Below are positions 1 to 64,000 of a DNA stretch of 64,000 nucleotides, one piece after another (within the stretch, counting starts at the first letter, position 1; the number at the start of each line of letters is the position of its first letter). The notes beneath the pieces are model-generated. The model was not told where the DNA came from and ran no database searches. It worked only from the letters and a program-made list of their open reading frames with translations. This DNA is from a phage, in sequence record PZ379075.1; one strand, written 5' to 3'. Both the position numbers and the translations under genes were made by a program.

Positions 1-425
1 TTGAAGAACTGAAAACCTACACTTGGTTGGCTTGGAGAGATAGCCGACGAGAGATGAATAAGTAATATCGTGAAGGATTCTTACGAGAGTCCTTTGAGAT
101 AGGACTTCAGATCTCCTATCAAACTAACATTCATGTAACTAGCCCATAAGGGCGTTACCCTTTAATAACCCAGCCCACTAAGGGGGCGGGAGTTTAGTGC
201 TGGATTAGCATAACGCTTATTCCTACAAAGGCAACCGATTGTTAGGTCTTACATGCAATATTAATTAATAGGATAAGGGAGGATTCGTCCCCTCCCCCTA
301 TTCATAAACTATTAGGAGAGTACATTAGCTGATTAGCTGTGGAAGGTAGGCCGATATCTACAGCGTGGCCCAGAGCTAGTGTACTCCCCAATAACTTTAG
401 GGTAAATGTGGAACAACCTTTTAAT

Positions 426-571
426 TACAGGTATAGCTTATGGGACTCAGTAATGCAGAGTCTACGGTAAAGCAGTCGCCCGTGGTCGAATGACCGTATG
501 CCCATTGGATGCATTCCTTTGGTGATGGCTAGGGAGTCCGAGCGTAGGTTCGAATCCTACACCTGTAACCA
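426..571 (+). ncRNA. tRNA-like element (unusual or intron-containing tRNA, or tRNA 3' fragment)
   Basis: Canonical T-arm gtagg-TTCGAAT-cctac at 544-560, 3' acceptor strand acctgta 561-567, discriminator A plus CCA 568-571. The only perfect 7-nt complement (tacaggt) is at 426-432, giving 146 nt rather than about 76. A gactc/gagtc stem at 444-462 could be an anticodon-like arm. I could not fold a canonical cloverleaf by hand. Confidence 0.3.
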
Positions 572-599
572 AATTGAATAATAGCTAATTGGAGGATGT

Positions 600-911
600 A
601 TGAAAGCACGAAGAACTATATGGACTCCGATGCAGATTGAAAATCTTCGGAGACTAATCAAAGAGTACTCGGTTCAAGAAGTTGCTCAGATTATGAATGT
701 AACGGAGAATGCAGTTAACGCAGCTTGTACTAAATTCGGAATATCAAGAGCTTCAATCCGAGTTAAATGGTCTGAAGAAGAAGACCAGTTCCTTATCCGT
801 AATGCTGGGTTCATGTCTATTCAGAGAATGGCTGACATGCTCGGTAGAAGTTATGCTGCTGTACAGAACAGAGCATGTATGCACCTTAACATTAGCCTCA
901 AACTTAAATAG
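600..911 (+). CDS. putative DNA-binding regulator with two helix-turn-helix-like repeats
   Basis: ORF with GGAGG Shine-Dalgarno 5-9 nt upstream; two similar segments (VQEVAQIMNVTENAVNAACTKFGI and SIQRMADMLGRSYAAVQNRAC) resemble HTH motifs. First gene of the + module. Confidence 0.45.
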   Translation: MKARRTIWTPMQIENLRRLIKEYSVQEVAQIMNVTENAVNAACTKFGISRASIRVKWSEEEDQFLIRNAGFMSIQRMADMLGRSYAAVQNRACMHLNISLKLK

Positions 912-919
912 GAATCAAT

Positions 920-1174
920 ATGAAAGTTAACGAATTGAACAAAACTATCAAGACTGTGAAACTCCACACTCTGAAGAAGGGCGATACCTTCCGGCTGGAA
1001 GAGAACGGTCCAATTCATATGGTCTGTACTGCGGCATCTACTAATTGGGTAGAAGTTGCACGAGATCGAGTCGTGTGTGTCAGACTGGAAGATGGACACT
1101 TAAGTGGCCCCGTTGAGGGCATCTCTGTTATTCCTGTTAAGGTTGAAGCTAACGTTATTAAGGATTCTAAATGA
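920..1174 (+). CDS. small hypothetical protein, paralog 1 of a 4-gene tandem array
   Basis: 84 aa; shares with the next three ORFs the pattern L..L..G..F ... RL.DG ... V.PV; start and stop codons overlap the neighbours. Confidence 0.6.
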   Translation: MKVNELNKTIKTVKLHTLKKGDTFRLEENGPIHMVCTAASTNWVEVARDRVVCVRLEDGHLSGPVEGISVIPVKVEANVIKDSK

Positions 1175-1422
1175 AGATTACCCACAAGAAAGAAGAAGTG
1201 ACCACGATTGATCTCAACTCCCTCCCCAGCGGAGCAGTGTTTAAATTCCCTGAGAGTGCTACTCTCTATGTTAAAGGGTCTGTGTCTGAAAGTCCTAATG
1301 TAACCGTTAACTCTGATCGAACAATTACTCTTCGTCTATCCGATGGTAACGTAACAGCACCTTCTATCTGGTGCCGAGTTGTTCCTGTATCAGCAGAACT
1401 TTTGGTGGATAATACGCAATGA
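1171..1422 (+). CDS. small hypothetical protein, paralog 2
   Basis: 83 aa; ATGA overlap with upstream gene; conserved RLSDG and VVPV motifs. Confidence 0.6.
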   Translation: MKITHKKEEVTTIDLNSLPSGAVFKFPESATLYVKGSVSESPNVTVNSDRTITLRLSDGNVTAPSIWCRVVPVSAELLVDNTQ

Positions 1423-1664
1423 AAATCATCCCAAAGAAAAAGGATAATACGGTACGATTGGAAACAATCATTCCCGGAAACCCTTTCGTGGTTCAGAACG
1501 GAAGTGCCTCTCCTCAGTATTACATGAGGGTTGAAAATGCTTCTGGTAACATCCGTATAGCCAGTGGTTGGGTTCCTGTGGTAAACCTTTCCACAGGTGT
1601 GTTATCTGTTAAAGGTCTTGATGATCAGGTAGAAATGATTCGTATGTCAGTGGTTCAGGAGTAG
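1419..1664 (+). CDS. small hypothetical protein, paralog 3
   Basis: 81 aa; same family pattern; overlapping start/stop. Confidence 0.6.
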   Translation: MKIIPKKKDNTVRLETIIPGNPFVVQNGSASPQYYMRVENASGNIRIASGWVPVVNLSTGVLSVKGLDDQVEMIRMSVVQE

Positions 1665-1669
1665 TGCAT

Positions 1670-1918
1670 ATGAGCATTATTAACATTAAAGTTAAAGACA
1701 AAGAGGAAAAAATCCTCCGCGTCAGAGATCTAAATATGTCAGATGTGTTCACTCTCCAAGAGTGCCAAAATCAAAAGGTTTATATGATGACAGCTAAAAG
1801 CAGGGGTTGTCAACCTGCTGGAGCTGTTAACCTAGGCACTGGAGAACTACGTGTCATCTCTGGTGATATGGTTGTTGGTGAGAAGTTTATTAAGGCTGAA
1901 ATCATCTTAACTTCGTAG
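1670..1918 (+). CDS. small hypothetical protein, paralog 4
   Basis: About 82 aa; I prefer the ATG at 1670 (AGGAG 8 nt upstream) over the GTG at 1664; more diverged copy of the same family. Confidence 0.5.
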   Translation: MSIINIKVKDKEEKILRVRDLNMSDVFTLQECQNQKVYMMTAKSRGCQPAGAVNLGTGELRVISGDMVVGEKFIKAEIILTS

Positions 1919-1927
1919 GGAAAACAA

Positions 1928-2044
1928 ATGAGACGTAAAGCATATTCTTATGACGATATGATTAACCAGAAAGGCTTCGGTCAACGACAGCCTGACGGTT
2001 CAATTATCTGGTTCGTAAACGGACAGAAAAAGGTAGCTAAATAA
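1928..2044 (+). CDS. possible small ORF (38 aa)
   Basis: ATG-initiated short ORF in an otherwise uncovered gap; weak RBS. Confidence 0.2.
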   Translation: MRRKAYSYDDMINQKGFGQRQPDGSIIWFVNGQKKVAK

Positions 2045-2150
2045 GCCCTCTTCTCTCCTCCTTTTAGTACTATGACGCCTCTCTGTGGGCGGCCCGATTT
2101 GCGTAGGGAATTCCCTCTACGCAGCCATAATTTTTTAAGGAATTTCCCCT

Positions 2151-2384
2151 ATGTCTAAAGTAAGCGCAATCGATGCAATCCGTCAACCGTTTCAGTTCCA
2201 ATCCAAATCAACCCAAACCTTCAGCGAACCTAAGCAAATTCGCTTGGGTGGTACAGAGAAGACTGTGTTTGATCTGGCTAAAAACAAGAGCGTTACCGTA
2301 GTTGATGGTGGCACTCTGGTTAACGTTTCTCATCGCATCCGCACTGGCAAAACTGCCAAAGATCGTGCTAAGAAAGGTGAGTGA
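2151..2384 (+). CDS. hypothetical protein
   Basis: 77-aa ORF with AAGGA upstream of ATG. Confidence 0.5.
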   Translation: MSKVSAIDAIRQPFQFQSKSTQTFSEPKQIRLGGTEKTVFDLAKNKSVTVVDGGTLVNVSHRIRTGKTAKDRAKKGE

Positions 2385-2599
2385 TGATAACACTTGTGTC
2401 TGTAGTTTACAGATTACACTATCGCCTAGATAAAGGAAAATCTTATAAATGCAAGAGTAAGACAGGGAATCTATGCTCTGTAGAGAACAACTCTGGTCAA
2501 TGGGTGAATGTTCCTTGTTGCTGGTTCAGGAAAGATTTGACTAGCAAAGAGATTGACGAAATTCTTAGTGATGATTTTGTAAAATCAGGTGATTTTTAG
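2381..2599 (+). CDS. hypothetical Cys-rich small protein
   Basis: 72-aa ORF overlapping the upstream stop; several Cys (CKSK...C...CC). Confidence 0.45.
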   Translation: MMITLVSVVYRLHYRLDKGKSYKCKSKTGNLCSVENNSGQWVNVPCCWFRKDLTSKEIDEILSDDFVKSGDF

Positions 2600-2613
2600 T
2601 TGTAGTAACGCCT

Positions 2614-2634
2614 ATAGCCTTCTTCGGAGGGCTA
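2614..2634 (+). promoter_or_regulatory. stem-loop with UUCG tetraloop, no U-tract
   Basis: atagcc-ttc-TTCG-gag-ggctat directly after the 2381-2599 stop; no T-run follows, so possibly a processing or stability element rather than a terminator. Confidence 0.3.
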
Positions 2635-2790
2635 TGTGAGTTATTCTGACTCAACTAACCTAATCTTAATATATTTCCCGTATGGGGCCGATGCTAGGGA
2701 GAGGAACATTCCTCGAACATCCGTCGGATAGATATTTTAAGAGCAGGTTATCCACAGATATTGGGTAATATCTTTTTGTATTTAAAGCTT

Positions 2791-2816
2791 GACTCTTTTC
2801 GGAGAGTCCTTTTTTA
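2791..2816 (+). terminator. intrinsic terminator (UUCG-loop hairpin plus U-tract)
   Basis: gactctt-TTCG-gagagtc followed by cTTTTTTaaatt. Confidence 0.55.
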
Positions 2817-2834
2817 AATTCAACGAGAGGAAAT

Positions 2835-2987
2835 ATGTCTAAATTAGATTTAAAACTGCTAGCAGCAGCGGTAGTGATTTGTGCACTAGCACTGGTAACG
2901 CAGAGAACATCTGGATTTATTCAGTGTTTCTTTTCTGGGCAATCCACTTATCAGTGGGTTATTGACGAGTGTAAACAACAGGAGTAA
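2835..2987 (+). CDS. small predicted membrane protein (50 aa)
   Basis: ATG with GAGAGGA RBS; hydrophobic stretch LLAAAVVICALALV; below the 60-aa ORF cutoff. Confidence 0.4.
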   Translation: MSKLDLKLLAAAVVICALALVTQRTSGFIQCFFSGQSTYQWVIDECKQQE

Positions 2988-2989
2988 GT

Positions 2990-3352
2990 ATGAATACACG
3001 TCCCATCAAGGGCAACGTTAATATTGAAACTCTGAACAAGGTTGCATCAAACCTCGGTGGTATGTCCAACGAAGAGCTTGAGCAAGAACTTGCTTGGATT
3101 GCAAATGGTATCAAGGTTGCTAAAGGTAAGATTGCTCGTGAGCAAAGTAACATGAAAGCTCATAAGTATCTAATCCATCGTGCAAACGTGTTACCGGATC
3201 GGGTTGTACATCTTGCCCGTAAAAACTACGCAGAAGCAAAGAAAGCTCTGGAAGAAGCTGAGTTCCAGAAGCATCAATTTATGAACAACTATCGAAACTT
3301 CCGAGATATTCTTTATATTCGTAAGTCGATTGAGTTGATTAAAAACCAATAG
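2990..3352 (+). CDS. hypothetical protein
   Basis: 120-aa ORF with AGGAG RBS. Confidence 0.55.
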   Translation: MNTRPIKGNVNIETLNKVASNLGGMSNEELEQELAWIANGIKVAKGKIAREQSNMKAHKYLIHRANVLPDRVVHLARKNYAEAKKALEEAEFQKHQFMNNYRNFRDILYIRKSIELIKNQ

Positions 3353-3363
3353 AGGTTGGTATA

Positions 3364-4563
3364 ATGTTTCCAGTAACATTAGAAGATACTGAAGGTAATA
3401 TTTTAACAGTCAACCCTCCTTGTTATGGGTTCCTTCAGCTTCGCAACTATAACGGTGGCGTTGATGAAGACGATGAAGAGTATGATGACTACTTCGACCC
3501 TAACATGTATGAGGCAACTCATGGATGGAATATGCACGTTCGAGTGTGGCATGAAGAAGCTAACGTTCGTAGTGCTGATGGGGAAGAGTTCCTGTTAAGC
3601 CGAGAGATGGATATGTGTAAAATCAAGCATATCTGGAACTCTGGAACTCATATGAAGATGTTAGGTTTTAGACGTTGGCGTGATGAAAAGCATGTAGCTG
3701 AAGCTTTAAGTTGGTGTTCGTATGAAGATGAAGACACGCCCCCTAAGAACAACATCGAACGTTGGAACGACAAAAACCCTGAGCATCGAACCACACCTCG
3801 TGCTGTACTGGAAGCTATGGAAGCATTTGTGGACAAAGATCGTCCCTCCTGTTTACGCTGGCACGATAAAGGTTTTATGGGGGTAGCAACTGAGAATATC
3901 CCTGCTGATCGTTGTCTGTTCTATTTGATGTTAGACCGAACCTTCTATTGTGAAGATGAAGAGAGTCAAGTTGAAACCTTCCTCCATAAATGGTTGGTTG
4001 AAGGCTGGACAATCCTTCAGGCTTATGTTTACTCACGAATGGTTAGCACTTACACTAACCTCTTGGGAGAAAAGAAAGCAACTCTGGTTGGTAACGATTG
4101 GGATGCTTGTATCTTCCCAGCGTCGCTATTTACAGTCGGCATGGCTGATAAATACGCTGAAGCATTTCAAGTGCCTTGGCGTCAACAGTCATATAGAGAT
4201 GGATGCGGTCATTTCCGTGATGAAGACTTTAAGTGGATTCATTACGAGAATGATGAAACAGCAGAATTACGAGTTAACAACTCAATGTTCTTGCCAGTGA
4301 TGCACCCCGATCTAGTAAAAGACGGGTCAGAGACACTTAAAGGTGATAATCTTTTGGTTAACTTTACCCGTCGCGTGTCTAAAAATGAGAAAACAGCTAA
4401 CAGGTTAATCTACGGCATTCGTGCCGAGGCTAAAGACCTGTTCAACATCTACAACATCATTCAGCGATTTAGTAGTGGAACTCTGGACCAAAGTTCGGAG
4501 TATTCAGTGATTCCGTCCTCTGAGTGGGATGGTATTATGAGCGGATTATTTTTAGGAAAATAA
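3364..4563 (+). CDS. hypothetical protein (first gene of the amidoligase-associated cluster)
   Basis: 399-aa ORF, tightly packed with downstream genes; acidic N-terminal region; no recognisable motif. Confidence 0.6.
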   Translation: MFPVTLEDTEGNILTVNPPCYGFLQLRNYNGGVDEDDEEYDDYFDPNMYEATHGWNMHVRVWHEEANVRSADGEEFLLSREMDMCKIKHIWNSGTHMKMLGFRRWRDEKHVAEALSWCSYEDEDTPPKNNIERWNDKNPEHRTTPRAVLEAMEAFVDKDRPSCLRWHDKGFMGVATENIPADRCLFYLMLDRTFYCEDEESQVETFLHKWLVEGWTILQAYVYSRMVSTYTNLLGEKKATLVGNDWDACIFPASLFTVGMADKYAEAFQVPWRQQSYRDGCGHFRDEDFKWIHYENDETAELRVNNSMFLPVMHPDLVKDGSETLKGDNLLVNFTRRVSKNEKTANRLIYGIRAEAKDLFNIYNIIQRFSSGTLDQSSEYSVIPSSEWDGIMSGLFLGK

Positions 4564-4573
4564 AAGGTTAGTT

Positions 4574-5545
4574 ATGTCAATCTCCACAACGATCGTACCT
4601 CTTAATCTTCAACAGGATTTAGGGGAACAGAAGTTCTTAGGTCGTGGGTGCTTCGGTATCCACAACTACATGCAAGGTCAAGTCGTATATGATGTTAATG
4701 ACGAATGTGTAATGGAAGATGGGCGCCATAAACGCTTCAACCGTGACATTAACTTGCAATTGGAGATGTTGAATTACTGGACCCACTCTTTTCATGGTCA
4801 TGTTCCATCTGATATTGAAAAGAACTTGATTGAAACAGCAGACATTATGAATTCTATGTCTTGCTATCGTGATGTATTTACTATCACTTCAGCGAACAGT
4901 GTTGCTGTCAATCTTCGTGAGCATCCAGCAGATCAGATCTTCACAGGACTTATGCTCTTCCGTAGTATTCTGGAAGGGCAATATCGTGGAATGGATTTCC
5001 TAGCAGAAGGAATTGAAGACAGGGAAGAGTGGCTGAAGCGTAAACGCATCGGCATCGCTCTAGTGTTAGCTGGGTTGGGTCGTGACTTCTTCGGTGGGTG
5101 GTCTCAACGAGGAAGAGCCAATGGGAGTAGCGAGAGCACCTCTATTGTTATTAACAACAATATGTCAGCAGCAGCTTTCCTTCCTTTGGTTGTAGACTCT
5201 GATGAATATACGAAGCAAGTATGGGTTCAAAACCCCTTCGGTGTTGGCGACAATGAGAATGGTTATGTTCGTAACCACAACCAAGATGCCTTACGAAGAT
5301 TTGCTCGTGCTAAAGATCAAGACCCAGACGAGTATGAAACAATGTCAGAGTGGTTAAGACTCTGGTCCAACTGTTATGGTCACAAACGTGAAGCAATAGA
5401 CGACAAGTTGGGAAACATTACGGTACAAAACTTTACATCCCGACTGATTCAAAGAACTGGAGCAGATTCCGGTCTTACTCTTGAAGAAGTTGGTAACACA
5501 ATCTCATCTCTCTTTTCTGAACTAGTGGAGTATTACAATGACTAA
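4574..5545 (+). CDS. hypothetical protein
   Basis: 323-aa ORF; its stop overlaps the start of the next gene. Confidence 0.6.
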   Translation: MSISTTIVPLNLQQDLGEQKFLGRGCFGIHNYMQGQVVYDVNDECVMEDGRHKRFNRDINLQLEMLNYWTHSFHGHVPSDIEKNLIETADIMNSMSCYRDVFTITSANSVAVNLREHPADQIFTGLMLFRSILEGQYRGMDFLAEGIEDREEWLKRKRIGIALVLAGLGRDFFGGWSQRGRANGSSESTSIVINNNMSAAAFLPLVVDSDEYTKQVWVQNPFGVGDNENGYVRNHNQDALRRFARAKDQDPDEYETMSEWLRLWSNCYGHKREAIDDKLGNITVQNFTSRLIQRTGADSGLTLEEVGNTISSLFSELVEYYND

Positions 5546-6344
5546 GCGCAAATTTCTCATCGGCTCTGACCCTGAAATGTTCGTTCGTACTAGTAATGGT
5601 ATCATCACTTCTGTAGCCGGTTTATTAGGCTGCTCTAAGGACGATAAGATCGCTCTGGCTAAGGATGTTCGTCTCCAAGAGGACAACGTACTGGCTGAGT
5701 TTGATATTGACCCACAGAGCGGTTTTGAAGCGTTTAACGATAACATGCAACGTGGTATTGATCTCACCAATAATGTCCTGAACAAACTGGACATGGAAAC
5801 AGCTCCGGGTGTTAGCTCTCACATCTTCACTGAAGAAGAGATGAAGACCTTTAACGAATCAGCGTTCATCTTCGGGTGCACTCCTGATTTCAACGCCTTC
5901 ACTGGTCAGAAAAACCCATCCCCGACTTCTCAGAATAAGGGACTTCGTACTGCCGGTGGTCACGTACATCTTGGCGTAGTTGGTGCTTTGGATATCACTC
6001 TGCAAACTCAGATGATGCTGGGTGTGTTGTGTGACTACTTCCTGTCTCTCCCAGCAGTAATTATGGACAAAGATACTCGCCGTAAAGAACTCTACGGTAA
6101 AGCATCTGCAATCCGTTATAAAGACTATGGTATTGAATACCGTTCTCTGTCTAACTTCTGGATTAGTGATCGTGAAAACCGTAAGTTTGTTTACGATCAG
6201 GTTGACAAGGTTGTTCAGCAGTGTGATATGTCCACCCTGATGGCATTGCACTCTCGCCTTCCGATTGAGAAGCTTCATGAAATCATTAACGGGAACAACG
6301 TTAAAGAAGCTGACCAGCAGATCAAACTCCTTCAGGTAGCATAA
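5538..6344 (+). CDS. putative amidoligase-like protein, paralog A
   Basis: 268 aa; motif spacing shared with 6968-8071: acidic N-terminal motif (GSDPEMF), GGHVHLG about residue 143, GIEYRSL about residue 190. Family assignment from motifs only. Confidence 0.35.
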   Translation: MTKRKFLIGSDPEMFVRTSNGIITSVAGLLGCSKDDKIALAKDVRLQEDNVLAEFDIDPQSGFEAFNDNMQRGIDLTNNVLNKLDMETAPGVSSHIFTEEEMKTFNESAFIFGCTPDFNAFTGQKNPSPTSQNKGLRTAGGHVHLGVVGALDITLQTQMMLGVLCDYFLSLPAVIMDKDTRRKELYGKASAIRYKDYGIEYRSLSNFWISDRENRKFVYDQVDKVVQQCDMSTLMALHSRLPIEKLHEIINGNNVKEADQQIKLLQVA

Positions 6345-6353
6345 GAGGTTATC

Positions 6354-6971
6354 GTGAGCTTAGTAGCTGATTTTTCTCATTACTATAATGGTACATGGAT
6401 TGCTAAACGAGCAGGCAATATCAACCTTCCGTGTTTTGTGATTGGTGTTGAGCAGAGCGGTAACTTCCGCAGCGATGACTTCTCGCATGAAGCAGAACAG
6501 GCTCTGTATTTTGTTGTAGAGCAGTGGTACAAGAACGAGCATGGGAATCTCCGAAACACTACGATGAATATTCCAGTGTTCGACCCAACCTTGATTCTTG
6601 AATCACCTGATGTTGGTTATCTGTTCCATAACGGTAACACTGTAAGCTGGACTCATATCAACCCTGTTCGTCAGAGAGCGAAGGGTTTGATGGGTAACAA
6701 GATTCGAAACGCTCCGGGAATTGGTCGTTCGATCTCTGGTGAAATGGTTTACAGTCTGTTCAATCCTGAATTTGATGGATTGGTTACTCGTTATATTTAC
6801 ATCAATCCTACAGATGGTAAAGTGCATTATAAAGGTGCACTGGTAGGTCAGGTAGATCTGGAAGCACCTCGTGACTCTTATGGTCAACAACCGATGCGAC
6901 TTCTGGAGCATTTTCATCACATCTCTGAAAACCTTAGCAATTATAATATTACGTTGGTGGATTCGTTATGA
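6354..6971 (+). CDS. hypothetical protein
   Basis: 205-aa ORF with GTG start preceded by AGAGG; 4-nt overlap with the next gene. Confidence 0.5.
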   Translation: MSLVADFSHYYNGTWIAKRAGNINLPCFVIGVEQSGNFRSDDFSHEAEQALYFVVEQWYKNEHGNLRNTTMNIPVFDPTLILESPDVGYLFHNGNTVSWTHINPVRQRAKGLMGNKIRNAPGIGRSISGEMVYSLFNPEFDGLVTRYIYINPTDGKVHYKGALVGQVDLEAPRDSYGQQPMRLLEHFHHISENLSNYNITLVDSL

Positions 6972-8071
6972 CAACTGTAGCGCAAACTTTTGGATATCGA
7001 GAAGGTCGTTTAACTGAGGCGCATAGTTCAATTGCACTTCAGTGCGGTGTCGGTATTGAACTTGAACTCGAAGGTTCTGAACATATCGAAGCAGATATGT
7101 GGGATTGCACAGAGGATGGTTCCCTGCGTAACGGTTGTGAAATGGTATGTTCACGACCTTACAACGGACAGGAGTTGTTAGACGCTATCAACAACCTGAG
7201 TGAAGCAGTAGCTGAATCGCACGCCGAGGGGACTTGGCGTTGCTCTACTCACGTTCATATGGATATGAGGGATGCTGATAGTAATATCCTCAAGAAGACC
7301 ATCCTTGCTTGGACCTTCTATGAAAAGATGCTGTTCAAGTGTTCAGGCTACCATCGTTACCGTAGCAATTTCTGCCCTGCGTTTGCAGTGGTACAAGCAC
7401 AGGTAATGAATGCCTCTGACGCATTTAACTACGATGGTGAAGAATTCTTCAACCGTCTGGTTCGTTCATGGGATAAATATACATCTCTGAACCTTCTGCC
7501 ACTTGCCCAATACGGTTCAATTGAGTTCCGTATCAGTGAGCCTAAGTGGAAACGTGGTCAACTTCTCAATCTGGTTAACCGCTTCTTGATGTTGAAGAAG
7601 CTGGCTTTAGATAACGCAGATATGAGCAATGATCAGTTTATTGAGCACTTAAATACTGTACGATTTGCCCCAATGCTTCCTTACCTTCCTCTGGATTACA
7701 ATCTGGATGAATCTGATTTGCATTCAGGATATTGTATGGCCCGTGATGTTTTGTATTGCCGTTCTCATGAAGTAGAACAGTCTGGTCGTATTCGTTTACG
7801 TCGAACCAACTCCAACGGAGAGGCTCTTGTTGACTTACGTCTTATGTCAGACTTCTATGGCTTCCTTGGGTATGTCCGAGGGAACGCTAACAACTTGTAC
7901 CAAGAGATTTTGGTTATGCTTCGTACAGCAGACCTATCTCAAGTAAGACACGCTCCAGAACAGCGTATCCGTGCTATTTTTGACTTACTACGTGAGTCAG
8001 GTCACAGTGATAGCAATATCACAGGGTACATTCCAGACCATCTGGAAAATCAGTTAGAGCAAGCGCTGTAA
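6968..8071 (+). CDS. putative amidoligase-like protein, paralog B
   Basis: 367 aa; GIELELEG (N-terminal), STHVHMD and SIEFRIS motifs in the same order and spacing as in 5538-6344. Confidence 0.35.
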   Translation: MTTVAQTFGYREGRLTEAHSSIALQCGVGIELELEGSEHIEADMWDCTEDGSLRNGCEMVCSRPYNGQELLDAINNLSEAVAESHAEGTWRCSTHVHMDMRDADSNILKKTILAWTFYEKMLFKCSGYHRYRSNFCPAFAVVQAQVMNASDAFNYDGEEFFNRLVRSWDKYTSLNLLPLAQYGSIEFRISEPKWKRGQLLNLVNRFLMLKKLALDNADMSNDQFIEHLNTVRFAPMLPYLPLDYNLDESDLHSGYCMARDVLYCRSHEVEQSGRIRLRRTNSNGEALVDLRLMSDFYGFLGYVRGNANNLYQEILVMLRTADLSQVRHAPEQRIRAIFDLLRESGHSDSNITGYIPDHLENQLEQAL

Positions 8072-8150
8072 TCAATGGGTGCCTCTGATAAAGGGGCACA
8101 ATTTAAAGGTTAATTAGATGAAAGGGTTTACCCTTCAGGTGGATTAGAAA

Positions 8151-17568: not shown

Positions 17569-17777
17569 TGAAAAAGATGTGGGCTATTCATGTTGTTTGG
17601 GATCTTGAGCAACACATGAGAAAAGATAACATCAAATTGTTTGACACTCGCAAAGAGGCTCGTATTGCTAAGAAACAGTTGAAGACTCTGGGCACAATAG
17701 TAAAAAGCGCTGACATACATCGCTGGTATGAAGACCCTAACACTGGTTCTTTTATGTCTAAAGTAATTTACTACTGA
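17568..17777 (+). CDS. small basic protein, paralog 3
   Basis: 69 aa; TAATG overlap; ends in YY. Confidence 0.55.
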   Translation: MKKMWAIHVVWDLEQHMRKDNIKLFDTRKEARIAKKQLKTLGTIVKSADIHRWYEDPNTGSFMSKVIYY

Positions 17778-17849
17778 TTGGTAGTAGATATGATAACTCT
17801 CAAATGTATATAGAGTACAATAAGAATTTGTATTTTACAGGAGAGAGTT

Positions 17850-18179
17850 ATGTTAGATTTGAGTAAAGTGGCCCCGCCCACTGAAGAGATTACAAAATCC
17901 AAGGTGATGCAACAGTTTTATCATCGTGATATGCTTGGTCGCTTTATCAAGAATCGTGATGTTGTTGCTTGGTCTATTGGTAATCAGGGATATCTGTTGA
18001 AGGTTCTTCAGGTTACAGGTTCAACTGCTAAGCGAGTTAAGGTGTATGACCCTGAAATGGGGCGTTCTAAGTCAGTAGACCCACAGAACTGCATCGTAAT
18101 TACCCAGCAGGTAATGGATAATATTGCACGTAACGTTGCTAACTCAGTTGAACTTGATGGAGAAAACCCAAATGCATAA
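17850..18179 (+). CDS. hypothetical protein
   Basis: 109-aa ORF. Confidence 0.5.
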   Translation: MLDLSKVAPPTEEITKSKVMQQFYHRDMLGRFIKNRDVVAWSIGNQGYLLKVLQVTGSTAKRVKVYDPEMGRSKSVDPQNCIVITQQVMDNIARNVANSVELDGENPNA

Positions 18180-18735
18180 GAATGTTTTTGATTTACCTGA
18201 GATTGGTCGTGACAGCTATAGCATGTTAGACCGGTCCGACCTATCAATCTCTCGCCTTGAAACAATGCAAGGCATGATTAGTGGAAACAGCCTAGAACAC
18301 ATCCTGAGCTGCTTACAAGCTAACATGGAACTCTTGCATATCAAAGCTAAAAACTACCACTGGAACGTCTCTGGTGCAGGATTTCAGGGTGTTCATGGTA
18401 TGTTTGATGAGCTGGAAGATTACGCACGACAGGTAGGAGATCGTATTGCTGAACGTATGCGTTACCACTGTGTTAAAGTGGATGCTACAGCAGCTAATTA
18501 TCTTTCTCATGCTTGGTTCTCAGAGGGGAATGCTGATCTAGACATGGACGGTATGCTCTCTGATATGTGCATGACCTTGATGTGTATTATTGAGAAGATG
18601 GATGAGTTTGATGGTGATTTAGCCTCCTACCCTGTCGATCAGAGTATGCTTCAAGAAATTAATGAAGGTCTTGGCAAGTATTGCTACTTCGTCAAGAGCA
18701 ACATGTCCCATTCAAGTGGTGACGTGTCTTACTAA
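18172..18735 (+). CDS. Dps-like ferritin-fold protein
   Basis: HIKAKNYHWNVSGAGFQGVHGMFDELEDYARQVGDRIAERM resembles the Dps ferroxidase-centre helices. Preferred start is the ATG at 18172 (GGAG upstream), not the track's 18124. Confidence 0.55.
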   Translation: MHKNVFDLPEIGRDSYSMLDRSDLSISRLETMQGMISGNSLEHILSCLQANMELLHIKAKNYHWNVSGAGFQGVHGMFDELEDYARQVGDRIAERMRYHCVKVDATAANYLSHAWFSEGNADLDMDGMLSDMCMTLMCIIEKMDEFDGDLASYPVDQSMLQEINEGLGKYCYFVKSNMSHSSGDVSY

Positions 18736-18795
18736 AACCTCCGCCCTGTCTCCTAACCCGAGGTGGGGCGAACTTATTTATAAGGATATAGATAT

Positions 18796-18975
18796 ATGTT
18801 ATCAGCAATCGTATGGGGTATTTGGGCTATCTTTATCGGTGGTGGTATTTATTGGGCTTCTGGTAAGCTTATTGAAGAAACTCCTGATAAGAAAGGTGAG
18901 ATTCAAACAGCATCAACCATCATGGTTATCGTAGCTGTTGTTATCCCATTCCTGCTTCACCTCCTGACTGCATAA
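18796..18975 (+). CDS. small predicted membrane protein (59 aa, two hydrophobic helices)
   Basis: ATG-initiated ORF in a gap; hydrophobic segments IVWGIWAIFIGGGIYWA and IMVIVAVVIPFLLHLL. Preferred over the overlapping track ORF 18662-18934, which runs into the Dps gene. Confidence 0.35.
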   Translation: MLSAIVWGIWAIFIGGGIYWASGKLIEETPDKKGEIQTASTIMVIVAVVIPFLLHLLTA

Positions 18976-18983
18976 GGATTTAC

Positions 18984-19259
18984 ATGTCTAAAGTAATTAA
19001 GTTTTATAGTGATCAGTGTGCTCCATGTAAAGCAATGGCTCCTACCTTTGAGAAGGTTGTTAAGGAGTTTGATGTAGAAGTGGAAGAGATTAACATCCTT
19101 GAAGGTGATGGTCGTGAACAAGCTGTTAAGTATGGTGTACGAAGCATCCCTGCTTTTGTTGTGCCTGACCGTAACAGTGGTGCACACTACAGCCTCTCCG
19201 GTATGCAGACTGAAGCAAACCTGAAAGCATTTTTGGACACAGCCCTGAGAAATAAGTAA
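18984..19259 (+). CDS. thioredoxin
   Basis: 91 aa with CAPC (CxxC) active-site motif in the expected position (FYSDQCAPCKAMAP). Confidence 0.7.
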   Translation: MSKVIKFYSDQCAPCKAMAPTFEKVVKEFDVEVEEINILEGDGREQAVKYGVRSIPAFVVPDRNSGAHYSLSGMQTEANLKAFLDTALRNK

Positions 19260-19274
19260 TAAGGATATTCACGG

Positions 19275-19931
19275 ATGAATGAACAACTACAAGCAACATT
19301 AATCGAAGCTATGGGAAGTGATCGTAGCGTAGTAAACGCAGCTCGAGTTTCCTTTGGCGTAACCCGTGAAGGTGATTTAAATGAACGTGATGAACGTCTC
19401 ATCAACTTCCTCGCAAGAGAGAAGCATGTTACCCCATTCCGACACCCGCAAGTCAGTTTCCGATGCAAAGCACCTATCGCAATTGCAAGACAGTTGGGCA
19501 AGCATCAGGTTGGATTCTCGTGGAACGAAATGTCCCGGCGGTATAAAGATGGAGCAGTTGAAGTCTTCATCCCTAAAGAGATTTTTGCGAGACCTTCGGA
19601 CCTCCATGCAGGTTCAGGGATTCAACTCATCGACGGAGAGCGAGCTGAAGCATTAATGTTAATTAACGATGCATATGAAGCTTCTCTAGCAGCATATGAC
19701 AAGTTGATTGAGTTTATTGCACCAGAGCAAGCTCGATTTGTTCTTCCTCAGGGGATGATCACTGAGTGGGTGTGGACCGGTTCTTTGTATGGCTGGTTTG
19801 AGTTGTGTCGTCAGCGACTCTCCTCTCACGCTCAATATGAAGTTCGAGTGTTTGCTAAATCTGTAGACGAAGAGATGTCTAAGATCTACCCAATCTCGTG
19901 GGCAGCTCTGAAGAAAACATTGGAGATTTAA
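19275..19931 (+). CDS. thyX: flavin-dependent thymidylate synthase
   Basis: ThyX signature RHPQVSF...S.NEMSRRY (RHR...S motif), 218 aa. Confidence 0.7.
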   Translation: MNEQLQATLIEAMGSDRSVVNAARVSFGVTREGDLNERDERLINFLAREKHVTPFRHPQVSFRCKAPIAIARQLGKHQVGFSWNEMSRRYKDGAVEVFIPKEIFARPSDLHAGSGIQLIDGERAEALMLINDAYEASLAAYDKLIEFIAPEQARFVLPQGMITEWVWTGSLYGWFELCRQRLSSHAQYEVRVFAKSVDEEMSKIYPISWAALKKTLEI

Positions 19932-20077
19932 TATTGGAAGAAGATGACGACGTGTTCTGTACCAAGTGCGGAATGACAGTGGATGATGCATATGACCCAA
20001 GTGTAGAAATTTGTCCATGTTGCGGGGTATGTGAGTATTGCTGTTCTCATAATCCAGAGGATTAGCAGGAATTTCTG

Positions 20078-20311
20078 ATGAAAATCAAACATATTACAGA
20101 TATTCAGGAGGCATTTAGGATGCTTCCTCGAAGAGAGAAGGATAAGATTAAAAAGCTTATTCAAGTTTATGGTCATACATCTAAAGATGATGTAGACTAT
20201 ATGCCTTCTACTTTCGTAGAGTGTGGGATTGCTCGCGGTTTCACATTCGACCATAAAGTATTTCAGCAATTCGTTGACCACTGGAGAAAAGATGGAAAAG
20301 AAAGTCTGTAG
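20078..20311 (+). CDS. hypothetical protein
   Basis: 77-aa ORF. Confidence 0.45.
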   Translation: MKIKHITDIQEAFRMLPRREKDKIKKLIQVYGHTSKDDVDYMPSTFVECGIARGFTFDHKVFQQFVDHWRKDGKESL

Positions 20312-20477
20312 CTTCTGTAAGAAAGAGAAACCTATCGCCAACTTCAAACCTAACCCTGTAACCGGTCTGACCCATGTCATGTGCCACTCTTGCAGGATAT
20401 ATCTTGAAACAAAGCACACTATCAATAGGTTGCACTATTATCACCCAACAACATTCAAATTTAAGGTTGTGAAATGA
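20292..20477 (+). CDS. small zinc-ribbon protein
   Basis: ATG at 20292 with GGAG upstream; CSFC...CHSC spacing typical of a zinc ribbon. Confidence 0.4.
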   Translation: MEKKVCSFCKKEKPIANFKPNPVTGLTHVMCHSCRIYLETKHTINRLHYYHPTTFKFKVVK

Positions 20478-20797
20478 TTGACAGTAATACATTTAGGACT
20501 TCAAATGGAAGTGAAATAAGTCCCGCTGAAGTAATCAATCGGCATAGAAGGCAATTGATCATCCATTCCTATTTGTATTACTGGTTGGATGACCCTATCT
20601 GGTCTGATGATAAATGGCAACAAGTTGCTAATGATCTAGTGGAGCTGCAAGCTCTGTATCCAGAACCTACTGGAGTCTTTGACAACGAGTTTAAAGATTG
20701 GGATGGTTCTACAGGTATGCATCTCCCACATAACGAAGCTGTTGCTTGTATGGCGACAGCTGTTTACAGACTTCATAAAGAGGTTAACGTCGCATGA
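20474..20797 (+). CDS. hypothetical protein
   Basis: 107-aa ORF. Confidence 0.5.
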   Translation: MIDSNTFRTSNGSEISPAEVINRHRRQLIIHSYLYYWLDDPIWSDDKWQQVANDLVELQALYPEPTGVFDNEFKDWDGSTGMHLPHNEAVACMATAVYRLHKEVNVA

Positions 20798-20994
20798 GCG
20801 TAGTTTATGTTCTAGAAAGATACGCTGAAGATCACAACAGTATTGTTGCCATATTTAAACATGCCCCGGATGTTGAGGACATTTTGAATGTGACTCACTT
20901 AACTGATGTTGATAAAATCAAAGACCTCATCAGGAATGACAATGCCCACATAGGTGACTCTCTGTGGTCTCTTACTGAATGGACATTGTGGTGA
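20794..20994 (+). CDS. hypothetical protein
   Basis: 66-aa ORF; start overlaps upstream stop. Confidence 0.4.
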   Translation: MSVVYVLERYAEDHNSIVAIFKHAPDVEDILNVTHLTDVDKIKDLIRNDNAHIGDSLWSLTEWTLW

Positions 20995-21176
20995 AGTGCT
21001 CTAAATGTGAAGGAACAAACCTTCATTTAAGTAACAAGGTTATCAGAGAGCTTGCTAAAGGCTCTCCAACCAAAGGGAAGAACAAACGATTTACTAACGT
21101 CAGGGTTTATACAGCAATCTGTAAAGACTGCTTAACTACTGAGTGTCATTACGAAGAAATTGGAGAGCGTAAATGA
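20979..21176 (+). CDS. small zinc-ribbon protein
   Basis: 65 aa; CSKCEG...CKDC. Confidence 0.4.
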   Translation: MDIVVKCSKCEGTNLHLSNKVIRELAKGSPTKGKNKRFTNVRVYTAICKDCLTTECHYEEIGERK

Positions 21177-21910
21177 GTCGTCGTCAATCACGGAAAGAAT
21201 CACGGAAAGACCTTCGTCGGGAAGCACTTGTTACTCGTAAAGGTAAGCGAGAGTATGAAGAGGTGGTTTTAGCAAAGCCTGTAGTCCCTCAGAACCAGTT
21301 TCAGTCTGAGCTACTCAATGCTATTAAGACTAAACAAGTTGTGTTCACAGACGCTCCTGCGGGCTGTGGTAAGACCTTTGTAATCACTTCCACAGTTATT
21401 GATGCACTGAAGAGCGGTAAGATTCAGAAGATCATTCTGAGTCGCCCTTCGGTTGGCATGGGCAACTCTCTTGGGTTACTTCCGGGAGGAATGCGTGAGA
21501 AGTTTGAACCATACCTGATGCCTATCATTGATGTTATTACTCAGCGATATGGTAAGGGATTCTATGAATGCCAAATCGGAAATGGTAACATTGAGTTTGT
21601 ACCTCTGGAATATCTCCGTGGTCGTTCTTTCAATGATGCTATTGTTATTGTTGATGAGTTCCAGAACACAACTAAGGATGAAGCCTTCTCCATCATGACT
21701 CGATTGGGAGAAACCTCTCAATTGTTCTGTATGGGTGATACAAACCAGCATGATATGCGTGGTCGCGAGAGTGGTCTAACTTGGGCTACTAACTTTATTG
21801 ATGAACACGATCTGTATGAGTTTGCTGAGATTGTAGATGGTGAATCAGATGATATTGTTCGTTCTGGTTTCTGTAAGGCGATTGTTAAAGCAATGGAAAA
21901 GAAAGCTTAA
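21173..21910 (+). CDS. phoH: PhoH-like ATPase
   Basis: Walker A in context FTDAPAGCGKTFV and overall PhoH-like layout; 245 aa. Confidence 0.7.
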   Translation: MSRRQSRKESRKDLRREALVTRKGKREYEEVVLAKPVVPQNQFQSELLNAIKTKQVVFTDAPAGCGKTFVITSTVIDALKSGKIQKIILSRPSVGMGNSLGLLPGGMREKFEPYLMPIIDVITQRYGKGFYECQIGNGNIEFVPLEYLRGRSFNDAIVIVDEFQNTTKDEAFSIMTRLGETSQLFCMGDTNQHDMRGRESGLTWATNFIDEHDLYEFAEIVDGESDDIVRSGFCKAIVKAMEKKA

Positions 21911-21919
21911 ACAGTAACT

Positions 21920-21946
21920 TATAATGTATACTCCTTAGTGTACACT
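21920..21946 (+). promoter_or_regulatory. promoter-like -10 element followed by a 10-bp perfect palindrome
   Basis: TATAAT at 21920-21925, then AGTGTACACT (perfect palindrome) at 21937-21946, then AAGGAG and ATG 21967. Confidence 0.3.
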
Positions 21947-21966
21947 GATATATTAAGGAGTTCTAA

Positions 21967-22281
21967 ATGGCAGATCATGTAGGAAAGAGAGATTATGCAC
22001 AAGAAAGACGTACCGCAATTGCCCGTGGTGAAACAGGCGTTGGGAGCAAGAGCGGAGATGCTCAGCGCCACCGTGCACGTCGCATCGTTGAAAAGCGCGA
22101 TGGAAAAGCTGCTGTCAGAGGTAAAGACGTTGGACACAAACGAGCTGTCAAGTCTGGAGGCTCTAATGCGTCAAGCAACTTACGTGTTGAATCAGTCAGC
22201 TCAAACCGTTCAAACGGCGGCAAAAGTGGTGATCGAGCTGGAAAAGCAGCTGGAGCACGCAAAGGAGCTTTAAGCTCATAA
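21967..22281 (+). CDS. hypothetical basic Gly/Lys/Arg-rich protein (frame ambiguous)
   Basis: 104-aa ORF with strong AAGGAG RBS; a second ORF (21995-22273, 92 aa, helical composition) is open in another frame, so the true coding frame is uncertain. Confidence 0.35.
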   Translation: MADHVGKRDYAQERRTAIARGETGVGSKSGDAQRHRARRIVEKRDGKAAVRGKDVGHKRAVKSGGSNASSNLRVESVSSNRSNGGKSGDRAGKAAGARKGALSS

Positions 22282-22291
22282 AGAGGTTATA

Positions 22292-22585
22292 GTGTCAGCA
22301 GAAACAAAAAGATGTACAATTCACACTTATTGTAAATTCTGTAAAGCAGAGGGTGTAAAAAGAGTTGCAACTTTAATGACCAAGTATTCTCCAAGTAGAG
22401 GATACAGGGACCACTATAAGCACTACTCTTGTAGTGATCACTCCTATCTATTAGAAGATACAGACCCGAATAGAACAAGGAGAGAGCATAACATTGACCT
22501 GAGAGCTACTCTCAAGGAAATGAAAAATAACTCTCGAAACAACCATTACACTGAAGCTGACTATCAAACTTGGCTTCGTCTCTAG
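22292..22585 (+). CDS. hypothetical Cys/His-rich protein
   Basis: 97-aa ORF, GTG start. Confidence 0.4.
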   Translation: MSAETKRCTIHTYCKFCKAEGVKRVATLMTKYSPSRGYRDHYKHYSCSDHSYLLEDTDPNRTRREHNIDLRATLKEMKNNSRNNHYTEADYQTWLRL

Positions 22586-22587
22586 AA

Positions 22588-22620
22588 CAAAGGCTGCCTA
22601 ATCAGGTGGCCTTTTCTTTT
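22588..22620 (+). terminator. intrinsic terminator
   Basis: aaaggctgcc-taatca-ggtggccttt (10-bp stem with two G-U pairs) followed by TCTTTTAT. Confidence 0.45.
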
Positions 22621-22654
22621 ATATAAACCAAATTAAACTTCTTAGGTAATAAAT

Positions 22655-22909
22655 ATGTCTATTGTAAAAATCGTAAATATCATTGATGTAACTCGTACCG
22701 GTAAAACTATCAGTTGGAAATTCACCAATAAGCATAGAGGTTCAGAGAACATCATTCGTTCTATGATTCAACAAAACCCAAATACAGCTCGCACTAACGT
22801 ACTCCTTCGAGGAGCTGATGGAAAATTTATCTCTTATAAGAATAAGAACGTAGAAAAATCTTTCCGTGTTGCAGTAGAAAATCTCATCCCATTCCCTAAA
22901 GGAGTTTAA
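22655..22909 (+). CDS. small hypothetical protein, paralog 1 of a pair
   Basis: 84 aa; shares TART.V.LR...GKFISY...PFP.G with the next ORF. Confidence 0.55.
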   Translation: MSIVKIVNIIDVTRTGKTISWKFTNKHRGSENIIRSMIQQNPNTARTNVLLRGADGKFISYKNKNVEKSFRVAVENLIPFPKGV

Positions 22910-22910
22910 T

Positions 22911-23195
22911 ATGAATAAGTTAGCTATGGTTCAAATTCGGGACACATACCCTAACCGCCCGGAGCAGAAACCGCGTACTTGGTCTTATCTGTTAGCTGAA
23001 AGTAAGACTATTGACAAATACGCTGTAGGGATTGATGCTATTCCAACTAGTATCACATTGCTCCCTCACAAAACAGCCAGAACCCATGTGATGTTACGTG
23101 ATAGCAAAGGTAAGTTTATCTCTTATCGTGATTCACGAATCAATAATGAGATTAAATCTGCTATGGAATTTTTGATGCCATTCCCAAGAGGTTGA
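22911..23195 (+). CDS. small hypothetical protein, paralog 2 of a pair
   Basis: 94 aa; same motif set. Confidence 0.55.
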   Translation: MNKLAMVQIRDTYPNRPEQKPRTWSYLLAESKTIDKYAVGIDAIPTSITLLPHKTARTHVMLRDSKGKFISYRDSRINNEIKSAMEFLMPFPRG

Positions 23196-23198
23196 GTG

Positions 23199-23357
23199 AT
23201 GAAAGAATACATTTACGTAGGACAGCGCTGGTTCGGCGATGAATGGGAAGGCGGATACAGCGTTGTGAAAGCTTTTAAGTCGGAAGAAGATGCCAAGTCA
23301 TGGGTCTTAAAAGACGATGTTGGCGAGAGAACTTACATTGAAGTAGAGGTGGAGTAG
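23199..23357 (+). CDS. possible small ORF (52 aa)
   Basis: ATG with AGAGG RBS filling a gap. Confidence 0.35.
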   Translation: MKEYIYVGQRWFGDEWEGGYSVVKAFKSEEDAKSWVLKDDVGERTYIEVEVE

Positions 23358-23358
23358 G

Positions 23359-23781
23359 ATGCCATTACCAGCTAGATATCCAAACCGTTTCTTAGTTCTC
23401 AAGTGGGATGATATCGAAATGAATCTCACTGAACATGAACTGGATTTGTTCCATGAATTATTATCAGAAATTCGCTCTGGTATTCCTGAACGTCAGTATG
23501 TGGTTATCAGTGATAAACACCCTCAAGAGTTTGAAGAGGCTTGGGGTATGAAGCTGGCTTATATTCAGAGAGCTATTCAAGAAAGAGAAGAAGTTGCCAA
23601 TCAGAGGGTTGTGGCTCATTTAGTACGAGAGCAACCTCGTGAAGCTAGGGCTAACCATGCACCACCTCCACCCCCTCCTTGGACAGTTGTCAACGGGACG
23701 GTTAGGGCTTATAGTGATGAAGCTACCATGTTGAATGTAGTAGAAGATAACCAAGCCTTTACAGATTTACTTTACCAATAA
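23359..23781 (+). CDS. hypothetical protein
   Basis: 140-aa ORF; proline run PPPPPP. Confidence 0.5.
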   Translation: MPLPARYPNRFLVLKWDDIEMNLTEHELDLFHELLSEIRSGIPERQYVVISDKHPQEFEEAWGMKLAYIQRAIQEREEVANQRVVAHLVREQPREARANHAPPPPPPWTVVNGTVRAYSDEATMLNVVEDNQAFTDLLYQ

Positions 23782-23797
23782 TTTAAAGGAGTATAAA

Positions 23798-25642
23798 GTG
23801 AGCAACCCGGACGCTCTTCCATTTTTGACAGAGATGACTGTCGCTGATATAATCTCTAAGCAAGCAAAGCACGGAGTGAGTTTCAACCGAAGAAATGCTC
23901 GGTGGTATGTTCACCTCCTTAAAGAGATTATTGTTAATATTGACAGAGAGTTGATTCCTCTCTTACCTAAGATGAGATTAGATGGCTCTACTTACATGAA
24001 GCCATTTAAGAAGTCTGGAGCTTTACAGAAGTGGCCTCAAGCCTATTGTGATAGGGTTGGGCTGAAAAGAGAAGATATTGGTGGAGCTTTCACCTGCGTC
24101 GAATACGTAGACTTTGACCCATCGAAAGATGCACGAGTTAAAGAAGCTCTTATGGATGAGGGTTTTCTTCCTCCAGAGTTTAACGTATCTAAGAAGCCTT
24201 GGAATACTTTCGAAATTAAGAAAGATATGCGAAAGTATGGAACATACCAAGCATGGTATACTGCTTGGATGCGAGGTAATGCTAAGCAAAAGCAGACAGC
24301 CGAGATGGTTGACGCTGATATTAAGAAGTTCTTAGAAAAGCATTTCAGGTTTAAAACTAAGAACTATATGAAGGCTTACGTATTTGGTTTGGGATTAAAC
24401 CCGAATCGCCGTAATCCTGTAACGTTTGATGAGATTAAGAAAGCACTAGCCACATCAAACAAGTGGCCTACAGCTCCTACAAACCTCGAGGAGACTCTTG
24501 AAGAAGGGTTAGGGGGTGAGCTAGGGAGTGTCGGAAGTTTGCTTAAGAGACGCGTTGTAGCGGCTCACAGGCTAGGTCTTATCAGTGGACTCATAGCAAA
24601 GGAACGCGAAGATGGTAAACTTTCGGCAGAAGCTAACAGCTGCGCTACGCCGACTTTTCGATTCAAACATCGTATCGTGGTTAATATTCCCTCCCGTGGT
24701 CTGTTTGGTCACGAGTGTCGCAGTTTGTTTGAGTCTGACTATAACTCAGACAGTGATCACTCTCGTCCTTTCGTTATTACTAACGTTGTTCCTGATGGTT
24801 GTTATATACGAAAAGGTACTAACGTAATTTACGAGAAAGGTAAGCCGGGGAAGAAAGATAAACCTATAGGTGCTTACAAATATTACATACCCGCTGGTAA
24901 AGAAGTATTCTTAGGGTATGATGGTTCTGGACTTGAACTTCGTATGCTCGCTCACTACCTCATTAAAGAGTGTAGGGATATGCTTGCTGAGGCAATTGAA
25001 GAGAACAACCCAGCTAAGAAAGCTCTGGCAGAACGTGGTTTAGCTTCTGCTATTATGTATCGTGATATTCTCCTTGAAGGTGATATCCACTCCCACAACC
25101 AGAAACTTGCTGGTCTTCCTACTCGTGACAACGCTAAGACGTTTATCTACGCATTCAACTATGGTGCTGGTGATGCTAAGCTTGGTTCAATTGTAGGTGG
25201 TGGGGCTGACGAAGGTTCAGTGATGCGAGCACGTTTCTTAGCAGAGAACCCATGTATTGCAATCCTCATTGATCGTATGACAGAGAAAGCTGCTCAAGGA
25301 TACTTGATTGGAGTTGATGGTCGTAAGATTACAATGAGACGGGATGCCACTGGTAAGGTTATGGTTCATAAAGCCCTTAACACACTCCTGCAATGTGCTG
25401 GTGCTGTTGTTATGAAATATGCTATGATGTTCCTTAACAAGTGGATTGAGAAAGATAAGGTTCGTTGTGCTAAGGTAATTGATATGCACGATGAAGGTCA
25501 ATTCTCAGTAAACCGTAATGATGTACAGAAACTCAAAGAGCACACCGAGCTTTGTGTTAAGAAAGCTGGCGAGTATCTGAATATGGAATGTCCTCTGGCA
25601 TCTGATTGTCAGATTGGACTTAACTGGATGCATACACACTAA
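23798..25642 (+). CDS. DNA polymerase, family A (polymerase domain only)
   Basis: Motif A DGSGLELR, motif B RDNAKTFIYAFNYGAGDAKLG, motif C VIDMHDEG; 614 aa; no exonuclease domain in this ORF. Confidence 0.8.
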   Translation: MSNPDALPFLTEMTVADIISKQAKHGVSFNRRNARWYVHLLKEIIVNIDRELIPLLPKMRLDGSTYMKPFKKSGALQKWPQAYCDRVGLKREDIGGAFTCVEYVDFDPSKDARVKEALMDEGFLPPEFNVSKKPWNTFEIKKDMRKYGTYQAWYTAWMRGNAKQKQTAEMVDADIKKFLEKHFRFKTKNYMKAYVFGLGLNPNRRNPVTFDEIKKALATSNKWPTAPTNLEETLEEGLGGELGSVGSLLKRRVVAAHRLGLISGLIAKEREDGKLSAEANSCATPTFRFKHRIVVNIPSRGLFGHECRSLFESDYNSDSDHSRPFVITNVVPDGCYIRKGTNVIYEKGKPGKKDKPIGAYKYYIPAGKEVFLGYDGSGLELRMLAHYLIKECRDMLAEAIEENNPAKKALAERGLASAIMYRDILLEGDIHSHNQKLAGLPTRDNAKTFIYAFNYGAGDAKLGSIVGGGADEGSVMRARFLAENPCIAILIDRMTEKAAQGYLIGVDGRKITMRRDATGKVMVHKALNTLLQCAGAVVMKYAMMFLNKWIEKDKVRCAKVIDMHDEGQFSVNRNDVQKLKEHTELCVKKAGEYLNMECPLASDCQIGLNWMHTH

Positions 25643-25706
25643 GGTGAGTGATGAAAGAAACCAATATCATCTACAGAACATTGAGATGTTTAGCTAAAGA
25701 GAGGGG

Positions 25707-26015
25707 ATGGAGGATTTCCTCCTCCAATATTATGAAATAGCTAAGACTGGAATTTATCCAAAATGGTTTAGTGAAGATCAAGGATTATGCTTCAACTTTC
25801 GCTGTTATAAGAGGTATTACTATTTCACAAAGCATTTAGATATTGACGACATGAAGAATATGTTTAATCAAGAAAAGTTTTTTGACCCAACATACCCATT
25901 CGGATGTGATCAATATTTTAGAGATAGGGAAAACGGGGCACATCATAAGAATCCAAAACGACGTGCTTGGATTAAAGATACACTGAAAACTCTATATAAT
26001 ATTGAGGTTGAGTGA
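25707..26015 (+). CDS. hypothetical protein
   Basis: 102-aa ORF. Confidence 0.45.
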   Translation: MEDFLLQYYEIAKTGIYPKWFSEDQGLCFNFRCYKRYYYFTKHLDIDDMKNMFNQEKFFDPTYPFGCDQYFRDRENGAHHKNPKRRAWIKDTLKTLYNIEVE

Positions 26016-26206
26016 TGAGTGTTCGTGGTTATTATGAATCTTGGGCCGTCTTCAGTGGTGGCTCCACTCTCGTAGCGTTAAATGGTCAACTGTGTATCTT
26101 TGAGACAGAGAACTTAGCAATAACCAAAGCAGCAGAGCTAGTTCGAAAGTTTCCAAACAAGACATTCACAGTTAAAATGATAGAAGTACCTGCATTGGTA
26201 GAGTGA
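26012..26206 (+). CDS. hypothetical protein
   Basis: 64-aa ORF. Confidence 0.4.
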   Translation: MMSVRGYYESWAVFSGGSTLVALNGQLCIFETENLAITKAAELVRKFPNKTFTVKMIEVPALVE

Positions 26207-26389
26207 ATAAATAAGACGAATGAACTATTCTTATTGATTGGTTCGTAACAAGGAGATTGAAGTGGAAGAGATGCCATCGGATTGGTGTTATCGTCAGAGC
26301 GCCATCTGTAATGAACAAGGTCGTCTTGATGAGGCTGAGTTCTATCTAGAGCTAGCCGAACTGTGGAAAGAACGAGAGGAGAAAGAGTG

Positions 26390-26557
26390 ATGGAAGGTAT
26401 TTACCGTAAACCGCCTCCAAAATATAACATCCTTTATACTGATGCAACAGGCGAGTTTAGAAGTGTGTTAGTTTACACGGATGAAGAACGAAACCAAATG
26501 GTTGCTGCTATTGAAGCCAATGGTGGTACAATCATGCGAATTTATAACATAACATAA
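26390..26557 (+). CDS. hypothetical small protein
   Basis: Internal ATG at 26390 preferred over the track start 26363. Confidence 0.35.
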   Translation: MEGIYRKPPPKYNILYTDATGEFRSVLVYTDEERNQMVAAIEANGGTIMRIYNIT

Positions 26558-26566
26558 GGAATATCA

Positions 26567-26743
26567 ATGACTGCTTCTGAATTAAAAGAAACCCTATCCA
26601 CTGAAGAAGGTAAAGCTTTCTTCTTATCTCAAGTACACTCTATGGGTAAAGATGCCCTTCGCCAAGCAGTCGTTGAGCTTACTGGTGTAGTGATTGACTT
26701 GAGTATTGAAAACGAAACACTTGAAGCTAAAGTGAACAGTTAA
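26567..26743 (+). CDS. hypothetical small protein (58 aa)
   Basis: ATG with AAGGA RBS; followed directly by a terminator. Confidence 0.4.
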   Translation: MTASELKETLSTEEGKAFFLSQVHSMGKDALRQAVVELTGVVIDLSIENETLEAKVNS

Positions 26744-26746
26744 ATA

Positions 26747-26776
26747 AGAAGCTGCCTTCGGGCGGCTTTTCTTGTC
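26747..26776 (+). terminator. intrinsic terminator (UUCG-loop hairpin plus U-tract)
   Basis: aagaagctgcc-TTCG-ggcggctttt then cttgtc. Confidence 0.5.
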
Positions 26777-26789
26777 TAAAGGATTTGAC

Positions 26790-27182
26790 ATGAATATTGG
26801 TTTAGATTACGATGACACTTACACCTCAGATAAAAAGCTGTGGCGCTCTGTGGTGGCATTAATGCAAGAAAAGGGCTACGATGTACGCTTTGTAACTTAT
26901 CGCTTTGCAGAGCCTAATGGGTACGATAACCACGACATTAAGATTGATGCAGAGTGTTTGCAGATTCCTATTATCTTTTGTAATGGTGTGCAGAAGGATG
27001 AGGTCTGTCGACAGCTAGGTTTCTTCGTCGATATCTGGATTGACGACTTCCCTGTTGGAATCCCCAAAAAGGACCACCTAGACGGTATGCTGAAGGGCGT
27101 AAGACTTAATGACCTTAGGGCAGCACCTCCTGTAGAAATAGCCGCTCCTGTGTACTCTGAAGAGCCTTTGGTGATTCGATGA
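26790..27182 (+). CDS. possible HAD-superfamily phosphatase (nucleotidase-like)
   Basis: N-terminal IGLDYDDTYT fits the HAD motif I pattern DxDxT; later FVDIWIDD. Weak assignment. Confidence 0.3.
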   Translation: MNIGLDYDDTYTSDKKLWRSVVALMQEKGYDVRFVTYRFAEPNGYDNHDIKIDAECLQIPIIFCNGVQKDEVCRQLGFFVDIWIDDFPVGIPKKDHLDGMLKGVRLNDLRAAPPVEIAAPVYSEEPLVIR

Positions 27183-27346
27183 AGAAATATAGTGTATGGA
27201 TTAACGAGGAAGAAGAAGGTTTTGATGAAGCTGGAGGGTGGGTGAATATCCTAAACACCGACGACATAGAAGAGGCCGAGAAGTGCGCCCTAAACTACAA
27301 CTCTGGGTATTATGAAAGAAATTGGGAATATGAGGAAGAAGTATGA
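27179..27346 (+). CDS. hypothetical small acidic protein (55 aa)
   Basis: ATG overlapping the upstream stop; ATGA overlap with the downstream start. Confidence 0.35.
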   Translation: MKKYSVWINEEEEGFDEAGGWVNILNTDDIEEAEKCALNYNSGYYERNWEYEEEV

Positions 27347-27564
27347 TTTGGGTTCACACTTATAGAATTGGGAAGAAAGGGCTTACTACTATTCACACAT
27401 CTGAAGATAGTGCTAAAGCATCTCAGGCTGTACTGAAAGGAAAGATCACACCTTATGTAGTCGCTGAAGAAAAGAAGAATCCTCCAGTTCTGGAATACTT
27501 AGGAACAGGTAAACCTTACACAGCACTGGATGTTATTAACAACAAACAAGGAGATGTGGCATAA
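27343..27564 (+). CDS. hypothetical protein
   Basis: 73-aa ORF. Confidence 0.45.
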   Translation: MIWVHTYRIGKKGLTTIHTSEDSAKASQAVLKGKITPYVVAEEKKNPPVLEYLGTGKPYTALDVINNKQGDVA

Positions 27565-27566
27565 AA

Positions 27567-27782
27567 ATGGAATACATTGATAAATACTCAAGTGAAGATT
27601 CAACAAACGCTGAAGTTTTATTTATACTAAAAACAGACTGTCTTGAACATGGTCAACTTATCAATTTCATTGAGTTAGCAAAACTTAAAGAAGAGATAGA
27701 TCAACTGTATAGCGATGAGCAGTCTCGTTTGTTATCACTGTCCCTTCTCGGAGATCTTACCTGTGATGGATGTACTATCTAA
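27567..27782 (+). CDS. hypothetical protein
   Basis: 71-aa ORF. Confidence 0.45.
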   Translation: MEYIDKYSSEDSTNAEVLFILKTDCLEHGQLINFIELAKLKEEIDQLYSDEQSRLLSLSLLGDLTCDGCTI

Positions 27783-27942
27783 CTCTGAGAAAAAGAAGAT
27801 CTCAGTATTTAAAGAACCTGTAGTTTATAAAGACTCTATCAGAGATCAATATAATGAGATGTTAAAGAAACAAGCTGATTCTAATCTTCGTTATCAGAGG
27901 ATAATAGAACAAACTAACTTTAAAGGTTTACTTGAATGGTAA

Positions 27943-28358
27943 CTTATATCCTTTACTTTTTAGCTTTCTTAGGAATAATCTTTTTATCTATTATTCTTGA
28001 ATTTGGTTTAAGTAGGTTAGTTAATTATTTAGGTAATAAGTAATTAATATTCTTTTAAATAGAGAATCAAAGTCCCTAGGAGTCCCTACAACCTAAATCA
28101 AGGATTCCTTAATTCTCTATTTTTATCTCGCAGGTGGCTCCTGCCCTTCGGTACTTGCAAGGGATTCTGTGAATTGCCCAATATACAAGCCTGCAATAAC
28201 TTTATCAGCTATACAATATATACATTACTAGTGTGTTATATCTACTACCAAAGATACTTATATTATATAGTACTCTTATCGGTATAAGCGTAATGTATAC
28301 TATACATAACCGCTCAAAGAGAGCAACAATCTTTCAAATTAAATAAGGAAATTAAAAT
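27943..28358 (+). promoter_or_regulatory. AT-rich structured intergenic region (candidate promoter cluster or replication origin)
   Basis: About 415 bp without ORFs; 11-bp inverted repeat aaatagagaat (28057-28067) / attctctattt (28112-28122) flanking a tandem direct repeat agtccctagg/agtccctaca (28071-28090); further short hairpins; AT-rich TATAC-type repeats 28190-28320. Confidence 0.4.
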
Positions 28359-29105
28359 ATGTCTATGATTCCAACTATCGCAACTGCTTCCCGTAAATCC
28401 AACTACGATGTAATCCCTGATGGTGAATACGAAGCACGTATCGTTCGTGTAGTAGGTTTGGGTGTTCACAATCGTGACCCTTGGATTGACCCGAAGACCA
28501 AAGCAGTAACTCCTAAGAATCCGGCTTTCCGTATGGATTTAGCTTTCGAGCTGATTGGTGTTGATGCTACTGGTAAAGATTCCGATGGTAAGGCATTAGA
28601 ACCACGTCCAGCTTGCCAGTTCAAGAGCTATGATGTAAACCCACGAGCTAAGAACTCTGGTATTCTTGATCTTTGCAAAATGATTGACCCAAGTATTCAA
28701 GCACTGAAAGGTGATCTGTCTTGGTTCAAGGATGTTCTGTTAGGTCAGCCTGTTAACATTCTGGTTAACTCTTATACTAACAAATCTGGTGAAGTTAAAA
28801 ACTCCATCAAGACCATTTCTCCAATCCCAACCAAATATCGTGCAGCAGTTGGTGAAGCTCGTAGTCCTCTGGTATTCTTCGAACCGTATGCTGAAACCGA
28901 TGAGAACGTAGCATCCTATCAACTGATGTTCCCGTTCCAGCGCAACCTGCTTACTCAAGCTAATGACGCTAAGAACATGCCTCTGGCTGGTCGTGAAATT
29001 ACTCGTGCTTCTGAAACAGAGCAGAAAGAAGCTACTCCTTCAATCCCTACGATTGATAAAGAGCCTGCTTCTACTTACGAAGACGACAACGATAGCCCAT
29101 TCTAA
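28359..29105 (+). CDS. putative single-stranded DNA-binding protein (acidic C-terminal tail)
   Basis: 248 aa, isolated between a long AT-rich upstream region and a strong terminator; C-terminus TYEDDNDSPF resembles the acidic, aromatic-terminated tails of bacterial and T7-type SSBs. Inference from the tail and context only. Confidence 0.4.
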   Translation: MSMIPTIATASRKSNYDVIPDGEYEARIVRVVGLGVHNRDPWIDPKTKAVTPKNPAFRMDLAFELIGVDATGKDSDGKALEPRPACQFKSYDVNPRAKNSGILDLCKMIDPSIQALKGDLSWFKDVLLGQPVNILVNSYTNKSGEVKNSIKTISPIPTKYRAAVGEARSPLVFFEPYAETDENVASYQLMFPFQRNLLTQANDAKNMPLAGREITRASETEQKEATPSIPTIDKEPASTYEDDNDSPF

Positions 29106-29126
29106 TAACTCTCCTTGTTATAGCTT

Positions 29127-29150
29127 AGCCACCTCCGGGTGGCTTTTTTC
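29127..29150 (+). terminator. intrinsic terminator
   Basis: agccacc-TCCG-ggtggct followed by TTTTTT. Confidence 0.6.
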
Positions 29151-29162
29151 GTTGGAGACAAC

Positions 29163-29513
29163 ATGCAAAACACATTAAGTGATAACTTAGGGTTTATCGT
29201 TTTCTCAGCTCTTGTATTCTTTGGTGGTATGAAGTTTAACGAATATCAAACAGACAGCAGTAATCTGGACAAAGAGAAGCACCAGCAAGAGTTAGAGATT
29301 GAAAGAAGTAGAGCAGCTGATGAAGTTGCTCAGAGAGTTCTTACCGGTTTATCTAACTGGAAGAAGAACACGGAAACCGTTTATAAAGAGATGCATTATG
29401 AGAAAACTAAACCAGTTTTTTATAATGTCTGCGCTAGTGATGAGTATGTCAGCTTGTTCAACGAGCGACAACAGCAGGCAATCAATGCCCTTACCAACAA
29501 ACCTAAAAGCTGA
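29163..29513 (+). CDS. putative i-spanin (Rz-like)
   Basis: N-terminal transmembrane helix (LGFIVFSALVFFGG) followed by a charged coiled-coil-like domain; contains the start of an out-of-frame lipoprotein gene. Confidence 0.45.
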   Translation: MQNTLSDNLGFIVFSALVFFGGMKFNEYQTDSSNLDKEKHQQELEIERSRAADEVAQRVLTGLSNWKKNTETVYKEMHYEKTKPVFYNVCASDEYVSLFNERQQQAINALTNKPKS

Positions 29514-29657
29514 ATGTAGGGTTGACCTGCCTCTTTTAGAAAGTGCTCAAGGAAAAGCATTAGCCACTACGTTGGAGTGGTATCAGGACCAGTACACAGA
29601 ATGTGCTGCCAATCACAATGGATTGTTAGAAGCTCTGAAAGAGCGTGGAATAGAATA

Positions 29658-29658
<1 letters not shown>
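29398..29658 (+). CDS. putative o-spanin (Rz1-like lipoprotein), overlapped with the i-spanin gene
   Basis: Starts inside 29163-29513 in another frame and extends beyond it; signal peptide plus lipobox-like MSAC then Pro-containing mature region. Confidence 0.45.
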
Positions 29659-31144
<1,486 letters not shown>

Positions 31145-31154
<10 letters not shown>

Positions 31155-31681
31155 ATAAGTTTAACCTTATGGAAGAAGAGATTGCTGATCTGTGTCACAA
31201 ATTAAGAGATAAGACCAGAACGATTTCTATGTTACGTGCAGTTATTGATAGCTATCGTAAATCTGTTGAAGAAATCTCTTCGTGTTCTGCTGATACAGAA
31301 ATTCGGTATGCAATGAAAAGGTTGATAGTAAAGCCGCCAGTAGGTGAAGAGTATCCAATTTATTCCTCTGTTCCTGTAGTCAGTTTTAAGCCTACAACTG
31401 AACAAACCAGCAAAAGAAGTCCAGCTTTAGACACTATGGTTGGGGGTGCACACTATAACCCTGAATCTAAAATCATTCAGCCTGTTGAGTTTTACCATGC
31501 AAACCCTCAGTTGAACTTCCAACAAACCAATATGATCAAATACGCTTATCGACACAAAGATAAGAATAAGGTTCAGGATTTGTTGAAGGTTGTTCACTAC
31601 GCCCTTCTTGAGTGTGGGTTTGAATACCCTGAAGAGTATGATAACTTCCGCAATGAAATCCGTAAGCTGTTAGGAGAATAA
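31145..31681 (+). CDS. hypothetical protein
   Basis: 178-aa ORF. Confidence 0.5.
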
Positions 31682-31682
31682 T

Positions 31683-32501
31683 ATGGAAGACGTTAAGCTC
31701 CCTGAGGTAGCTATAGTGGATGCTGACGTTCTTCGATATGAAGTGGGTGCTCTTACTCAGGAGCATCCCTTTCTTGACACAGGACGTGTTCCAGTTGATT
31801 ATAATTTCATGATTGAACGACTTCAGTACAAGATTGATACAATTATAGCTCGCTCAGGATGTAGTAAGGTTGTGTTCTACTTCAGCGAAGGTGGTAATTT
31901 CCGTTTCGATGTTGCTAAGCAGCAAGATTACAAAGCAAATAGACCTCCCGGAGAAAGACCTTTTCACTGGCAAAACGTTGGTGATTATATTAAAGGTAAG
32001 TATGAATACATAGATGTATTTGGGAGAGAGGCTGATGATGCACTAGCTGAAAGGCAACGTAGAGATAAGAATACTATCATCTGTACTAGAGACAAGGATT
32101 TGTTGATAACTCCCGGATGGCATTATCGTTGGGCTTGTGGAGAAAGACAGAAAGAGGTTCCTCCTCACTACGTATCTGATTTAGTTTCATGGCAAAATTT
32201 CTTCTATCAGATGCTGGTTGGAGATGGTACAGATAATATCCCCGGATGTGGAGAACGTAAAGAAGTTATGTGGGGTGGTAAGCTCCAGCTTCGACGTCAA
32301 GGAATAGGGAAGAAAGCAGCAGCTAAACTATTGGCTGGTGTTACAGATAAGTGGACCATGTATCATATAGTACGAATGGAATATTATAAGAAGTTCGATA
32401 CTGAAGATGAAGAGAAGATGCTTGAGAATGCTCGGCTGCTCTTTGTTGGTCAGACTCCGGAAGACCTGTTCGACTGGACATGGTTAGATAAATCTTGGTA
32501 A
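31683..32501 (+). CDS. 5'-3' exonuclease / flap endonuclease (FEN family)
   Basis: YKANRPP, EADDAL, TRDKDLL and GIGKKAAAKLL motifs match the PolI 5'-nuclease / T4 RNase H family. Confidence 0.7.
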   Translation: MEDVKLPEVAIVDADVLRYEVGALTQEHPFLDTGRVPVDYNFMIERLQYKIDTIIARSGCSKVVFYFSEGGNFRFDVAKQQDYKANRPPGERPFHWQNVGDYIKGKYEYIDVFGREADDALAERQRRDKNTIICTRDKDLLITPGWHYRWACGERQKEVPPHYVSDLVSWQNFFYQMLVGDGTDNIPGCGERKEVMWGGKLQLRRQGIGKKAAAKLLAGVTDKWTMYHIVRMEYYKKFDTEDEEKMLENARLLFVGQTPEDLFDWTWLDKSW

Positions 32502-32513
32502 TAAGGATATTAT

Positions 32514-32693
32514 AATGGGTAAATTTGATTATCGTTCATATGATGAAAACTCCTCCAACCGTGAATCTCGTAAAGACCAAAAGATTAAACATCAACTGTT
32601 TGATCAGAGAACTGGTCGTATTCCTCGTGAGGGTAAGGTGAGTCATCGTGTAAACAAACGAGTTTGGGAAGAAGCTGATTATGGCGAAGTCTG
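32514..32693 (+). CDS. possible small ORF (59 aa)
   Basis: ATG-initiated, basic; overlaps the start of the HNH gene. Confidence 0.3.
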
Positions 32694-33082
32694 AGAAGAC
32701 TCGCTGTAGTGGAATGTGGACTGAAGCTCGTTACAACTCTTTCATCAAGTCAGGGATTCGTTCTCTGACTAGAAAGTGGAAGCCTATGTTCGATGCACTA
32801 GCAGACGCCAAGACAGAGCAGAAGATTAATCCAAAGACAGGAAGACTGGCAATGCACTTTAAGTGTGCCATGTGTGGTTCTGACCACCCTGTAAAGGATA
32901 TGGCTATTGACCACATAGAGCCTATAGTTCCCTTAGATCATGAAGCAACTTGGGATGAAATCATCTCTCGTGCTCTGTGTGAGAAAGAAGGTTTTCAGGT
33001 TCTGTGTAAAGACCCTTGTCATAAGATTAAAACAAAAGAAGAGAATGATGCAAGAAAACAATTCAAAAAAGGAAATGAGTGA
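32681..33082 (+). CDS. HNH endonuclease
   Basis: CAMCG...AIDHIEPI...LCKDPCH: Cys4 zinc site plus HNH catalytic motif. Confidence 0.6.
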   Translation: MAKSEKTRCSGMWTEARYNSFIKSGIRSLTRKWKPMFDALADAKTEQKINPKTGRLAMHFKCAMCGSDHPVKDMAIDHIEPIVPLDHEATWDEIISRALCEKEGFQVLCKDPCHKIKTKEENDARKQFKKGNE

Positions 33083-33302
33083 TGATCAAAAATCTACGCA
33101 ACAAGTGCTTCGCTTTCGCTATCGCAATTGGAGAGGCGAGGTTGCTGACCGGTCCGTTATTCCACTCCGAACCTCCGTTGCTAGCTCCCGTTTTCATAAC
33201 GGTGGCAAACCTTGTTGGATTATGACAGCAATTGATGTAGAGAAAGATGAGATTCGAGAGTTCAAACTCTCTGACATTATTCAGTATTACGATTTAATCT
33301 AG
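33075..33302 (+). CDS. hypothetical protein
   Basis: 75 aa from the ATG at 33075, preferred over the track start 32940. Confidence 0.4.
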   Translation: MSDDQKSTQQVLRFRYRNWRGEVADRSVIPLRTSVASSRFHNGGKPCWIMTAIDVEKDEIREFKLSDIIQYYDLI

Positions 33303-33310
33303 GAACTGAC

Positions 33311-33472
33311 ATGATCACACAATCAGATAAAAATAAACTCTTCGACTTAATCCACGACCTATTAGAAGCTCAGAGCTTTATCGACAATGCCGATACTTGG
33401 GAGATGGAAGCAGCTGGAAAAGCTTTTGATGAAAGTGAAGAGAAACTTACTAATTTTATAAACACAATCTAG
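33311..33472 (+). CDS. possible small ORF (53 aa)
   Basis: ATG-initiated, acidic; last + strand ORF before the convergent terminator. Confidence 0.3.
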   Translation: MITQSDKNKLFDLIHDLLEAQSFIDNADTWEMEAAGKAFDESEEKLTNFINTI

Positions 33473-33627
33473 GGGGGTTATATGAATGAAGAAGTTGTTA
33501 TTCTTGGAAGTAAATCAGATTGGTTCTACGGAGGCATCTCAGGGTGCTTTGAAGATGAACGTCCAGACCTCTGAAGAAAATTGGGATGTATGACGAATTT
33601 GATGGTTTTTAAAACTTAGAAACAAAC

Positions 33628-33660
33628 AAAGCCCCTTCCTTTCGGTTGGGGCTTTTCTTT
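33628..33660. terminator. bidirectional intrinsic terminator at the convergence point of the two modules
   Basis: aaagcccc-ttcctttcggtt-ggggcttt with an A-run on the 5' side and TTTTCTTTTAT on the 3' side; sits between the last + ORF and the stop (33663) of the 1298-aa - strand gene. Confidence 0.6.
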
Positions 33661-33662
33661 TA

Positions 33663-36600
33663 TCACTCCTTAGGTCGAACTCTTACACGGAGTCTCGATT
33701 GACGCTTACTGCGTTCAAGCTTCTCTGACAATGAGCCACGTTTAATCTTCGGCTTCCCTTCGTCATTAAACTTCTCCAAGAACTGCAAGTACTCAGTACG
33801 ATTCGTTGTCTTGTAAGAAGGAATCTTAATATCAGGGTTCTCTTCAATTACACGTCTCATCTTCGCTACATCATCCCTACCAAGCAACTTACTCTTAGCC
33901 TGTTCAGCTGTAGAACCAAAGATCTTCTCCAGTGCTCTGGATTTGTTACCACCTGCGGAAGAAGCACCAAGTTTAGCAATGGCAGAGTAATCATCAGCAC
34001 TAAACCAAGCTACCGGATTATCACCATACTTCTTCTTGTTTTCAGCAGCAGTCTGCAATGCACGTACAAAGCGACGGTTGTTACCAGCCTTATCTGCACC
34101 ATGAACCCTGTCTAAAACTTCAGCCACACTAGCCAACTCATCCAAGCTCTTCCCACTCAAGAAAGCTTTCTCTACTTTATCAGCAAAAACCTCTTCCTGT
34201 TGTTTAATGCTTTCCAAGATATCAGAATTTGCTTGAGATCTTTCATCATCAGGCAGAGCAGAACGAATCTTCTCCATCTCCAACTCTTCCTCTTGCAGTT
34301 TCTTAATATCAGAGTCAACCTTCTGAGCCTCCTCAATAGCCTTCCTAGTATCCGCATCCAAGTTATCAAGTTTACCTTCAGTATCTCCAGTAACCTTAAC
34401 AATCTCTTTCTCGATAGGAGTCATTGATTCGTACTTCTTAGCGAACTTCTCAACATCAGCCTCAATACGAGAGCGAGCATTCTGATGTTCAGTTGGAGTC
34501 ATAGGCTTCTCGAGAAGTGCATAACGGTTATCCATATAGGAACCAGCAAACGCTTCAGCATCCTCTCTAGATATGCCCTTATCTTCCATAGTACGCATCA
34601 GGCGGCGATGAATATCATCACGTTGACGTTGTACTGCCATAAGATCATTCTCACGCTCTTGGGCCGCTTTAAGCTCTTCACTGCGCTTAACTCTCTTGTC
34701 CACATCAAACTTGCGGTTCATCTCTTCCGCTTGCTCATACATCTTGTTCCACTTAGCCTGACGAGCATCTTCCTCTGCATCAGTTAAACGACGCTGACGA
34801 TCAAGGTAGTCTGACTCGGCGTTATGGATACGTTCAATGTAACTACGGAACTTCTCTGGAGGAACTGGAGAGTTCTTATCGTGGTGAGCAGCCAACTGTT
34901 TCAGTGTACGAGATTCCTGAGCCTCACGAACAGGTTTAGGTAAACCTTCCATCATCTTCTCAATCTCACTCTTCTGAGCTGCAATAGCCTCTAGAGTTTT
35001 ACGTTCATTCTCAACAGCAGCTTTAGCATCCGAACGAGCCTGAGCCTTTTTCCTGAGTGTAGCAAGACGTTCTTCACGAGCCTGTAAATGCTTAGCAGCA
35101 GCTTCGTACTGAGAGTTCTTGTTAGCTTTGTTGAAGGCATTCACTTCTCTGTTATAGGTGTTAATAAACCCATCCCAAATATCCTTCATCTGACCAACTT
35201 CCAAAGCCTCTTCCCTACCAGCCTTCTCTGAAGATTTAAACTTTCCATCTACAAAGTCATTCATCAATTTACGCATAGCGTCTTTCTGAGCAGGACGTAA
35301 AGGTTCTGCATCAATCAAAGTATCAATCTCAGACTGAAGCTCTTTCTTCTGGTCAACCAGCTTAGGAGCATTCTTGTTATCGAAAGCTTTATTCTCTTCT
35401 AGAGCTTGTTGGTACAGTCTATCAAACTCATCTTCACGCTGCTTCTGATACAACCTTTCAGCACGACGTTTCAGACTATCCAAGTTAGTTACGTTCCCAC
35501 CTAAACCTTTCTCTTCAGCACGTAATGCCTTAGTAGCAATGTCTTCTGGCAGACCACGTTCTTTAACCCATTCAGCAAAGTTAGTTCGTACAGTGTTGTT
35601 CTTAGCAGTAGCAATACCTTGCTGAGAAGCCAGCTGGTTACGAGCCATTTCTTCATGACGTTCAGTGTTGATAGCATTATCTTCCTGACGAATACGACGC
35701 ATCAGTTCCTTAGGATCACCTTTATAGGCCAAGAAGTTTTCAGCAGTAGCTTTAGCTTTAGCAGCCTTAGAGTACAGAGAACGAGCAAAACGTTCTGCAC
35801 GATCTTTAGTAGCCTGACGAGCAGCACTAGACATAGCAGCTAAACGTTCTACACCACTTGCCGGTTTAACGTCCTGTACAGCTTCCTTAGGAGCTTTAGG
35901 AGCACGAGCAGGTAATGGCTCAGCTTTGACTGTTGGTTCCTCTACGGTTGGTTCTGGAGCCTGTGCGGCCTCTTCTTGAGCACGTTGCTGTTCCATTGCA
36001 CGACGCTCCTCTAGAGGGTTACGAGCAGGGAGAGGTTCAGCCTGTGGAGTTTGTTCGACCGGAGCTTCTTGAGCAGCCAATGCCTCTTCTTCAGCGCGAC
36101 GCTGTTCAGCCTGACGGATAGCGCGTCTTTGCGCAACTAAATCACGAGCTGTAAGAGGAGTTTCTTGAGGAGCAGAAGAAGGAAGATTTTCTTCCGTCAC
36201 AGTACTAGAAGAAGGCTCCCGAACCGGTTCGGTTTCCACGTCATTTTGCGTCTTAAATTTAATGTCATCAACAACTGGTTCTTCTTCCATTTTAGCACGA
36301 GCTTCATCAGCAGTAGATTTAGCACGAGCAACTTCCAAATCACCACGAGCAAGAGAGCGGATAGCTTCGCTGTTAGATTCTTGTTGCTTAACACGTTGAG
36401 AGCGAGCACGCTGAGAAGAGAAGCGATTCAGAGCATACTTAGCAGCACCAAGAGTGTTCATTACCAGACTAGGTGAAGAAGCCTCACGGAATCCATCATC
36501 AGTCAGGGAAGTCCAACCACGGTCTTGATTGCTCATGAACTTAGCTGTATTGTTCAGAGTGTAAGCATCTTGAATAGGATTAAAACCTTCAGGCATACCT

Positions 36601-37559
36601 TTCAGTTTCTTCAACCCACCAATAGCTTTCTTCATCTCTGGAGAAACATTATCAGCCATCTTCTGTAGTTCAGCAGCTTTCTCTACAAAGTTGTTAAAGT
36701 CTTCACCATCACGAGCTTTGAATCGATTTGCTTCATTATAGAAAGTCTTGTAAGCATCAATGAAGTCACGGTCGGCTTGTGTACGATTCTTAATATCAAT
36801 CGGACTACCAGTAAAATCACCAGAAGCTCGGAGAGAGGTTAATTCACGGTCTAGATTATCTAGAACATCTGTAAGAGCTTTCGTGTTGTCTTTGGTGTAG
36901 TCAGCCATTGCATCCTTCATAGCAACAGCCTGCTTCTGGTTGTGCTCGTTATCAGCGAATGCTTTACCACGAGTCTTAGCAGGAGAAGCTAAAGGGTTGA
37001 GGCCCGGAATGTTGGAATGTTCTTTCTGAACGGAAGCAGCTTTCTCAGCACGAGCTTGGTCAGTATTAAGAATACGCTGAGCGGCAGGAGAATCTACAGC
37101 AACAGCATCTGTAATACGGAATCCATTCTCATCCAGAAGGTTCAGAGCAGAAGCAGCGTTAGCAGTTTCAGCTTTAGAGTAAGCTTCTTTCAATTCATCA
37201 ATATTCTTAGCACTACGAATCAGTTCATCATCAGCAGCAATATCGGTCTTCGCATACTCTGGAGTGTTCTTGAAGACAGCAGAATCCGGACGGCTAATCA
37301 AACCATGAACCCCACCAACTGCACCACCGAATGCAGCACCCATAGCACCTTCTTCGATAGCACCCTCTAATACATTAGCAAAGGTTGTATCATCTCCATG
37401 CTTGTTCTGAGCTTCAGCAGCACCTACAAGAGCACCACCTTTAGCACCAGCCACTGCGTTAGTAGCAACGTTCTGACCAATACGTCCAAGTGTGGACTCA
37501 GCTGTACCAACAGCGCCCGGAAGGATTCTCTGAGCCGCATAGTTAGCACCACCAACCAA
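33663..37559 (-). CDS. large virion-associated protein (putative ejection/internal protein or tape-measure-like)
   Basis: 1298 aa; Gly/Ala-rich hydrophobic N-terminus, long highly charged coiled-coil-like body with EPLPAR repeats; last gene of the structural operon. Confidence 0.55.
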   Translation of the reverse strand: MVGGANYAAQRILPGAVGTAESTLGRIGQNVATNAVAGAKGGALVGAAEAQNKHGDDTTFANVLEGAIEEGAMGAAFGGAVGGVHGLISRPDSAVFKNTPEYAKTDIAADDELIRSAKNIDELKEAYSKAETANAASALNLLDENGFRITDAVAVDSPAAQRILNTDQARAEKAASVQKEHSNIPGLNPLASPAKTRGKAFADNEHNQKQAVAMKDAMADYTKDNTKALTDVLDNLDRELTSLRASGDFTGSPIDIKNRTQADRDFIDAYKTFYNEANRFKARDGEDFNNFVEKAAELQKMADNVSPEMKKAIGGLKKLKGMPEGFNPIQDAYTLNNTAKFMSNQDRGWTSLTDDGFREASSPSLVMNTLGAAKYALNRFSSQRARSQRVKQQESNSEAIRSLARGDLEVARAKSTADEARAKMEEEPVVDDIKFKTQNDVETEPVREPSSSTVTEENLPSSAPQETPLTARDLVAQRRAIRQAEQRRAEEEALAAQEAPVEQTPQAEPLPARNPLEERRAMEQQRAQEEAAQAPEPTVEEPTVKAEPLPARAPKAPKEAVQDVKPASGVERLAAMSSAARQATKDRAERFARSLYSKAAKAKATAENFLAYKGDPKELMRRIRQEDNAINTERHEEMARNQLASQQGIATAKNNTVRTNFAEWVKERGLPEDIATKALRAEEKGLGGNVTNLDSLKRRAERLYQKQREDEFDRLYQQALEENKAFDNKNAPKLVDQKKELQSEIDTLIDAEPLRPAQKDAMRKLMNDFVDGKFKSSEKAGREEALEVGQMKDIWDGFINTYNREVNAFNKANKNSQYEAAAKHLQAREERLATLRKKAQARSDAKAAVENERKTLEAIAAQKSEIEKMMEGLPKPVREAQESRTLKQLAAHHDKNSPVPPEKFRSYIERIHNAESDYLDRQRRLTDAEEDARQAKWNKMYEQAEEMNRKFDVDKRVKRSEELKAAQERENDLMAVQRQRDDIHRRLMRTMEDKGISREDAEAFAGSYMDNRYALLEKPMTPTEHQNARSRIEADVEKFAKKYESMTPIEKEIVKVTGDTEGKLDNLDADTRKAIEEAQKVDSDIKKLQEEELEMEKIRSALPDDERSQANSDILESIKQQEEVFADKVEKAFLSGKSLDELASVAEVLDRVHGADKAGNNRRFVRALQTAAENKKKYGDNPVAWFSADDYSAIAKLGASSAGGNKSRALEKIFGSTAEQAKSKLLGRDDVAKMRRVIEENPDIKIPSYKTTNRTEYLQFLEKFNDEGKPKIKRGSLSEKLERSKRQSRLRVRVRPKE

Positions 37560-37567
37560 GGCTGCAT

Positions 37568-38083
37568 CTAGAATAGATTTATCTTCCCCTCTTCAGGGGT
37601 TTGGTCTGCATATGCACGACCTGTCTCACGACCTGCGATGATAGCAGCAGCAGCCAATGGGTTAGCAACAGTCATACCAATATCACCAGCAACGCCAGCA
37701 TACTGACCTACAGTTTTACCAATCCCATCCTCAATCTTATCCATACGTTCTTTCAGAAGATTCTGAGAGTTCTCTTGGATACGCTTACCATAACTAGTTT
37801 GTGCTCCAGCTAGATTCTCACCAATCTCAACTAAACCACCAATACCTTTAGCAGCACTAGCTGCAATATTTGCACCACCAGATTGAAGAGCATTTGACAC
37901 ACCTTGAGCAAACTCACCTATAGCACCACGTTCTTCTTGTTGTGGTTGTGCTACTGGCTGTTCCTCAGGAATAGAGCCACCTGCTGCCTTATATTGTTCT
38001 CTCATTTGAGCTTGTTGCTCCGGAGAGGCATTCAGATACGCAGGAGCTTTGGAAGCTTCTTCCCACGGTTTAATGTTAGCCAT
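37568..38083 (-). CDS. hypothetical virion protein (Gly/Ala-rich)
   Basis: Start moved to the internal ATG at 38083, preceded by AAGGAG; glycine-zipper-like segments. Confidence 0.5.
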   Translation of the reverse strand: MANIKPWEEASKAPAYLNASPEQQAQMREQYKAAGGSIPEEQPVAQPQQEERGAIGEFAQGVSNALQSGGANIAASAAKGIGGLVEIGENLAGAQTSYGKRIQENSQNLLKERMDKIEDGIGKTVGQYAGVAGDIGMTVANPLAAAAIIAGRETGRAYADQTPEEGKINLF

Positions 38084-38150
38084 AACGTCTCCTTTTATAA
38101 ATAAAAATGTCCTACCCCCTATATACATTATAGAAGGCAGGACTTAGGTC

Positions 38151-39806
38151 TTATTGAGTGAACCAGCTCGTATCTTCAACAGCTGATAGAGCACCATTAA
38201 GCTTAGGATTGGTTGCTGCACCACCAACCGCTTCTTCTGCTTGTTCAGAGAAAACACCTAGAGGGTCATAGAAACCACCAGAAGGGATTGCACGGTTGAC
38301 CAATGCAGTAGCTCTCTTCTTATCCATACCAGAACCAATGTAAGCTTCAATCGTAGCTCTCTTAGCATCAGCAACACCTTTCATTGCAGAGGTATGACCA
38401 ACGTTAGCTTGCTTACGAGCATAAGCAAGAGCAGAATCAGTAGGACGCCATCCAGACTTCAGTGCAAACTTGTTGCCAACACGAACGAAGATTGACGGGT
38501 CTTCTGCAAAGTGCCCCAAGTCTTCTTCGGTAAGAGAACGAGTAGCACCGATTTCAGCCCTTGCGGAGTTCATGATAGCTTGCATGTAAGCAGAACGAGC
38601 TGTCTGATAGTCTTTATCCTTAACAGCCTTATCAGCCAAATCCAAGTCTTTATTAGACTGGTTAAACAGGCCACCTTTCTCTGCCCACTGCTTAGCAACC
38701 GTACCTTCAGCTGTATTCTGAGCAAGACGAACTTCTTTCGGGTTAAAGTTAAAACTCTGAGCAGCTTGTTCAGCACGTTCAGCCTTGACTTGATCACGAT
38801 ACCCAATCAACTCTTTCTGACGTTCAAAGTTCATATTAGCCCTTTCTTCAGCAGCACGACGAGTTTCCTCAGCACGCTCACGCATAGTCTGCTCTTGAAT
38901 CTGTTGACGTCTATCCCATTCAGCATTTTGTCGTTCTTCACGAGCAGCATACAGCGCTTCTTTCTGAGCAGGGTCTACAGCTCTCATCTTCAGTAGAGAC
39001 GGGTCTCCGTTAGCAATAGCAGCTGCAATCGAGTCTTGAGAGAAGCCTTGTTCAATCAGAGCATCACGGTTAGCTTCCAGTTGCTTCTTAGTCTCATCTT
39101 GATTAGCCATTCCCTGACCAATCTGGAAAGCTTCAATAGGAGACTTACCTGACATAATGGAAAGACCTACACCCATCAAACCTGTGTAGAAACTGGAGTT
39201 TTGGTAGAATGGTTCTTTCTGTAGTTTGTTCCAAGCTTCCGAAGGGTCTTTAGCTTTCGCAACTTGCAAGATATCGTTGTTAACACGTTCCTGATCTTTA
39301 GCACGAGTAGCAGCAGCCATTCCATCACCAGTGTCTTGTCCTTGAGCAAGAGTATTAATCACACCCTGTGCCTGTTCCACCTGAGAAGGAGTAAACTCCA
39401 TAGGACCAGCTTCTAGTGGTTTAGGAGGAGGTGTTACCGGAAGAGGGCCACTAGGCATAAGCCCAGCATCCTGTAAACCTTGATCAGTGGATAGGTTAGG
39501 ATTAGCTGATACAGGGGCCGGTGCTCCAATATCAATACCCTGAAGACTGGTAGGAGTTCCTTGATTCTGCTGTTCCATAAGACGTTGCTGGAATCCCGGA
39601 TTAACCATAGCATTCTGATCTTCCTCTGCCTGAGAGACAAGACCCGCAAGAGATGAAGGTACAGCAGGACGTTGATACATAGAAATATCTGCTGTCTGAG
39701 TAGGTCTAGCCATATAAGGAGAGGCCGAAGCCGCTCCCGGATTAACACCATAGAAAGTATTTCTCGGGTCACGACTTCTGACCTGAGCGTAAGTTGTCTG
39801 TTGCAT
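38151..39806 (-). CDS. hypothetical structural protein (Q-rich)
   Basis: 551-aa ORF. Confidence 0.55.
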   Translation of the reverse strand: MQQTTYAQVRSRDPRNTFYGVNPGAASASPYMARPTQTADISMYQRPAVPSSLAGLVSQAEEDQNAMVNPGFQQRLMEQQNQGTPTSLQGIDIGAPAPVSANPNLSTDQGLQDAGLMPSGPLPVTPPPKPLEAGPMEFTPSQVEQAQGVINTLAQGQDTGDGMAAATRAKDQERVNNDILQVAKAKDPSEAWNKLQKEPFYQNSSFYTGLMGVGLSIMSGKSPIEAFQIGQGMANQDETKKQLEANRDALIEQGFSQDSIAAAIANGDPSLLKMRAVDPAQKEALYAAREERQNAEWDRRQQIQEQTMRERAEETRRAAEERANMNFERQKELIGYRDQVKAERAEQAAQSFNFNPKEVRLAQNTAEGTVAKQWAEKGGLFNQSNKDLDLADKAVKDKDYQTARSAYMQAIMNSARAEIGATRSLTEEDLGHFAEDPSIFVRVGNKFALKSGWRPTDSALAYARKQANVGHTSAMKGVADAKRATIEAYIGSGMDKKRATALVNRAIPSGGFYDPLGVFSEQAEEAVGGAATNPKLNGALSAVEDTSWFTQ

Positions 39807-39819
39807 ATTTATCTCCTAA

Positions 39820-40788
39820 TTAAGTACTAGCCAACCCACCGATTACACCCCCAGCTAATGCACCCCAAGGTCCAAAGGAAGAGCCACCTGCTGCACCACT
39901 CATAGCTCCACCAAGGAAACCACCTTTGCCACCAGATGTTTTAGTAGTTGTAGTTTGTCCGAGAGCACCGTTAAGTACACCTGCTGCACCGAGTTGGTTA
40001 TTGATATCTTGCCATCCCCAATTAGCTGCGTTCTGAGCATTCTGGTAGGCATTATCATATTCATTCTGTTGTTGCTGTTGTTGCTGCAACCCTGCATTCC
40101 ATTGATTCATTATTTGCTGTTGAGACAAATTAGCACCCTGCTGACCTAGGTTAGAAAGGTTAGAACCAATATTAGAAAGACCAGAGAGAGCAGCTGCCTG
40201 ATTCTGTCTATTACCAGAGAGGATGCTTTCAGCTTGGCTGATAGCCGAGTTATATGCACTATTGGTAATATCTGTTGCTTGCCCTTGCATCTGATTCAGA
40301 GCATCACCTTGGGCAAAAGATTTAGCCATACGAGCACCTGAACCCTGCTGACCAGCATACTGTTGAGCTAACTGAGGAAGAGCATTACGTGCCAAGTTCT
40401 GTTGAACCTGTTCATTATTAGCTGTAATGGCTGCTTGCACAGCGTCATCATCATACAGTTGACCAGCGAGAGCACCAATCTGTTCTCCAGTAATCCCACC
40501 TTGTCCAGAGAGGCTCTGATAGCCTTTATAGGCATTATCCAGATACCCTAACCCTTGACCTGCTGCATCCATGTATTGCTGTGAGAGAGTGCCCAAAGCG
40601 CCAGATTGTGCTAGGTTATTAAGTGCCTCTGTCTGATTGTTATTAAACCCTACATTGTCACGATAGACATAATCCCCTGAACTAGTATTACCAATCTGTT
40701 GGTTAAGCTGGTCAATATACTGTTGAATGTATTCAGGGCGAATCATTTGGGAAGTAGTTTTACTACCCCCGCCTCCGAAAAGTCCCAT
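39820..40788 (-). CDS. Q/N-rich low-complexity virion protein, paralog 1 (C-terminal glycine zipper)
   Basis: 322 aa; N-terminal MGLFGGGG, QQQQQQ run, NQWNAG...WGWQDINNQLG shared with 40801-41853; C-terminal GGFLGGAMSGAAGG. Confidence 0.5.
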   Translation of the reverse strand: MGLFGGGGSKTTSQMIRPEYIQQYIDQLNQQIGNTSSGDYVYRDNVGFNNNQTEALNNLAQSGALGTLSQQYMDAAGQGLGYLDNAYKGYQSLSGQGGITGEQIGALAGQLYDDDAVQAAITANNEQVQQNLARNALPQLAQQYAGQQGSGARMAKSFAQGDALNQMQGQATDITNSAYNSAISQAESILSGNRQNQAAALSGLSNIGSNLSNLGQQGANLSQQQIMNQWNAGLQQQQQQQNEYDNAYQNAQNAANWGWQDINNQLGAAGVLNGALGQTTTTKTSGGKGGFLGGAMSGAAGGSSFGPWGALAGGVIGGLAST

Positions 40789-40800
40789 ATCAAATCTCCT

Positions 40801-41853
40801 TTAGTTTGCTCCAAATGCCCCTAAGACACCACCTAAGATATTACTACCTGCTGTGGATAACCAGTTAGACTGACCTCTCTGTTGAGAAAGATTAGAACCA
40901 CCAATCATAGGACCAGCCATTCCAGATTGCCCACCTGAGTTGTTATAGGAACTCCAAGCATTCTGAGTCTGTTGATTAGGAGAGAAAGCACCCATACGAC
41001 CTGCAATACCTAATCCAGTGATACCAGCACCTAGGAGCTGTTGTCCAGTATTAACCCCCGGAGCAGCATTCTTAATCGTGTACCCAGCCATTGGGCTTAC
41101 ACTATTTAATACATTAAGTTGGTTGTTAAGCTGATTCCACCCATACTGTTGAGAGCCAATAGCGTTCTGCCAATTAATATCAGCTTGAGCTTGGGCTTGT
41201 TGCTGTTGTAGATTACCAGCCATGAGTTGATTCTGGATAGCTTGTTGAGTTGCCTGAACACCTTGAGCACCAAGATTGAGATTCTGTCCAGCCAATCCTG
41301 ACTGAGCACCAAGTAAGCCCCTCTGGAAGTTTTGGTCTTGTTGAAGAGCACTGATTCCCATATTCTTGCCACTGATAGTACGAGCTAAGTTTGTATTAGC
41401 ACTGTTCAGAGCAGCACCTTGAGCAGCAGCTCTACGGAGAGAGCCTGAATCAGAACCATTTCCGAGGGATACATTGGAAGCTGCCTTACTAGTCGCTTGA
41501 GCAAGAGCTGAGTTATTCAATCCTTTACTAAAGTTATTAACACCATCAGCAGTTAGACCACCACCATTGACAATATTCTGATACTGCTGTGCAAGAGAAT
41601 TTAATTGGTCCAACCCTTGCTGTGTACGAGGCGTGTACATATCAGCCAATTGCTTCTGAGTAGTAGAAGCTGCTAAGTTGTTCAGAGCACCCTGTTGGTT
41701 GCCATTAAACCCAGCCAGTTGTTGGGAGATGAATCCCGGATCGTTGTTCTGCATATTCTGAGCATTAGCAACAATCTGCTTCAGCAGGGCATCAACCTGA
41801 GAGGAAGGGGCCACTGTGGTTTTGCTAGAAGCTGATTTTCCAAATAAAGACAT
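40801..41853 (-). CDS. Q/N-rich low-complexity virion protein, paralog 2
   Basis: 350 aa; N-terminal MSLFGK, NLQQQQAQAQADINWQNA...YGWNQLNNQLN. Confidence 0.5.
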   Translation of the reverse strand: MSLFGKSASSKTTVAPSSQVDALLKQIVANAQNMQNNDPGFISQQLAGFNGNQQGALNNLAASTTQKQLADMYTPRTQQGLDQLNSLAQQYQNIVNGGGLTADGVNNFSKGLNNSALAQATSKAASNVSLGNGSDSGSLRRAAAQGAALNSANTNLARTISGKNMGISALQQDQNFQRGLLGAQSGLAGQNLNLGAQGVQATQQAIQNQLMAGNLQQQQAQAQADINWQNAIGSQQYGWNQLNNQLNVLNSVSPMAGYTIKNAAPGVNTGQQLLGAGITGLGIAGRMGAFSPNQQTQNAWSSYNNSGGQSGMAGPMIGGSNLSQQRGQSNWLSTAGSNILGGVLGAFGAN

Positions 41854-41872
41854 AAGTCCTCCTTAAAGATTA

Positions 41873-42655
41873 TTACTTTACACCAATGCTAGCCAAACGT
41901 CTGAGCACTGCTTGTGTTTGTGGACTGTACTGAGAACCTGCTGCATGTGGTGCACTTGCCCTCTGAACTGTTTGAGAAGTCGGAGGTTTACCAGCAAGCA
42001 TAGCAGCTACACCTAATACTGCATTACCAAAGTTCTGTTGAGGCTTCTGATCTTCCCCTTCCTGCACTTCATCAGAGTAAAACTCTACTGGATTTCCTCC
42101 TAAAGCACCTGTCTTAGAAGCAGTAATGTCTGCCTGAGTTGGAGCTTGTGCGGCTTTCTCTCTATCTAACAAGTCAGGACTAAACTGATTGACTGGTTGA
42201 ACAGCTTGCAAAGCTCCAACAGGGTTAGCAATCTGAGAAGCTGCATCACCATAGAAAGGAAGAAAGTGTTTATTGTTCATGGAGTCAAGAGCTTGTGGAG
42301 TAAATCCCTTTTTACCAGCGAACATTTGCTTAGCACCACCGATACCTTCTGAGTAACCAACCATTGCTTTCTTAACATCACCATTAAAAGCCTTTAAGTT
42401 ATCTCGAATATAACGAGCACCCATATCAATATTCTTTGCTGGGTCAAGTCTGTCTTCTAGTTTGTAGCCGTAGTCTTTAGCCAACCCTTTACTGATCTGC
42501 ATTAAACCTACAGGACCAGTTCCAGAAGCCACTGTAGGACGACCACTAGACTCCCTTTGGATTACAGCATGAATCAAAGCAGCAGGAATCCCATACTTCT
42601 TTGAAGCCTGTTGAACCATTGGGTCTAGTTCTTCAATACCCATCTTAATTGCCAT
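41873..42655 (-). CDS. lytic transglycosylase (SLT domain) protein
   Basis: GLMQISKGLAKDYGY and overall SLT-like N-terminal domain with catalytic-Glu context (QRESSG). Confidence 0.6.
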   Translation of the reverse strand: MAIKMGIEELDPMVQQASKKYGIPAALIHAVIQRESSGRPTVASGTGPVGLMQISKGLAKDYGYKLEDRLDPAKNIDMGARYIRDNLKAFNGDVKKAMVGYSEGIGGAKQMFAGKKGFTPQALDSMNNKHFLPFYGDAASQIANPVGALQAVQPVNQFSPDLLDREKAAQAPTQADITASKTGALGGNPVEFYSDEVQEGEDQKPQQNFGNAVLGVAAMLAGKPPTSQTVQRASAPHAAGSQYSPQTQAVLRRLASIGVK

Positions 42656-42667
42656 AATATCTCCTTG

Positions 42668-43699
42668 TTATAGTCCAGCAAAAACCTTAGCTGCATTTAT
42701 TACAGGAACTGATAAATTAACTACAGTATCAGCTCCTAGGTCGTAATTTTGATCCCACTGAAACAGATATCTTCCATAGCCAGTTCCTATGCTAGAGCCA
42801 CTCATTGTGTGAGATCTCATTTGCTGATATCTCCACCCACTACCTCGACCTTTTATTGCACCTATTCCAGAAGTAAGAGGTATCATAGGATATGCCATAC
42901 CAGTGTTGCCCCCTCCCGAACCAATAAAATTGTCTACAGTGAAAGGTGTTCTATTAGTAGAGAAGACACATTGAGTTGTCCCAGGAGAATATATGTTTAA
43001 CCCACCATTATGCTCAGGAACACCAGCTCCGTTACAGAACACAGCGACTCTAACAAAGACAGAACCACCTTCGTTAGTGTTACCATTGACATAAGGCCTA
43101 TTCTGATAGACTCGAATAACCCTATCATCAGATGTGTAAGATAAACCGATCCCTCCATCAGACCAATTAGCAAACACAACAGCATTGGTCATATTGAACC
43201 CACCAATATTTGGTATCTGAAGGGAGTTGTTTATGGTCCCCTGCCAAGCCCAAATACATTGACCAACAACCCCACTATCAGAGATTGAGAAATAATCTGC
43301 TGTATTTGAGAAAGTGATTCCATAGTTTCTGTCAGCTCTAGGCCATATTTGGTATACGTTGAACCCACAGTCAAATAGTGGGTTACTACCGGGATTCTGG
43401 TTCAGAGTCACCCTAAAAGATGAGTTATTTTCTACATAGATGTTATTTACACAATAAACATCAGGGACTAAGTTAGGAGGGACTTCCCATTGCCAGCATA
43501 GAGAACCAGTAGGAACAATAACTATCTGACCGCTACCATCCCATCCACTAATAGGGAAAGATCTCCCTGCTCCGTTAAAGTTAAAACTCCCTCTTATACT
43601 ATTTTTGAACTGAGGGAAAGTGCTTCCACTGTCTATAAAAAGAGGGGCTGGTGTAGCTGGTCCCGGCCCTACTGGTTGTGTCCAAATTCCATATGCCAT
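42668..43699 (-). CDS. hypothetical structural protein (possible receptor-binding or tail protein)
   Basis: 343-aa ORF, Gly/Asn/Ser-rich beta-type composition. Confidence 0.45.
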   Translation of the reverse strand: MAYGIWTQPVGPGPATPAPLFIDSGSTFPQFKNSIRGSFNFNGAGRSFPISGWDGSGQIVIVPTGSLCWQWEVPPNLVPDVYCVNNIYVENNSSFRVTLNQNPGSNPLFDCGFNVYQIWPRADRNYGITFSNTADYFSISDSGVVGQCIWAWQGTINNSLQIPNIGGFNMTNAVVFANWSDGGIGLSYTSDDRVIRVYQNRPYVNGNTNEGGSVFVRVAVFCNGAGVPEHNGGLNIYSPGTTQCVFSTNRTPFTVDNFIGSGGGNTGMAYPMIPLTSGIGAIKGRGSGWRYQQMRSHTMSGSSIGTGYGRYLFQWDQNYDLGADTVVNLSVPVINAAKVFAGL

Positions 43700-43700
43700 A

Positions 43701-44669
43701 TCACCAACTCCCTATCCTAATTCTCAGAGCACCACTTCCATCGTAGAAGTCTATCCTGTTTCCATTCATCCACAACTGTGCCCCACCTGTACCACCCATA
43801 ACAAAATCACCACCAACAGTAAGTCTCCAGTTAGAACCCCACATAGAACCAGCAGTAATCTTATCCGCTGATAAGTTCTGAATCTGAGCATTGGAGATAG
43901 ATACGTTATCAATCTGTGCCCATTGGATTCTAGCGTTAGCAATCTGGGCTGTTGTGATGTTGACGTTCTTTATGTCAGCGAATTCCATCCTAGCTCTACC
44001 ACCCTCAAACACAAAAGGTGTGTTACCAGAGTTGCCATCACCAACAATAAACTTGTTAGCTGTTACTTGGAATTGACTGTTTGTTCCGTTGTTAGTTAAC
44101 TTGACCCCAGCATATCTTCCGTTTACTGTAGAGTTAACTCCCCATGTAGCTTCATACTCAGAAAGCTTCATATACTGAGAGAGGCTTCCGTTAATATTTT
44201 GAATCTCTGTCTGAACTAAAGCAATCTCTTGACCTTGGTCGTTGACAATACCTTCTACCGTTTGAATCTTAGTTGTGTTACCCTCAATACTTGTTTTAAA
44301 GCCAGATACAGTGCTTTCTAATTTTACAGGAGGTTGAACAGAATTATCCCAAATATCTTCAGTGGAGAGATTCCCCATCTGTGTTTGGATATCGGCAATA
44401 GCTGTCTCTATCTCTGTAGTAATTCTATTCTCAAGCTCATCAAATTGTAAGTTCATCGCATGAAGAGCTTTGATACGAACATCAATCTCATCGTGAATCT
44501 CATCAATAGCTTGGAACATTTGGTTAGTAGCTGTGCTGACTTTCTGTAGCTCGTCATATACGGCTACGTTATATGTTTCTGTGTCCTGTACATTATTGAG
44601 AAACCCAACGTTGTACGGGAGTGTGGTGTTATTACGACCAGTGTTCTTACGAAAACCACCTGCACCCAT
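43701..44669 (-). CDS. tail fiber-like protein
   Basis: Start moved to the ATG at 44669 (GGAGGA RBS); N-terminal coiled-coil region, C-terminal repetitive N.SI.NAQIQ segments. Confidence 0.45.
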   Translation of the reverse strand: MGAGGFRKNTGRNNTTLPYNVGFLNNVQDTETYNVAVYDELQKVSTATNQMFQAIDEIHDEIDVRIKALHAMNLQFDELENRITTEIETAIADIQTQMGNLSTEDIWDNSVQPPVKLESTVSGFKTSIEGNTTKIQTVEGIVNDQGQEIALVQTEIQNINGSLSQYMKLSEYEATWGVNSTVNGRYAGVKLTNNGTNSQFQVTANKFIVGDGNSGNTPFVFEGGRARMEFADIKNVNITTAQIANARIQWAQIDNVSISNAQIQNLSADKITAGSMWGSNWRLTVGGDFVMGGTGGAQLWMNGNRIDFYDGSGALRIRIGSW

Positions 44670-44680
44670 AAGTTCCTCCA

Positions 44681-44706
44681 AAACAATAAAAGGGGCACGA
44701 AGCCCC
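44681..44706 (-). terminator. intrinsic terminator on the - strand
   Basis: + strand reads aaacaataaa-aggggc-acgaa-gcccc; on the - strand the hairpin is followed by UUUUAUUGUUUU. Confidence 0.45.
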
Positions 44707-44712
44707 TTGTTG

Positions 44713-47700
44713 TTATCTCCGTCCGCCAACAGCAAACTCTATCGTTAACCCATTGATAGCAGCATTACTGTTAACATCATTATCTATAACATTATAGAAA
44801 AGGTATGGATGGTTCAGTCTCACTGAGACATGCCTGTCAACACCAATCGTATAAGTCTTAGACGTGTGTGGGTGTCCATATTCATTTGAGAATTGACTAC
44901 CTCCAGCTTCAAAGGTATAAGTACCTGAGCCAGTTGTCTGAGGACGGAATCTGTTAATATGCTTCTGATTCCACTCATTCGTCACATTATCAAAATCTAT
45001 ACCAGTCCTCTCCAATCTCATCTCCAGAGGTTTCTCTATAACAGTATCATTTAGCCTGTCATAGAAATAATCAAGAGCCCCTACATCCACTTGATAGAAT
45101 CCCCTCAAGAACGAGCCTACTATCGTAACCCTCTGCCTAAAGTTTGTTGCATCCTTTCTCCAAACAAGTTCTTTGATAGATGGGTCATCCCAAGTGATCT
45201 CTTGGAAGTCAGACCAGATTGGACCTCTCTCTAAAACAGGAGGGTCAACCAGACCGATACACTGAGCATAAGGGATAGTACGGAAAGACCAAGTATCAAA
45301 CTCATAATTCCATACAGCAGCTTTAGTACAAGCGAAGCTTTCTTTCGGCTCTCCCGGACCTACATAGAGAACCCAAACTTCTTTCTTATCCTGATGCAAG
45401 TGTACTCGAGTTGCTAGAGGGTTAACCAGACACACCTCGTTAATCAGCATGTTCTTGACACGGTTAGATGCAATTGACTTCTTGGTTGCACCATTGTGTA
45501 AGATTACATCGTTCTGAGTAACTACGAAGTGACTGCCTTCTACTTCAACCACACACTCAGGAGCAAGGATACCAGAGTCGTTAAAGAGCTTCTTGAACAT
45601 TAGAGGTTGGTACGTGTTATTAGTCGGAGAACCAATATACGTTTCAAACTCTGTATAAACAAACAAGTAATCTTTAAGAGGTAGGATATCAATCAAGCTG
45701 CCGTTAGAGTCAGCTAAATCAATGTAACCAGCATATCCGTTCTCTAGAGCCTGAGTCTGCCCTACAATGTTAGAAGCCAAGTCCGAAGACACAACTCTAT
45801 CATAGGCAAAGTCATCCCACAGTGTAGGAGCTTTGTTCTCGTTGGCAAAGTTAGACCAACGAAGACGAAGTGGATAGTTAGTGGTAACACCAGAAGCATT
45901 AGCCTCTCTCATATTCAGAGCAAAAAGACGGTTGTTAAAAGATCTCACTCTTTCACATTTCCAGTTAAACTTCTTGACTGAAGGGTTTCCATCATTATCA
46001 ACAACTGTTTGCTCACCCCATCCCGGAAGGTCTACAAAGTATTCTGATTCGAATTCTTTTACCTGAGGAGTTTCATAGTGAGTTGTAGCAACTGCACAGT
46101 TAGAGATAACAGCGTGATACCAAGGGTAGTCATCAAAAGCATCGTAATCCTTCTGAGTCATTTGGCTGACAGTACATGTTACAGTAATCTCCCCTTTACG
46201 AAGAGCAACCAGTTTGATAGATTTACCAGTAACTGAAGTTGTAGAAACATAACCAGTCTTATCAACAGACCACTGATAAGAATAATCACCTTCTGGGGAA
46301 GCTGTAGCTGTAATAACTATTTCCTCACCAACATCAAGAGAAGCGCTGACAACATCTAAGGTTACGGATGACAAAGGAGTTGCGAACAAAGAAGCTCTTG
46401 CAAAACCCTCAATATCATTTACGTTAGAATAGTCGTAAAAGCTGTTACCTTCGTACATACCAGATGTGTCAATACCAGACATAGGCTCAGCAAAATAAAC
46501 CGTCTCTTCACTTTCAGAAGGAGTTACTACTTCTTCCTCTTGTGATTCAATTGGTTCTGATGCAGGTGCAGCAAATGCCATAGCACTTGTTCTCATCGCC
46601 CTTCCAGCTAAATCTACTCGTACAGTACAGACAGCAACCCTATTACCTTCTTCAGTGGTAGCTGTAATCTCAGTAAACCCAGCGAGTAGAGCGTTGACCG
46701 TCCCTTGTGTACTGGTCCCTGATACTGTTGCAATATTTGGATTAGAAGAGGTCCAAGTAATGTTTTGATTAGGGGCGTTAGCGGGAGAAAGGGTAGCAGT
46801 TAAGATGTATTGAGAACCTCTACTAACTATCACATCTGACTGACTTAAAGTGATACTGTCAATCTGAGGAATGGAAACAACCTCACAAGAAGCAGTCTTC
46901 GTTCCATTATCAGCAGTGATTGTTACATTGCCCTCACCATTAGCAGTAATAACAGCAGTTAGGGAATTAGCGTTAGGGGTTACGGATACAATAGAAGCAT
47001 TATTGCTGGACCAAGTTACAGGGGTTTTACCAGTAACAGCTGTAAGAGTGGTAGTCCCTCCTTTACGGATAGTAACAGCATCTTGACTCAAGAAGATGCC
47101 TGAATCGCCATCTATAATGTTAACAGCAATCTGAGCCACTACAGAATCATCAGCAGTAGATATGGTTACTACAAGATTACCCTCTCTCTCAAAAGATGTT
47201 AGAGTAGCAAGTTTAGAATCACTAGGGTCTACTGTAACACTCCCATAGGTTGAATTACTAACCTCCCAAACAAGATCGGTATTGTTAGCATCAGCAGGAA
47301 GAAGAGAAACTTCTAGATTCTTAGTCTGATTGAAGTTCATTGAGATAGTTGATTCTTTAGGAACGATTTGAGAAACGACTGGATAAATCTTAATTGAGGC
47401 AGAAGCCTTTTTAGTGACTGTAGCAACCTTACGGCTAATATCAGTCAAGCTTTCATCTGTCAGTTTATATAACTTCTTATCTGTACCTACAATAAGAAAG
47501 CTATTACCTGCGCTATAATAATCGAAAGGCATAGAAACGAAAGACAGAGGGGTTAAATCCTTATCTTCATCTACATAAGAAAGAGGGGCATTGCCCCCCG
47601 TCTTAAATACTCTCTGCTCAACAAATCGAGCATTTATAGCATTAGTGAAAGCATTAGGAGCTAAGTCTGTCGGAGCCTGATCAGCGATAACGCCTACAGC

Positions 47701-47730
47701 ACCTAACGACTTTATTGGATACAGCGCCAT
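44713..47730 (-). CDS. large structural protein with bacterial Ig-like (Big_2-type) domains
   Basis: 1005 aa; repeated about 80-aa beta-sandwich-like segments (e.g. VTISTADDSVVAQIAVNII, TITADNGTKTASCEVV) in the N-terminal half. Confidence 0.55.
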   Translation of the reverse strand: MALYPIKSLGAVGVIADQAPTDLAPNAFTNAINARFVEQRVFKTGGNAPLSYVDEDKDLTPLSFVSMPFDYYSAGNSFLIVGTDKKLYKLTDESLTDISRKVATVTKKASASIKIYPVVSQIVPKESTISMNFNQTKNLEVSLLPADANNTDLVWEVSNSTYGSVTVDPSDSKLATLTSFEREGNLVVTISTADDSVVAQIAVNIIDGDSGIFLSQDAVTIRKGGTTTLTAVTGKTPVTWSSNNASIVSVTPNANSLTAVITANGEGNVTITADNGTKTASCEVVSIPQIDSITLSQSDVIVSRGSQYILTATLSPANAPNQNITWTSSNPNIATVSGTSTQGTVNALLAGFTEITATTEEGNRVAVCTVRVDLAGRAMRTSAMAFAAPASEPIESQEEEVVTPSESEETVYFAEPMSGIDTSGMYEGNSFYDYSNVNDIEGFARASLFATPLSSVTLDVVSASLDVGEEIVITATASPEGDYSYQWSVDKTGYVSTTSVTGKSIKLVALRKGEITVTCTVSQMTQKDYDAFDDYPWYHAVISNCAVATTHYETPQVKEFESEYFVDLPGWGEQTVVDNDGNPSVKKFNWKCERVRSFNNRLFALNMREANASGVTTNYPLRLRWSNFANENKAPTLWDDFAYDRVVSSDLASNIVGQTQALENGYAGYIDLADSNGSLIDILPLKDYLFVYTEFETYIGSPTNNTYQPLMFKKLFNDSGILAPECVVEVEGSHFVVTQNDVILHNGATKKSIASNRVKNMLINEVCLVNPLATRVHLHQDKKEVWVLYVGPGEPKESFACTKAAVWNYEFDTWSFRTIPYAQCIGLVDPPVLERGPIWSDFQEITWDDPSIKELVWRKDATNFRQRVTIVGSFLRGFYQVDVGALDYFYDRLNDTVIEKPLEMRLERTGIDFDNVTNEWNQKHINRFRPQTTGSGTYTFEAGGSQFSNEYGHPHTSKTYTIGVDRHVSVRLNHPYLFYNVIDNDVNSNAAINGLTIEFAVGGRR

Positions 47731-47739
47731 AATTCCTCC

Positions 47740-48543
47740 TTAGCTAATACGTCTCCAAATGTGAGCCGCTCTGAATGGTGGCAAAGTATTAATAGGTTGA
47801 CGAGAGATATCATCACGACCAAGACTTACACTACCAGAGATTGTATGAGTGTGAGTATCATTATCAGTTCTCTGACTATATCCACCACCCGGACTATACC
47901 AGTTTGGCGAGCTGTTATGACCACTAGCATCTCCACGACCAAATACCATATTGTGACTGTGAGTATTACTGGATAGAGAGAAGCTGGAGCCATTAACTGT
48001 CATCAAAGGTACGTTCTCAGTTCGAATAGTATTGAAGACACGACCACCAGTACCACCTGCTTGGAACTCAACTCTCTGAGCATTAGGAACAGAGCCATCG
48101 GGGTTTACTACACCAGTACCCATAATGACACCAGTCACTTTAGCCCAAGAACCAAATCCTAAGGAGATAGAATCACCGGGGTTAATGTCTTCTTCAGTGA
48201 TATAGTAAGAACCAATTCGATAGAGCTTATTCTCCATCCAGTTCTTCATGAACGCTTCCATCTGACCTTTAGTAACAACATCCTTGTCACCAGTCCCCGG
48301 AGTGACGTTCTTAATCATTAGACCACCAACATCCATTGCATCGCCAGTAAACTTAAGCTTCTCTGACATAATCTTAAAGGTGTCAGAATCTATATCAACT
48401 GGCTCTGTAACATTGGGGAATGTGTTCTGTAGTGTTTGTTTAATGAGGCGGATTTGAGCCGCCCCTTCGTAGATGTAATCTCTATCTCTAGGATAGAGTG
48501 GGTTTAAATCGGTAATAACTACCGCATTAGTTTCGATAGCCAA
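47740..48543 (-). CDS. tail fiber or baseplate-like protein
   Basis: 267-aa ORF; Gly-rich C-terminal region. Confidence 0.4.
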   Translation of the reverse strand: MAIETNAVVITDLNPLYPRDRDYIYEGAAQIRLIKQTLQNTFPNVTEPVDIDSDTFKIMSEKLKFTGDAMDVGGLMIKNVTPGTGDKDVVTKGQMEAFMKNWMENKLYRIGSYYITEEDINPGDSISLGFGSWAKVTGVIMGTGVVNPDGSVPNAQRVEFQAGGTGGRVFNTIRTENVPLMTVNGSSFSLSSNTHSHNMVFGRGDASGHNSSPNWYSPGGGYSQRTDNDTHTHTISGSVSLGRDDISRQPINTLPPFRAAHIWRRIS

Positions 48544-48555
48544 ACGGCACCTCCA

Positions 48556-49047
48556 TTAATATTTACCTTCGGTATAAAGATTAGCTTCTGCAACTCTTCT
48601 GTTATGAAGACCCTGACTTCTCTGCTTCTCTCCCTTGACCGTTATTTTATCCCAACGAAGAAATTCGGAATAAACATCCCCCTTAACATCTCCATTGATT
48701 ACTTTCCTTAACTTAGATGTGCTCAAAGCACCACTGCCAACGTTGAAGTTGAAAGAAGTGAGTGCATCAAACTCATGAACTAGCAAAGGAACCTTTATGT
48801 TCTTCTGAGTAGCACGAACAGAGTCTTGTGTGTCTCTATCTAGCAGAGCTAGACAATCCTCTATAGAATACGTTAATCCTTGTCTAACCGGATAACCATT
48901 CATATCACGCGTAGCCCCTACACATATAGTCCAGATACCTGCGGAATCTTTATAAGCCTTGGTTCTCATACCCTCATGCTTCATGATGAATTCCATTCCA
49001 GCTGGGCTTAAGTTTAGTTGTACAGGTGGCAATGCGGCGTTATCCAT
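48556..49047 (-). CDS. lysozyme (glycoside hydrolase family 24-like endolysin)
   Basis: MKHEGMRTKAYKDSAGIWTICVGAT matches the E-(8)-D/C-(5)-T catalytic region of T4/lambda-type lysozymes. Confidence 0.65.
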   Translation of the reverse strand: MDNAALPPVQLNLSPAGMEFIMKHEGMRTKAYKDSAGIWTICVGATRDMNGYPVRQGLTYSIEDCLALLDRDTQDSVRATQKNIKVPLLVHEFDALTSFNFNVGSGALSTSKLRKVINGDVKGDVYSEFLRWDKITVKGEKQRSQGLHNRRVAEANLYTEGKY

Positions 49048-49076
49048 TTCTAACCTCCTTTTGTGGTCCCTTTAAA

Positions 49077-49295
49077 TTAAGGTAGTATCTTTCTCAGAGC
49101 GTTAGATTCAGCATCAGGACAAATAACAACTAGATTATTTTGAATGGTTCGCTGCTTACATTGAGAACTAAGTTTCTCTACTGGAGCAGGTGCTGTAACT
49201 AATGGATGAACTGCGCTTACAGGGATTGCAGTAGATACCACGACTCCTGCACCTAAACAAACTAAACCATATACAGCTTGTTTCATCATTTTCAT
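49077..49295 (-). CDS. small membrane or secreted protein (possible holin-like)
   Basis: 72 aa; N-terminal hydrophobic segment AVYGLVCLGAGVVVSTAIPV; directly upstream of the lysozyme gene. Confidence 0.35.
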   Translation of the reverse strand: MKMMKQAVYGLVCLGAGVVVSTAIPVSAVHPLVTAPAPVEKLSSQCKQRTIQNNLVVICPDAESNALRKILP

Positions 49296-49352
49296 TTGAG
49301 TGTCTCCTATAAATTAACCTCTTGGGATATATTAGTTTCATTACCTATTCAC

Positions 49353-49374
49353 TAGTTTAACTTCTAAAAGCCCC
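49353..49374 (-). terminator. intrinsic terminator on the - strand (UUCG loop)
   Basis: + strand aaaag-ccccc-gaa-ggggc; - strand RNA gcccc-UUCG-ggggc followed by UUUUAG. Confidence 0.5.
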
Positions 49375-49389
49375 CGAAGGGGCAATCCT

Positions 49390-50409
49390 TTACTTAGCAG
49401 CCAGTTGAGCTTCTAACTCTTCTACACGCTTCAGCAAATTCTGAACAACCTGCATAGTGTCAAGTAGCATAGGAGTTGTGTCTAACTCTTTCTGCTCTTT
49501 CATAGAATCGCCGTTTCCAGTTCCGGGATACTTACGAGTCTTGACATACAGAGGTTCTACCGTCTCTGCCTGCTGTGCAATGATACCACGACGAGATCGA
49601 TTCTTCTCATCATCGTTGTAAACAAAGGATTTGAACTTCAGTCCTTTTATTACTTCAATAGCTCTTTCTGCATCAATATCAACAATGTTATGTTTCAGGT
49701 TTTCATCCGAGACGCCACTCTTTGTAGGACCACCAGAACCGCCACCACTGTTACGAAGCTGTCTCAAAGTAACTGCATCGTAATCTCCAACTGCATCAGG
49801 AACAGTTACAGGTTGAGAGAAAGTCACCTTCTGAGTAAGCTGTTTGATATCAGAGTTAATCCCTGTACGAGTAACCCCAACAGTACGTCCCTTAGAATCT
49901 TTGACATAAGAACCAATTGCAGCGAAAGGCAAATCCTCAATCTCTGGACGATACCGTTTAGAATAAACTGGATACTTAGTTTCTACTCCAGAGTCGTTCT
50001 GGTCTACTACTTGAAGACGACCAGCAGAGTGAATCTCTACCCCCTGAACGGAAGAAGCATAGCTACCAATCTTGATTGAGTTATCAGGAGTAACCTTCAT
50101 CATATCCACAGACTCTACACCATTAGCCCCAGCAGAACGGAAAGGGATGTTATTATCTACAAAAGGGTCTGCTTTGAATAAAGCACCCTCCATGATAGGC
50201 TGTATTGAATCTAAAACATAATCCTTAGATGCACCTTCTGTTTTAGTCTGATATGTAGCAGCCGCATCGGTTTTCTGTAAATACTTATCAGTCAGGTTCA
50301 CAGCTCCTGCCTGACCATCTACTGTAGAAACACCAACAACTGCCGCATCTCTAGTCACAACTACGTGAGGCATCATTATGCCAGATTTGGGCATTAATTC
50401 TCTAGACAT
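49390..50409 (-). CDS. tail fiber/spike protein with C-terminal intramolecular chaperone (peptidase S74-like) domain
   Basis: C-terminal SDENLKHNIVDIDAERAIEVIKGLKFKSFVYNDDEKNRSRRGIIAQQAETV matches the auto-cleaving chaperone domain of endosialidase/L-shaped tail fibers. Confidence 0.6.
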   Translation of the reverse strand: MSRELMPKSGIMMPHVVVTRDAAVVGVSTVDGQAGAVNLTDKYLQKTDAAATYQTKTEGASKDYVLDSIQPIMEGALFKADPFVDNNIPFRSAGANGVESVDMMKVTPDNSIKIGSYASSVQGVEIHSAGRLQVVDQNDSGVETKYPVYSKRYRPEIEDLPFAAIGSYVKDSKGRTVGVTRTGINSDIKQLTQKVTFSQPVTVPDAVGDYDAVTLRQLRNSGGGSGGPTKSGVSDENLKHNIVDIDAERAIEVIKGLKFKSFVYNDDEKNRSRRGIIAQQAETVEPLYVKTRKYPGTGNGDSMKEQKELDTTPMLLDTMQVVQNLLKRVEELEAQLAAK

Positions 50410-50420
50410 TTATTTCTCCT

Positions 50421-50440
50421 TAAAGCTCCCCGAAGGGAGC
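50421..50440 (-). terminator. hairpin (UUCG loop) after the tail fiber gene; weak U-tract
   Basis: + strand gctccc-cgaa-gggagc; on the - strand followed by UUUAAGGAG (the RBS of the next gene). Confidence 0.3.
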
Positions 50441-50449
50441 GTATATTAT

Positions 50450-53011
50450 TTACTTAACTGGCATCTCTACACGAACTGAGATAAAAGCATCACTTGGAAT
50501 ATCAATAGGATCTCCATCAGAAAAACCTTCTATCTCATTTCTAGCAAAAACTGGAGAGGTCGGGTGAGTTCTGTGATAGGTTTTAACTAAAATAGAACCA
50601 TCCTCTTTAACCTTATAATCTAACCAAATTCTAGGCTGCTTGTTGCGGTCTACAGGGATTTCAAACCCACCATCCACCCCACCCCAACTAGCGTCTACGT
50701 TTAAACCAAGGCAACCAGTAATCAAATATTCACCAATACCTTGCCGAATGACACTAACCCCCTCAGACTCATCATTCGTTTCATATCGACCGTCAGAGTA
50801 AACTTTAACTATCGGAGATGCCGCTTTGATGAATCCATTTACATCAACAGTGGTATTTTTGTCTGTGAGACACTGAACATATTTTGTTGTCCCATCTGCA
50901 ACTTTTATCGCGTAAATTACACGACCATACCCTGAGGCCGCACCACCAACCCCTGCGTATGACACAGCGTGAGCAATCCAGAAGTTAGTATCCTCTGGCT
51001 GCATATACCAATAGCAGTTAAACATGTCTACAGTAAACATGCCATTCCCGGCGACGTGCTGGACTCGAGCACCAGTACCACCTGTACCTGTATTTGCTGG
51101 AGTGTTGCTCAATGCTCCAATATTTCTCAGAGCACCATCAGCATCTGTTGCCCCGGTTCCCCCTCTTCCAACTGACAAAGCTACATCACCAGCTAATCCA
51201 GATATGGTACGGTAACACCCCCATCCGTTATTATCGACAAACATGTAAGTTTCTTTATTCGGAGAAAAGATTTTAGTCTCCACAGAACTTTGTTCTACTC
51301 TGTCTACTCCTAAATTAGACTTAGCACCCGCAGCAGTGCTAGCACCTGTACCGCCATTTGCCACTGGAATATTATCTAGTGTAGAAACAGAACCAAGTCC
51401 TAAATTAGATCTGGCGTCACTGGCATTCTTCGCCCCTGTACCGCCATTTGCCACTGGAATATTATCTAGTGTAGAAACAGAACCAAGTCCTAAATTAGAT
51501 CTGGCGTCACTGGCATTCTTCGCCCCTGTTCCACCCTGAGTAACAGACAGTGCTGTCGTAAGTCCAGTCATAGATGTTATATCAGAGTTTGCACCAGCAG
51601 CAGCAGCACCTAATATAGACCTGGAGATATTGACGTTACCTGTAGTTTCATCAGGAGCTTGGTTGTTTACAGTGACTACATAAGGAACCTGAGACTGAAC
51701 CCCACCTTTGTAATTAGCATCTTTACTAGAATCAGGGGAGCGAATAGCCTCACCACCTGTCCAATCTGGAAGACGTATATTAATGAAGTTAGTGGCATCC
51801 GCATCAGTTACACCATCAGTGAGTTTACCCCAAGAGAAATACTGACGAGCACCAGCTTGCCACTCTGTTTCAGAGACCACAGGAAGCTGACCACTGACTA
51901 GAGATGGGCCTAAGTCTAGAGCAGACTCTTTTGACACCAAACGACCATCGGCAGGAAGAACCCCCGGATATGAGATATTCTTCGTTGGGTCGTAAGGAAA
52001 CATTACCATCTCGCCAAGATACAGAGATGGGTTTCCTGTTGGAATGGTAATGTCAATGTTACCACTAGAGTCTGGAGAACGGGAGTTAACGGTAAGGATT
52101 CTACCTTCAGTTTTAACAGGAGTTAGTGTTTTGTTAGCAGCAACCGTATAGAATTCATACTTAGTAGCTTCCCAAACTAAGACCTGCTCTCCAACTTGAC
52201 GGTACTGAGCATCAGCATCAGCTTCTGCTTTTGATTGGTATGTCTTGGTAGTTTTGTCAAACTTGTCATTAATCTCTTGACGGCTGTATTGAGCAACGTT
52301 CAGAACATTCCCTAAACCTACTGTCTCTTTGTTAAACGTTAGAGCAACCTCTCCATCAAGAGCTGGACCCCCATTAACAGAAACAGAACGAACAACAGAT
52401 GGGATTAAGTTAGCAATGTTCTCTAGAGTGGTTTTGTGGACAGTATTGTCATCTTTGTCAACATAGAAACCTAAGTCACCTAACTCTGGAACACCGGTAG
52501 GTGCTGTATCTAAATCCTTAACAGAACCATCCTTTCCGGGATCACCTTCTGGAATACCTAAAGAGATTACACCAGTGGTCGGATTAAAAGAACCAGTAGC
52601 CGGAGTTCCCGGAGGAAGTGTAGTTACGTCAACGGACATTCCTAACAGAATATCAAGCTGATTCTGAACTTCAATAAGTTTCTGATTAATGAGAGCAACA
52701 GCATTGTTAGCATCAGAGACTGCTGCGTTAGTTTGAGCAATCAAGCTCATCAGACGAGCATCTTGATCTATAAAATCCTGCTTAAGATCTTCGATATCCT
52801 GCTTCATCAGAATACCTTGTTGATACAGACGTTCTACTTCAGCAATCAAATCATCAATCGTACCAAACTTAGACTCCGCTAGCAGTGCCCAATATTTGGA
52901 GTCAGCTGCGTATTCTGCTGCTTGCTTATAAGCTCCGATAGAGCCTTCAGTAGCACCAAACTGCCCAACGTTATTCACTGCATCAGGTGCTTGGTTATTA
53001 TAAACGATCAT
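50450..53011 (-). CDS. tail fiber protein with phage-fiber repeats
   Basis: 853 aa; N-terminal coiled coil; repeated GGTGAKNASDARSNLGLGS units typical of phage tail fiber repeat motifs. Confidence 0.7.
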   Translation of the reverse strand: MIVYNNQAPDAVNNVGQFGATEGSIGAYKQAAEYAADSKYWALLAESKFGTIDDLIAEVERLYQQGILMKQDIEDLKQDFIDQDARLMSLIAQTNAAVSDANNAVALINQKLIEVQNQLDILLGMSVDVTTLPPGTPATGSFNPTTGVISLGIPEGDPGKDGSVKDLDTAPTGVPELGDLGFYVDKDDNTVHKTTLENIANLIPSVVRSVSVNGGPALDGEVALTFNKETVGLGNVLNVAQYSRQEINDKFDKTTKTYQSKAEADADAQYRQVGEQVLVWEATKYEFYTVAANKTLTPVKTEGRILTVNSRSPDSSGNIDITIPTGNPSLYLGEMVMFPYDPTKNISYPGVLPADGRLVSKESALDLGPSLVSGQLPVVSETEWQAGARQYFSWGKLTDGVTDADATNFINIRLPDWTGGEAIRSPDSSKDANYKGGVQSQVPYVVTVNNQAPDETTGNVNISRSILGAAAAGANSDITSMTGLTTALSVTQGGTGAKNASDARSNLGLGSVSTLDNIPVANGGTGAKNASDARSNLGLGSVSTLDNIPVANGGTGASTAAGAKSNLGVDRVEQSSVETKIFSPNKETYMFVDNNGWGCYRTISGLAGDVALSVGRGGTGATDADGALRNIGALSNTPANTGTGGTGARVQHVAGNGMFTVDMFNCYWYMQPEDTNFWIAHAVSYAGVGGAASGYGRVIYAIKVADGTTKYVQCLTDKNTTVDVNGFIKAASPIVKVYSDGRYETNDESEGVSVIRQGIGEYLITGCLGLNVDASWGGVDGGFEIPVDRNKQPRIWLDYKVKEDGSILVKTYHRTHPTSPVFARNEIEGFSDGDPIDIPSDAFISVRVEMPVK
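51345..51524 (-). repeat. perfect 90-bp tandem duplication (2 copies) inside the tail fiber gene
   Basis: Identical 90-nt unit at 51345-51434 and 51435-51524, encoding the 30-aa repeat GAKNASDARSNLGLGSVSTLDNIPVANGGT twice; a third, diverged copy follows. Confidence 0.85.
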
Positions 53012-53020
53012 ATTATCTCC

Positions 53021-53770
53021 TTATACACGAGAAGTACGAATACCATAAATATCAGGCAGGCTGCTCTGAAGTCGAGTCATGTTATTCGGAATTGCGATAG
53101 GTGAACCTGAGTACTCTTGTTTCTTATTCTGCTCTACCATTTCATCAAGGATAGCTTTTCCTAATGCTGACCATTTCTGAACACCATTATCATCTTGAAC
53201 AAACAAGCAAGCATGACGTAGTGTGAAGTACAGAAGAAGTTCTGGTGCGATAGTAAGAATAGCACTAGTGTCTGTATCTTCGTGGAATTCCGGTGGATCT
53301 GCATAATAACTGAGAATCACTGAGTTTTCTGCTGGAATCAAAGGGCTTCCATCATCAGGATAAACAGGAGTATCTGCTTCAATACTAGGGTAGAAAATGA
53401 AACGACTCCCGAAACGAGCAAAGTTAACAGGTTGGTTATTCCAGTGAGATGGATTAACTGTTCCATGCTGTCTACGATAGCTAATCTCTTCAGGAGATGT
53501 TACTTGGAAGATTGCACCATCTTTGGCTCTCATCATCCATTGAGCTTCTAAGTAATCAGGAGGAATATAAGCCACTCCATCTTTGATATCTAAATACACT
53601 TCTTTTTCCAGAGGAGGGATTCGTAAGTTACGATAAATCTCTTTCTCTGCAAAGTTAATAAAGTTTGGAATTTGATTAACAAATTCATCATCGTCCCTAT
53701 CTGCCCAGAGGGCCACGGCCTTCTTTAGCCACCCATAGGTATTGATGGGGTATTGAACTTCAGGCAACAT
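53021..53770 (-). CDS. hypothetical structural protein
   Basis: Start moved to the internal ATG at 53770, preceded by GGAGGT; the track start 53797 lacks an RBS. Confidence 0.5.
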   Translation of the reverse strand: MLPEVQYPINTYGWLKKAVALWADRDDDEFVNQIPNFINFAEKEIYRNLRIPPLEKEVYLDIKDGVAYIPPDYLEAQWMMRAKDGAIFQVTSPEEISYRRQHGTVNPSHWNNQPVNFARFGSRFIFYPSIEADTPVYPDDGSPLIPAENSVILSYYADPPEFHEDTDTSAILTIAPELLLYFTLRHACLFVQDDNGVQKWSALGKAILDEMVEQNKKQEYSGSPIAIPNNMTRLQSSLPDIYGIRTSRV

Positions 53771-54272
53771 AGGATACCTCCTTCCAGTTTGTGCCATTGA
53801 TTATTAGGCTTATTGTGCTTGAAGAGACTCCAAACTTCCTAGCTAAAGCTCTAGCTCCGAACTGTCTGTCCCTCGGTTTATAGTTCTCTAAACAGAAAAG
53901 AACTTGTTCTTTAGTAAGTTTGGAATTAGGATTATCCTCAAGATTTCTTGGTGTTGAGAGTTTTGTTTCATAAGCATGTACACAGTTTTCTTGTTGAGTA
54001 CACCACTCTAGATTCTCAATCCTGTTATCATCTTTTATTCCATTCTTATGGTTGACATAATCCTTCCCTTCTACCTTAGGAAGAAAAAGTTCAGCTATGA
54101 CCCTATGCTCTAAATATGATTTCTTTTTAAAAGTCACTTTACGATAACCTCTGTCGCCAATACACCCGGCACGTTGTCCTTTCTGCTTATTAAAGATGTT
54201 ACTCATAGACCAGAAAAGATGCCCTGTATTTGGATCATAGGTAAAAGCTTCTCTGAAATCAGGCATTGCCAT
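53760..54272 (-). CDS. HNH homing endonuclease
   Basis: YVNHKNGIKDDNRIENLEWCTQQENCVHA (HNH_3-type motif) plus C-terminal HTH-like region; AGGAGG RBS; free-standing between structural genes. Confidence 0.65.
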   Translation of the reverse strand: MAMPDFREAFTYDPNTGHLFWSMSNIFNKQKGQRAGCIGDRGYRKVTFKKKSYLEHRVIAELFLPKVEGKDYVNHKNGIKDDNRIENLEWCTQQENCVHAYETKLSTPRNLEDNPNSKLTKEQVLFCLENYKPRDRQFGARALARKFGVSSSTISLIINGTNWKEVSYVA

Positions 54273-54340
54273 AGTGTGTCCTCCTAGTTATGTATAGACA
54301 AAGAGAATACATTACATTTCTCCTTATAAGGGTCTTAAAC

Positions 54341-54365
54341 GAGAAAACCCCGCCCGAAGGCAGGG
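54341..54365 (-). terminator. intrinsic terminator on the - strand (UUCG loop)
   Basis: - strand RNA ccctgcc-UUCG-ggcgggg followed by UUUUCUCGUUU; directly after the stop of the Ig-like gene. Confidence 0.55.
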
Positions 54366-54374
54366 TAAGGGTTA

Positions 54375-55400
54375 TTACGGCTTAGGTGTTACATTGGTTA
54401 AATTGAAAGTAGAAGTAACAGAGGTTTTAATTTTGTGAGTAGCTTTAATAGTTACAGCACCACTGGCTGTGTCAGCCAAGGTCAGTAACCCAGAAGTATT
54501 CACTGTACCAGCTTCTGTCGGAGTGACTACAAAGTTGTAATCAGATGCCGCAGAGTTAGTTACTGTAAACATATCAGCAAACGCGAGTGTATCACCGCCC
54601 ACTTTGTCCGCAACGGTAGCTTTAGCCACGATGGTTGGAAGAGGGGTTACGCCATTAATATTAGCAGTTGCAGTAACAGAGGTTACCGTCTTGTGAGTAG
54701 CTTTAACAGTTACGTTACCGCTAGCCGTACCAGCTAAAGTGAGCTGACCAGCAGCATTCACTGTACCAGCAGCAGATGGAGTTACTACAAAATTATAGTC
54801 ACTAGCAGCTGAGCGTTGAACAGTAAACATATCTGTAAAAGCGACACTGTCTCCACCAGATTTTCCAGTAATAGCAGCTTTAGCTACAATAGTTGGAGGC
54901 TGAGGGTTGACAACAATATTAATCACTTTAGTGACAGAAGGTTTAGTAGAGGATTTAACTGTAAGAGTAGTGCTACCTGCTGCAACAGCAGTTACACGAC
55001 CAGCAGCTGTTACCGTAGCCTTAGTCTGATCTGCAATTTCCCAGGTAACACCTTGAGGTGCACCAGCAGGAGATACAGAAGCAGTCAGGTTGGTAGCATC
55101 TGGAACAGTTATGGTGAGAGTATCACCAGTTAGACCACCACCAGTTACAGCAATGGAAGCTGGGTCAGGGATTGGAGCTTTAATTTCCGAGATAACGGCA
55201 GTGCCTGATACACCTTTAAGAGTAGCAGTCACTGTAATATCAGCGGTTTGAGGCGAACCCGGAGCAGTGAACAGCCCAGAAACAGAAATAGCCCCACCAC
55301 CGGCTACTGACCAATCGAAGCCTGTAGTAGATGTGGAGCCATCGCTTAGTTCTGCTTCAGCTGTAAACTGTTGGGTAGCCCCGGTCAGCAGACTTGCCAC
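54375..55400 (-). CDS. Ig-like domain structural protein (putative capsid decoration or head fiber)
   Basis: 341 aa; two internal repeats of about 85 aa (PTIVAKA...DMFTV..SAASDYNFVVTP...VTVKATHK); directly downstream of the major capsid gene and followed by a terminator. Confidence 0.5.
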   Translation of the reverse strand: MASLLTGATQQFTAEAELSDGSTSTTGFDWSVAGGGAISVSGLFTAPGSPQTADITVTATLKGVSGTAVISEIKAPIPDPASIAVTGGGLTGDTLTITVPDATNLTASVSPAGAPQGVTWEIADQTKATVTAAGRVTAVAAGSTTLTVKSSTKPSVTKVINIVVNPQPPTIVAKAAITGKSGGDSVAFTDMFTVQRSAASDYNFVVTPSAAGTVNAAGQLTLAGTASGNVTVKATHKTVTSVTATANINGVTPLPTIVAKATVADKVGGDTLAFADMFTVTNSAASDYNFVVTPTEAGTVNTSGLLTLADTASGAVTIKATHKIKTSVTSTFNLTNVTPKP

Positions 55401-55432
55401 TGACGCAGGACTAACAGTTACGCTGTCAACTG

Positions 55433-56491
55433 TTACGCCCCCGCCTTTCCCGCAGCGGTGAACAGTACACCAGAAGCATACGGGTTGCGGTGACGCAGAC
55501 CAACTTCCATTTCAATCATCCACTTCTCGTAAGAACCATCTTTTGCTAGTTCAGTACGTTTCGGAGCACGCAGAACCATCTGAGTCCAGTCAGCGCTACG
55601 GAAGAAGTAAACTGCATCGGTAGGCATCCAACGGTTAACGATGATTTTGTAGCTCTGGCCCAGCGGGTCAGTGATGCTATTAACTTCGTAGATGAACTGC
55701 TTGGTGTTCTCAAAGATACGCTTACGTGAACCCTGAGTATTTTCTTGCAGACCAGCGAAGATCTTAGCATGAGCCGGGTTAATCATGATGATATCTGCTT
55801 CAGAACCAGCGGTATACAGTTGCAGAGTCATATCAAAGATATCAGCTTCGTCGAAACCAATGTTAGTGGTCGGGTTAGAAGCATTCTGTGCAACTTTAAC
55901 AGTCACTGCACCAGTATCCGGGTCAGCAGGACCATTCTTGGTCTTGTCAACAACGCCACCAGCCAGACCACCGTGAGCACACAGGAACTGGAATGCACCA
56001 GTCTTACGAGCTGCATGGGTGTCATTCAGACCAACAACAGCAGGATCAGTTGCAGAGTTAGTCAGATACTGGTCAGCCAGAACGTCGGTACGAGCCTGAC
56101 CGGACAGAAGGATTTTCTCGAGGTCACGCTTGATCTCTTTACCTTTCTTCTCCAGCTGATACATCAGTTCACGACCACGACCGTAGTTAGCGGTGGTGTT
56201 AGCAGTATCAGAAACACGAACAACCTTACGCAGAATCTGAGTAACGTTAGATTTGATAACAGTCGGTTTCATTTCACCGTCTTCAGCACGAGAGCCTTCG
56301 ACGTGTGCGTTATTACCGTCAACGCTTGCCAGTGCATCGGTCTGCCAGCTAAAGATAGTCTGGTTGATAGACTCTTTACCGGTCATAGATACGAACGGGG
56401 TATCCTGAGGGGACAGAACAGAAATCCAGTTAGCAAAAGAAAGTTTTTTACCATTCTGGTCATACGATACAAATAAAGTTGGATTAGCCAT
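55433..56491 (-). CDS. major capsid protein
   Basis: 352 aa, positioned after the scaffold gene; composition and size typical of HK97-fold coat proteins. Confidence 0.65.
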   Translation of the reverse strand: MANPTLFVSYDQNGKKLSFANWISVLSPQDTPFVSMTGKESINQTIFSWQTDALASVDGNNAHVEGSRAEDGEMKPTVIKSNVTQILRKVVRVSDTANTTANYGRGRELMYQLEKKGKEIKRDLEKILLSGQARTDVLADQYLTNSATDPAVVGLNDTHAARKTGAFQFLCAHGGLAGGVVDKTKNGPADPDTGAVTVKVAQNASNPTTNIGFDEADIFDMTLQLYTAGSEADIIMINPAHAKIFAGLQENTQGSRKRIFENTKQFIYEVNSITDPLGQSYKIIVNRWMPTDAVYFFRSADWTQMVLRAPKRTELAKDGSYEKWMIEMEVGLRHRNPYASGVLFTAAGKAGA

Positions 56492-56531
56492 GTTATGTTA
56501 GCTCCTATACTATTAATAATTAATTTGTCGA

Positions 56532-57608
56532 TTAATCTACGAGGAATTTGAATGCGTCTTCGTGACTAACGCGACCCTCTGCGAATGCCTTGGCAACCTT
56601 AGCGTTGTCGGGCTTATTGGAAGTGCGAGACTTTGCAGCATCAGACTTCACAACCTTGCGTGGAGCACCGGGACGTTTAATCTTAGCCATCACCTGTTGC
56701 TTACCTTTATCAAATTGGTATGCTTTATGGAGAGCTAGGAAAATAGACGGACGGTTTTCCTTCAATACTTCTTCTTCAGTAGCACCTAAGTCAATTGCGT
56801 ATTGCATTAAGTTTTGATATAAGTTTTCATCCCAATTTGGAATCTCGCGTTTCAGAATATTAACACATTCAATACTCTTGGCTTGGAAAGCTTCCTGCTC
56901 TTTAGCTGCTGCTTCCTGCTTAATACGGACCTGAGCCTGTTCAAGCTGTTGACGGCGAGCTGTGTACTTCTCTAGGAAACGTTTGTTTTCAACATATGCT
57001 TGAGGATCTTCTACTGCAAGCTTGTCCCAATCAAAACCGTTATAATCTTCAATTACTCGGTCTGCTTCTAAAGACGCTAGTTCTAATACATCCTTCAAAC
57101 CTACTACACGTTCCTCGAATGCTTCCATATGACGCTGAAGAGTTGATTCTCGTTCTGTCATATCAGCACCAGTAAGATAGCCATTAGAAAGTTCTTCAAT
57201 AGTCATCTCACGTCCATCAGGAAGGGTGATAACGGTTTCGTAGTCTACATCAAAGACTTCACCTTCACCGTCAGCAGAATCATCTTCATACTCTGCATCG
57301 CTTGAATCTTCTTCCTCTTGTTCTTCTGCTTCAGAGGATTCGTCTTCATCTTCTTCGACTTCGCCTTCCTCTTCACGATCTTCCCAACCATCTTCATCTT
57401 CGAACTTAAGCTCATCGCTTTCACCGAGAAGGTCGGTATCAAAGTCGAAATCGTCACCGTCTTTTTCCGGGAACTCATCGTCAATGTCCACTTCTGGTTC
57501 TTGTTCAGATTCTAATCGACCGAGTTCTTCTTTGAAAGAACCTTTCAGGTCATCCAGTTGGAGGAAAGATTTAAAATCGTTCGGGTCAATATAATTATCT
57601 TGTGGCAT
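56532..57608 (-). CDS. scaffolding protein
   Basis: 358 aa, extremely acidic N-terminal half (EEEGEVEEDEDESSEAEEQEEEDSSD) and helical C-terminal half; between portal and capsid. Confidence 0.6.
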   Translation of the reverse strand: MPQDNYIDPNDFKSFLQLDDLKGSFKEELGRLESEQEPEVDIDDEFPEKDGDDFDFDTDLLGESDELKFEDEDGWEDREEEGEVEEDEDESSEAEEQEEEDSSDAEYEDDSADGEGEVFDVDYETVITLPDGREMTIEELSNGYLTGADMTERESTLQRHMEAFEERVVGLKDVLELASLEADRVIEDYNGFDWDKLAVEDPQAYVENKRFLEKYTARRQQLEQAQVRIKQEAAAKEQEAFQAKSIECVNILKREIPNWDENLYQNLMQYAIDLGATEEEVLKENRPSIFLALHKAYQFDKGKQQVMAKIKRPGAPRKVVKSDAAKSRTSNKPDNAKVAKAFAEGRVSHEDAFKFLVD

Positions 57609-57844
57609 TATGAAACATCTCCTGCACTATTGATAGCAGCTTTTATGACCTCTTTTAAGCTACCAACCATTTTATACTTTTGATAACAATCTTCGCGTTT
57701 CTTATTCTCATGAGGTTCTGTTTGAACTATCTCTGTCATGAGTCTTTCTTTCAATGCCTCTAATGCTGCGTCAAGACTGCCGTTAAGGTTGAGAGCCGCC
57801 AAAGCGGCGGCGTGCTCTTTATTAAATTGATGTCTAATGTTCAT
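57608..57844 (-). CDS. hypothetical protein
   Basis: 78-aa ORF between portal and scaffold genes. Confidence 0.45.
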   Translation of the reverse strand: MNIRHQFNKEHAAALAALNLNGSLDAALEALKERLMTEIVQTEPHENKKREDCYQKYKMVGSLKEVIKAAINSAGDVS

Positions 57845-57853
57845 TCGACGTCC

Positions 57854-60097
57854 TTAGTTTTTACTTCCAAGACGTTTGCCTGGAATCCGTGAATCTTTGA
57901 GAGAAGCTTGTTGCTCTTTCTTAGTTACATTAGCTTCTTTCTTTTGGAGTTCCAAAGTTTTATCCTGAACACGAGCTTGCTGAACAATCTTCTCTTGGTC
58001 TACCTGATGAGACATAACCATCTGCAATTCTTTCAGTACAGATTCATACTGACGGACCTGCTGTTGCATAAGAGCTAACTTGTGCTTAGCTTGTTCCAGA
58101 GTAGCATTGTTATCTTCTTTACGGTTTTCCAGAGTCATTGCATCTGCTGCATTTTCTTGCTTGAATTGCAACTCTTCCTGACGTAGACTTAATTCATCCG
58201 CAGCTTTCTGCTGTTCGAATGTAGTACGTTCACGTTGGTCGAATGCATCAGCAATCATCTTCTGAGAAGAAGCCTGTACGTTCTCAACCTGTGCTTTAGT
58301 CATCTCGAGCTGGAGGATTTCCATCGGAGAAGGTTCTGGAGGCTGATACTGTTCCAGAGGCAGAAGATATTTATGAGTATCTTTAATACCCATCAACTCA
58401 AAGATCTGTGCAGTCATGTAACGGTCTTGCTCCAAACCAAAGAGAGGTGCTAACTGTGCATCTGCTGCAATCAGCTGTTTCAAGCTAATCAGTTTCTGTG
58501 CACGTTCTGCTTTCTCGTTAGGAGAGATAGCTACAACAACTTGAAGATTGTGACGAGCTGGTAATTGTTTTGGATTTACCTGAATCATACCACGAGGGGT
58601 TTGTACCTCGATAGGAACTTCACCATTTTCTCTGATAAGGTTGTAAATACCACGCATCAATTCAACCATACCATTGTGAGCAATGTTACGACATACCATA
58701 CGGAGACGGTTCTGTGCAGCATTCATCATCAAGCCTACGGTTGCATAAGCGTTATCATTCTTAAACACATCAGGGTTGATACCCATGCCTAGTTTGGTTA
58801 CACCTGTACGTGTCTCTTTAAGCTCCTCAGACATGCCTAGGAGGCCGTCAATACCTTGAGGTAGGTTATGGTATGGGAACAGGTCAATAGCGTCCTGACG
58901 TTCCATTTCAACCACTCCACCGGGACGGTTATCAAGCAGAGAGCGACGGTCGTATGCACCAACAAGAGCCTTGTATCGACCATAGTTAGCATTGTTGACG
59001 TTATCAATATAACCACGAACTAACGCGGTACGTAAATCTTGAATATCTTTCGTAATGTCATAGACCGATTGACCATAGAAGGAACCCGGAATCGGATACG
59101 GGCAGAAGGTTACAAACGGAATGTGAGTTACTTCTTCAGTGTGAAGGATATGCTCACCAGCTTGAATAACCTGATAGAGTTTAGACTCTTTATTCTTATC
59201 TAGAACACCAGTACGAATATAGTGCTCATAAACCCAAACCATAGAAGCGATATCTTCGGTATCTGTACCAATATCAGCATCAATATCCTGACGCCAGTCA
59301 GTACGAGACCAAGCAACTGTAGATTGAGTGGTATCCATTGTATCTGTCCAGTCGTTAAATGCTTCAATCTCATCTTTAGGGAATCCCATAGCAACCAGAT
59401 CTTCTTTAGAACGACGTACACGATGACAGAAGTATTGTGCATCTGCAAAAGAGGTAGCATGTTCGTCAACAAAGATTTGCTCTGAAGGAACATATTCAAC
59501 TTTCACACGTTTAACGGTTTGTTCGTAAGTAACTTTAACATCTACTGTACCATCTTCATTTTCTTCAGTGAAGATTTCCAGATTCTTGAGTCCACCAGCT
59601 TCTAATCCCTGAACATATGCAGCCAATGCTTCCGGTGGTACACCTTCAGCTTCTTCAGTTTGAGTAGAAGTTTGTTCATCCCAATAATACTTGATAAAAG
59701 AGTTACGAGTAACCAGACATTCTTGTGCAGCAGAAGAGATAATATTGTATCCCGGATTATCACGCAGAAGAATTTGGTTAACTAATTTAGTTGCTACGTC
59801 AGCAGCATCAGAATCCTGTTGGTTGTCAGCTACGAAAGTAACTGCTTCATCACCAGAACAGAATACGTTAATAATATCTTGCAATGTACCGTTAACAGAT
59901 TCCCAAACAGTACGATCTACCCAACTAGAGCTGCCAGCAGTTACTGGTGCAGGTAAGTTACCATAGAAATATTCCCAAGCTTCACGAGCATAGCCCTTAA
60001 CAGCCATGTCCACGTAGCCTTGAGCATAATTAAAACGACGTTGAAGGTCAACACGTAACTCGTCCAACACCTCTTCACTATATTTTTGCTTAGCCAT
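57854..60097 (-). CDS. portal protein
   Basis: 747 aa immediately downstream of the large terminase; C-terminal coiled-coil-rich tail; GAGGGA RBS. Confidence 0.7.
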   Translation of the reverse strand: MAKQKYSEEVLDELRVDLQRRFNYAQGYVDMAVKGYAREAWEYFYGNLPAPVTAGSSSWVDRTVWESVNGTLQDIINVFCSGDEAVTFVADNQQDSDAADVATKLVNQILLRDNPGYNIISSAAQECLVTRNSFIKYYWDEQTSTQTEEAEGVPPEALAAYVQGLEAGGLKNLEIFTEENEDGTVDVKVTYEQTVKRVKVEYVPSEQIFVDEHATSFADAQYFCHRVRRSKEDLVAMGFPKDEIEAFNDWTDTMDTTQSTVAWSRTDWRQDIDADIGTDTEDIASMVWVYEHYIRTGVLDKNKESKLYQVIQAGEHILHTEEVTHIPFVTFCPYPIPGSFYGQSVYDITKDIQDLRTALVRGYIDNVNNANYGRYKALVGAYDRRSLLDNRPGGVVEMERQDAIDLFPYHNLPQGIDGLLGMSEELKETRTGVTKLGMGINPDVFKNDNAYATVGLMMNAAQNRLRMVCRNIAHNGMVELMRGIYNLIRENGEVPIEVQTPRGMIQVNPKQLPARHNLQVVVAISPNEKAERAQKLISLKQLIAADAQLAPLFGLEQDRYMTAQIFELMGIKDTHKYLLPLEQYQPPEPSPMEILQLEMTKAQVENVQASSQKMIADAFDQRERTTFEQQKAADELSLRQEELQFKQENAADAMTLENRKEDNNATLEQAKHKLALMQQQVRQYESVLKELQMVMSHQVDQEKIVQQARVQDKTLELQKKEANVTKKEQQASLKDSRIPGKRLGSKN

Positions 60098-60120
60098 CGA
60101 TTCTCTCCCTCGGTTGATAG

Positions 60121-60152
60121 CTTAAATAAAAGAAGGGAGGACAAACCTCCCC
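60121..60152 (-). terminator. hairpin plus U-tract between large terminase and portal genes
   Basis: - strand gggagg-uuugu-ccuccc followed by UUCUUUUAUUU. Confidence 0.45.
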
Positions 60153-60158
60153 CTTACT

Positions 60159-61700
60159 TTAGTAACTCTGATTCCATCTGCTTACGTTTGCCTCATACAG
60201 AGAAGCACTTCCGTAGCTAACGTCATGTTTAGAGCGACCACGATGTGTAACAGAGCACGCTGAATAGCGCATTGCATCCATTAAGTCATCATGTTCTTTA
60301 ATAATCTTACCAACCTTACGGTGATATCTAGCTTTCTCTTCGAATAGCTTAGCGTTAGCAGCTGTGTTAAAGATTTTAAAGCGTCCACTCATCATTCTTT
60401 CTCGGATATCTGTGATTCCGGGTTCTACAAAGAAGTTCTTTTTACCATCCATTCCAATTTTGTTGTAGAAGGTCTCACTCTGTACGTTAACTCCTGCATT
60501 CTTATAGAATTGAGCAACAGATGAACCACTACCTTTCTCAGTATTGTCCGCATCATGCGGTAGGATGACAGGAATCCACTGACCACGACCATTAATAGCT
60601 GGAGCATGATACACTGGAGTAAAGCCACCTTCTTTATATGAGTCGTAAACATAGATAGTATCCGTGTTTGCGTCGTAAGCTGTCCAAACAGCAGCAGTTG
60701 GGTGATCAATACCAATATCAATTGCACAGACACGTTTCCACGTATCAGGAATTTCGAATGGTTCACATTTAATTGTGTCATCCGATACATCATAAATCAA
60801 ACCACTTCCTAACAATGGCATACCTTTTGAACGCATCTCTAACTGCCACGCTGGAATACCTTCAGTCATATCTTTTATATCTTGGTCAGTGATGTGTCCA
60901 CCTAGGTCTGCATGAGCATCCCACCAAGAAGCATTCTGGAAATATAGAGAACCTGTGCTCTCATCCCCTTCACCTTTCATAAATTTATCTACCAGTTCAG
61001 TTAAACCGTTCTCTGGTGTAGCTGTAATTGTAACTAGACCTTTAGTTGTGAGTGTACGTGTGACGCACTGTGCGAATATAGCCATAGACTCGTATGGATC
61101 TTCTTCGTCTAACCAAATGTAGTCAACTGTTGCACCCATTAATGTGTGTTCACCCTGTTGGGTTGAACGGAATTCTAATGTACTTAAACCGTCAAACTCT
61201 CCTCTCTCATTTTGATGTTTGATTTGTACGATTTGAAGTTTGTTACCATCTCGTTCTATCGTATCAATGACGATAGCATCACGAGGAATGACACCTGTCC
61301 CTAATAAATTTGTATCCTTTCCGATAGGTGTACCAAACAATTCCTTTTGCAATACTTTCCTTGTGGAATCCCCTGTAATACCAACTGCCCATGCTAAGAT
61401 AGGTCTTTTAAATTTATATCCTGTCCACCAAGTTGGGTAGCGACCTGTGACATGACAAGCAAACTCGTATGCCTCGCTATAAGATTTACCAACACGGTTC
61501 GCTGCACACAAAAATCTAAAGCGATGCTTCAATCCTGCTGCATAAAATTTCTTTTGGAAGTCATACGCCTTGAAAGACAAAATCCTATTATACTTCCTCC
61601 ATTGGTCACGCTCTTTCAACATATTCAATAGTGCTTTCTTTTCGTCTACACTAAGATTGTTACCAGTTAGAGCTTCGTAAATTTGCTTATCTAATGACAT
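60159..61700 (-). CDS. terminase large subunit
   Basis: 513 aa; Walker A-like GKSYSEAYEFACH context in the N-terminal ATPase region and acidic nuclease-type C-terminal half; GGAGG RBS; adjacent to portal. Confidence 0.75.
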   Translation of the reverse strand: MSLDKQIYEALTGNNLSVDEKKALLNMLKERDQWRKYNRILSFKAYDFQKKFYAAGLKHRFRFLCAANRVGKSYSEAYEFACHVTGRYPTWWTGYKFKRPILAWAVGITGDSTRKVLQKELFGTPIGKDTNLLGTGVIPRDAIVIDTIERDGNKLQIVQIKHQNERGEFDGLSTLEFRSTQQGEHTLMGATVDYIWLDEEDPYESMAIFAQCVTRTLTTKGLVTITATPENGLTELVDKFMKGEGDESTGSLYFQNASWWDAHADLGGHITDQDIKDMTEGIPAWQLEMRSKGMPLLGSGLIYDVSDDTIKCEPFEIPDTWKRVCAIDIGIDHPTAAVWTAYDANTDTIYVYDSYKEGGFTPVYHAPAINGRGQWIPVILPHDADNTEKGSGSSVAQFYKNAGVNVQSETFYNKIGMDGKKNFFVEPGITDIRERMMSGRFKIFNTAANAKLFEEKARYHRKVGKIIKEHDDLMDAMRYSACSVTHRGRSKHDVSYGSASLYEANVSRWNQSY

Positions 61701-61710
61701 ACTTCCTCCA

Positions 61711-61740
61711 GTTTAAAAATAGAAAAGGGAAAGTCCCTTC
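61711..61740 (-). promoter_or_regulatory. short hairpin plus U-rich tract between small and large terminase genes
   Basis: - strand aaggga-cuu-ucccuu followed by UUCUAUUUUUAAAC, just upstream of the large-terminase RBS. Confidence 0.3.
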
Positions 61741-61836
61741 GTCAAAGAACCTCCCCTTCTTTCCTTTAATTAACTCTTGAATAAATGAAATCTCCTCTAT
61801 CACTTCTAAGGTTTGTTAGTTTAACGAGAGGATTCC

Positions 61837-62310
61837 TTAAACCTGCTCATCTTGACTATTCGTTTCATTTTCTTCAGAGTCATCTTCTTCTGGAGGCATA
61901 ACGTCGATACCAAGTGCTCCAGTCAAGAAGTCCTTGATTTGTGCATTCAATGATTCTTCGTTAATTACATTCTCTTCCTCAATCTTAACTTCAACAGAGG
62001 CCGCCTTAGGATATACCAGATCTGCAACTTTTGATGCAGCCTTGAATCTAAGATCAGGTGGAATATTAGGATCTTCGTAAATTTGAATTAACACTTCATC
62101 AGGAGACAAATGACTTGCAGCAACACGGTCCAACATTAATTGTGTCAGTTTACCTCTACTACCTCTGGGTCGTCCGAATTTATTTCCCTTTTGAAACTTC
62201 CCATTGCTTGGGTTCATACCACGGCCTTCAAGTTCTTCCGTTACTCCGGGTAATCTTCCTGCAATCTCAGCTACCTGTGCAGGCGTGAGTTCTCCGTTTT
62301 CTCCAAACAT
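61837..62310 (-). CDS. putative terminase small subunit
   Basis: 157 aa directly upstream of the large terminase; basic GRPRGSRGK segment and acidic C-terminus; assignment by position and composition. Confidence 0.45.
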   Translation of the reverse strand: MFGENGELTPAQVAEIAGRLPGVTEELEGRGMNPSNGKFQKGNKFGRPRGSRGKLTQLMLDRVAASHLSPDEVLIQIYEDPNIPPDLRFKAASKVADLVYPKAASVEVKIEEENVINEESLNAQIKDFLTGALGIDVMPPEEDDSEENETNSQDEQV

Positions 62311-62332
62311 TTTATACTCCTTCTACATTATC

Positions 62333-62361
62333 AACAACACAAAAAGCCTCCCAAGGGAGGC
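62333..62361 (-). terminator. intrinsic terminator on the - strand (CUUG loop)
   Basis: - strand gccucc-CUUG-ggaggc followed by UUUUUGUGUUGUUG. Confidence 0.5.
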
Positions 62362-62366
62362 AAACA

Positions 62367-62999
62367 TTACTTACAATTACTGACGGACAGGTTAAACATC
62401 TTACCTAAAGTAACTATCTCACCCTCCCACGGAAGTTCTACACCCTTCTCTTCCTCTAAAAGAATAGAGCCGTCGACCAAAAATTTTTCGTAGTCTCGCA
62501 GTGCGTCGTCTACTAACTCACTCTTGTGAATCCACGTAATTGTTTCTGTACCATCTTCTTCGATTCGAACATCACGATGCCATTCGTCTTTAGAGGTAAT
62601 GTAATCATGGAGCATTTCATATTCAGCTTCTTCAATCATCTCAATCATTGCACGAGCATAGTCAGGGAGGTGATCATGTTTAGTAGATTCGTATTCAACT
62701 ACTTCCAGAGTAGATGGTTGTGTTTTAGTTTTAGAATTAGGGCGAGTAGTATGAATCAAATCTAACATGTTTTTGTTCTCCGTAATATTTGGTTTAAGAA
62801 TACTTCCACTATACAAATCTTGTACAGCCAATCCTGAGATGTTTCCCATAGTTTCTAAATGTTGTAAGCTACAGCCAGAACGACACAGCTGTGAATTGTA
62901 ATCGTTAAGGTCCATTGCTTTAGTGTGGAAAGGAGAACCAGAAGGGAAACTACCTCCATAAACACCTTCCATGTTAACTGCGATTATTTGATTATTCAT
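62367..62999 (-). CDS. hypothetical protein
   Basis: 210-aa ORF. Confidence 0.5.
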   Translation of the reverse strand: MNNQIIAVNMEGVYGGSFPSGSPFHTKAMDLNDYNSQLCRSGCSLQHLETMGNISGLAVQDLYSGSILKPNITENKNMLDLIHTTRPNSKTKTQPSTLEVVEYESTKHDHLPDYARAMIEMIEEAEYEMLHDYITSKDEWHRDVRIEEDGTETITWIHKSELVDDALRDYEKFLVDGSILLEEEKGVELPWEGEIVTLGKMFNLSVSNCK

Positions 63000-63246
63000 C
63001 TGTCTCTCCCTTGCTGTAATCTTTATACGTTTCTACTTTGTAAGTGCGGAATGCTCTGAAGAAGAGCCAACCTAAGCTACTCACATCAATTGTAATATCG
63101 AAATCTGTTTCATCATCTAAATCAACAAGACGCCCTAGGCACGTAGCTTCCATCCCATCTTCAGAGTCACTGTTGATTACGAAAGCATATGTCTCCGTTC
63201 TGAACCGAGGCACTATCTCTGATAAAAAGTCTAATACTAAATTCAT
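62992..63246 (-). CDS. hypothetical acidic protein (first gene of the - strand module)
   Basis: 84 aa; GGAGAAG RBS. Confidence 0.45.
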   Translation of the reverse strand: MNLVLDFLSEIVPRFRTETYAFVINSDSEDGMEATCLGRLVDLDDETDFDITIDVSSLGWLFFRAFRTYKVETYKDYSKGETDE

Positions 63247-64000
63247 AATACTTCTCCTCTGAATAAGAGTATAAAGGGCACATCATAAGACCTACCCGTA
63301 AAGGCCACCCCACATTAACACCCGTGAGAGTACCTGTATTCATTTTCGTAGTCTTCTTCAGAGAAGCTACCGTATTCATCTTCTGTCATACATCCCTCTG
63401 ATAAAGTTAAGACATAAAGGGGACTTCACATTAAGGCACTATCATGTTAAGGCCATGTCATTAGTCATACTTGATACATCTTGCTATAGAGAAGCAGATG
63501 AATAAACAGAAGACTATTACTAACCAGAATACCCATTCCATCAAGGCCTATCCACCCACGTACTGAATCTCAACTTACCACATCCCTTACACTTCCATGT
63601 TGATAGGTACAAACCATGTATTCTTTCATCCCCGTAAGCTTTACGAAGAAGATAGTAATTGTGCTTACACTTCATCCGTCTAAATACTTTAATTAGATTC
63701 ATTCCATCTCCACATACTTATATATAAGAGTTTAAAATTCTGATTTGACCGAGTGGGGCTAGCCGCTCGCCGCGCGTTTCCTAAAAAGGGGGAGTCCTCA
63801 TTTAAAAAAGGGTTATTGGCAATGCCTTTACACCTCCTTCCACGTTCCAGCGTTTCCCCGTGCCTACTCCCCGTTATTCTTCCCCGTGAAGCGGCGCACG
63901 AAAACGCGAAAGCGTTTCACGATAAATGCGAAAACTAGGGAAACACGATAGAATCCGAAGGTTAAACACCCAAATTGCAACTGAACGAAGCAGCCAAGAA

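What the first reader, a model, noticed from the sequence alone, without database searches (positions are those of the whole stretch)
426..571. A 146-nt tRNA-like element next to the early genes, in a genome that also encodes a CCA-adding-type nucleotidyltransferase
Positions 544-571 form a textbook tRNA 3' end (T-arm with GGTTCGAATCC, 7-nt acceptor strand, discriminator, CCA), and the exact complement of the acceptor strand lies at 426-432, but the two halves are about 70 nt too far apart for a normal tRNA. It could be an intron-containing or otherwise non-canonical tRNA, a tRNA-like regulatory RNA, or a tRNA 3' fragment with a chance 7-mer match (roughly 1 percent expectation). The nucleotidyltransferase gene at 15305-16618 makes a functional tRNA-related RNA more plausible.
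Basis: seen in the sequence. Interest (0 to 1): 0.6.

Follow-up and report, generated by a model that had tools for sequence, protein, structure and literature searches.

The report
Mobile tRNA-like RNA gene in phage
Window 426-571 is a real, unannotated gene for a 146-nt RNA with the top half of a tRNA (acceptor stem, T-arm, CCA) but no anticodon arm, carried as a swappable cassette by two unrelated phage families, much like the still-unexplained 'species I' RNA of phage T4.

Summary
Positions 544-571 are a canonical T-arm, 7-nt acceptor strand, A and CCA, and 426-432 is the exact complement.

It is not chance. The same 146-nt unit (92-100% identical) occurs in 13 phage records and 4 metagenomic or viral contigs. 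In N4-like Klebsiella phages, a family unrelated to this phiEco32-like Kuravirus, it sits inside a tRNA gene array between tRNA-Tyr and tRNA-Ser with the array's CCA-AAU punctuation.

Two-sided substitutions keep the acceptor stem (G:C to A:U) and two internal hairpins paired.

It is not a decoding tRNA. ARAGORN (default) and Rfam find none. ARAGORN's intron model (tRNA-Val, 49-nt intron) cuts through a covarying hairpin, has C at position 33, and its 'anticodon' varies among near-identical copies. It is not a tmRNA and not a host tRNA fragment (no match in E. coli, bacterial genomes or plasmids).

The nucleotidyltransferase is a core Kuravirus gene and is not co-distributed with the element.

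Best reading: a stable tRNA-mimic RNA excised by tRNA-processing enzymes, analogous but not homologous to T4 rnaC. Its function is unknown; a tRNA-mimic or decoy role is inferred only.

The parts
426..571 (+). Whole predicted mature RNA, 146 nt ('element A')
   Evidence: Ends are defined by the terminal stem and CCA. They match the limits of cross-family homology, 423-575, and the slot between tRNA-Tyr and tRNA-Ser in HS106, GADU21 and L013. The covariance model scores it at 186.8 bits and finds a single copy in the window.
423..425 (+). AAU leader or spacer, with U at position -1 before the predicted RNase P cut
   Evidence: The same AAU separates the CCA of tRNA-Tyr from the element in HS106. 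It is part of the ACCAAAU direct repeat that bounds the 149-nt insertion. RNase P cleavage is inferred, not shown.
426..432 (+). 5' strand of the 7-bp acceptor-like stem (UACAGGU)
   Evidence: Exact complement of 561-567. Pair 431:562 is G:C in 4 variants and A:U in 3.
434..438 (+). UAGCU, the 5' strand of a proposed D-stem-like long-range helix with 527-531. Hypothetical.
   Evidence: 5 complementary pairs, all invariant, so there is no evidence for or against the helix (helix 2). AUAGCU after the acceptor strand is typical of tRNAs in these arrays.
443..463 (+). Hairpin H1: stem 443-448/458-463, 9-nt loop 449-457 containing an invariant AAUGCA
   Evidence: 445:461 changes from A:U to G:C in FH3 and XT32. 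443:463 changes from G.U to A:U in 5 variants. Loop position 450 takes all four bases.
466..481 (+). Invariant 16-nt stretch GGUAAAGCAGUCGCCC, unpaired in my model
   Evidence: Invariant in all 7 variants, while the neighbouring position 465 is C, U or A. RNAalifold instead pairs part of it as a weak hairpin. Its role is unknown.
482..497 (+). Hairpin H3: GUGGUC-GAAU-GACCGU, reminiscent of a degenerate T-arm
   Evidence: 483:496 changes from U.G to U:A in HS106. Tetraloop position 488 is G or A.
502..522 (+). Hairpin H4: CCA-UU-GGA-[UGCAU]-UCC-UU-UGG
   Evidence: 509:515 changes from A:U to G:C in XT32. The 5-nt loop UGCAU is invariant and complementary to AUGCA in the H1 loop. A loop-loop kissing interaction is inferred only.
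527..531 (+). GGCUA, the 3' strand of the proposed long-range helix. Hypothetical.
   Evidence: See 434-438. The alternative MFE pairing 528-530/541-543 loses a pair in the Klebsiella copies, where A541 becomes U.
532..543 (+). 12-nt linker GGGAGUCCGAGC before the T-arm, in the position of a variable region
   Evidence: Resembles the AGGGUGUC variable region of the phage tRNA-Pro genes. Position 541 varies between A and U.
544..560 (+). Canonical T-arm GUAGG-UUCGAAU-CCUAC
   Evidence: The only part recognised by the Rfam tRNA model (14.8 bits, local). The stem is invariant. The loop is UUCGAAC in the Klebsiella copies and UCCGAAC in the XT phages.
561..571 (+). 3' acceptor strand ACCUGUA, discriminator A568, encoded CCA 569-571
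   Evidence: One metagenomic variant (L044/L046) has UCA instead of CCA.
572..576 (+). AAAUU trailer, the array-type punctuation after CCA
   Evidence: The same CCA-AAAUU follows the tRNAs of the Klebsiella-phage arrays and T4 rnaD. It is a likely site of 3' endonucleolytic processing (inferred).

Best explanation
Element A is a self-contained gene for a 146-nt non-coding RNA.

Anatomy:
- It keeps the 'top half' of a tRNA: a 7-bp acceptor stem stacked on a canonical T-arm, discriminator A and an encoded CCA.
- The D and anticodon arms are replaced by about 110 nt that contain at least three hairpins.

How it is made (inferred):
- It is transcribed on the + strand within the early polycistronic transcript. 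That transcript also carries the phage's tRNA-Arg 1.9 kb upstream.
- It is excised like a tRNA. RNase P cuts after U425. An endonuclease cuts in the AAAUU trailer, and exonucleases trim back to CCA.

What it does (inferred):
- It cannot decode, because it has no anticodon arm.
- It most likely acts as a stable tRNA mimic. The acceptor/T-arm/CCA module would engage a tRNA-binding factor, and the invariant internal loops and single strand would give specificity. A decoy or inhibitor of a tRNA-directed host activity is the leading guess.

Evolution:
- It is an accessory cassette that moves between phage tRNA arrays by recombination at the shared ACCAAAU junctions.
- It probably descends from an array tRNA.

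Shown: the anatomy, the conservation, the covariation, the array context, the cassette gain and loss, and the absence from hosts.
Inferred: transcription, processing, stability and function.
For: Discrete unit shared by unrelated families:
- Kuravirus and Schitoviridae/Efbeekayvirus share it at about 95% identity, with unrelated flanks.
- In HS106, GADU21 and L013 it occupies a tRNA slot between tRNA-Tyr and tRNA-Ser with 3-6 nt CCA-AAU spacers.

Cassette gain and loss:
- FBKp27 and Tribble lack exactly 149 nt, bounded by a direct ACCAAAU repeat.
- SkaterBoy, 99% identical in the flanks, lacks it.

Structure is maintained:
- 98.8% of cells in 35 pairs across 7 variants are paired.
- 3 pairs show two-sided changes (6:137, 20:36, 84:90), against 0-1 for slid controls. 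The covariation score is reached by 0 of 500 shuffles.
- Hypervariable columns fall in loops.

Not protein-coding:
- The only internal ORF, 17 codons from 440, takes 4 changes in FH3, all non-synonymous (read).

Precedent:
- T4 rnaC is 139 nt, has a canonical T-arm and terminal pairing, and lies at the end of the tRNA array.
- It is made from the same roughly 1.75-kb precursor as the tRNAs (PMC2330249).

Same phage:
- ShigP1 has a second unannotated unit of the same design next to its tRNA-Arg.

Likely tRNA ancestry:
- The 3' 28 nt and the pre-T-arm linker resemble the array's tRNA-Ser and tRNA-Pro.
Against: - No expression data: no promoter was mapped and no RNA-seq is available.
- The single-sequence fold is not unusually stable (z = -1.37).
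- Diversity is low: 7 variants and an effective sequence number of 0.84. Each covariation may be a single event, and most of the interior is invariant and therefore uninformative.
- Distribution is sporadic: 13 of about 110 related records, and 2 Efbeekayvirus genomes.
- Some copies look degraded. L044/L046 has UCA instead of CCA and two mismatches in H1. The XT phages have C at T-loop position 55 and an A.G mismatch.
- Variation is not depleted in stems relative to loops.
- Nothing tested here bears directly on the proposed decoy or mimic function. No acceptor-stem identity set of a known aminoacyl-tRNA synthetase is evident (from memory of the published identity rules).
Confidence: 0.7

Rival explanations
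1. Functionless passenger. A tRNA-derived pseudogene or selfish cassette spreads between phage tRNA regions by recombination or homing-endonuclease-driven gene conversion. It is still processed because it keeps tRNA ends, but it does nothing for the phage.
For: - Patchy presence.
- Degraded variants: UCA for CCA, a T-loop U55C change, H1 mismatches.
- Its divergence within Kuravirus is similar to that of its flanks.
- The FH3/XT32 insert is a mosaic of fragments from other phages' array regions.
- T4 SegB targets the T-arm motif and drives inheritance of tRNA cassettes. A homing endonuclease gene abuts tRNA-Arg in Bas91.
Against: - Three independent compensatory double substitutions keep helices paired.
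- Long invariant stretches lie next to hypervariable loop positions.
- Processing signals are intact in 6 of 7 variants.
- The element is retained in two unrelated families.
Confidence: 0.17
2. Cis-acting processing or stability element. The tRNA-like fold serves mainly as an RNase P/RNase E punctuation mark that defines the 5' end of the mRNA for the downstream HTH regulator gene (window 600-911).
For: The element ends 28 nt before the start codon of that gene and lies in a long structured leader.
Against: - In the Klebsiella phages the same unit lies between two tRNAs, with no adjacent ORF.
- Most Kuraviruses express the same gene without it.
- About 110 nt of conserved interior would be unnecessary for punctuation.
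Confidence: 0.07
3. An intron-containing tRNA (ARAGORN: tRNA-Val UAC with a 49-nt intron) or another decoding tRNA with insertions, such as a Cys-GCA-like arm at 502-522.
For: ARAGORN -i as tRNA-Val(tac) with an intron. Hairpin H4 displays U-GCA.
Against: - ARAGORN in default mode finds nothing, and the Rfam tRNA model matches only the T-arm at 14.8 bits against a gathering score of 29.
- ARAGORN moved through Cys, Thr and Val models for the same span.
- The Val model has a 2-pair D stem and C at position 33, and its anticodon third base varies C/U/A. It also breaks the covarying hairpin H1 and puts the covarying H4 pair inside the 'intron'.
- H4 has a 5-nt loop closed by a covarying pair, not a 7-nt anticodon loop.
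- Bacteria have no known splicing route for such an intron (established knowledge).
Confidence: 0.03
4. A miniature or degenerate tmRNA-like RNA acting in ribosome rescue.
For: - The topology (acceptor stem, a long-range helix enclosing a large insert, T-arm) resembles the tRNA-like domain of tmRNA.
- Related N4-like Klebsiella phages carry a tmRNA-type tag ORF, ANDDVVLMAA*, beside their tRNA arrays.
Against: - No tmRNA call in the window by ARAGORN even at -ps80, and no Rfam tmRNA hit at E up to 10.
- There is no G3:U70; position 3:70 is C:G.
- There is no conserved tag frame. The 'tag' ARAGORN forces onto the element differs between FH3 and XT32.
Confidence: 0.02
5. A host tRNA 3' fragment (attP-like remnant) plus a chance upstream 7-mer.
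For: A single-sequence chance of about 1% cannot be dismissed from the window alone.
Against: - No match in 5,426 E. coli genomes at E up to 10.
- No true match in representative bacterial genomes or in plasmids.
- The acceptor pair covaries.
- The full 146 nt is conserved across phage families.
Confidence: 0.01

Closest known systems
Phage T4 species I RNA (rnaC), with its neighbour species II RNA (rnaD)
   Same: - A phage-encoded stable RNA of about 140 nt with a canonical T-arm (CCGGG-UUCGAAU-CCCGG) and paired 5'/3' ends.
- About 100 nt of non-tRNA structure in between.
- Sits in or at the end of a tRNA gene array and is made from the same precursor as the tRNAs.
- Presence varies among related phages, and the function is unknown.
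   Different: - No detectable sequence or covariance-model homology: 10.7 bits, no better than ordinary tRNAs.
- As annotated, T4 rnaC has an imperfect terminal stem (two U.U) and no encoded CCA. Element A has a perfect 7-bp stem and an encoded ACCA.
- In the Kuravirus, element A lies outside an array, in the leader of a regulator gene.
Canonical phage tRNAs of the same arrays (class II tRNA-Ser UGA, tRNA-Pro UGG)
   Same: - Acceptor stem, T-arm, discriminator, encoded CCA and CCA-AAU punctuation.
- The 3' 28 nt are about 80% identical to tRNA-Ser.
- The AUAGCU 5' motif and the AGGGnGUC linker resemble tRNA-Pro.
   Different: - No D arm and no anticodon arm; 146 nt rather than 75-90 nt.
- Fails ARAGORN in default mode and the Rfam tRNA model.
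tRNA-like domain of tmRNA
   Same: The acceptor stem and T-arm are retained, with a large insert in place of the anticodon arm. The RNA is processed and CCA-ended like a tRNA.
   Different: No G3:U70, no tag ORF, no pseudoknot series, and less than half the size. No tmRNA hit from Rfam or ARAGORN.
Intron-containing tRNAs (bacterial group I introns in the anticodon loop; archaeal bulge-helix-bulge introns)
   Same: The tRNA ends are too far apart, and ARAGORN -i produces a call.
   Different: - The insert is too short for a group I intron.
- The host has no splicing endonuclease (established knowledge).
- The 'exons' do not form a credible cloverleaf, and covariation contradicts the model.
Bacterial Y-RNA-like YrlA (a tRNA-mimicking module bound by Rsr/Ro)
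   Same: A non-coding RNA that contains a tRNA-like module.
   Different: In YrlA the tRNA-like part is internal and the ends form the Ro-binding stem. Here the ends form the acceptor stem. There is no YrlA hit on the element. E. coli has no Rsr (from memory).

Membership tests
tRNA (Rfam RF00005) | Full cloverleaf scoring at or above the gathering threshold of 29 bits | tested here: not met
   There is only a local T-arm match at 540-560, 14.8 bits, E = 3. The gathering scan found nothing. ARAGORN in default mode found 0 genes.
tRNA (Rfam RF00005) | 7-bp acceptor stem, T-arm with UUCRANY loop, discriminator and CCA | tested here: met
   Acceptor pair 6:67 covaries.
tRNA (Rfam RF00005) | D arm and a 5-bp anticodon stem with a 7-nt loop, U33 and a fixed anticodon | tested here: not met
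   No such arms can be drawn. The best forced model has a 2-pair D stem, C33, and an anticodon third base that varies C/U/A.
Intron-containing tRNA | Removing one insert leaves a canonical tRNA that is consistent with covariation | tested here: not met
   ARAGORN's 97-nt 'exon' product is still non-canonical. Two of the three covarying pairs lie in its loop or intron.
Intron-containing tRNA | A splicing mechanism: a group I core, or a bulge-helix-bulge motif plus an endonuclease | not testable with these tools
   49-70 nt is far below group I intron size, and no Rfam intron hit was found. The absence of a bacterial splicing endonuclease rests on established knowledge.
tmRNA | Tag reading frame with a resume codon, G3:U70 and pseudoknots | tested here: not met
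   No ARAGORN tmRNA call for the window down to -ps80. No Rfam tmRNA hit at E up to 10. Position 3:70 is C:G. The forced 'tag' is not conserved.
T4 species I RNA (rnaC) family | Sequence or profile homology to rnaC | tested here: not met
   The covariance model of the element scores rnaC at 10.7 bits, E about 0.04-0.1, below ordinary tRNAs. No BLAST relation was found.
T4 species I RNA (rnaC) family | Architecture: about 140 nt, terminal stem plus canonical T-arm, non-tRNA interior | tested here: met
   Searches compared.
T4 species I RNA (rnaC) family | Encoded within a phage tRNA gene array and co-transcribed with the tRNAs | tested here: inconclusive
   Met for position in HS106, GADU21 and L013. 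In this window the element stands alone, 1.9 kb downstream of tRNA-Arg on the same strand. Co-transcription was not tested.
T4 species I RNA (rnaC) family | Accumulates as a stable processed RNA in infected cells | not testable with these tools
   Needs a northern blot or small-RNA-seq.
Host-derived tRNA fragment / attP core | Identity to a host tRNA gene 3' end | tested here: not met
   No match in E. coli genomes at E up to 10. No true match in genome contigs or in plasmids.
Y-RNA-like (YrlA) | Rfam RF02553 match, with a Ro-binding terminal stem and an internal tRNA-like module | tested here: not met
   No hit on 300-700 at E up to 10. The topology is the reverse of YrlA.

The most novel reading that the evidence does not exclude
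Element A is one visible member of a largely unannotated repertoire of mobile tRNA-mimic RNA cassettes in phage tRNA regions.

Other members seen here:
- Unit B, next to the Kuravirus tRNA-Arg.
- Units of 113-116 nt in Efbeekay- and Kaypoctavirus arrays.
- A 66-nt mini tRNA-like gene in N4-like phages.
- A tmRNA-like gene with the tag ANDDVVLMAA.

On this reading, phages exchange these cassettes at conserved CCA-AAU junctions. They use them as decoys or inhibitors of tRNA-directed host immunity (anticodon nucleases, acceptor-end modifying toxins) or of tRNA-processing enzymes. That would finally give a function to the 50-year-old T4 species I/II class of RNAs.
Probability: 0.2. Interest if true: 0.75.

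Novelty: new variant of a known kind. Interest (0 to 1): 0.5.

Why it matters
- Phage tRNA genes are now understood partly as counter-measures to tRNA-cleaving defences (for example PMC10264068, PMC11555353 and PMC12445682, listed). The non-decoding tRNA-like RNAs that travel with them, known from T4 since the 1970s, have never been assigned a function and are invisible to annotation pipelines.
- This element is missed by ARAGORN in default mode and by Rfam, and none of the 13 GenBank records annotates it as an RNA gene.
- It supplies a second, independent family of that kind, with structural covariation and clear horizontal transfer between unrelated phage families.
- Near-isogenic natural pairs exist with and without it. 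ShigP1 has it. SkaterBoy_Bas90 and DE5 lack it and are 99% identical to ShigP1 in the flanks. That makes the long-open question of what such RNAs do directly testable.
- Practically, it shows that tRNA-array 'spacers' of 70-170 nt should be screened for RNA genes.

Tried and rejected
- Standard detectors. ARAGORN in default mode and the Rfam gathering and permissive scans found no tRNA, tmRNA or other family.
- ARAGORN with introns gave a tRNA-Val call. I rejected it on covariation and anticodon variability.
- ARAGORN tmRNA mode at relaxed thresholds gave only noise for this element.
- Search for distant homologs:
  - Four IMG/VR pattern scans found only L013 plus chance hits in coding regions.
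  - One metagenome scan found 3 Kuravirus contigs.
  - Two genome scans found none, plus one chance 19-mer.
  - Permissive BLAST of the interior alone added nothing.
  - The covariance model hits only ordinary tRNAs through their acceptor stem and T-arm.
- An apparent diverged copy in K60PH164C1 turned out to be an ordinary tRNA-Pro.
- Antisense-target idea. The longest complementarity to + strand transcripts in the window is 11 nt, which is chance level.
- Internal 17-codon ORF. All differences between variants are non-synonymous, so it is not coding.
- Alternative long-range pairing 443-448/534-539. Covariation favours the local hairpin H1 instead.
- The MFE hairpin 528-530/541-543 loses a pair in the Klebsiella copies.
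- Link to the nucleotidyltransferase. Rejected on distribution. Its 'CCA-adding' label rests on a sub-threshold Pfam hit and on other authors' annotation.
- Promoter scan. No sigma-70-like site on the + strand upstream of the element.
- Literature searches found no description of this element.
Full report
**1. What is in the sequence**

Window 544-571 reads GTAGG-TTCGAAT-CCTAC / ACCTGTA / A / CCA. That is a canonical T-arm, a 7-nt 3' acceptor strand, a discriminator and CCA. Positions 426-432 read TACAGGT, the exact complement of the acceptor strand, which gives a 146-nt unit.

It is the only tRNA-type 3' end in the 64 kb and the only match to a covariance model of the element.

**2. Standard tools do not see it**

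- ARAGORN in default mode finds no tRNA or tmRNA in the window.
- Rfam at gathering thresholds finds nothing.
- A permissive Rfam scan of 300-700 recognises only the T-arm as a local tRNA match (14.8 bits against a gathering score of 29).
- The single-sequence fold closes the terminal stem but is not unusually stable (z = -1.37).

**3. Genome and distribution**

- The window is a phiEco32-like podovirus (Gordonclarkvirinae, Kuravirus), 100% identical to Shigella phage ShigP1.
- About 110 related records match the first 3 kb of the window, but only 13 records carry the element: 11 Escherichia or Shigella phages with this Kuravirus context, and 2 Klebsiella phages.
- None of those records annotates it as an RNA. 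GADU21 places a hypothetical CDS on the opposite strand over it.
- SkaterBoy_Bas90 and DE5 are 99% identical in the flanks but lack about 392-574.
- IMG/VR adds one copy, L013. Metagenomes add three Kuravirus contigs.
- There is no copy in 5,426 E. coli genomes, in representative bacterial genomes (the single 19-mer hit is a chance match in a coding region) or in plasmids.
- It is therefore phage-borne and not a host tRNA fragment.

**4. The decisive context**

The two Klebsiella phages, HS106 and GADU21, are Schitoviridae/Efbeekayvirus (N4-like) and unrelated to Kuravirus. They share only window 423-575 with it, at about 95% identity.

There the element lies inside a tRNA gene array, in this order: tRNA-Tyr ...CCA, AAU, element, CCA, AAUUUA, tRNA-Ser. 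L013 has the same arrangement.

FBKp27 and Tribble_ER49 have tRNA-Tyr followed directly by tRNA-Ser. The difference is a 149-nt insertion bounded by a direct repeat of the array's own ACCAAAU punctuation.

So the element behaves exactly like one more tRNA cassette. Its predicted RNA ends coincide with the limits of homology and with the slot in the array.

**5. Structure**

Seven distinct variants, 92-100% identical, were aligned without gaps (alignment A4).

I scored a model with these helices:
- the acceptor stem, 1-7/136-142 (element numbering = window minus 425);
- H1, 18-23/33-38;
- H3, 57-62/67-72;
- H4, 77-79/95-97 plus 82-84/90-92;
- the T-arm, 119-123/131-135;
- a hypothetical long-range helix, 9-13/102-106.

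Results:
- 98.8% of cells are paired.
- Three pairs change on both sides. 6:137 goes from G:C to A:U in the three Klebsiella-type copies. 20:36 goes from A:U to G:C in FH3 and XT32. 84:90 goes from A:U to G:C in XT32.
- Two more pairs change from wobble to Watson-Crick: 18:38 and 58:71.
- Slid controls give 0-1 two-sided pairs, and 0 of 500 shuffles reach the observed covariation score.
- Hypervariable columns sit in predicted unpaired positions. Column 25 takes all four bases and column 40 takes three.
- RNAalifold independently recovers the acceptor stem, H1, H4 and the T-arm.

Caveats:
- Diversity is low (effective sequence number 0.84), and each covariation may be a single event.
- The long-range helix and much of the interior are invariant and so untested.
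- Stems are not poorer in substitutions than loops.

The two hairpin loops carry invariant, mutually complementary pentamers: AUGCA in H1 and UGCAU in H4. That suggests a loop-loop kiss, but it is inference only.

**6. Not an intron-containing tRNA**

With introns allowed, ARAGORN as tRNA-Val(UAC) with a 49-nt intron. I reject this model for these reasons:
- The verbose log shows it moving through Cys, Thr and Val models for the same span.
- The final model has two standard pairs in its D stem and C at position 33.
- Its 'anticodon' third base is column 40, which is C, U or A among near-identical copies.
- It accounts for one covarying pair, the acceptor pair. The other two lie in its D/anticodon 'loop' and in its 'intron'.
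- H4 displays U-GCA, but in a 5-nt loop closed by a covarying pair.
- A 49-70-nt insert is far too small for a group I intron, and bacteria lack a tRNA splicing endonuclease (established knowledge).

**7. Not a tmRNA**

- There is no ARAGORN tmRNA call for the window even at -ps80 and no Rfam tmRNA hit.
- Position 3:70 is C:G.
- There is no conserved tag. The one ARAGORN forces onto the element at low threshold differs between FH3 and XT32.
- The only internal ORF, 17 codons from 440, takes four changes in FH3, all non-synonymous.

**8. Relationship to known RNAs**

- The covariance model R1 hits ordinary tRNAs only through the acceptor stem and T-arm. The best is the arrays' class II tRNA-Ser at about 25 bits, with the interior deleted.
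- The element's 3' 28 nt and its pre-T-arm linker resemble the arrays' tRNA-Ser and tRNA-Pro. Descent from an array tRNA is therefore plausible.
- T4 species I RNA (rnaC) is the closest known design. It is 139 nt, has a canonical T-arm and paired ends, and lies last in the T4 tRNA array.
- rnaC is made from the same roughly 1.75-kb precursor as the eight tRNAs, and its presence varies among T-even phages (PMC2330249).
- There is no detectable homology between the two: rnaC scores 10.7 bits against R1.

Element A works like an rnaC-type RNA in anatomy and context, but it is not a member of that family.

**9. The nucleotidyltransferase**

- The ORF at 15305-16618 matches the Pfam PolyA_pol head domain below threshold (18.8 bits against 23).
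- It has no NCBIfam hit and no informative PDB relative.
- It belongs to a PHROG named only 'nucleotidyltransferase'.
- The SU10 paper labels its homolog a class II CCA-adding-enzyme domain (PMC4281155).
- It is present in 98 records, including phages without the element (SkaterBoy, phiEco32), and in no Klebsiella phage.

It therefore says nothing specific about the element.

**10. Most likely mechanism**

Shown:
- A discrete, structured, non-coding, tRNA-ended unit.
- Inherited as a cassette and exchanged between unrelated phages at ACCAAAU junctions.

Inferred:
- It is transcribed on the + strand with the early genes. The phage's tRNA-Arg lies 1.9 kb upstream on the same strand.
- RNase P cuts after U425, and 3' processing occurs in the AAAUU trailer back to the encoded CCA.
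- The product is a stable 146-nt RNA whose acceptor/T-arm minihelix with CCA is what tRNA-binding proteins see.
- Because it cannot decode, I think it most likely acts as a tRNA mimic that engages a tRNA-directed factor. A host defence nuclease or toxin is an attractive candidate, given current views of phage tRNAs.

Nothing here tests that function.

The main rival is a functionless hitch-hiking cassette. It is supported by the patchy distribution and by degraded variants: UCA for CCA plus H1 mismatches in L044/L046, and C at T-loop position 55 in the XT phages. It is opposed by the compensatory changes.

**11. Wider pattern, seen in passing**

- The same phage has a second unannotated tRNA-like unit of about 116 nt directly after tRNA-Arg, just outside the window. 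It is nearly invariant across three genera while its flanks diverge, and it is present in 30 records with a distribution independent of element A.
- The extra roughly 105-130 nt upstream of the element in FH3 and XT32 is a mosaic of modules found unannotated in N4-like and jumbo phages.
- The long hairpin at window 313-391 has a homolog with compensatory changes in Klebsiella phage JZBo1.
- Kaypoctaviruses carry a tmRNA-type tag ORF, ANDDVVLMAA*, beside their arrays.

Phage tRNA regions evidently hold several families of overlooked structured RNAs.

**12. Verdict**

- Observation: confirmed.
- Interpretation: partly supported. It is a tRNA-like RNA. It is not an intron-containing tRNA, not chance and not host-derived, and the nucleotidyltransferase link is unsupported.
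- Novelty: a new variant of a known kind, the phage tRNA-array stable RNAs typified by T4 species I.
- Interest is moderate. The design has precedent, but the family is new, mobile across phage families, missed by annotation, and comes with natural with/without phage pairs that make its function testable.

Noticed in passing
L001:161-276 (ShigP1 PQ818763, just upstream of the window start, + strand of the locus): 'Unit B', a second unannotated tRNA-like RNA gene of about 116 nt directly after tRNA-Arg(UCU). Layout: (A)GGGCUAG..., then T-arm UCUGG-UUCGAUU-CCAGA, then UAGUCC-A-CCA-AAU. It occurs in 30 records at 95-100% identity. It is nearly invariant across Kuravirus, Suseptimavirus and Nieuwekanaalvirus while both flanks diverge. 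Its distribution is independent of element A.
   Followed up: partly
window 313-391 (+): A hairpin of about 79 nt, GGAGAGUACAUUAGCUGAUUAGCUGUGGAAGGUAGGCCGAUAUCUACAGCGUGGCCCAGAGCUAGUGUACUCCCC, lies in a highly conserved 330-nt non-coding leader (fold z = -3.4 for 60-425). It has a homolog in N4-like Klebsiella phage JZBo1 (L052, about 1551-1625) with compensatory changes GUACA/UGUAC to GUGCA/UGCAC. No Rfam match.
   Followed up: partly
L052:1497-1884, tag at about 1682-1714; also L051 and L053 (Klebsiella Kaypoctavirus phages JZBo1, K60PH164C1, VLCpiP4a): A tmRNA-type tag reading frame, GCAAACGAUGAUGUUGUUCUGAUGGCUGCUUAA = ANDDVVLMAA*, lies next to the tRNA array. ARAGORN -ps90 calls a permuted tmRNA. 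Rfam tmRNA_permuted scores 33 bits, below its gathering score of 47 (E = 4e-4). It is not annotated in the records.
   Followed up: partly
L004:728-869 (FH3), L005 (XT32); remnant at window 392-422: FH3 and XT32 carry extra sequence upstream of element A that is a mosaic.
- The 3' 65 nt (...CAGAUGGAGCCAGGUGGAAUCCCUGGCAAUUAAU) is 92-98% identical to unannotated sequence in more than 100 N4-like phages. In Jura it directly precedes a 66-nt 'tRNA-Undet'.
- A 5' piece of about 54 nt is about 82% identical to sequence in jumbo phages of about 350 kb.
The window keeps only the first roughly 30 nt.
   Followed up: partly
L013:1176-1290 (minus strand); L047:587-707: A unit of about 113 nt between tRNA-Asp and tRNA-Pro has a 7-bp terminal stem GAAGAGU/ACUCUUC, then A and CCA, but no canonical T-arm. 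It recalls T4 rnaD, which also ends ...CACCA-AAUU.
   Followed up: no
L052:1957-2072: A 116-nt long tRNA-like unit reads GGCAAGC...GUAGG-UUCAAUU-CCUAC-CCUUGCC-A-CCU and has a second, internal T-arm (GUGG-UUCGAUU-CCAC). Element A also has an internal T-arm-like hairpin at 482-497. Covariance-model score 17 bits.
   Followed up: no
L002:2266-2331 (HS106): A 66-nt spacer between tRNA-Asn and tRNA-Pro contains a T-arm-like GUUGG-UUCGAUU-CCAAC, where related phages have tRNA-Asp. There is a weak Rfam YrlA hit (23 bits against a gathering score of 69).
   Followed up: no
L058:1-74 (LorandFenyves_Bas91): A gene annotated as a homing endonuclease abuts and overlaps the tRNA-Arg of this Kuravirus relative, echoing T4 segB inside its tRNA cluster. 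It is a possible driver of cassette mobility.
   Followed up: no
window 6091-6104 and 461-474 (+): A 14-nt same-sense identity, TCTACGGTAAAGCA, links the element's interior and a site 5.6 kb downstream. About 0.03-0.06 such matches are expected by chance. It is not complementary to + strand transcripts.
   Followed up: no
window 15305-16618 (+): The 'CCA-adding-type' nucleotidyltransferase is only a sub-threshold PolyA_pol head-domain match. Its C-terminal roughly 280 aa have no family assignment. It is a core Kuravirus gene of untested activity.
   Followed up: partly
window 600-911 (+): The gene just downstream of the element is annotated variously as 'D5-like transcriptional regulator' or 'endonuclease'. 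It is a 103-aa protein with sigma-70 region-4-type HTH matches and is present whether or not the element is there.
   Followed up: no

Follow-up and report, generated by a model that had tools for sequence, protein, structure and literature searches.

Within the phiEco32-like phages, the early genes are gathered in a cluster at the right end of the genome, which is oriented opposite to the late genes and is transcribed by the host σ70 RNA polymerase (PMC8948821, PMC12276001); the early cluster of these phages has been defined in several reports (PMC8948821, PMC4281155, PMC9965538). In SU10 the early genes comprise CDS 69-125, with early promoters located upstream of CDS125 and between CDS120/121, and the corresponding cluster of phiEco32 and SU10 extends from approximately gene 128/125 down to approximately gene 69-80 (PMC4281155). 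Between the helix-turn-helix (HTH) gene phi32_99 and phi32_94, which encodes a protein of 38 aa, phiEco32 carries the genes phi32_98, 97, 96 and 95. Their products belong, as will be outlined below, to a family of small phage proteins whose direct homologs are found among the members of PHROGs 7832, 7431, 12612, 8365, 6570 and 9955, all of which share the same stand-alone architecture of 70-90 aa and the same core motif. Members of this family occur as one copy in N4 and PaP3, while the Kuravirus group holds one to five copies in one slot as well as dispersed copies.

Another point of reference is provided by the variable accessory-gene regions of virulent phages, clusters of anti-defence and host-takeover genes exemplified by the acr-aca loci and by the fast-evolving 'accessory regions' of one study (bioRxiv 10.1101/2023.04.06.535777), with which the locus described here has in common that small, homolog-poor genes lie between conserved flanks. 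Further shared traits are presence/absence and allele mosaicism among close relatives, an adjacent HTH gene, and early expression, the latter being assigned to our locus by orthology. In contrast to acr-aca loci, the HTH gene of the array is located upstream and not downstream. The study in question makes no mention of Kuravirus or the other phage groups considered here (bioRxiv 10.1101/2023.04.06.535777). Taken together with the features reported below, the array is an uncharacterised example of a familiar sort, namely the variable accessory genes that virulent phages carry in their early regions.

The window, by which we denote the whole analysed stretch of 64,000 nucleotides of phage DNA (sequence record PZ379075.1), derives from a phiEco32-like podophage (Kuravirus, Gordonclarkvirinae) according to the taxonomy of its matches. 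An N4-like identity was ruled out, since the window is devoid of a giant vRNAP gene and its matches are to Kuravirus. The array consists of four genes, termed A to D in the following (Table 1), whose counterparts in the closest relatives bear the annotation 'hypothetical protein', e.g. Bas90_0094-0091 (99.4% DNA identity).

Table 1. Features of the array and its immediate surroundings; positions refer to the window.
Feature	Position	Strand	Description
HTH gene, phi32_99 homolog	600..911	+	103 aa, two helix-turn-helix motifs; non-family context, upstream of the array
Paralog A	920-1174	+	84 aa, pI 8.7; phiEco32 lacks an A ortholog and has the divergent phi32_98 in the slot
Paralog B	1171-1422	+	83 aa, pI 5.7; ortholog of phi32_97, 90% aa identity
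Paralog C	1419-1664	+	81 aa, pI 9.2; ortholog of phi32_96, 97.5%
Paralog D	1670-1918	+	82 aa from the ATG at 1670, pI 8.7; 100% identical to phi32_95
phi32_94 homolog	1928..2044	+	38 aa, non-family; forms the end of the slot in all related phages
Terminator-like 10-bp hairpin with T-rich tail	2099..2124	+	found by consensus scan only

The initial annotation had described four consecutive overlapping ORFs. All four ORFs are present, and A/B as well as B/C indeed overlap in a stop-start arrangement of the form ATGA, while an overlap of C and D, amounting to 1 nt, exists only if D starts at an alternative GTG at position 1664, which would yield a protein of 84 aa. The ATG start of D is preceded by GGAG 8 nt upstream, and the same start is annotated in Bas90. 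A Shine-Dalgarno-like sequence is found before each of the four genes, which are probably co-transcribed, with A/B and B/C probably being translationally coupled. The HTH gene upstream, which is part of the same closely packed block of co-directional genes, matches phrog_323 ('transcriptional regulator, D5-like', E=2.6e-28) and Pfam Sigma70_r4_2 (E=3e-7), is annotated in Bas90, and is syntenic across every Kuravirus locus examined. On the other side, the phi32_94 homolog matches phrog_14557 (E=1.7e-30) and exhibits 100% aa identity to its counterparts in phiEco32, IMEP8 and SU10. The hairpin beyond it may constitute the putative 3' boundary of an HTH-A-B-C-D-gp94 block. The GC content of the array region is unremarkable.

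[quoted passage not shown] That the array opens the early module, as had been proposed, hence turned out to be an artefact of the window edge; in Bas90, the array is directly preceded by at least nine more genes and a tRNA. On the other hand, the view of A to D as early genes of a lytic phage is borne out by orthology to phi32_95-98, which belong to the σ70-transcribed class of a virulent phage, and by transfer from phiEco32 the four genes would likewise fall into the early σ70-dependent class. The promoter motif of the gp36 type (TAATGTATA), gp36 being the phage sigma factor of phiEco32, does not occur near the array, and a scan with the σ70 consensus retrieved sites that are no more numerous than in shuffled sequences.

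The relationship among the four proteins was assessed at several levels of sensitivity. A and B are recognizable as relatives by BLASTP (E=6e-13, 28% identity over 76 residues), and further pairs are marginal (C-D 0.006, B-C 0.018). Comparison of subfamily profiles built from orthologs by hhalign gave 6e-11 for A-B, 1e-4 for A-C and 2e-4 for B-C, while the D profile matched the other subfamilies with 2e-3 to 9e-3, the weakest of the comparisons. Moreover, all four proteins are linked through PHROG cross-hits: B matches phrog_7832 (E=3.3e-28), C matches phrog_7431 (E=2e-31) with a cross-hit to phrog_8365, and D matches phrog_12612 (E=5e-42) with weak cross-hits to 7431, 6570 and 8365. Against the broad family HMM, A to D score 62-89 bits, and no further ORF in the window matches.

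An additional line of evidence stems from HMMs from which one subfamily at a time was left out and which comprised only distant members devoid of a BLASTP match (E<1) to the omitted subfamily. These HMMs recovered A with 1.4e-6, B with 2.4e-9, C with 5e-11 and D with 1.3e-9, in each case above 1000 shuffles; for D, 24.4 bits were obtained versus a maximum of 11.8 bits among its 1000 shuffles. The test is partly circular, as the distant members had been retrieved with a profile that includes A to D, a circularity that is reduced by the design. Because the matches are full-length and of the same size, common ancestry of A, B, C and D in one family nevertheless appears to be the only reasonable reading of the sequence comparisons in spite of the residual circularity. 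Thus, pairwise and profile alignments place the similarity above chance, for C and D only through profiles, and the description of the genes as strongly diverged tandem paralogs is upheld by the BLASTP match between A and B, the subfamily profiles and the leave-one-out HMMs alike.

The degree of divergence is pronounced. Identity among the four copies amounts to approximately 25-28%, and no DNA-level repeat remains among their genes, from which it follows that the duplications are old. D is the most divergent copy and has a loop that is 8 residues shorter. The motifs L..L..G..F, RL.DG and V.PV, which had been proposed as a common scaffold, are exact in A and B but relaxed in C and D, where the forms L..I..G..F and V..L..S..F, NL.TG and one conserved V are encountered. 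The term 'tandemly amplified', as far as it implies a recent event, does not agree with this level of identity, with the lack of DNA similarity and with the presence of orthologs already in a phage of another genus, EP335. Clustering of copies across phages by percent identity is saturated at 25-40%, a range in which expansion in situ and ancient paralogy are indistinguishable.

Structure prediction was run on A, for which AlphaFold2 in combination with the family alignment yielded an all-beta model with a pLDDT of 87 and a pTM of 0.75, confidently predicting an SH3-like barrel. In the case of D, a model derived from its own shallow alignment of 12 sequences reached a pLDDT of 45; this model is all-beta and its strands fall at the homologous positions, but it cannot be trusted, and the equivalence of C and D to A in fold is suggested through sequence profiles. 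A Foldseek comparison of the A model with predicted viral structures retrieved many uncharacterised phage proteins of 70-90 aa, including N4 gp21 and PaP3 ORF.65. Among 137 diverse members, conservation is seen (in the numbering of A) at M1-K2-I3, L15, L18, G21, F24 and Y/H33-M34 as well as V54, L56, G59, V70 and P72-V73, corresponding to a family pattern MKI...L..L..G..F...YM...VNL..G...V.PV to which A to D conform. These positions represent the hydrophobic core and the turns, apparently building the scaffold. By comparison, the loop between strands 3 and 4 (approximately residues 36-52) is hypervariable and differs in length as well as in sequence; a further hypervariable segment, residues 60-69, differs in sequence. 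With a median pI of 5.8 and a net charge of -1, the family is slightly acidic, a property more in keeping with the binding of proteins than with that of nucleic acids in general.

The extent of the family became apparent from an exhaustive HMMER search with a profile of 38 family sequences, in which representatives were defined as clusters at 50% identity. At E<=1e-3 the family comprises at least 231 representatives, nearly all of which are stand-alone proteins of 70-90 aa that match end to end, and all members found so far stem from phage genomes or from phage-like contigs of metagenomes. Among the members identified by sequence HMM are N4 gp21 (E=1e-17) and PaP3 ORF65 (E=1e-12), both of which are single-copy, and phiEco32 gp95-98/gp104 are members as well. 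Structural matches in BFVD derive from phages of Escherichia, Pseudomonas, Klebsiella, Erwinia, Serratia, Dickeya, Proteus and Vibrio. Other search modes were less suited: tblastn with a consensus-like member returned 5 records, being insensitive for this family, and a word-indexed protein search recovered few distant members. In addition to the stand-alone proteins, two natural two-domain fusions were found (P0136, 156 aa; P0153, 154 aa). Metagenomic contigs of phages unrelated to that of the window likewise feature arrays, with three adjacent copies in one (L013) and six within 2.2 kb in another (L016); tandem arrays thus recur independently. Around the metagenomic members, small genes devoid of a Pfam match follow one another over long stretches, as is typical of phage early or accessory regions.

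The family corresponds to PHROGs 7832, 7431, 12612, 8365 and 6570, with 9955 also among the closest clusters, all of which are listed as 'unknown function'. Searches of Pfam, NCBIfam, PADLOC and the PDB by sequence gave no significant match to the family; in Pfam, none was obtained for 137 members at E<=0.01 or for A to D at E<=1, KOW, EFP_N and Ribosomal_L2_C included. No solved structure or published function was found for any member, and searches of the literature on gp95-98, on N4 gp21 and on anti-defence or accessory regions of Kuravirus yielded no activity or partner. The statement that the proteins represent no known family is consequently accurate with respect to curated families, but not with respect to PHROG clusters, which do exist, nor to the homologous proteins N4 gp21 and PaP3 ORF65. 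As a practical gain, at least five PHROG clusters of 'hypothetical protein' type can be united in a single family of predicted fold, to which N4 gp21, PaP3 ORF65 and phiEco32 gp95-98/gp104 can now be assigned.

A comparison of copy number among related phages revealed one to five copies in the slot. The order A-B-C-D is shared by the window, Bas90, IMEP8 and Paul, while phiEco32 features E-B-C-D, E being a fifth divergent type represented by phi32_98. EP335, which belongs to another genus, holds E-A-B-C-D and one further copy downstream. Reduced sets are present in SU10 (A-C-D), LAMP (C-D) and Bas92 (C only), and the Suseptimavirus phages EK010 and Bas87 carry two divergent copies in the slot plus one downstream. 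Only C occurs in each of the nine Kuravirus/Nieuwekanaalvirus genomes under comparison (the window and eight further loci), and a C-type copy is absent from both Suseptimavirus loci. To judge from this distribution, single copies are dispensable, and the set present is reshuffled from one close relative to the next. A dispersed member, the homolog of phi32_104 and Bas90_0098, is located approximately 1 kb upstream, just outside the window.

The alleles of the individual copies are likewise variable. D of the window is 100% identical to its counterpart in phiEco32 versus 54% in IMEP8, C shows 97.5% identity to IMEP8 versus 68% to SU10, and B shows 90% to phiEco32 versus 65% to IMEP8. The homolog of the flanking gp93, on the contrary, shows 99-100% identity among the Kuravirus genomes under comparison and 91% in EP335. 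The alleles are therefore mosaic, with single genes, to judge from these comparisons, recombining independently. That the array genes are fast-diverging, as the initial annotation put it, was confirmed insofar as they vary far more across related phages than do the flanking genes. Such variation in number and allele is as expected for dispensable host-interaction genes, whose pattern it appears to match. Bas89-Bas92 of the BASEL collection and other Kuraviruses constitute a natural experiment in this regard, as copies and alleles differ within nearly identical surroundings, which renders comparisons of host range and defence sensitivity directly interpretable.

A to D are real genes under purifying selection. 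Comparison with orthologs in seven other phages gave dN/dS values of 0.03-0.38 per paralog (0.06-0.38 for the B orthologs), and pN/pS was 0.13 at the scaffold columns conserved in the family versus 0.47 at the remaining columns. These dN/dS values, in conjunction with the Shine-Dalgarno sequence before each ORF, dispose of the notion that the region is non-coding. Positive selection is the hallmark of an arms race; it was not detected here, as pairwise and partitioned dN/dS values were all <1.

In the best explanation, each of the four proteins is a single-domain, all-beta protein of approximately 9 kDa with a predicted SH3-like barrel, which is modelled for A and extended to C and D by sequence, and the genes would serve as early binding modules, i.e. 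as dispensable accessory genes for host takeover or counter-defence. We give this reading an even chance of being correct. According to it, each paralog would be produced as a small binding module in the first minutes of infection, and its variable surface would dock onto a different host protein. The targets would comprise either a component of a defence or toxin system or a housekeeping factor, which would thereby be blocked or redirected, and the repertoire of dispensable accessory genes would be reshuffled across phages via gene loss and recombination. It is protein binding, the class of target and the benefit to the phage that we infer here. If the binder model holds true, a compact and easily recognized scaffold with hundreds of sequence clusters in many virulent phage groups would join the counter-defence and host-takeover proteins of phages. 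A more far-reaching version, which we regard as unlikely, sees in the family a scaffold for diversifiable binders in general use among virulent phages: an SH3-like barrel with a hypervariable loop would be deployed in recombining arrays of one to six genes, and each gene product would neutralise its own target, be it a protein of host immunity or a toxin; in that event, the family would represent a widespread new class of anti-defence proteins in Kuravirus, N4-like, PaP3-like, T4-like and jumbo phages. Less likely than this version is a variant in which the barrel imitates domain I of EF-P/eIF5A or ribosomal protein L2 and acts on ribosomes.

Several other explanations have to be weighed against the binder model. 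That the paralogs bind RNA or the ribosome, biasing early translation or RNA stability, is brought to mind by the predicted barrel, which would be of the 'translation protein SH3-like' type found in the C-domain of ribosomal protein L2, domain I of EF-P/eIF5A and KOW; the position of the hypervariable loop would then coincide with that of the modified-lysine loop of EF-P/eIF5A. Yet the PDB profile matches are non-significant (L2 E=1.3, aIF5A E=0.71), the Pfam models KOW, EFP_N and Ribosomal_L2_C remain without a match at E<=1, and hhalign of the family profile with E. coli EF-P returned a probability of 0.3%. The mild acidity of the family (median pI 5.8) points in the same direction, as does the absence of conserved basic or aromatic surface residues, which follows from the conserved positions being core and turn residues. 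Action on RNA or the ribosome is thus considered unlikely. We judge it similarly unlikely that the four proteins form one hetero-oligomeric assembly or a single tandem-domain unit rather than independent effectors with separate targets. The ATGA overlaps do suggest translational coupling and equal stoichiometry, natural two-domain fusions exist (P0136, P0153), and arrays recur in unrelated phages, but relatives hold any subset of one to five copies and N4 and PaP3 a single one, which makes an obligate four-part complex unlikely, and alleles of individual genes recombine independently.

The signatures on which the binder model is built, i.e. early, dispensable genes with variation in copy number and allele, would equally be displayed by variable binders whose targets, in inter-phage competition or superinfection exclusion, are proteins of rival phages or of mobile elements. 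Many exclusion proteins are membrane proteins; by inspection, A to D have no obvious signal peptide or membrane segment, and this explanation is held to be quite improbable. Finally, chance ORFs or decaying pseudogenes with a shared pattern of compositional origin might be suspected in view of the marginal pairwise matches of C and D and the poor AlphaFold2 model of D. This is scarcely credible in the light of dN/dS far below 1 in the + frames, full-length HMM scores far above shuffles, orthologs that are intact across genera, hundreds of stand-alone homologs of equal length, and the confident AlphaFold2 model of A; leave-one-out HMMs, dN/dS and pN/pS effectively refute it.

As for better-studied proteins with comparable folds, the sequence relationship to the SH3-like barrels of the translation apparatus (L2 C-terminal domain, EF-P/eIF5A domain I, KOW) is non-significant, and the phage proteins differ from these in being stand-alone, mostly acidic and devoid of a conserved basic loop. 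SH3/Tudor-like binders such as the VapX antitoxin, FeoA and the C-terminal domain of DtxR show a modelled similarity at the level of the fold only, and the same applies to the C-terminal domain of UvrD/PcrA, the RNAP-interacting domain of CarD and PWWP/Tudor domains. In VapXD the antitoxin is accompanied by an adjacent toxin gene, whereas no VapD-like cognate toxin gene lies adjacent to the array. The defence-side models of PADLOC gave no match to A to D.

Two observations concern the region upstream of the HTH gene. A T-arm-like segment at approximately 545-565 was considered as part of a tRNA and rejected, since ARAGORN predicted no tRNA in the window, Rfam gave no match at E<=1 and the fold was no better than that of shuffled sequences. 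Further upstream, a non-coding stretch of approximately 270 nt (66-335) is 95-100% identical in about 77 Kuravirus records and is also recognizable in N4-like Gamaleyavirus phages and in one Salmonella phage; its RNA fold has a z-score of -2.8, and several base pairs are preserved by compensatory changes.

Upstream of the regulator gene with a helix-turn-helix (HTH) motif, the non-coding stretch at 66-335 is retained at 95-100% identity across ~77 Kuravirus records, although genes nearby are 30-50% different in protein sequence. Segments of the stretch, 60-190 nt long, are shared at 68-82% identity with the unrelated N4-like Gamaleyavirus phages Bas96, ECBP1, KKP 3715, SP5M, pSb-1 and UE-M6, and a Salmonella phage of the Grimontviridae harbors a counterpart at 89% identity. 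The predicted RNA fold yields a z of -2.76, and 7 of the 42 predicted pairs in an alignment of seven sequences retain pairing by means of two-sided changes, as exemplified by GGGAGG/CCTCCC, which is replaced by GGCGG/CCGCC. A search of the stretch against Rfam returned no match. This region may constitute a structured RNA or a regulatory element that is swapped among phage families.

Features flanking the four-gene array and further loci considered
Feature	Position	Strand	Remarks
Conserved non-coding stretch, ~270 nt	66-335	+	intergenic, upstream of HTH gene
Insertion, ~180 nt	~390-575		relative to Bas90 and phiEco32
HTH regulator	600-911	+	phiEco32 counterpart: phi32_99, phiEco32 locus 2321-2644
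77-aa gene	2151-2384		downstream of array; phi32_93 homolog, phrog_6662
phiEco32 gp36 promoter motif TAATGTATA, four copies	28210-28309	both
Dispersed family member, 73 aa	Bas90 locus 1020-1241 (Bas90_0098); phiEco32 locus 1059-1280 (phi32_104)		before the first nucleotide of the window
Small-gene run with array-family member, HTH_3 gene and PemK-family toxin gene	metagenomic contig L018, 5222-6692

The insertion directly upstream of the HTH gene adjoins the ribosome-binding site of the latter. It is present, though unannotated, in 13 phage records, two of which belong to Klebsiella phages, and includes a tRNA-like T-arm, GGTTCGAATCC. Searches of the insertion with ARAGORN and against Rfam were both negative, and its predicted fold showed no improvement over shuffled sequences. 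Across most Kuraviruses, the HTH regulator itself shows 93-99% identity, yet its match to phi32_99 reaches only 64%. Since the DNA match between the window and phiEco32 begins only at ~768, a recombination breakpoint may be situated inside or adjoining the HTH gene. In addition, phiEco32 possesses an extra gene, phi32_100, for which the window has no counterpart.

On the other side of the array, the product of the 77-aa gene displays 100% protein identity to its homologs in phiEco32, IMEP8, Paul and SU10 despite dS values of 0.17-0.35, which argues for very strong purifying selection. This constraint on an uncharacterised protein contrasts sharply with the neighboring array.

A fifth, dispersed copy of the array's family is encoded ~1 kb upstream of the four genes, beyond the window, and the phage therefore has at least five family members. 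The gene run on the metagenomic contig, in which a member of this family is accompanied by a toxin gene, provides only a loose association of the family with toxin-antitoxin biology.

Far downstream, two of the gp36 promoter motifs are exact and two carry one mismatch each, all being confined to 100 nt; this segment is likely to hold divergent middle/late promoters.

Follow-up and report, generated by a model that had tools for sequence, protein, structure and literature searches.

The closest described system is that of phage phiEco32, in which promoters recognized by the phage sigma factor gp36 have been mapped for six genes (6, 13, 26, 40, 58, and 68). The consensus of these promoters is a single 9-bp element, tAATGTAtA, and transcription starts 6–8 nt 3′ of the element (PMC8948821), the centre of AATGTA being located at -11.5 (PMC12276001). 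P58 is a middle promoter whose use depends on phi32_gp36 (Pavlova et al., 2012, cited through PMC8948821, PMC4331800, and PMC4281155). The text and Table S3 of PMC8948821 list it for phiEco32, NJ01, ECBP2, KBNP1711, SU10, and 172-1; its exact start in phiEco32 is taken here from secondary statements.

A second type of control also resembles what is observed here, namely the placement of a promoter inside a hairpin, as reported for T4 genes e, soc, and 49, for I-TevI, I-TevII, I-TevIII, and segB, and for mobE of the Aeromonas phage Aeh1 (PMC3014915, PMC2988022). In these cases a stable hairpin sequesters the Shine-Dalgarno (SD) sequence on long read-through RNAs, and a phage-specific promoter gives transcripts without the 5′ arm. 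Both features would be shared by the present locus, the first by computation and the second by the predicted position of the start. Also, the controlled gene carries an HNH motif, as do mobE and I-TevIII. In contrast to the T4-type cases, the phage is here a podovirus of the Gordonclarkvirinae, the promoter is of the middle class and not late, and it is read by the gp36 sigma factor through a single 9-bp element instead of T4 gp55 with TATAAATA. Moreover, the controlled gene is a conserved syntenic core gene, and not evidently a mobile endonuclease.

The DNA analyzed (64,000 nucleotides, hereafter the window) belongs to a Kuravirus, that is, a phiEco32-like phage. The sigma factor gp36 (30121–30762) and the activator gp79 (11823–12068) were both found by tblastn with 100% identity to those of phiEco32. 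As compared with P58 of phiEco32, the 9-bp element TAATGTATA is the same, the sequence from ATAATGTATA to the start codon is identical, and the downstream gene is orthologous. The two loci differ in that phi32_59 lies between phoH and the promoter in phiEco32, whereas phoH abuts the promoter in the window, and in that the window has an additional ORF (22292–22585) ahead of the shared terminator. They also differ in that P58 of phiEco32 was mapped by experiment, whereas the copy in the window is known from its sequence. The features of the locus are the following:

21920–21925, + strand: TATAAT, a look-alike of a sigma-70 -10 element, overlapping the phage promoter element.
21922–21930, + strand: TAATGTATA, phi32_gp36 (phage sigma) promoter element, exact consensus match, very probably the orthologue of phiEco32 P58.
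21930–21961, + strand: RNA hairpin, found by folding and repeat search.
21930–21942, + strand: hairpin 5′ arm ACUCCUUAGUGUA, containing the anti-SD.
21937 (range 21936–21938), + strand: predicted transcription start (+1), placed by the published spacing.
21937–21946, no strand: 10-bp palindrome AGTGTACACT, positions +1 to +10 of the predicted mRNA, lower 5′ arm plus loop.
21943–21948, + strand: hairpin loop CACUGA.
21949–21961, + strand: hairpin 3′ arm UAUAUUAAGGAGU, containing the SD.
21954–21960, + strand: SD sequence TAAGGAG, 6 nt 5′ of the ATG.
21967–22281, + strand: almost certainly the gene, phi32_58 / SU10_056 orthologue, 104-aa basic protein with a degenerate HNH motif.
21995–22273, + strand: 92-codon ORF in the +1 frame, most likely non-coding (dN/dS, scope of homologues, internal stops).
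22048–22089, + strand: stretch of 42 nt (codons 28–41) without synonymous variation in 20 distinct Gordonclarkvirinae sequences.
22292–22585, + strand: accessory ORF, SU10_055 homologue, phrog_9585, between gene and terminator.
22589–22624, + strand: intrinsic terminator, 11-bp stem plus T-run, found by terminator scan.

An earlier note on this DNA had pointed to the TATAAT hexamer, the perfect 10-bp palindrome, the strong ribosome-binding site with ATG 21967 and the two long ORFs in different frames. All of these are present where it placed them, the ORFs coding for 104 and 92 aa. It read TATAAT as a promoter-like -10 element, and there is indeed a promoter at this place; it is not of the host type, and TATAAT owes its presence to an accidental overlap with the gp36 element. 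The exact 9-mer TAATGTATA and a 13-bp inverted repeat are the non-random features of this region. As the downstream ORF 21967–22281 is the orthologue of phi32_58, a gene with an experimentally mapped gp36 promoter, the promoter was already known, and we are highly confident, from this orthology, that TAATGTATA is a promoter of the P58 type. The host RNA polymerase core with the phage sigma factor gp36 would read the element at 21922–21930 and, according to the published spacing, would initiate at about 21937.

The predicted start falls within the 5′ arm (21930–21942) of a hairpin detected independently by repeat search and by RNA folding. The 13-bp stem has a folding energy of -14.7 kcal/mol (z = -4.46), and none of 200 shuffled sequences was equally stable; two G-U pairs lengthen it, at the RNA level only. 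The computed probability that the SD is unpaired was 0.00 for RNAs beginning at 21930 or further upstream, and 0.89–0.93 for those with 5′ ends at 21936–21938, so that the change from a masked to an accessible SD (0.00 to about 0.9) coincides exactly with the predicted start. With a probability of 0.00–0.01, the SD was the most strongly masked among 79 gene starts. Because the predicted start lies inside the 5′ arm, read-through RNA would mask the SD and promoter-initiated RNA would expose it. The genes 5′ of the site are on the same strand and abut it in the ORF listing, and the terminator scan gave no convincing terminator between phoH and the hairpin. We propose that the anti-SD ACUCCUUA pairs with the SD stretch UAAGGAGU in the hairpin 21930–21961, that read-through RNAs coming from phoH or upstream promoters would carry the complete hairpin and be poorly translated into the product of the gene, and that RNAs initiated at P58, having no anti-SD, would be translated. 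The structure and its geometry are computed and the effect is deduced from the parallel with T4 e, soc, 49, and I-TevI, as well as Aeh1 mobE; on this basis the hairpin is rather probably a translational gate. If so, P58 fused to an SD-masking hairpin would extend the promoter-inside-hairpin gate of T4 to another phage family with its own sigma factor.

Comparison among relatives gave further indications. The stem was 100% paired in 9 distinct leaders, the sole stem variant being a change of A-U to G-U. Two leader variants were seen, a loop change in NJ01 and the pair kept as G-U in IMGVR_a and Bas87. As to covariation, 12 of the 13 pairs never vary in alignable leaders, an invariant leader that makes this a test without power. 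The invariant block corresponds to the promoter element plus the hairpin, from ATAATGTATA to 1–2 nt past the 3′ arm, and it was compared among phages with 33–47% coding synonymous-site difference. Diverged relatives rebuild the same anti-SD/SD logic with other sequences. For example, L039 has a TAATGTAAT element followed by CCUUAUAU, which pairs with AUAUAAGG, and its SD accessibility rises from 0.33 to 0.75–0.85; in L041 and L043, ACTCCTT is found upstream of a TATTGTATA element and the accessibility rises from 0.03–0.13 to 0.47. The promoter elements of L039 and L041 are consensus-like only, and the hairpin of L039 is weak by itself (z = -1.06). The control appears dispensable in some phages, since ES17, SU7, Bas86, and L046, in which HNH homing-endonuclease ORFs lie directly upstream, have neither promoter nor hairpin and leave the SD exposed (0.66–0.82). 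A gate at all gp36 promoters was also considered and was rejected, as the hairpin was not seen at the P68, P40, and P26 orthologues. Against the gate, it can be argued that P68 is also a middle promoter, and that a need to silence its read-through is not evident.

Other readings of the leader have to be considered together with the gate. The host sigma-70 holoenzyme could use TATAAT early in infection, which would be compatible with the use of the gp36 promoter; the -10 hexamer is perfect, and in the SU10 genome paper a sigma-70 promoter whose -35 is poor was predicted in the CDS56/57 spacer and such dual use was proposed. We consider this unlikely, as a -35 placed 17 bp away would match at about 2 of its 6 positions, there is no TG of an extended -10, the sigma-70 promoter scan does not list the site, and several phages, among them phiEco32, Paul, ECBP2, and EP335, have CATAAT, so that conservation does not extend to the first T. 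Furthermore, gp79 shuts off sigma-70 transcription (PMC8948821, PMC12276001), and a start about 7 nt past TATAAT (about 21932–21934) would retain much of the anti-SD, with an SD accessibility of 0.19–0.50. The hairpin may also have another job, as an element of RNA processing or stability or as a pause site for read-through transcription. It is stable and conserved, intergenic hairpins of phages are often processing or stability signals, such hairpins can also halt reverse transcriptase, an effect noted for phage 7-11, and the P26 orthologue of the window sits within a terminator hairpin. Nevertheless, there is no U-tract past the stem and the terminator scan does not report this hairpin, a 13-bp stem is short for RNase III, and the 3′ arm coincides exactly with the SD while the predicted start is at the 5′ arm, a geometry specific to gating. 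Also, what the diverged leaders preserve is the anti-SD/SD pairing and not the hairpin sequence. This other function thus seems improbable to us.

The earlier note had further suggested that the palindrome is an operator for a DNA-binding regulator. In such a case, AGTGTACACT or the larger inverted repeat would be occupied by a dimeric regulator that represses P58 from positions +1 to +10, and initiation would be blocked by a protein bound there. Candidate regulators are the product of the gene itself, after the example of I-TevI, and a different HTH protein of the phage. The T4 intron endonucleases do repress themselves via operators overlapping their own promoters (PMC2988022), the product of the gene is small, basic, and probably DNA-binding, and the leader is invariant. 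However, the palindrome is not statistically special and is not rarer than chance, as 40 perfect 10-bp palindromes were counted in the window versus 61 ± 7 in Markov simulations. A search of the 64 kb that tolerated one mismatch gave no second copy, and it was not found 3′ of the other gp36 promoters, so that it is not repeated at co-regulated promoters. It is broken in NJ01 (AGTGTATACT) and missing in L039, and no link between it and the HTH protein encoded at 600–911 was found. Moreover, without G-U pairs the complementarity falls short of 13 bp, and the variant in which A is changed to G preserves the RNA pair but not the DNA symmetry. The palindrome would thus be better read as part of the RNA hairpin, that is, the portion of the leader at +1 to +10, and an operator has in our opinion a small chance of being the right explanation. 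What speaks in favor of it is the 8-bp core GTGTACAC, which recurs in the diverged leaders of L041 and L043, kept beside the promoter-like element while the flanks changed; this recurrence is the reason why a role as operator is given that small chance, and the hairpin model alone does not account for the conservation of GTGTACAC in this second leader type. As a separate observation, the HTH of the 600–911 ORF corresponds to Sigma70_r4_2 (30.4 bits).

Concerning the coding sequence, the note had left open whether the two frames are overprinted or only one is real, and the second view is borne out. The product of frame 1 is 100% identical to phi32_58 over residues 1–83 and the locus is syntenic. 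Homologues of frame 1 were found by tblastn in 254 phage records, it is the only one of the two frames with a PHROG match, and all annotators chose it. The codon-position pattern is 26/14/56, and dN/dS was 0.14 for frame 1, 1.76 for frame 2, and 3.04 for the unused frame 3. It is thus nearly certain, from these comparisons of sequences, that frame 1 is the gene. Public records label it in various ways, as "Cas8 protein," "PhoH-like," or "cytidyltransferase."

The 104-aa protein is basic and conserved and carries a degenerate HNH (beta-beta-alpha-Me) nuclease motif, from which its biochemical activity may be deduced. Residues H57, N71, and N80, invariant in 42 family members, fall in register with the catalytic His, the structural Asn, and the metal-binding Asn/His. 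Profile matches were weak: no Pfam HNH match was obtained for the window protein at E ≤ 1, the PHROG HNH families gave E = 0.07–0.15, so that no HNH profile reached significance, and sub-threshold Pfam matches were seen in relatives (PF01844 in 33 of 42, best 5e-4; PF13392 in 13 of 42, best 7.5e-5). The family profile had no match at E ≤ 10 among PDB sequences, and Foldseek against the PDB gave nothing below E = 1. Small phage HNH nucleases and related domains such as GVE2 HNH (PDB 5h0o), Geobacter Gme HNH (4h9d), and the McrA nuclease domain (6ghc) are the natural terms of comparison. Unlike these, the protein of the window has no cysteine and hence no zinc-binding CxxC pair, stays below every Pfam HNH threshold, has no match in the PDB at the sequence level, and carries a Gly where the family has an Asp before the catalytic His. 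Its highly conserved N-terminal sequence RGETGxGSxSGDAxRHRARR has no known counterpart. The occurrence, once more, of an HNH motif in a gene that would be under such control suggests a convergent tight control of potentially harmful nucleases.

Long same-strand +1 frames embedded in phage genes are real genes in some cases, such as lambda Rz1 inside Rz or the overlapping genes of phiX174. The ORF 21995–22273 shares with them its location wholly within a gene, its own ATG, and a purine-rich stretch 5′ of it. It differs in that the frame shows no purifying selection and is interrupted in several lineages, and in that its homologues are confined to close relatives. Another explanation is provided by the composition of frame 1. 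Its fraction of hydrophobic (xTx) codons is 0.125, the lowest of 88 genes (median 0.28), and only 9 interior codons are able to create a +1 stop. Frame 2 is open because the gene has the fewest xTx codons, which are the only ones that make +1 stops; synonymous recoding of frame 1 of the window yields such an ORF with P of about 0.07. The 92-codon ORF would therefore most likely be a by-product of this unusual amino-acid composition.

If instead 21995–22273 were translated into a real 92-aa helical protein, the locus would be dual-coding, and several observations go in this direction. In all 20 distinct Gordonclarkvirinae sequences the ORF is uninterrupted and keeps its ATG and its stop position; it is open as well in 8 metagenomic loci (L035, L038, L041, L042, L043, L045, L046, L047), some of them at synonymous saturation versus the window (pS 0.70), which makes more open lineages than a naive null of independent lineages predicts. 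The recoding null gave P = 0.04–0.19 per sequence, no interior Val or Ile codon has A or G as its third base, the purine-rich stretch 5′ of the ATG is AGGAAAGAGAG, and pairwise BLOSUM tests gave P < 0.05 in 2 of 6 cases. The pS of the gene is also lower than that of neighbouring genes (about 0.65 times that of phoH), with the 14-codon stretch devoid of synonymous change at 22048–22089. Outside this stretch 45–70% of the degenerate codons vary, distant homologues vary freely within it, and no special RNA fold was found there (22036–22100, z = -0.18).

Against dual coding, the dN/dS of frame 2 resembles that of the unused frame 3, no Pfam or PHROG family matches it, and its homologues (99 phage records by tblastn) are of Kuravirus type only. 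Its identity drops to 66–71% where frame 1 holds 88–94%, with 70.7% versus 94% in SU7; conservation is thus restricted to one frame in homologues, the very result that the note had named as refuting overprinting. The similarity of frame 2 is generally that expected from a random placement of the synonymous changes of frame 1, and the probability of being stop-free given an open relative is 0.2–0.8 per pair. Internal stops, 4 of them in L039 and in L044, interrupt the frame in these loci and also in Cronobacter A24, SeKF_80, and PhCF1.2, which makes at least 5 lineages in all. Among 88 candidate genes in the window, none has a more extreme +1 ORF (0.88 of gene length), and this gene is the compositional extreme of the window, which implies a large look-elsewhere effect. 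We therefore regard the translation of frame 2 as very unlikely, and just as hard to credit is a genuine fast-evolving overprinted gene, selected to stay open in most lineages and lost in a few. If it were nevertheless true, the locus would be a dual-coding HNH-like one, in which the P58/hairpin switch releases both products together. The attribution of the gene to frame 1, with a compositional reason for the second frame, is useful for annotation.

Literature and databases already contain both the promoter and the gene, and known biology explains most of what is observed here. The explanation that fits best, held with moderate confidence, is that the locus forms a compact and portable cassette around a middle gene of a phiEco32-like phage, self-contained and comprising a 9-bp promoter, a gate, a gene, and a terminator. 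Such a cassette could be exploited, or would have to be respected, in engineering Kuravirus phages, a group employed in studies of therapy. The Rfam scan of 21700–22700 returned nothing but sub-threshold Phe_leader noise, at the downstream terminator. This terminator (22589–22624) probably ends the P58 transcription unit; its homologue follows gene 58 directly in phiEco32, and comes after one extra ORF in the window, the accessory ORF, which is absent in phiEco32 and NJ01.

By blastn against phage genomes, the window was placed in Kuravirus/Gordonclarkvirinae, among the phiEco32-like podoviruses with elongated heads, at 98-99.9% identity to FS2B, MN03 and SU10. The TATAAT, the palindrome, the Shine-Dalgarno sequence (SD), the ATG and the two overlapping ORFs described in the earlier note were all found, with a PhoH-like gene upstream and small ORFs and a family-A DNA polymerase downstream. 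In phiEco32, a terminator also lies directly 3' of gene 58.

Features of the locus and of the gp36 system in the window
11823-12068, regulator gp79, 100% identical to the phiEco32 protein
17802, gp36-type element AAATGTATA, before the gene-68 orthologue
21173-21910, PhoH-like gene, upstream (Pfam PhoH, 1.7e-56)
21920-21925 (+), TATAAT
21930-21942 (+), hairpin 5' arm ACUCCUUAGUGUA (folding), holding the exact SD complement
21937-21946, 10-bp palindrome AGTGTACACT
21949-21961 (+), hairpin 3' arm UAUAUUAAGGAGU (folding), holding the SD
21954-21960 (+), SD, TAAGGAG
21967 (+), start codon ATG
21967-22281 (+), frame-1 ORF, 104 aa
21995-22273 (+), frame-2 ORF, 92 aa, same strand, +1 frame
22589-22624, terminator after the transcription unit
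28291 (+), copy of the gp36-type element, before the gene 40 orthologue
30121-30762, phage sigma factor gp36, 100% identical to the phiEco32 protein
38122-38130 (-), copy of the gp36-type element, TAATGTATA, before the gene 26 orthologue (P26-type)
62322 (-), gp36-type element TAATGTAGA, matching P6

The two adjacent small ORFs 22655-22906 and 22911-23192 are mutual paralogues, and both match phi32_57 (67% and 32% identity, respectively).

Frame 1 is almost certainly the only real frame. It matched phrog_4590 (E 7e-41), while profile searches of Pfam and PHROG gave no family match for frame 2, and an ORF of 315-318 nt is called in this frame in all annotated relatives (SU10_056, NJ01_067, phi32_58). 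By tblastn, frame 1 was detected in 254 phage records, with hosts including Escherichia, Pseudomonas (LUZ24-like), Aeromonas, Proteus, Salmonella, Cronobacter and Vibrio, and frame 2 in 99 records, Kuravirus-type without exception. Frame 2 also decays faster (94% identity for frame 1 vs 70.7% for frame 2 in SU7, 88% vs 66% in KarlSchell). Among 20 distinct Gordonclarkvirinae sequences, codon positions 1, 2 and 3 of frame 1 presented 26, 14 and 56 variable columns, and pooled dN/dS came to 0.14 in frame 1, against 1.76 in frame 2 and 3.04 in frame 3, which is unused. Random re-placement of the observed frame-1 synonymous changes reproduced the similarity of the frame-2 proteins between phages.

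The length and openness of frame 2 are most likely due to amino-acid composition. A +1 stop arises only where A or G comes after an xTA or xTG codon, and the fraction of xTx (hydrophobic) codons in the gene is 0.125, which ranks lowest among the window's 88 candidate genes (median 0.28); frame 2 is the longest relative +1 ORF of the same set. Only 9 interior frame-1 codons are able to make a +1 stop, and about 7% of synonymous recodings of frame 1 kept a +1 ORF of at least 92 codons. Frame 2 is open in 20/20 Gordonclarkvirinae sequences and in 8 metagenomic relatives (L035, L038, L041, L042, L043, L045, L046, L047), is interrupted by 4 internal stops in the diverged relative L039 and likewise in L044, and is also broken in Cronobacter A24, SeKF_80 and PhCF1.2. 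The chance of its remaining stop-free given an open relative was 0.2-0.8 per comparison; the number of lineages with an open frame exceeds what a naive model of independent lineages would give. Overprinting, in which frame 2 would be a second protein-coding gene, retains a little support from interior Val and Ile codons without purine ending and from a synonymous difference (pS) of the gene about 0.65 times that of phoH; with conservation in dN/dS, homologue range and phrog_4590 confined to frame 1, we consider it highly improbable, and of the two options in the earlier note it is the single real frame that stands. Codons 28-41 (22048-22089, 42 nt), which include the palindrome CGTGCACG, showed zero synonymous variation in the 20 sequences, in contrast to 45-70% of variable degenerate codons elsewhere in the gene. 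The RNA fold of this stretch is unremarkable and accounts for no synonymous constraint, and distant homologues vary freely at these codons.

The earlier note had also read TATAAT as promoter-like. A promoter is indeed present, but it is not of the host type. TATAAT overlaps TAATGTATA at 21922-21930, of which only 4 exact copies exist in the whole window, and on sequence grounds this is the known gp36-type promoter, orthologous to P58, a phiEco32 middle promoter. The motif tAATGTAtA is the sole element of the middle and late promoters in phiEco32 (PMC8948821), with transcription starting 6-8 nt 3' of it, and six promoters have been identified experimentally, before genes 6, 13, 26, 40, 58 and 68 (PMC8948821; PMC4331800). 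Table S3 of the former study gives TAATGTATA for P58 of phiEco32, P67 of NJ01, P54 of ECBP2 and P56 of SU10 and KBNP1711 (PMC8948821), and these promoters all belong to orthologues of the frame-1 ORF. A promoter with a poor -35 was predicted in the CDS56/CDS57 spacer of SU10 (SU10 genome paper). AATGTA is centred at -11.5 in a 2025 cryo-EM study, which places the predicted +1 at 21937. The site makes a poor sigma-70 promoter: TATAAT lacks both a -35 and a TG and went unreported in the sigma-70 scan, and its first T is unconserved, many relatives having CATAAT. A perfect sigma-70 consensus promoter (TTGACA/17 bp/TATAAT, upstream TG, 12/12 matches) occurs at 23825-23853 (+), falling in the first 55 nt of ORF 23798-25642 (DNA polymerase).

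Other copies of the element present features of their own. At 38109-38143 (-), a terminator-like hairpin with a 15-bp stem and a T-run behind it (GTCCTGCCTTCTATAATGTATATAGGGGGTAGGAC ATTTTTATTT) carries the P26-type element at its apex, so that a terminator and the next promoter overlap. In the region 28210-28309, the element is present exactly at 28291 (+) and 28219 (-), and nearly so at 28210 (-) and 28301 (-); the 28291 copy and its own inverted copy form TAATGTATA-C-TATACATAA, and no ORF lies within 140 nt downstream of the minus-strand copy at 28219.

Folding of the leader gave a hairpin of 13 pairs, two of them G-U, with a CACUGA loop (-14.7 kcal/mol, z -4.46; 0/200 shuffles as stable), and a repeat finder returned identical arms. 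The computed probability that the SD is unpaired was 0.00 for an RNA 5' end at 21930 or upstream, 0.19 at 21932, 0.50 at 21934, and 0.89-0.93 at the predicted start, 21936-21938. In read-through context, this SD is the most masked among 79 gene starts of the window (0.012 vs median 0.54). The switch is absent at the P68, P40 and P26 orthologues. A similar, weaker one was found at 54262-54345, where TAATGTATT at 54306 (-) precedes ORF 53760-54272 (SD accessibility 0.10 in read-through RNA vs 0.77 from the predicted start; fold z only -0.75).

Orthology and computation thus establish a gp36-type promoter, a computed SD-masking hairpin, a predicted start inside the 5' arm and a terminator after the unit. 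With this arrangement, the gene would be poorly translated from read-through RNAs coming from phoH, P68 or early promoters, and would be translated from P58-initiated RNAs. The same arrangement is established for T4 e, soc and 49, for I-TevI/II/III, segB and Aeh1 mobE, the last being an HNH homing endonuclease (PMC3014915; PMC2988022). No description of it in phiEco32-like phages was found in the part of the literature searched. Promoter and gene have both been described before; the hairpin joined to a gp36 promoter is, as far as we have checked, an undescribed example of a well-known regulatory kind.

Among promoter-bearing phages, the stretch that runs from ATAATGTATA to AAGGAGTT stays invariant, also in those with 33-47% difference at coding synonymous sites and in those with another upstream gene, and variation returns 1-2 nt past the 3' arm. 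The only two variants are a loop change (NJ01) and an A-to-G change that leaves G-U in place of A-U (IMGVR_a, Bas87), hence no covariation in alignable leaders. In L039 (77% protein identity, pS 0.77), the element TAATGTAAT is followed by CCUUAUAU, which pairs with AUAUAAGG; relative to the predicted start, the anti-SD CCUU occupies -5 to -2, and the SD goes from an accessibility of 0.33 to one of 0.75-0.85, the hairpin alone being weak (z -1.06). In L041 and L043, also diverged metagenomic relatives (73-76% identity), ACTCCTT upstream of the TATTGTATA element pairs with AAGGAGT via a 7-11-bp outer stem (accessibility 0.03-0.13 to 0.47). These cases, individually weak, suggest that distant relatives rebuild the same SD-masking logic with other sequences. 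Full or partial SD masking, from unrelated sequences, was also seen in homologues of the gene that lie in unrelated genomic contexts (P unpaired 0.03 in Salmonella phage SeKF_80, L032, 417-488; 0.13-0.22 in the L035, L042 and L045 leaders), and restrained translation may be a trait of the gene family.

In ES17 (L034, 690-1581), SU7 (L020), Bas86 (L026) and L046, an HNH homing-endonuclease ORF directly upstream replaces P58 and the hairpin and the SD is exposed; this control is therefore not indispensable. The gene flanks are a hot spot for such ORFs, which also overlap the gene 3' end in Bas89 (L022, 709-1043), E20-1 (L028, 723-1127) and L039 (1030-1521).

An operator at the palindrome, the other proposal of the earlier note, is improbable. 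Such palindromes are no rarity in the window (40 perfect 10-bp ones observed vs 61 +/- 7 expected), no second copy of AGTGTACACT was found there, and a C-to-T change breaks it in NJ01. In L041 and L043, where the rest of the leader has changed, the 8-bp core GTGTACAC is nevertheless kept beside the promoter-like element, which leaves some likelihood to a sequence-specific role, such as operator or start-site context.

The gene product appears to be an HNH-like small basic protein, putative as to activity. Across 42 aligned members, invariant positions are R20-G-E-T23, S29, D31, R34-H35, A37-R-R39, H57, G64, N71-L72, N80 and G84-G85. H57...N71...N80 shows HNH-motif spacing, 33/42 relatives give sub-threshold Pfam HNH matches (best 5e-4) and the AF2 model (pLDDT 71) has a beta-beta-alpha unit over residues 53-82, while Foldseek with this model gave no significant match and the product is without cysteines. 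The window protein itself has no Pfam HNH match, and the residue before the His is Gly vs Asp in the family. CDS56 is among the few genes common to all five C3-morphotype phages (SU10 genome paper), and therefore acts as a core gene, not an obviously mobile one. In LUZ24-like (Bruynoghevirus-type) Pseudomonas phages, the tblastn match overlaps two features, one for a hypothetical protein (gp26 in LUZ24) and the ORF annotated as DNA polymerase part I or exonuclease subunit, which places the homologue at the boundary of the latter. In four public records (PQ863256.1, PQ863255.1, OR757434.1, OR863363.1), orthologues are annotated implausibly as "Cas8 protein", "PhoH-like phosphate starvation-inducible" or "cytidyltransferase"; a weak resemblance to Cas8-HNH fusions is the probable source of the first of these names.

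What the first reader, a model, noticed from the sequence alone, without database searches (positions are those of the whole stretch)
22588..23195. Terminator-delimited pair of paralogous small genes
After a terminator at 22588-22620, two adjacent ORFs (84 and 94 aa) share TART.V.LR...GKFISY...PFP.G. This is a third case of local gene duplication among small early proteins, suggesting ongoing accordion-like evolution in this module.
Basis: seen in the sequence. Interest (0 to 1): 0.4.

Follow-up and report, generated by a model that had tools for sequence, protein, structure and literature searches.

The report
Old tandem paralogues before phage polymerase
Two neighbouring small genes of a phiEco32-like (Kuravirus) coliphage are real but ancient duplicates of unknown function, already present in about a hundred published phage genomes, and show no sign of ongoing copy-number change.

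Summary
ORF1 (22655-22909, 84 aa) and ORF2 (22911-23195, 94 aa) are homologous: BLASTP E 2e-14, 35% identity over the full length, and both match phrog_6814 end to end. A convincing intrinsic terminator lies at 22589-22623.

The window is a Kuravirus, and the genes are the phiEco32 phi32_57/phi32_56 homologues. By homology they are middle-class genes, not early ones. The terminator lies only upstream, and comparative data tie it to the preceding gp58-like gene. The next comparable site on this strand is 6 kb further on.

The duplication is ancient. The two genes share only an 18-nt DNA stretch. 92 of 99 related genomes carry the pair, and no locus has more than two copies. Downstream copies from different lineages never group together in the tree. 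This argues against an ongoing accordion.

The family comprises about 83 clusters of stand-alone 62-107 aa proteins, found only in phiEco32-like phages. It always sits between the gp58-like gene and the family-A DNA polymerase. It has no Pfam or PDB relative. The predicted fold is a small beta-beta-alpha-beta-beta-alpha domain. The C-terminal half is invariant (TARTNV.LR..GKFISY...PFP). In ORF1 the N-terminal segment is a mosaic, hypervariable cassette.

Function is unknown. My best guess is a small partner-binding accessory protein of the replication module.

The parts
21922..21930 (+). TAATGTATA motif, the consensus of promoters read by the phage sigma factor gp36. It sits upstream of the gp58 homologue, equivalent to the phiEco32 promoter in front of gene 58.
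   Evidence: Exact match. PMC4331800 lists this motif upstream of phiEco32 gene 58 among the experimentally supported phage promoters.
21967..22281 (+). gp58 homologue (104 aa). A very conserved basic, glycine-rich protein that precedes the terminator in all related phages.
   Evidence: phrog_4590, E 7e-41. 66-93% identity across distant loci. Also found upstream of the polymerase in SeKF_80 (E 3e-40) and DL54 (E 5e-30).
22292..22585 (+). SU10_055-like Cys-rich ORF (97 aa), inserted between the gp58 homologue and the terminator. It is lineage-specific.
   Evidence: phrog_9585, E 6e-45. Among the loci compared it is present only in WFI101126. It is absent at this position in phiEco32. PMC4281155 calls SU10 gp55 unique among C3 phages.
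22589..22623 (+). Intrinsic terminator: an 11-bp G+C-rich stem, a 4-nt loop and a T-rich tail. It probably terminates or attenuates the gp58 transcript, and read-through would feed the genes downstream.
   Evidence: Annotated as a terminator in WFI101126 and SU7. Relative to phiEco32 it shows a compensatory C-G to T-A change plus an A-T to G-T change.
22655..22909 (+). ORF1, the phi32_57 homologue (84 aa, pI 10.8). Upstream paralogue, phrog_6814.
   Evidence: AF2 model pLDDT 81, topology beta-beta-alpha-beta-(beta)-alpha. Omega 0.11-0.40.
22666..22785 (+). Hypervariable, mosaic cassette inside ORF1 (about codons 5-43, covering strand 2 and helix 1).
   Evidence: 42-68% nt identity against more than 90% in the flanks, in comparisons with otherwise near-identical Kuraviruses. 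Residues 12-43 are 23-53% identical with dN 0.5-1.2 and dS saturated. Residues 44-84 are 88-100% identical with omega 0.03-0.11. Clusters P0032-P0036 join an SU7-type N-half to a Kuravirus-type C-half.
22899..22904 (+). Shine-Dalgarno AAGGAG for ORF2, embedded in the last codons (K-G-V) of ORF1. The stop codon and the next start are 1 nt apart.
   Evidence: Read from the sequence.
22911..23195 (+). ORF2, the phi32_56 homologue (94 aa, pI 10.0). Downstream paralogue, phrog_6814.
   Evidence: AF2 model pLDDT 74 with the same topology. Omega 0.09-0.30.
23199..23357 (+). phi32_55 homologue (52 aa). Its Shine-Dalgarno AAGAGG (23186-23191) lies in the last codons of ORF2.
   Evidence: phrog_17007, E 1e-38. 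Annotation. Missing in single-copy phages and in L012 and L025.
23359..23781 (+). phi32_54 homologue (140 aa), the last small gene before the polymerase. It holds a second variable cassette at about 23626-23745.
   Evidence: phrog_11427, E 2e-81. Sliding-window identity.
23798..25642 (+). Family-A DNA polymerase without exonuclease domains. It is the conserved downstream anchor of the locus.
   Evidence: PF00476 lies downstream of the family gene in the distant loci L033 and L036-L039.

Best explanation
What it is. ORF1 and ORF2 are the phi32_57 and phi32_56 homologues of a Kuravirus. They are two anciently diverged tandem members of one small protein family (phrog_6814) that is confined to phiEco32-like lytic phages.

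Expression. They are middle-class genes at the head of a tightly packed, probably translationally coupled run: ORF1, ORF2, gp55, gp54, DNA polymerase. This run lies just behind a conserved intrinsic terminator. That terminator ends the short, promoter-proximal gp58 transcription unit. The pair is therefore most likely expressed by read-through, that is, by attenuation (inferred).

The proteins. Each is a stand-alone alpha+beta domain of about 85-95 aa. The C-terminal half is nearly invariant: a beta-hairpin TARTNV.LR..GKFISY, a helix, and a PFP tail. The N-terminal half is variable. In ORF1 it is exchanged between phages as a cassette by recombination.

Likely function (inference, about one chance in three). 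They are non-enzymatic accessory proteins of the replication module. The invariant polar and basic hairpin would bind a conserved macromolecule, either nucleic acid or a component of the polymerase machinery. The variable half would modulate specificity. Where two copies exist they may act together, for example as a heterodimer.
For: Identity and homology.

Family limits:
- 37 and 50 close clusters.
- Only 27 further small clusters among 1.84e9 representative proteins.
- 83 clusters in the 5.8e9-protein database, all 62-107 aa and stand-alone.
- No match to the motif in 185,579 bacterial and archaeal genomes.

Real genes: omega 0.09-0.40; confident, concordant AF2 models.

Middle class: PMC4281155 and PMC8948821.

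Locus structure:
- Terminator.
- Promoter motif at 21922.
- No promoter-like site between the terminator and ORF1.
- 1-3 nt gene spacers with Shine-Dalgarno sites inside the preceding coding sequence.
- Conserved order gp58-like, hairpin, family gene(s), 0-3 small ORFs, DNA_pol_A in Kuravirus, Suseptimavirus, Nieuwekanaalvirus and the distant uncultured phages examined. In two of these (L034, L035) the polymerase appears only as unannotated ORFs or a weak 95-aa Pfam hit.

Age of the duplication.

Modular conservation.

Hairpin chemistry: the invariant or near-invariant residues are T44, A45, R46, T47, G56, F58 and S60. Positions 52, 57 and 62 are almost always basic (R or K).
Against: No functional evidence of any kind exists.
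- Net charge is not conserved: pI runs from 4.6 to 10.8 across the family. This argues against general nucleic-acid binding by the whole protein.
- The ORF1 cassette type is uncoupled from the polymerase allele. L020 and L021 have the same ORF1, but their polymerases are 100% and 87% identical to the window's. The variable half therefore does not co-evolve with the polymerase.
- In T7 (my own knowledge), small host-factor inhibitors such as gp2 and gp5.5 sit among the replication genes. Synteny with a polymerase is thus weak evidence for a replication role.
- Read-through of the terminator and translational coupling are inferred from sequence only.
Confidence: 0.55

Rival explanations
1. Genomic accordion. 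The tandem copies reflect ongoing expansion and contraction of copy number by unequal recombination under selection.
For: - Copy number differs between lineages, 1 or 2.
- Two-copy states occur in at least five lineages with different partners: Kuravirus, Suseptimavirus, KBNP1711, L035 and L036.
- The window holds two further tandem paralogous pairs.
Against: - The paralogues share 35% of residues and only 18 nt of DNA.
- Pairs in other lineages are just as old: 42% identity over the full length in L036, and 51% over only the 47-aa C-terminal region in L035.
- No locus has more than two copies.
- 92 of 99 genomes share the two-copy state.
- In 300 bootstrap trees, the two copies of one phage group never formed a clade of their own.
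- Both copies are under purifying selection.
Confidence: 0.07
2. Small host-takeover or anti-defence inhibitors, in the manner of phi29 p56, T7 Gp2 or T4 Dmd. The invariant half would be the scaffold, and the hypervariable cassette would track a variable host target.
For: - ORF1 is the fastest-evolving gene of the neighbourhood and has a recombining cassette. PMC4281155 also notes that SU10 gp54 is only 66% identical to its phiEco32 counterpart.
- The cassette is uncoupled from the polymerase allele.
- Small size and absence from cellular genomes.
Against: - hhalign against phi29 p56 gives 1.5% probability.
- The window proteins are strongly basic (pI 10.8 and 10.0), whereas a DNA mimic would be acidic.
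- The family is core-like and strictly syntenic in every phiEco32-like lineage examined.
- The most conserved part is a polar surface hairpin, not the variable part.
Confidence: 0.25
3. The second copy was acquired by recombination with a divergent relative, not by duplication in situ. A homologous gene from another phage was inserted next to the resident one. This concerns origin only and is compatible with either functional reading.
For: - Downstream copies fall into at least three lineages (gp56 type, SU7_53 type, KBNP1711/P0089 type). They never form one clade (0 of 300 bootstraps) and each tends to group with different metagenomic sequences.
- Inter-genus mosaic ORF1 alleles show that recombination is active at this locus.
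- The neighbourhood is an insertion hotspot: the SU10_055-like ORF here, and HNH endonucleases in Bas86 and Bas89.
Against: - Proteins of 85 columns give weak trees, with clade supports of 0.5-0.8.
- One ancient duplication followed by fast divergence and losses would give the same picture.
- The L036 pair keeps similar N-termini (MNIVKIVQIRD and MGIVKKVQIRD), as expected for a local duplication.
Confidence: 0.3
4. The ORFs are not functional genes. They would be chance ORFs or decaying duplicates.
For: No known domain, and small size.
Against: - Conserved in 99 phage records and 83 protein clusters.
- Omega well below 1.
- DNA differs at synonymous sites while the protein motif is kept.
- Shine-Dalgarno sites are present.
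- Structure models are confident.
Confidence: 0.01

Closest known systems
phiEco32 phi32_57 and phi32_56 (PHROG family phrog_6814), hypothetical proteins of Kuravirus and other Gordonclarkvirinae
   Same: - Same position between the gp58 homologue and the DNA polymerase.
- ORF1 is 67% identical to phi32_57 and ORF2 is 91.5% identical to phi32_56.
- Proteins 100% identical to ORF1 or to ORF2 are deposited from other phages, for example EcP-vB, TH06, FS2B and MN03.
- Both ORFs match the whole PHROG profile.
   Different: Nothing essential. This phage carries one of at least six to eight allelic types of the ORF1 variable cassette. It also has an extra SU10_055-like ORF upstream of the terminator. 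The family's function has never been studied.
phi29 / VMY22 p56 (uracil-DNA glycosylase inhibitor) and other small phage inhibitors (T7 Gp2, T4 Dmd)
   Same: - Small alpha+beta domain built on a beta-sheet with one packing helix.
- These are the best-ranked small PDB matches for both models.
- They share a hairpin with a D-G-K turn.
- They are phage-encoded, and in phi29 the gene lies next to the replication genes.
   Different: - There is no detectable sequence relation (hhalign 1.5%).
- The window proteins are about 30-40 residues longer, with an extra helix and a PFP tail.
- They are basic rather than acidic.
- No UDG link is known for Kuraviruses.
Poxvirus-type genomic accordions (for example K3L amplification; from my own knowledge)
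   Same: Tandem copies of a small viral gene, with copy number differing between lineages.
   Different: Accordions involve recent, near-identical copies, arrays of variable length, and rapid collapse. Here the copies are 35% identical, number at most two, and are fixed across genera.
Leaky intrinsic terminators (attenuators) inside phage operons
   Same: - A G+C-rich hairpin plus a U-tract after a promoter-proximal gene.
- Essential genes, including the DNA polymerase, lie downstream with no recognisable promoter in between.
   Different: Termination efficiency and read-through have not been measured. In DL54 the equivalent hairpin lacks a U-tract and may serve only to stabilise the RNA.

Membership tests
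phrog_6814 (phi32_56/57 family) | Significant full-length match to the family profile | tested here: met
   ORF1: E 7.3e-39 over residues 1-84 against profile positions 1-86. ORF2: E 1.2e-36 over residues 1-94 against positions 1-85.
phrog_6814 (phi32_56/57 family) | Conserved position between the gp58-like gene and the family-A DNA polymerase | tested here: met
   The order is the same in the window and in all related loci examined.
phrog_6814 (phi32_56/57 family) | Signature motifs V.I.D, TARTNV.[LIF][RK]...G[KR]F[IV]S[YF] and L.PFP | tested here: met
   Both ORFs carry all three motifs. ORF2 has TARTHV.
Genomic accordion (recent tandem amplification) | Near-identical tandem copies that provide recombination substrates | tested here: not met
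   35% amino-acid identity. The longest similar DNA stretch is 18 nt at 89% identity.
Genomic accordion (recent tandem amplification) | Copy number varies among close relatives, with arrays of more than two | tested here: not met
   92 of 99 genomes have two copies and 7 have one. No locus has more than two.
Early gene class of phiEco32-like phages | Location in the sigma70-transcribed early cluster | tested here: not met
   The genes lie in the polymerase cluster, classed as middle in phiEco32 and SU10 (PMC8948821, PMC4281155). A gp36-type promoter motif lies upstream at 21922. Expression timing in this phage was not measured.
Rho-independent terminator | G+C-rich hairpin followed directly by a U-tract | tested here: met
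   11-bp stem with 5 G-C pairs, 4-nt loop, tail TCTTTTAT. MFE -16.3 kcal/mol, z -2.2.
Rho-independent terminator | Structure conserved through sequence change at the same position in relatives | tested here: met
   25 of 28 distinct loci pass the strict rule, against a background of 0.13 per kb. At least eight unrelated stem sequences occur. The window shows a compensatory C-G to T-A change relative to phiEco32.
Rho-independent terminator | Termination of transcripts in vivo or in vitro | not testable with these tools
   Needs 3'-end mapping such as Term-seq or in vitro transcription.
p56-type UDG inhibitors | Sequence or profile similarity to p56 | tested here: not met
   hhalign of the family profile against phi29 p56 gives 1.5% probability, with 10 aligned columns.
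p56-type UDG inhibitors | Acidic, DNA-mimicking surface | tested here: not met
   pI 10.8 (ORF1) and 10.0 (ORF2). The family ranges from 4.6 to 10.8.
p56-type UDG inhibitors | Same fold | tested here: inconclusive
p56-type UDG inhibitors | Binding and inhibition of uracil-DNA glycosylase | not testable with these tools
   Needs biochemistry.

The most novel reading that the evidence does not exclude
The family would be a new kind of modular phage protein. Its invariant TARTNV...GKFISY hairpin and PFP tail would dock on a conserved machine, either the exonuclease-less family-A polymerase complex or a conserved host factor. The N-terminal cassette, swapped between phages by recombination, would set specificity. 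Tandem paralogues would then broaden the range or form heterodimers. On this reading the locus is a small, portable host-interaction or anti-defence determinant embedded in the replication operon.
Probability: 0.15. Interest if true: 0.5.

Novelty: already known. Interest (0 to 1): 0.22.

Why it matters
As found, it matters little. It is a conserved pair of hypothetical genes that public records already hold and that PHROGs already places in one family.

Three by-products are modestly useful.
- They correct the picture of this module: the genes are middle class, the terminator belongs to the gp58 unit, and the duplication is old and stable.
- They define a phage-restricted family that always accompanies the exonuclease-less polymerase of phiEco32-like phages. 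That makes it a reasonable candidate for knock-out or pull-down work in a group used for phage therapy, such as ES17, SU10 and the myPSH phages.
- They show a sharply bounded recombining cassette inside an 84-aa protein, which is the kind of signature seen in host-interaction genes.

They also flag mis-annotations in GenBank, where these small proteins are labelled 'autotransporter adhesin' or 'Cas8 protein'.

Tried and rejected
Searches that gave nothing usable:
- Pfam, NCBIfam and PADLOC scans of both ORFs and of all 34 family members gave only scattered sub-threshold hits, such as CzcE, AbiEi and type IV Cas8.
- A profile search of PDB sequences gave nothing below E 0.05.
- BFVD returned only members of the family itself.
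- The afdb50 library was not available.
I replaced it with a degenerate DNA pattern and with the look-up of encoding contigs.
- tblastn with distant members (P0106, P0103) found no cultured phages beyond the same 99 records.
- A full-text literature search for the gene names and the PHROG number found nothing.
- A first bootstrap run with Biopython timed out. I redid it with my own neighbour-joining code.

Leads considered and rejected:
- Three long hits of the profile search (P0109, P0113, P0115) are repeat proteins whose scores are inflated by repetition. One of them, P0113, is built of repeated kinesin-motor segments (GKEFISYRDSKLTRLL). I judged all three spurious.
- A general DNA-binding role for the whole protein. 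Net charge is not conserved.
- A promoter between the terminator and ORF1. No consensus match was found.
- A DNA-level repeat as the explanation of the similarity. Synonymous sites differ throughout.
Full report
1. Source of the window

The 2 kb around the finding is 99.4% identical to Escherichia phages FS2B, MN03 and SkaterBoy_Bas90. It is 90-98% identical to ES17, myPSH2311, SU10, WFI101126 and others. All of these are Kuravirus, in the phiEco32-like Gordonclarkvirinae.

In phiEco32 numbering, the local genes on the + strand are:
- PhoH-like gp60 (21173-21910)
- the gp58 homologue (21967-22281)
- an SU10_055-like ORF (22292-22585)
- ORF1, the phi32_57 homologue (22655-22909)
- ORF2, the phi32_56 homologue (22911-23195)
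- the gp55 homologue (23199-23357)
- the gp54 homologue (23359-23781)
- the exonuclease-less family-A DNA polymerase gp53 (23798-25642)

These assignments rest. The minus strand holds only ORFs of 38 aa or fewer under the pair.

2. Checking the observation

- BLASTP aligns the C-terminal 40 residues at 50% identity and 75% positives, E 2e-14.
- In an all-against-all search of the 368 ORFs of at least 40 aa in the window, the pair scores E 6e-12. It is one of three paralogous pairs.
- The homology is not limited to the quoted motif. Family alignments run end to end at 35% identity, with a shared N-terminal M...V.I.D.
- Both proteins match the single family phrog_6814 over its whole length.
- The similarity is at protein level. 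The DNA of the conserved halves differs at most synonymous positions, and only 18 nt (GGAAAATTTATCTCTTAT) are alike.

The hairpin at 22589-22614 followed by TCTTTTAT has the anatomy of an intrinsic terminator.

3. The terminator belongs to the gene before it

I folded the 100-110 nt upstream of the first family gene in 28 distinct related loci.
- 25 loci have a hairpin of at least 7 bp with at least 4 G-C pairs, followed by at least 6 T in 8 nt, within 90 nt of the start codon. The background on the same strand is 0.13 such sites per kb.
- The other three loci have the hairpin with a weaker T-run.
- The stems differ completely between lineages. Examples are GGCTACCC/GGGTGGCC, GGGCTGCTAGAG/CTCTAGCGGCC, GGCTTCC/GGAAGCC and GGTTGCTCA/TGAGCAGCC. 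The structure, not the sequence, is what is kept.
- Relative to phiEco32, the window shows one compensatory C-G to T-A change and one A-T to G-T change.

The gene in front of the hairpin is nearly always the gp58 homologue. In some lineages an inserted ORF lies between the two: the SU10_055-like ORF in this window and in WFI101126, a small 83-94-aa ORF in L014, L016 and L039, and an HNH endonuclease in Bas89.

gp58 is a basic, glycine-rich protein of 104 aa that stays 66-93% identical where the family proteins have fallen to about 35%. The same gp58-like gene, again followed by a hairpin and a T-run, occurs upstream of the polymerase in the 7-11-like Salmonella phage SeKF_80, which lacks the family. 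In Pseudomonas phage DL54 the gp58-like gene is followed by a UUCG hairpin without a T-run.

An exact TAATGTATA lies at 21922-21930, upstream of the gp58 homologue. This is the consensus of gp36-dependent phiEco32 promoters, one of which precedes phiEco32 gene 58 (PMC4331800).

The simplest reading is a short unit of promoter, gp58 and terminator, with read-through feeding the genes behind it. That step is inferred. I found no promoter-like sequence between the terminator and ORF1.

The window has only three strict + strand terminator-like sites, at 22589, 29127 and 30784. The pair is therefore not 'terminator-delimited'. It opens a compact run with the following gaps:
- ORF1 to ORF2: 1 nt
- ORF2 to gp55: 3 nt
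- gp55 to gp54: 1 nt
- gp54 to the polymerase: 16 nt

The Shine-Dalgarno sequences for ORF2 (AAGGAG, 22899-22904) and for gp55 (AAGAGG, 23186-23191) lie in the last codons of the preceding gene.

4. Temporal class

In phiEco32 the cluster containing the DNA polymerase is the experimentally defined middle class. SU10 CDS 25-68, which include the two homologues (CDS 53 and 54), are assigned to it (PMC8948821, PMC4281155). 'Small early proteins' is therefore wrong by homology. Timing in this particular phage was not measured.

5. Copy number and age of the duplication

- tblastn finds the family in 99 phage records, all from Escherichia or Shigella.
- 92 of them have a full-length second copy. 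Seven have one copy; those identified are EP335, LAMP, Bas89, Bas92, Bas93 and Bas94.
- A family HMM run on six-frame translations of all fetched loci finds one or two copies. When there are two they are always adjacent, and there are never three.
- Distant uncultured relatives have one copy (L014, L016, L033, L034, L037, L038, L039) or two (L035, L036).

In a neighbour-joining analysis with 300 bootstraps:
- Upstream copies of Kuravirus, together with the single copies of the EP335 type, group with 0.61 support. Adding the Suseptimavirus upstream copies gives 0.56.
- Downstream copies fall into three separate lineages: the gp56 type, the SU7_53 type and the KBNP1711 type. They never form one clade.
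- The two copies of one phage group never formed a clade of their own.

Paralogues are as far from each other (31-42% identity) as from metagenomic members (29-41%). Pairs in other lineages are equally old. Both copies evolve under purifying selection, with omega 0.11-0.40 for ORF1 and 0.09-0.30 for ORF2.

This is an old, stable arrangement. The second slot has been gained, lost or replaced only on the scale of genera. I cannot say whether the second copy arose in situ or by recombination with a divergent relative.

6. What does change quickly

ORF1 is the most divergent gene of the neighbourhood. PMC4281155 also notes 66% identity between SU10 and phiEco32 for this gene.

The divergence is concentrated in a sharply bounded block at about 22666-22785.
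- This block is 42-68% identical at the nucleotide level, while the flanks are above 90%.
- Residues 12-43 are 23-53% identical, with dN 0.5-1.2 and dS saturated.
- Residues 44-84 are 88-100% identical, with omega 0.03-0.11.
- At least six to eight cassette types exist.
- Some alleles (P0032-P0036) join a Suseptimavirus-type N-half to a Kuravirus-type C-half.

High dS together with high dN, plus the sharp borders, point to exchange of old alleles by recombination rather than to point-mutational positive selection. Cassette type is independent of the polymerase allele. gp54 has a similar cassette at about 23626-23745.

7. The protein family

- A profile search of 1.84e9 representative proteins found only 27 further clusters, all 79-103 aa and matching over their full length. 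Three repeat proteins also scored, and I judged them spurious.
- A profile search of the 5.8e9-protein set gave 83 clusters, all 62-107 aa and stand-alone.
- The core motif is absent from 185,579 bacterial and archaeal genomes.
- No Pfam, NCBIfam, PADLOC or PDB sequence relative exists.

Conserved positions:
- Invariant: M1, T47, G56, S60, F80, P81.
- Near-invariant: D11, I38, T44, A45, R46, V49, F58, L77, P79.
- Positions 52, 57 and 62 are almost always K or R.

AlphaFold2 gives the same beta-beta-alpha-beta-(beta)-alpha domain for ORF1 (pLDDT 81, pTM 0.69) and ORF2 (pLDDT 74, pTM 0.63). The variable cassette covers strand 2 and helix 1. The invariant part covers strand 3, the G-K turn, strand 4, helix 2 and the PFP tail.

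An 89-aa ORF two genes upstream of the polymerase in SeKF_80 ends in FRTNVSVRDTKTGRFVKW. hhalign gives 77% probability over 22 columns. It may be a remote relative, but the evidence is marginal.

8. Genomic context across the family

The order is gp58-like gene, hairpin (sometimes preceded by an inserted ORF, see section 3), family gene or genes, 0-3 small ORFs, then the family-A polymerase. I found this order in the following:
- Kuravirus, Suseptimavirus and Nieuwekanaalvirus genomes
- the two IMG/VR contigs of 82 and 90 kb
- the seven contigs fetched for distant members

A polymerase of 610-615 aa follows in L033 and L036-L039. In L033 and L038 the family gene abuts it. In L034 and L035 the region after the family gene holds unannotated 253-269-aa and 455-457-aa ORFs, with only a weak 95-aa DNA_pol_A hit in L034, so the polymerase there is inferred rather than shown.

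The family is thus a core, syntenic part of the replication module of this phage group. From my own knowledge of T7, small host-factor inhibitors also sit among replication genes, so synteny alone does not settle the function.

9. Most likely mechanism, and how sure I am

Shown:
- two real, co-oriented, tightly packed paralogous genes of a phage-restricted family
- a conserved terminator upstream
- a conserved position before the polymerase
- an invariant polar and basic hairpin, and a variable N-half

Inferred:
- expression by read-through as part of the polymerase operon
- translational coupling
- a non-enzymatic, partner-binding role in which the invariant hairpin and PFP tail contact a conserved macromolecule

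I put roughly 0.35 on a replication-linked partner (nucleic acid or the polymerase machinery). I put 0.25 on a host-factor or anti-defence role. The rest is open. The accordion reading gets less than 0.1.

10. Novelty and verdict

Identical or near-identical proteins are already deposited as hypothetical proteins. Their paralogy is implicit in the PHROG grouping. Table S2 of PMC8948821 lists phi32_56 and phi32_57 as shared among the phiEco32 subgroup. Nothing has been published on their function.

The finding is a correct observation of an ordinary feature, with an over-reaching interpretation. Its residual interest lies in the strict association with the polymerase and in the recombining cassette.

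Noticed in passing
window 23825-23853 (+): A perfect sigma70 consensus promoter lies 27 nt inside the annotated DNA polymerase ORF: TTGACA, 17 nt, TATAAT, with an extended-10 TG. The -10 element is formed by the conserved V-A-D-I-I codons. The 29-nt sequence is identical in 11 related loci, but this exact sequence was not found in the more distant ones.
   Followed up: partly
window 21967-22281 (+); also L040 2261-2602 and L041 1037-1333: The gp58 homologue is far more conserved than its neighbours: 66-93% identity across distant phiEco32-like phages, E 3e-40 in 7-11-like SeKF_80 and E 5e-30 in LUZ24-like DL54. It always lies upstream of the polymerase. It has a GKDV[DG]H...SGGSN...NLR...NRS.GG motif, which gives only a sub-threshold HNH hit (18.2 bits against a cut-off of 21.4). 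SeKF_80 annotates it as 'cytidyltransferase'. Its function is unknown.
   Followed up: partly
window 22292-22585 (+): A Cys-rich 97-aa ORF (SU10_055-like, phrog_9585) sits between the gp58 homologue and the terminator. It is absent there in phiEco32 and most relatives. Bas89 has an HNH endonuclease at the same spot, and Bas86 has one just upstream of gp58. The spot is an insertion hotspot.
   Followed up: partly
window 23626-23745 (+), inside the gp54 homologue: A second sharply bounded variable cassette: 40-65% nt identity to some Kuraviruses against more than 90% in the flanks. It resembles the cassette in ORF1.
   Followed up: no
window 23199-23357 (+): The 52-aa gp55 homologue is missing from all single-copy phages. 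It is also missing from two two-copy contigs (L012, L025), so it is an independent presence/absence gene.
   Followed up: no
window 920-1174 and 1171-1422 (+); 39820-40788 and 40801-41853 (-): These are the two other tandem paralogous pairs in the window. The first is a pair of 84/83-aa proteins of phrog_7832 (28% identity, E 2e-10). The second is a pair of 321/349-aa proteins of phrog_4287, annotated 'DNA ejection protein' (30% identity, E 1e-10).
   Followed up: partly
window 38109-38143 (-): A long hairpin (15 pairs) followed by a T-run carries an exact TAATGTATA, the gp36-type promoter motif, in its loop region. A promoter motif is embedded in a terminator-like structure.
   Followed up: no
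GenBank records of relatives (for example ES17, DE5, CHD5UKE1, EC.W14-3, XT32, Ptacy1532): Genes in this 2-kb stretch are labelled 'autotransporter adhesin' in several records; in CHD5UKE1, EC.W14-3, EC.W8-1 and XT32 the label sits on the 84-aa ORF1 homologue, in PE006 on the ORF2 homologue. A gene in the same stretch is labelled 'Cas8 protein' in Ptacy1532. No search here supports either name, so they look like annotation artefacts.
   Followed up: partly
L040 3404-3673 (Salmonella phage SeKF_80): An 89-aa hypothetical protein two genes upstream of the polymerase ends in FRTNVSVRDTKTGRFVKW. This resembles the family's invariant hairpin (hhalign 77% over 22 columns), but the helix and PFP tail are missing. 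It may be a remote or truncated relative.
   Followed up: partly
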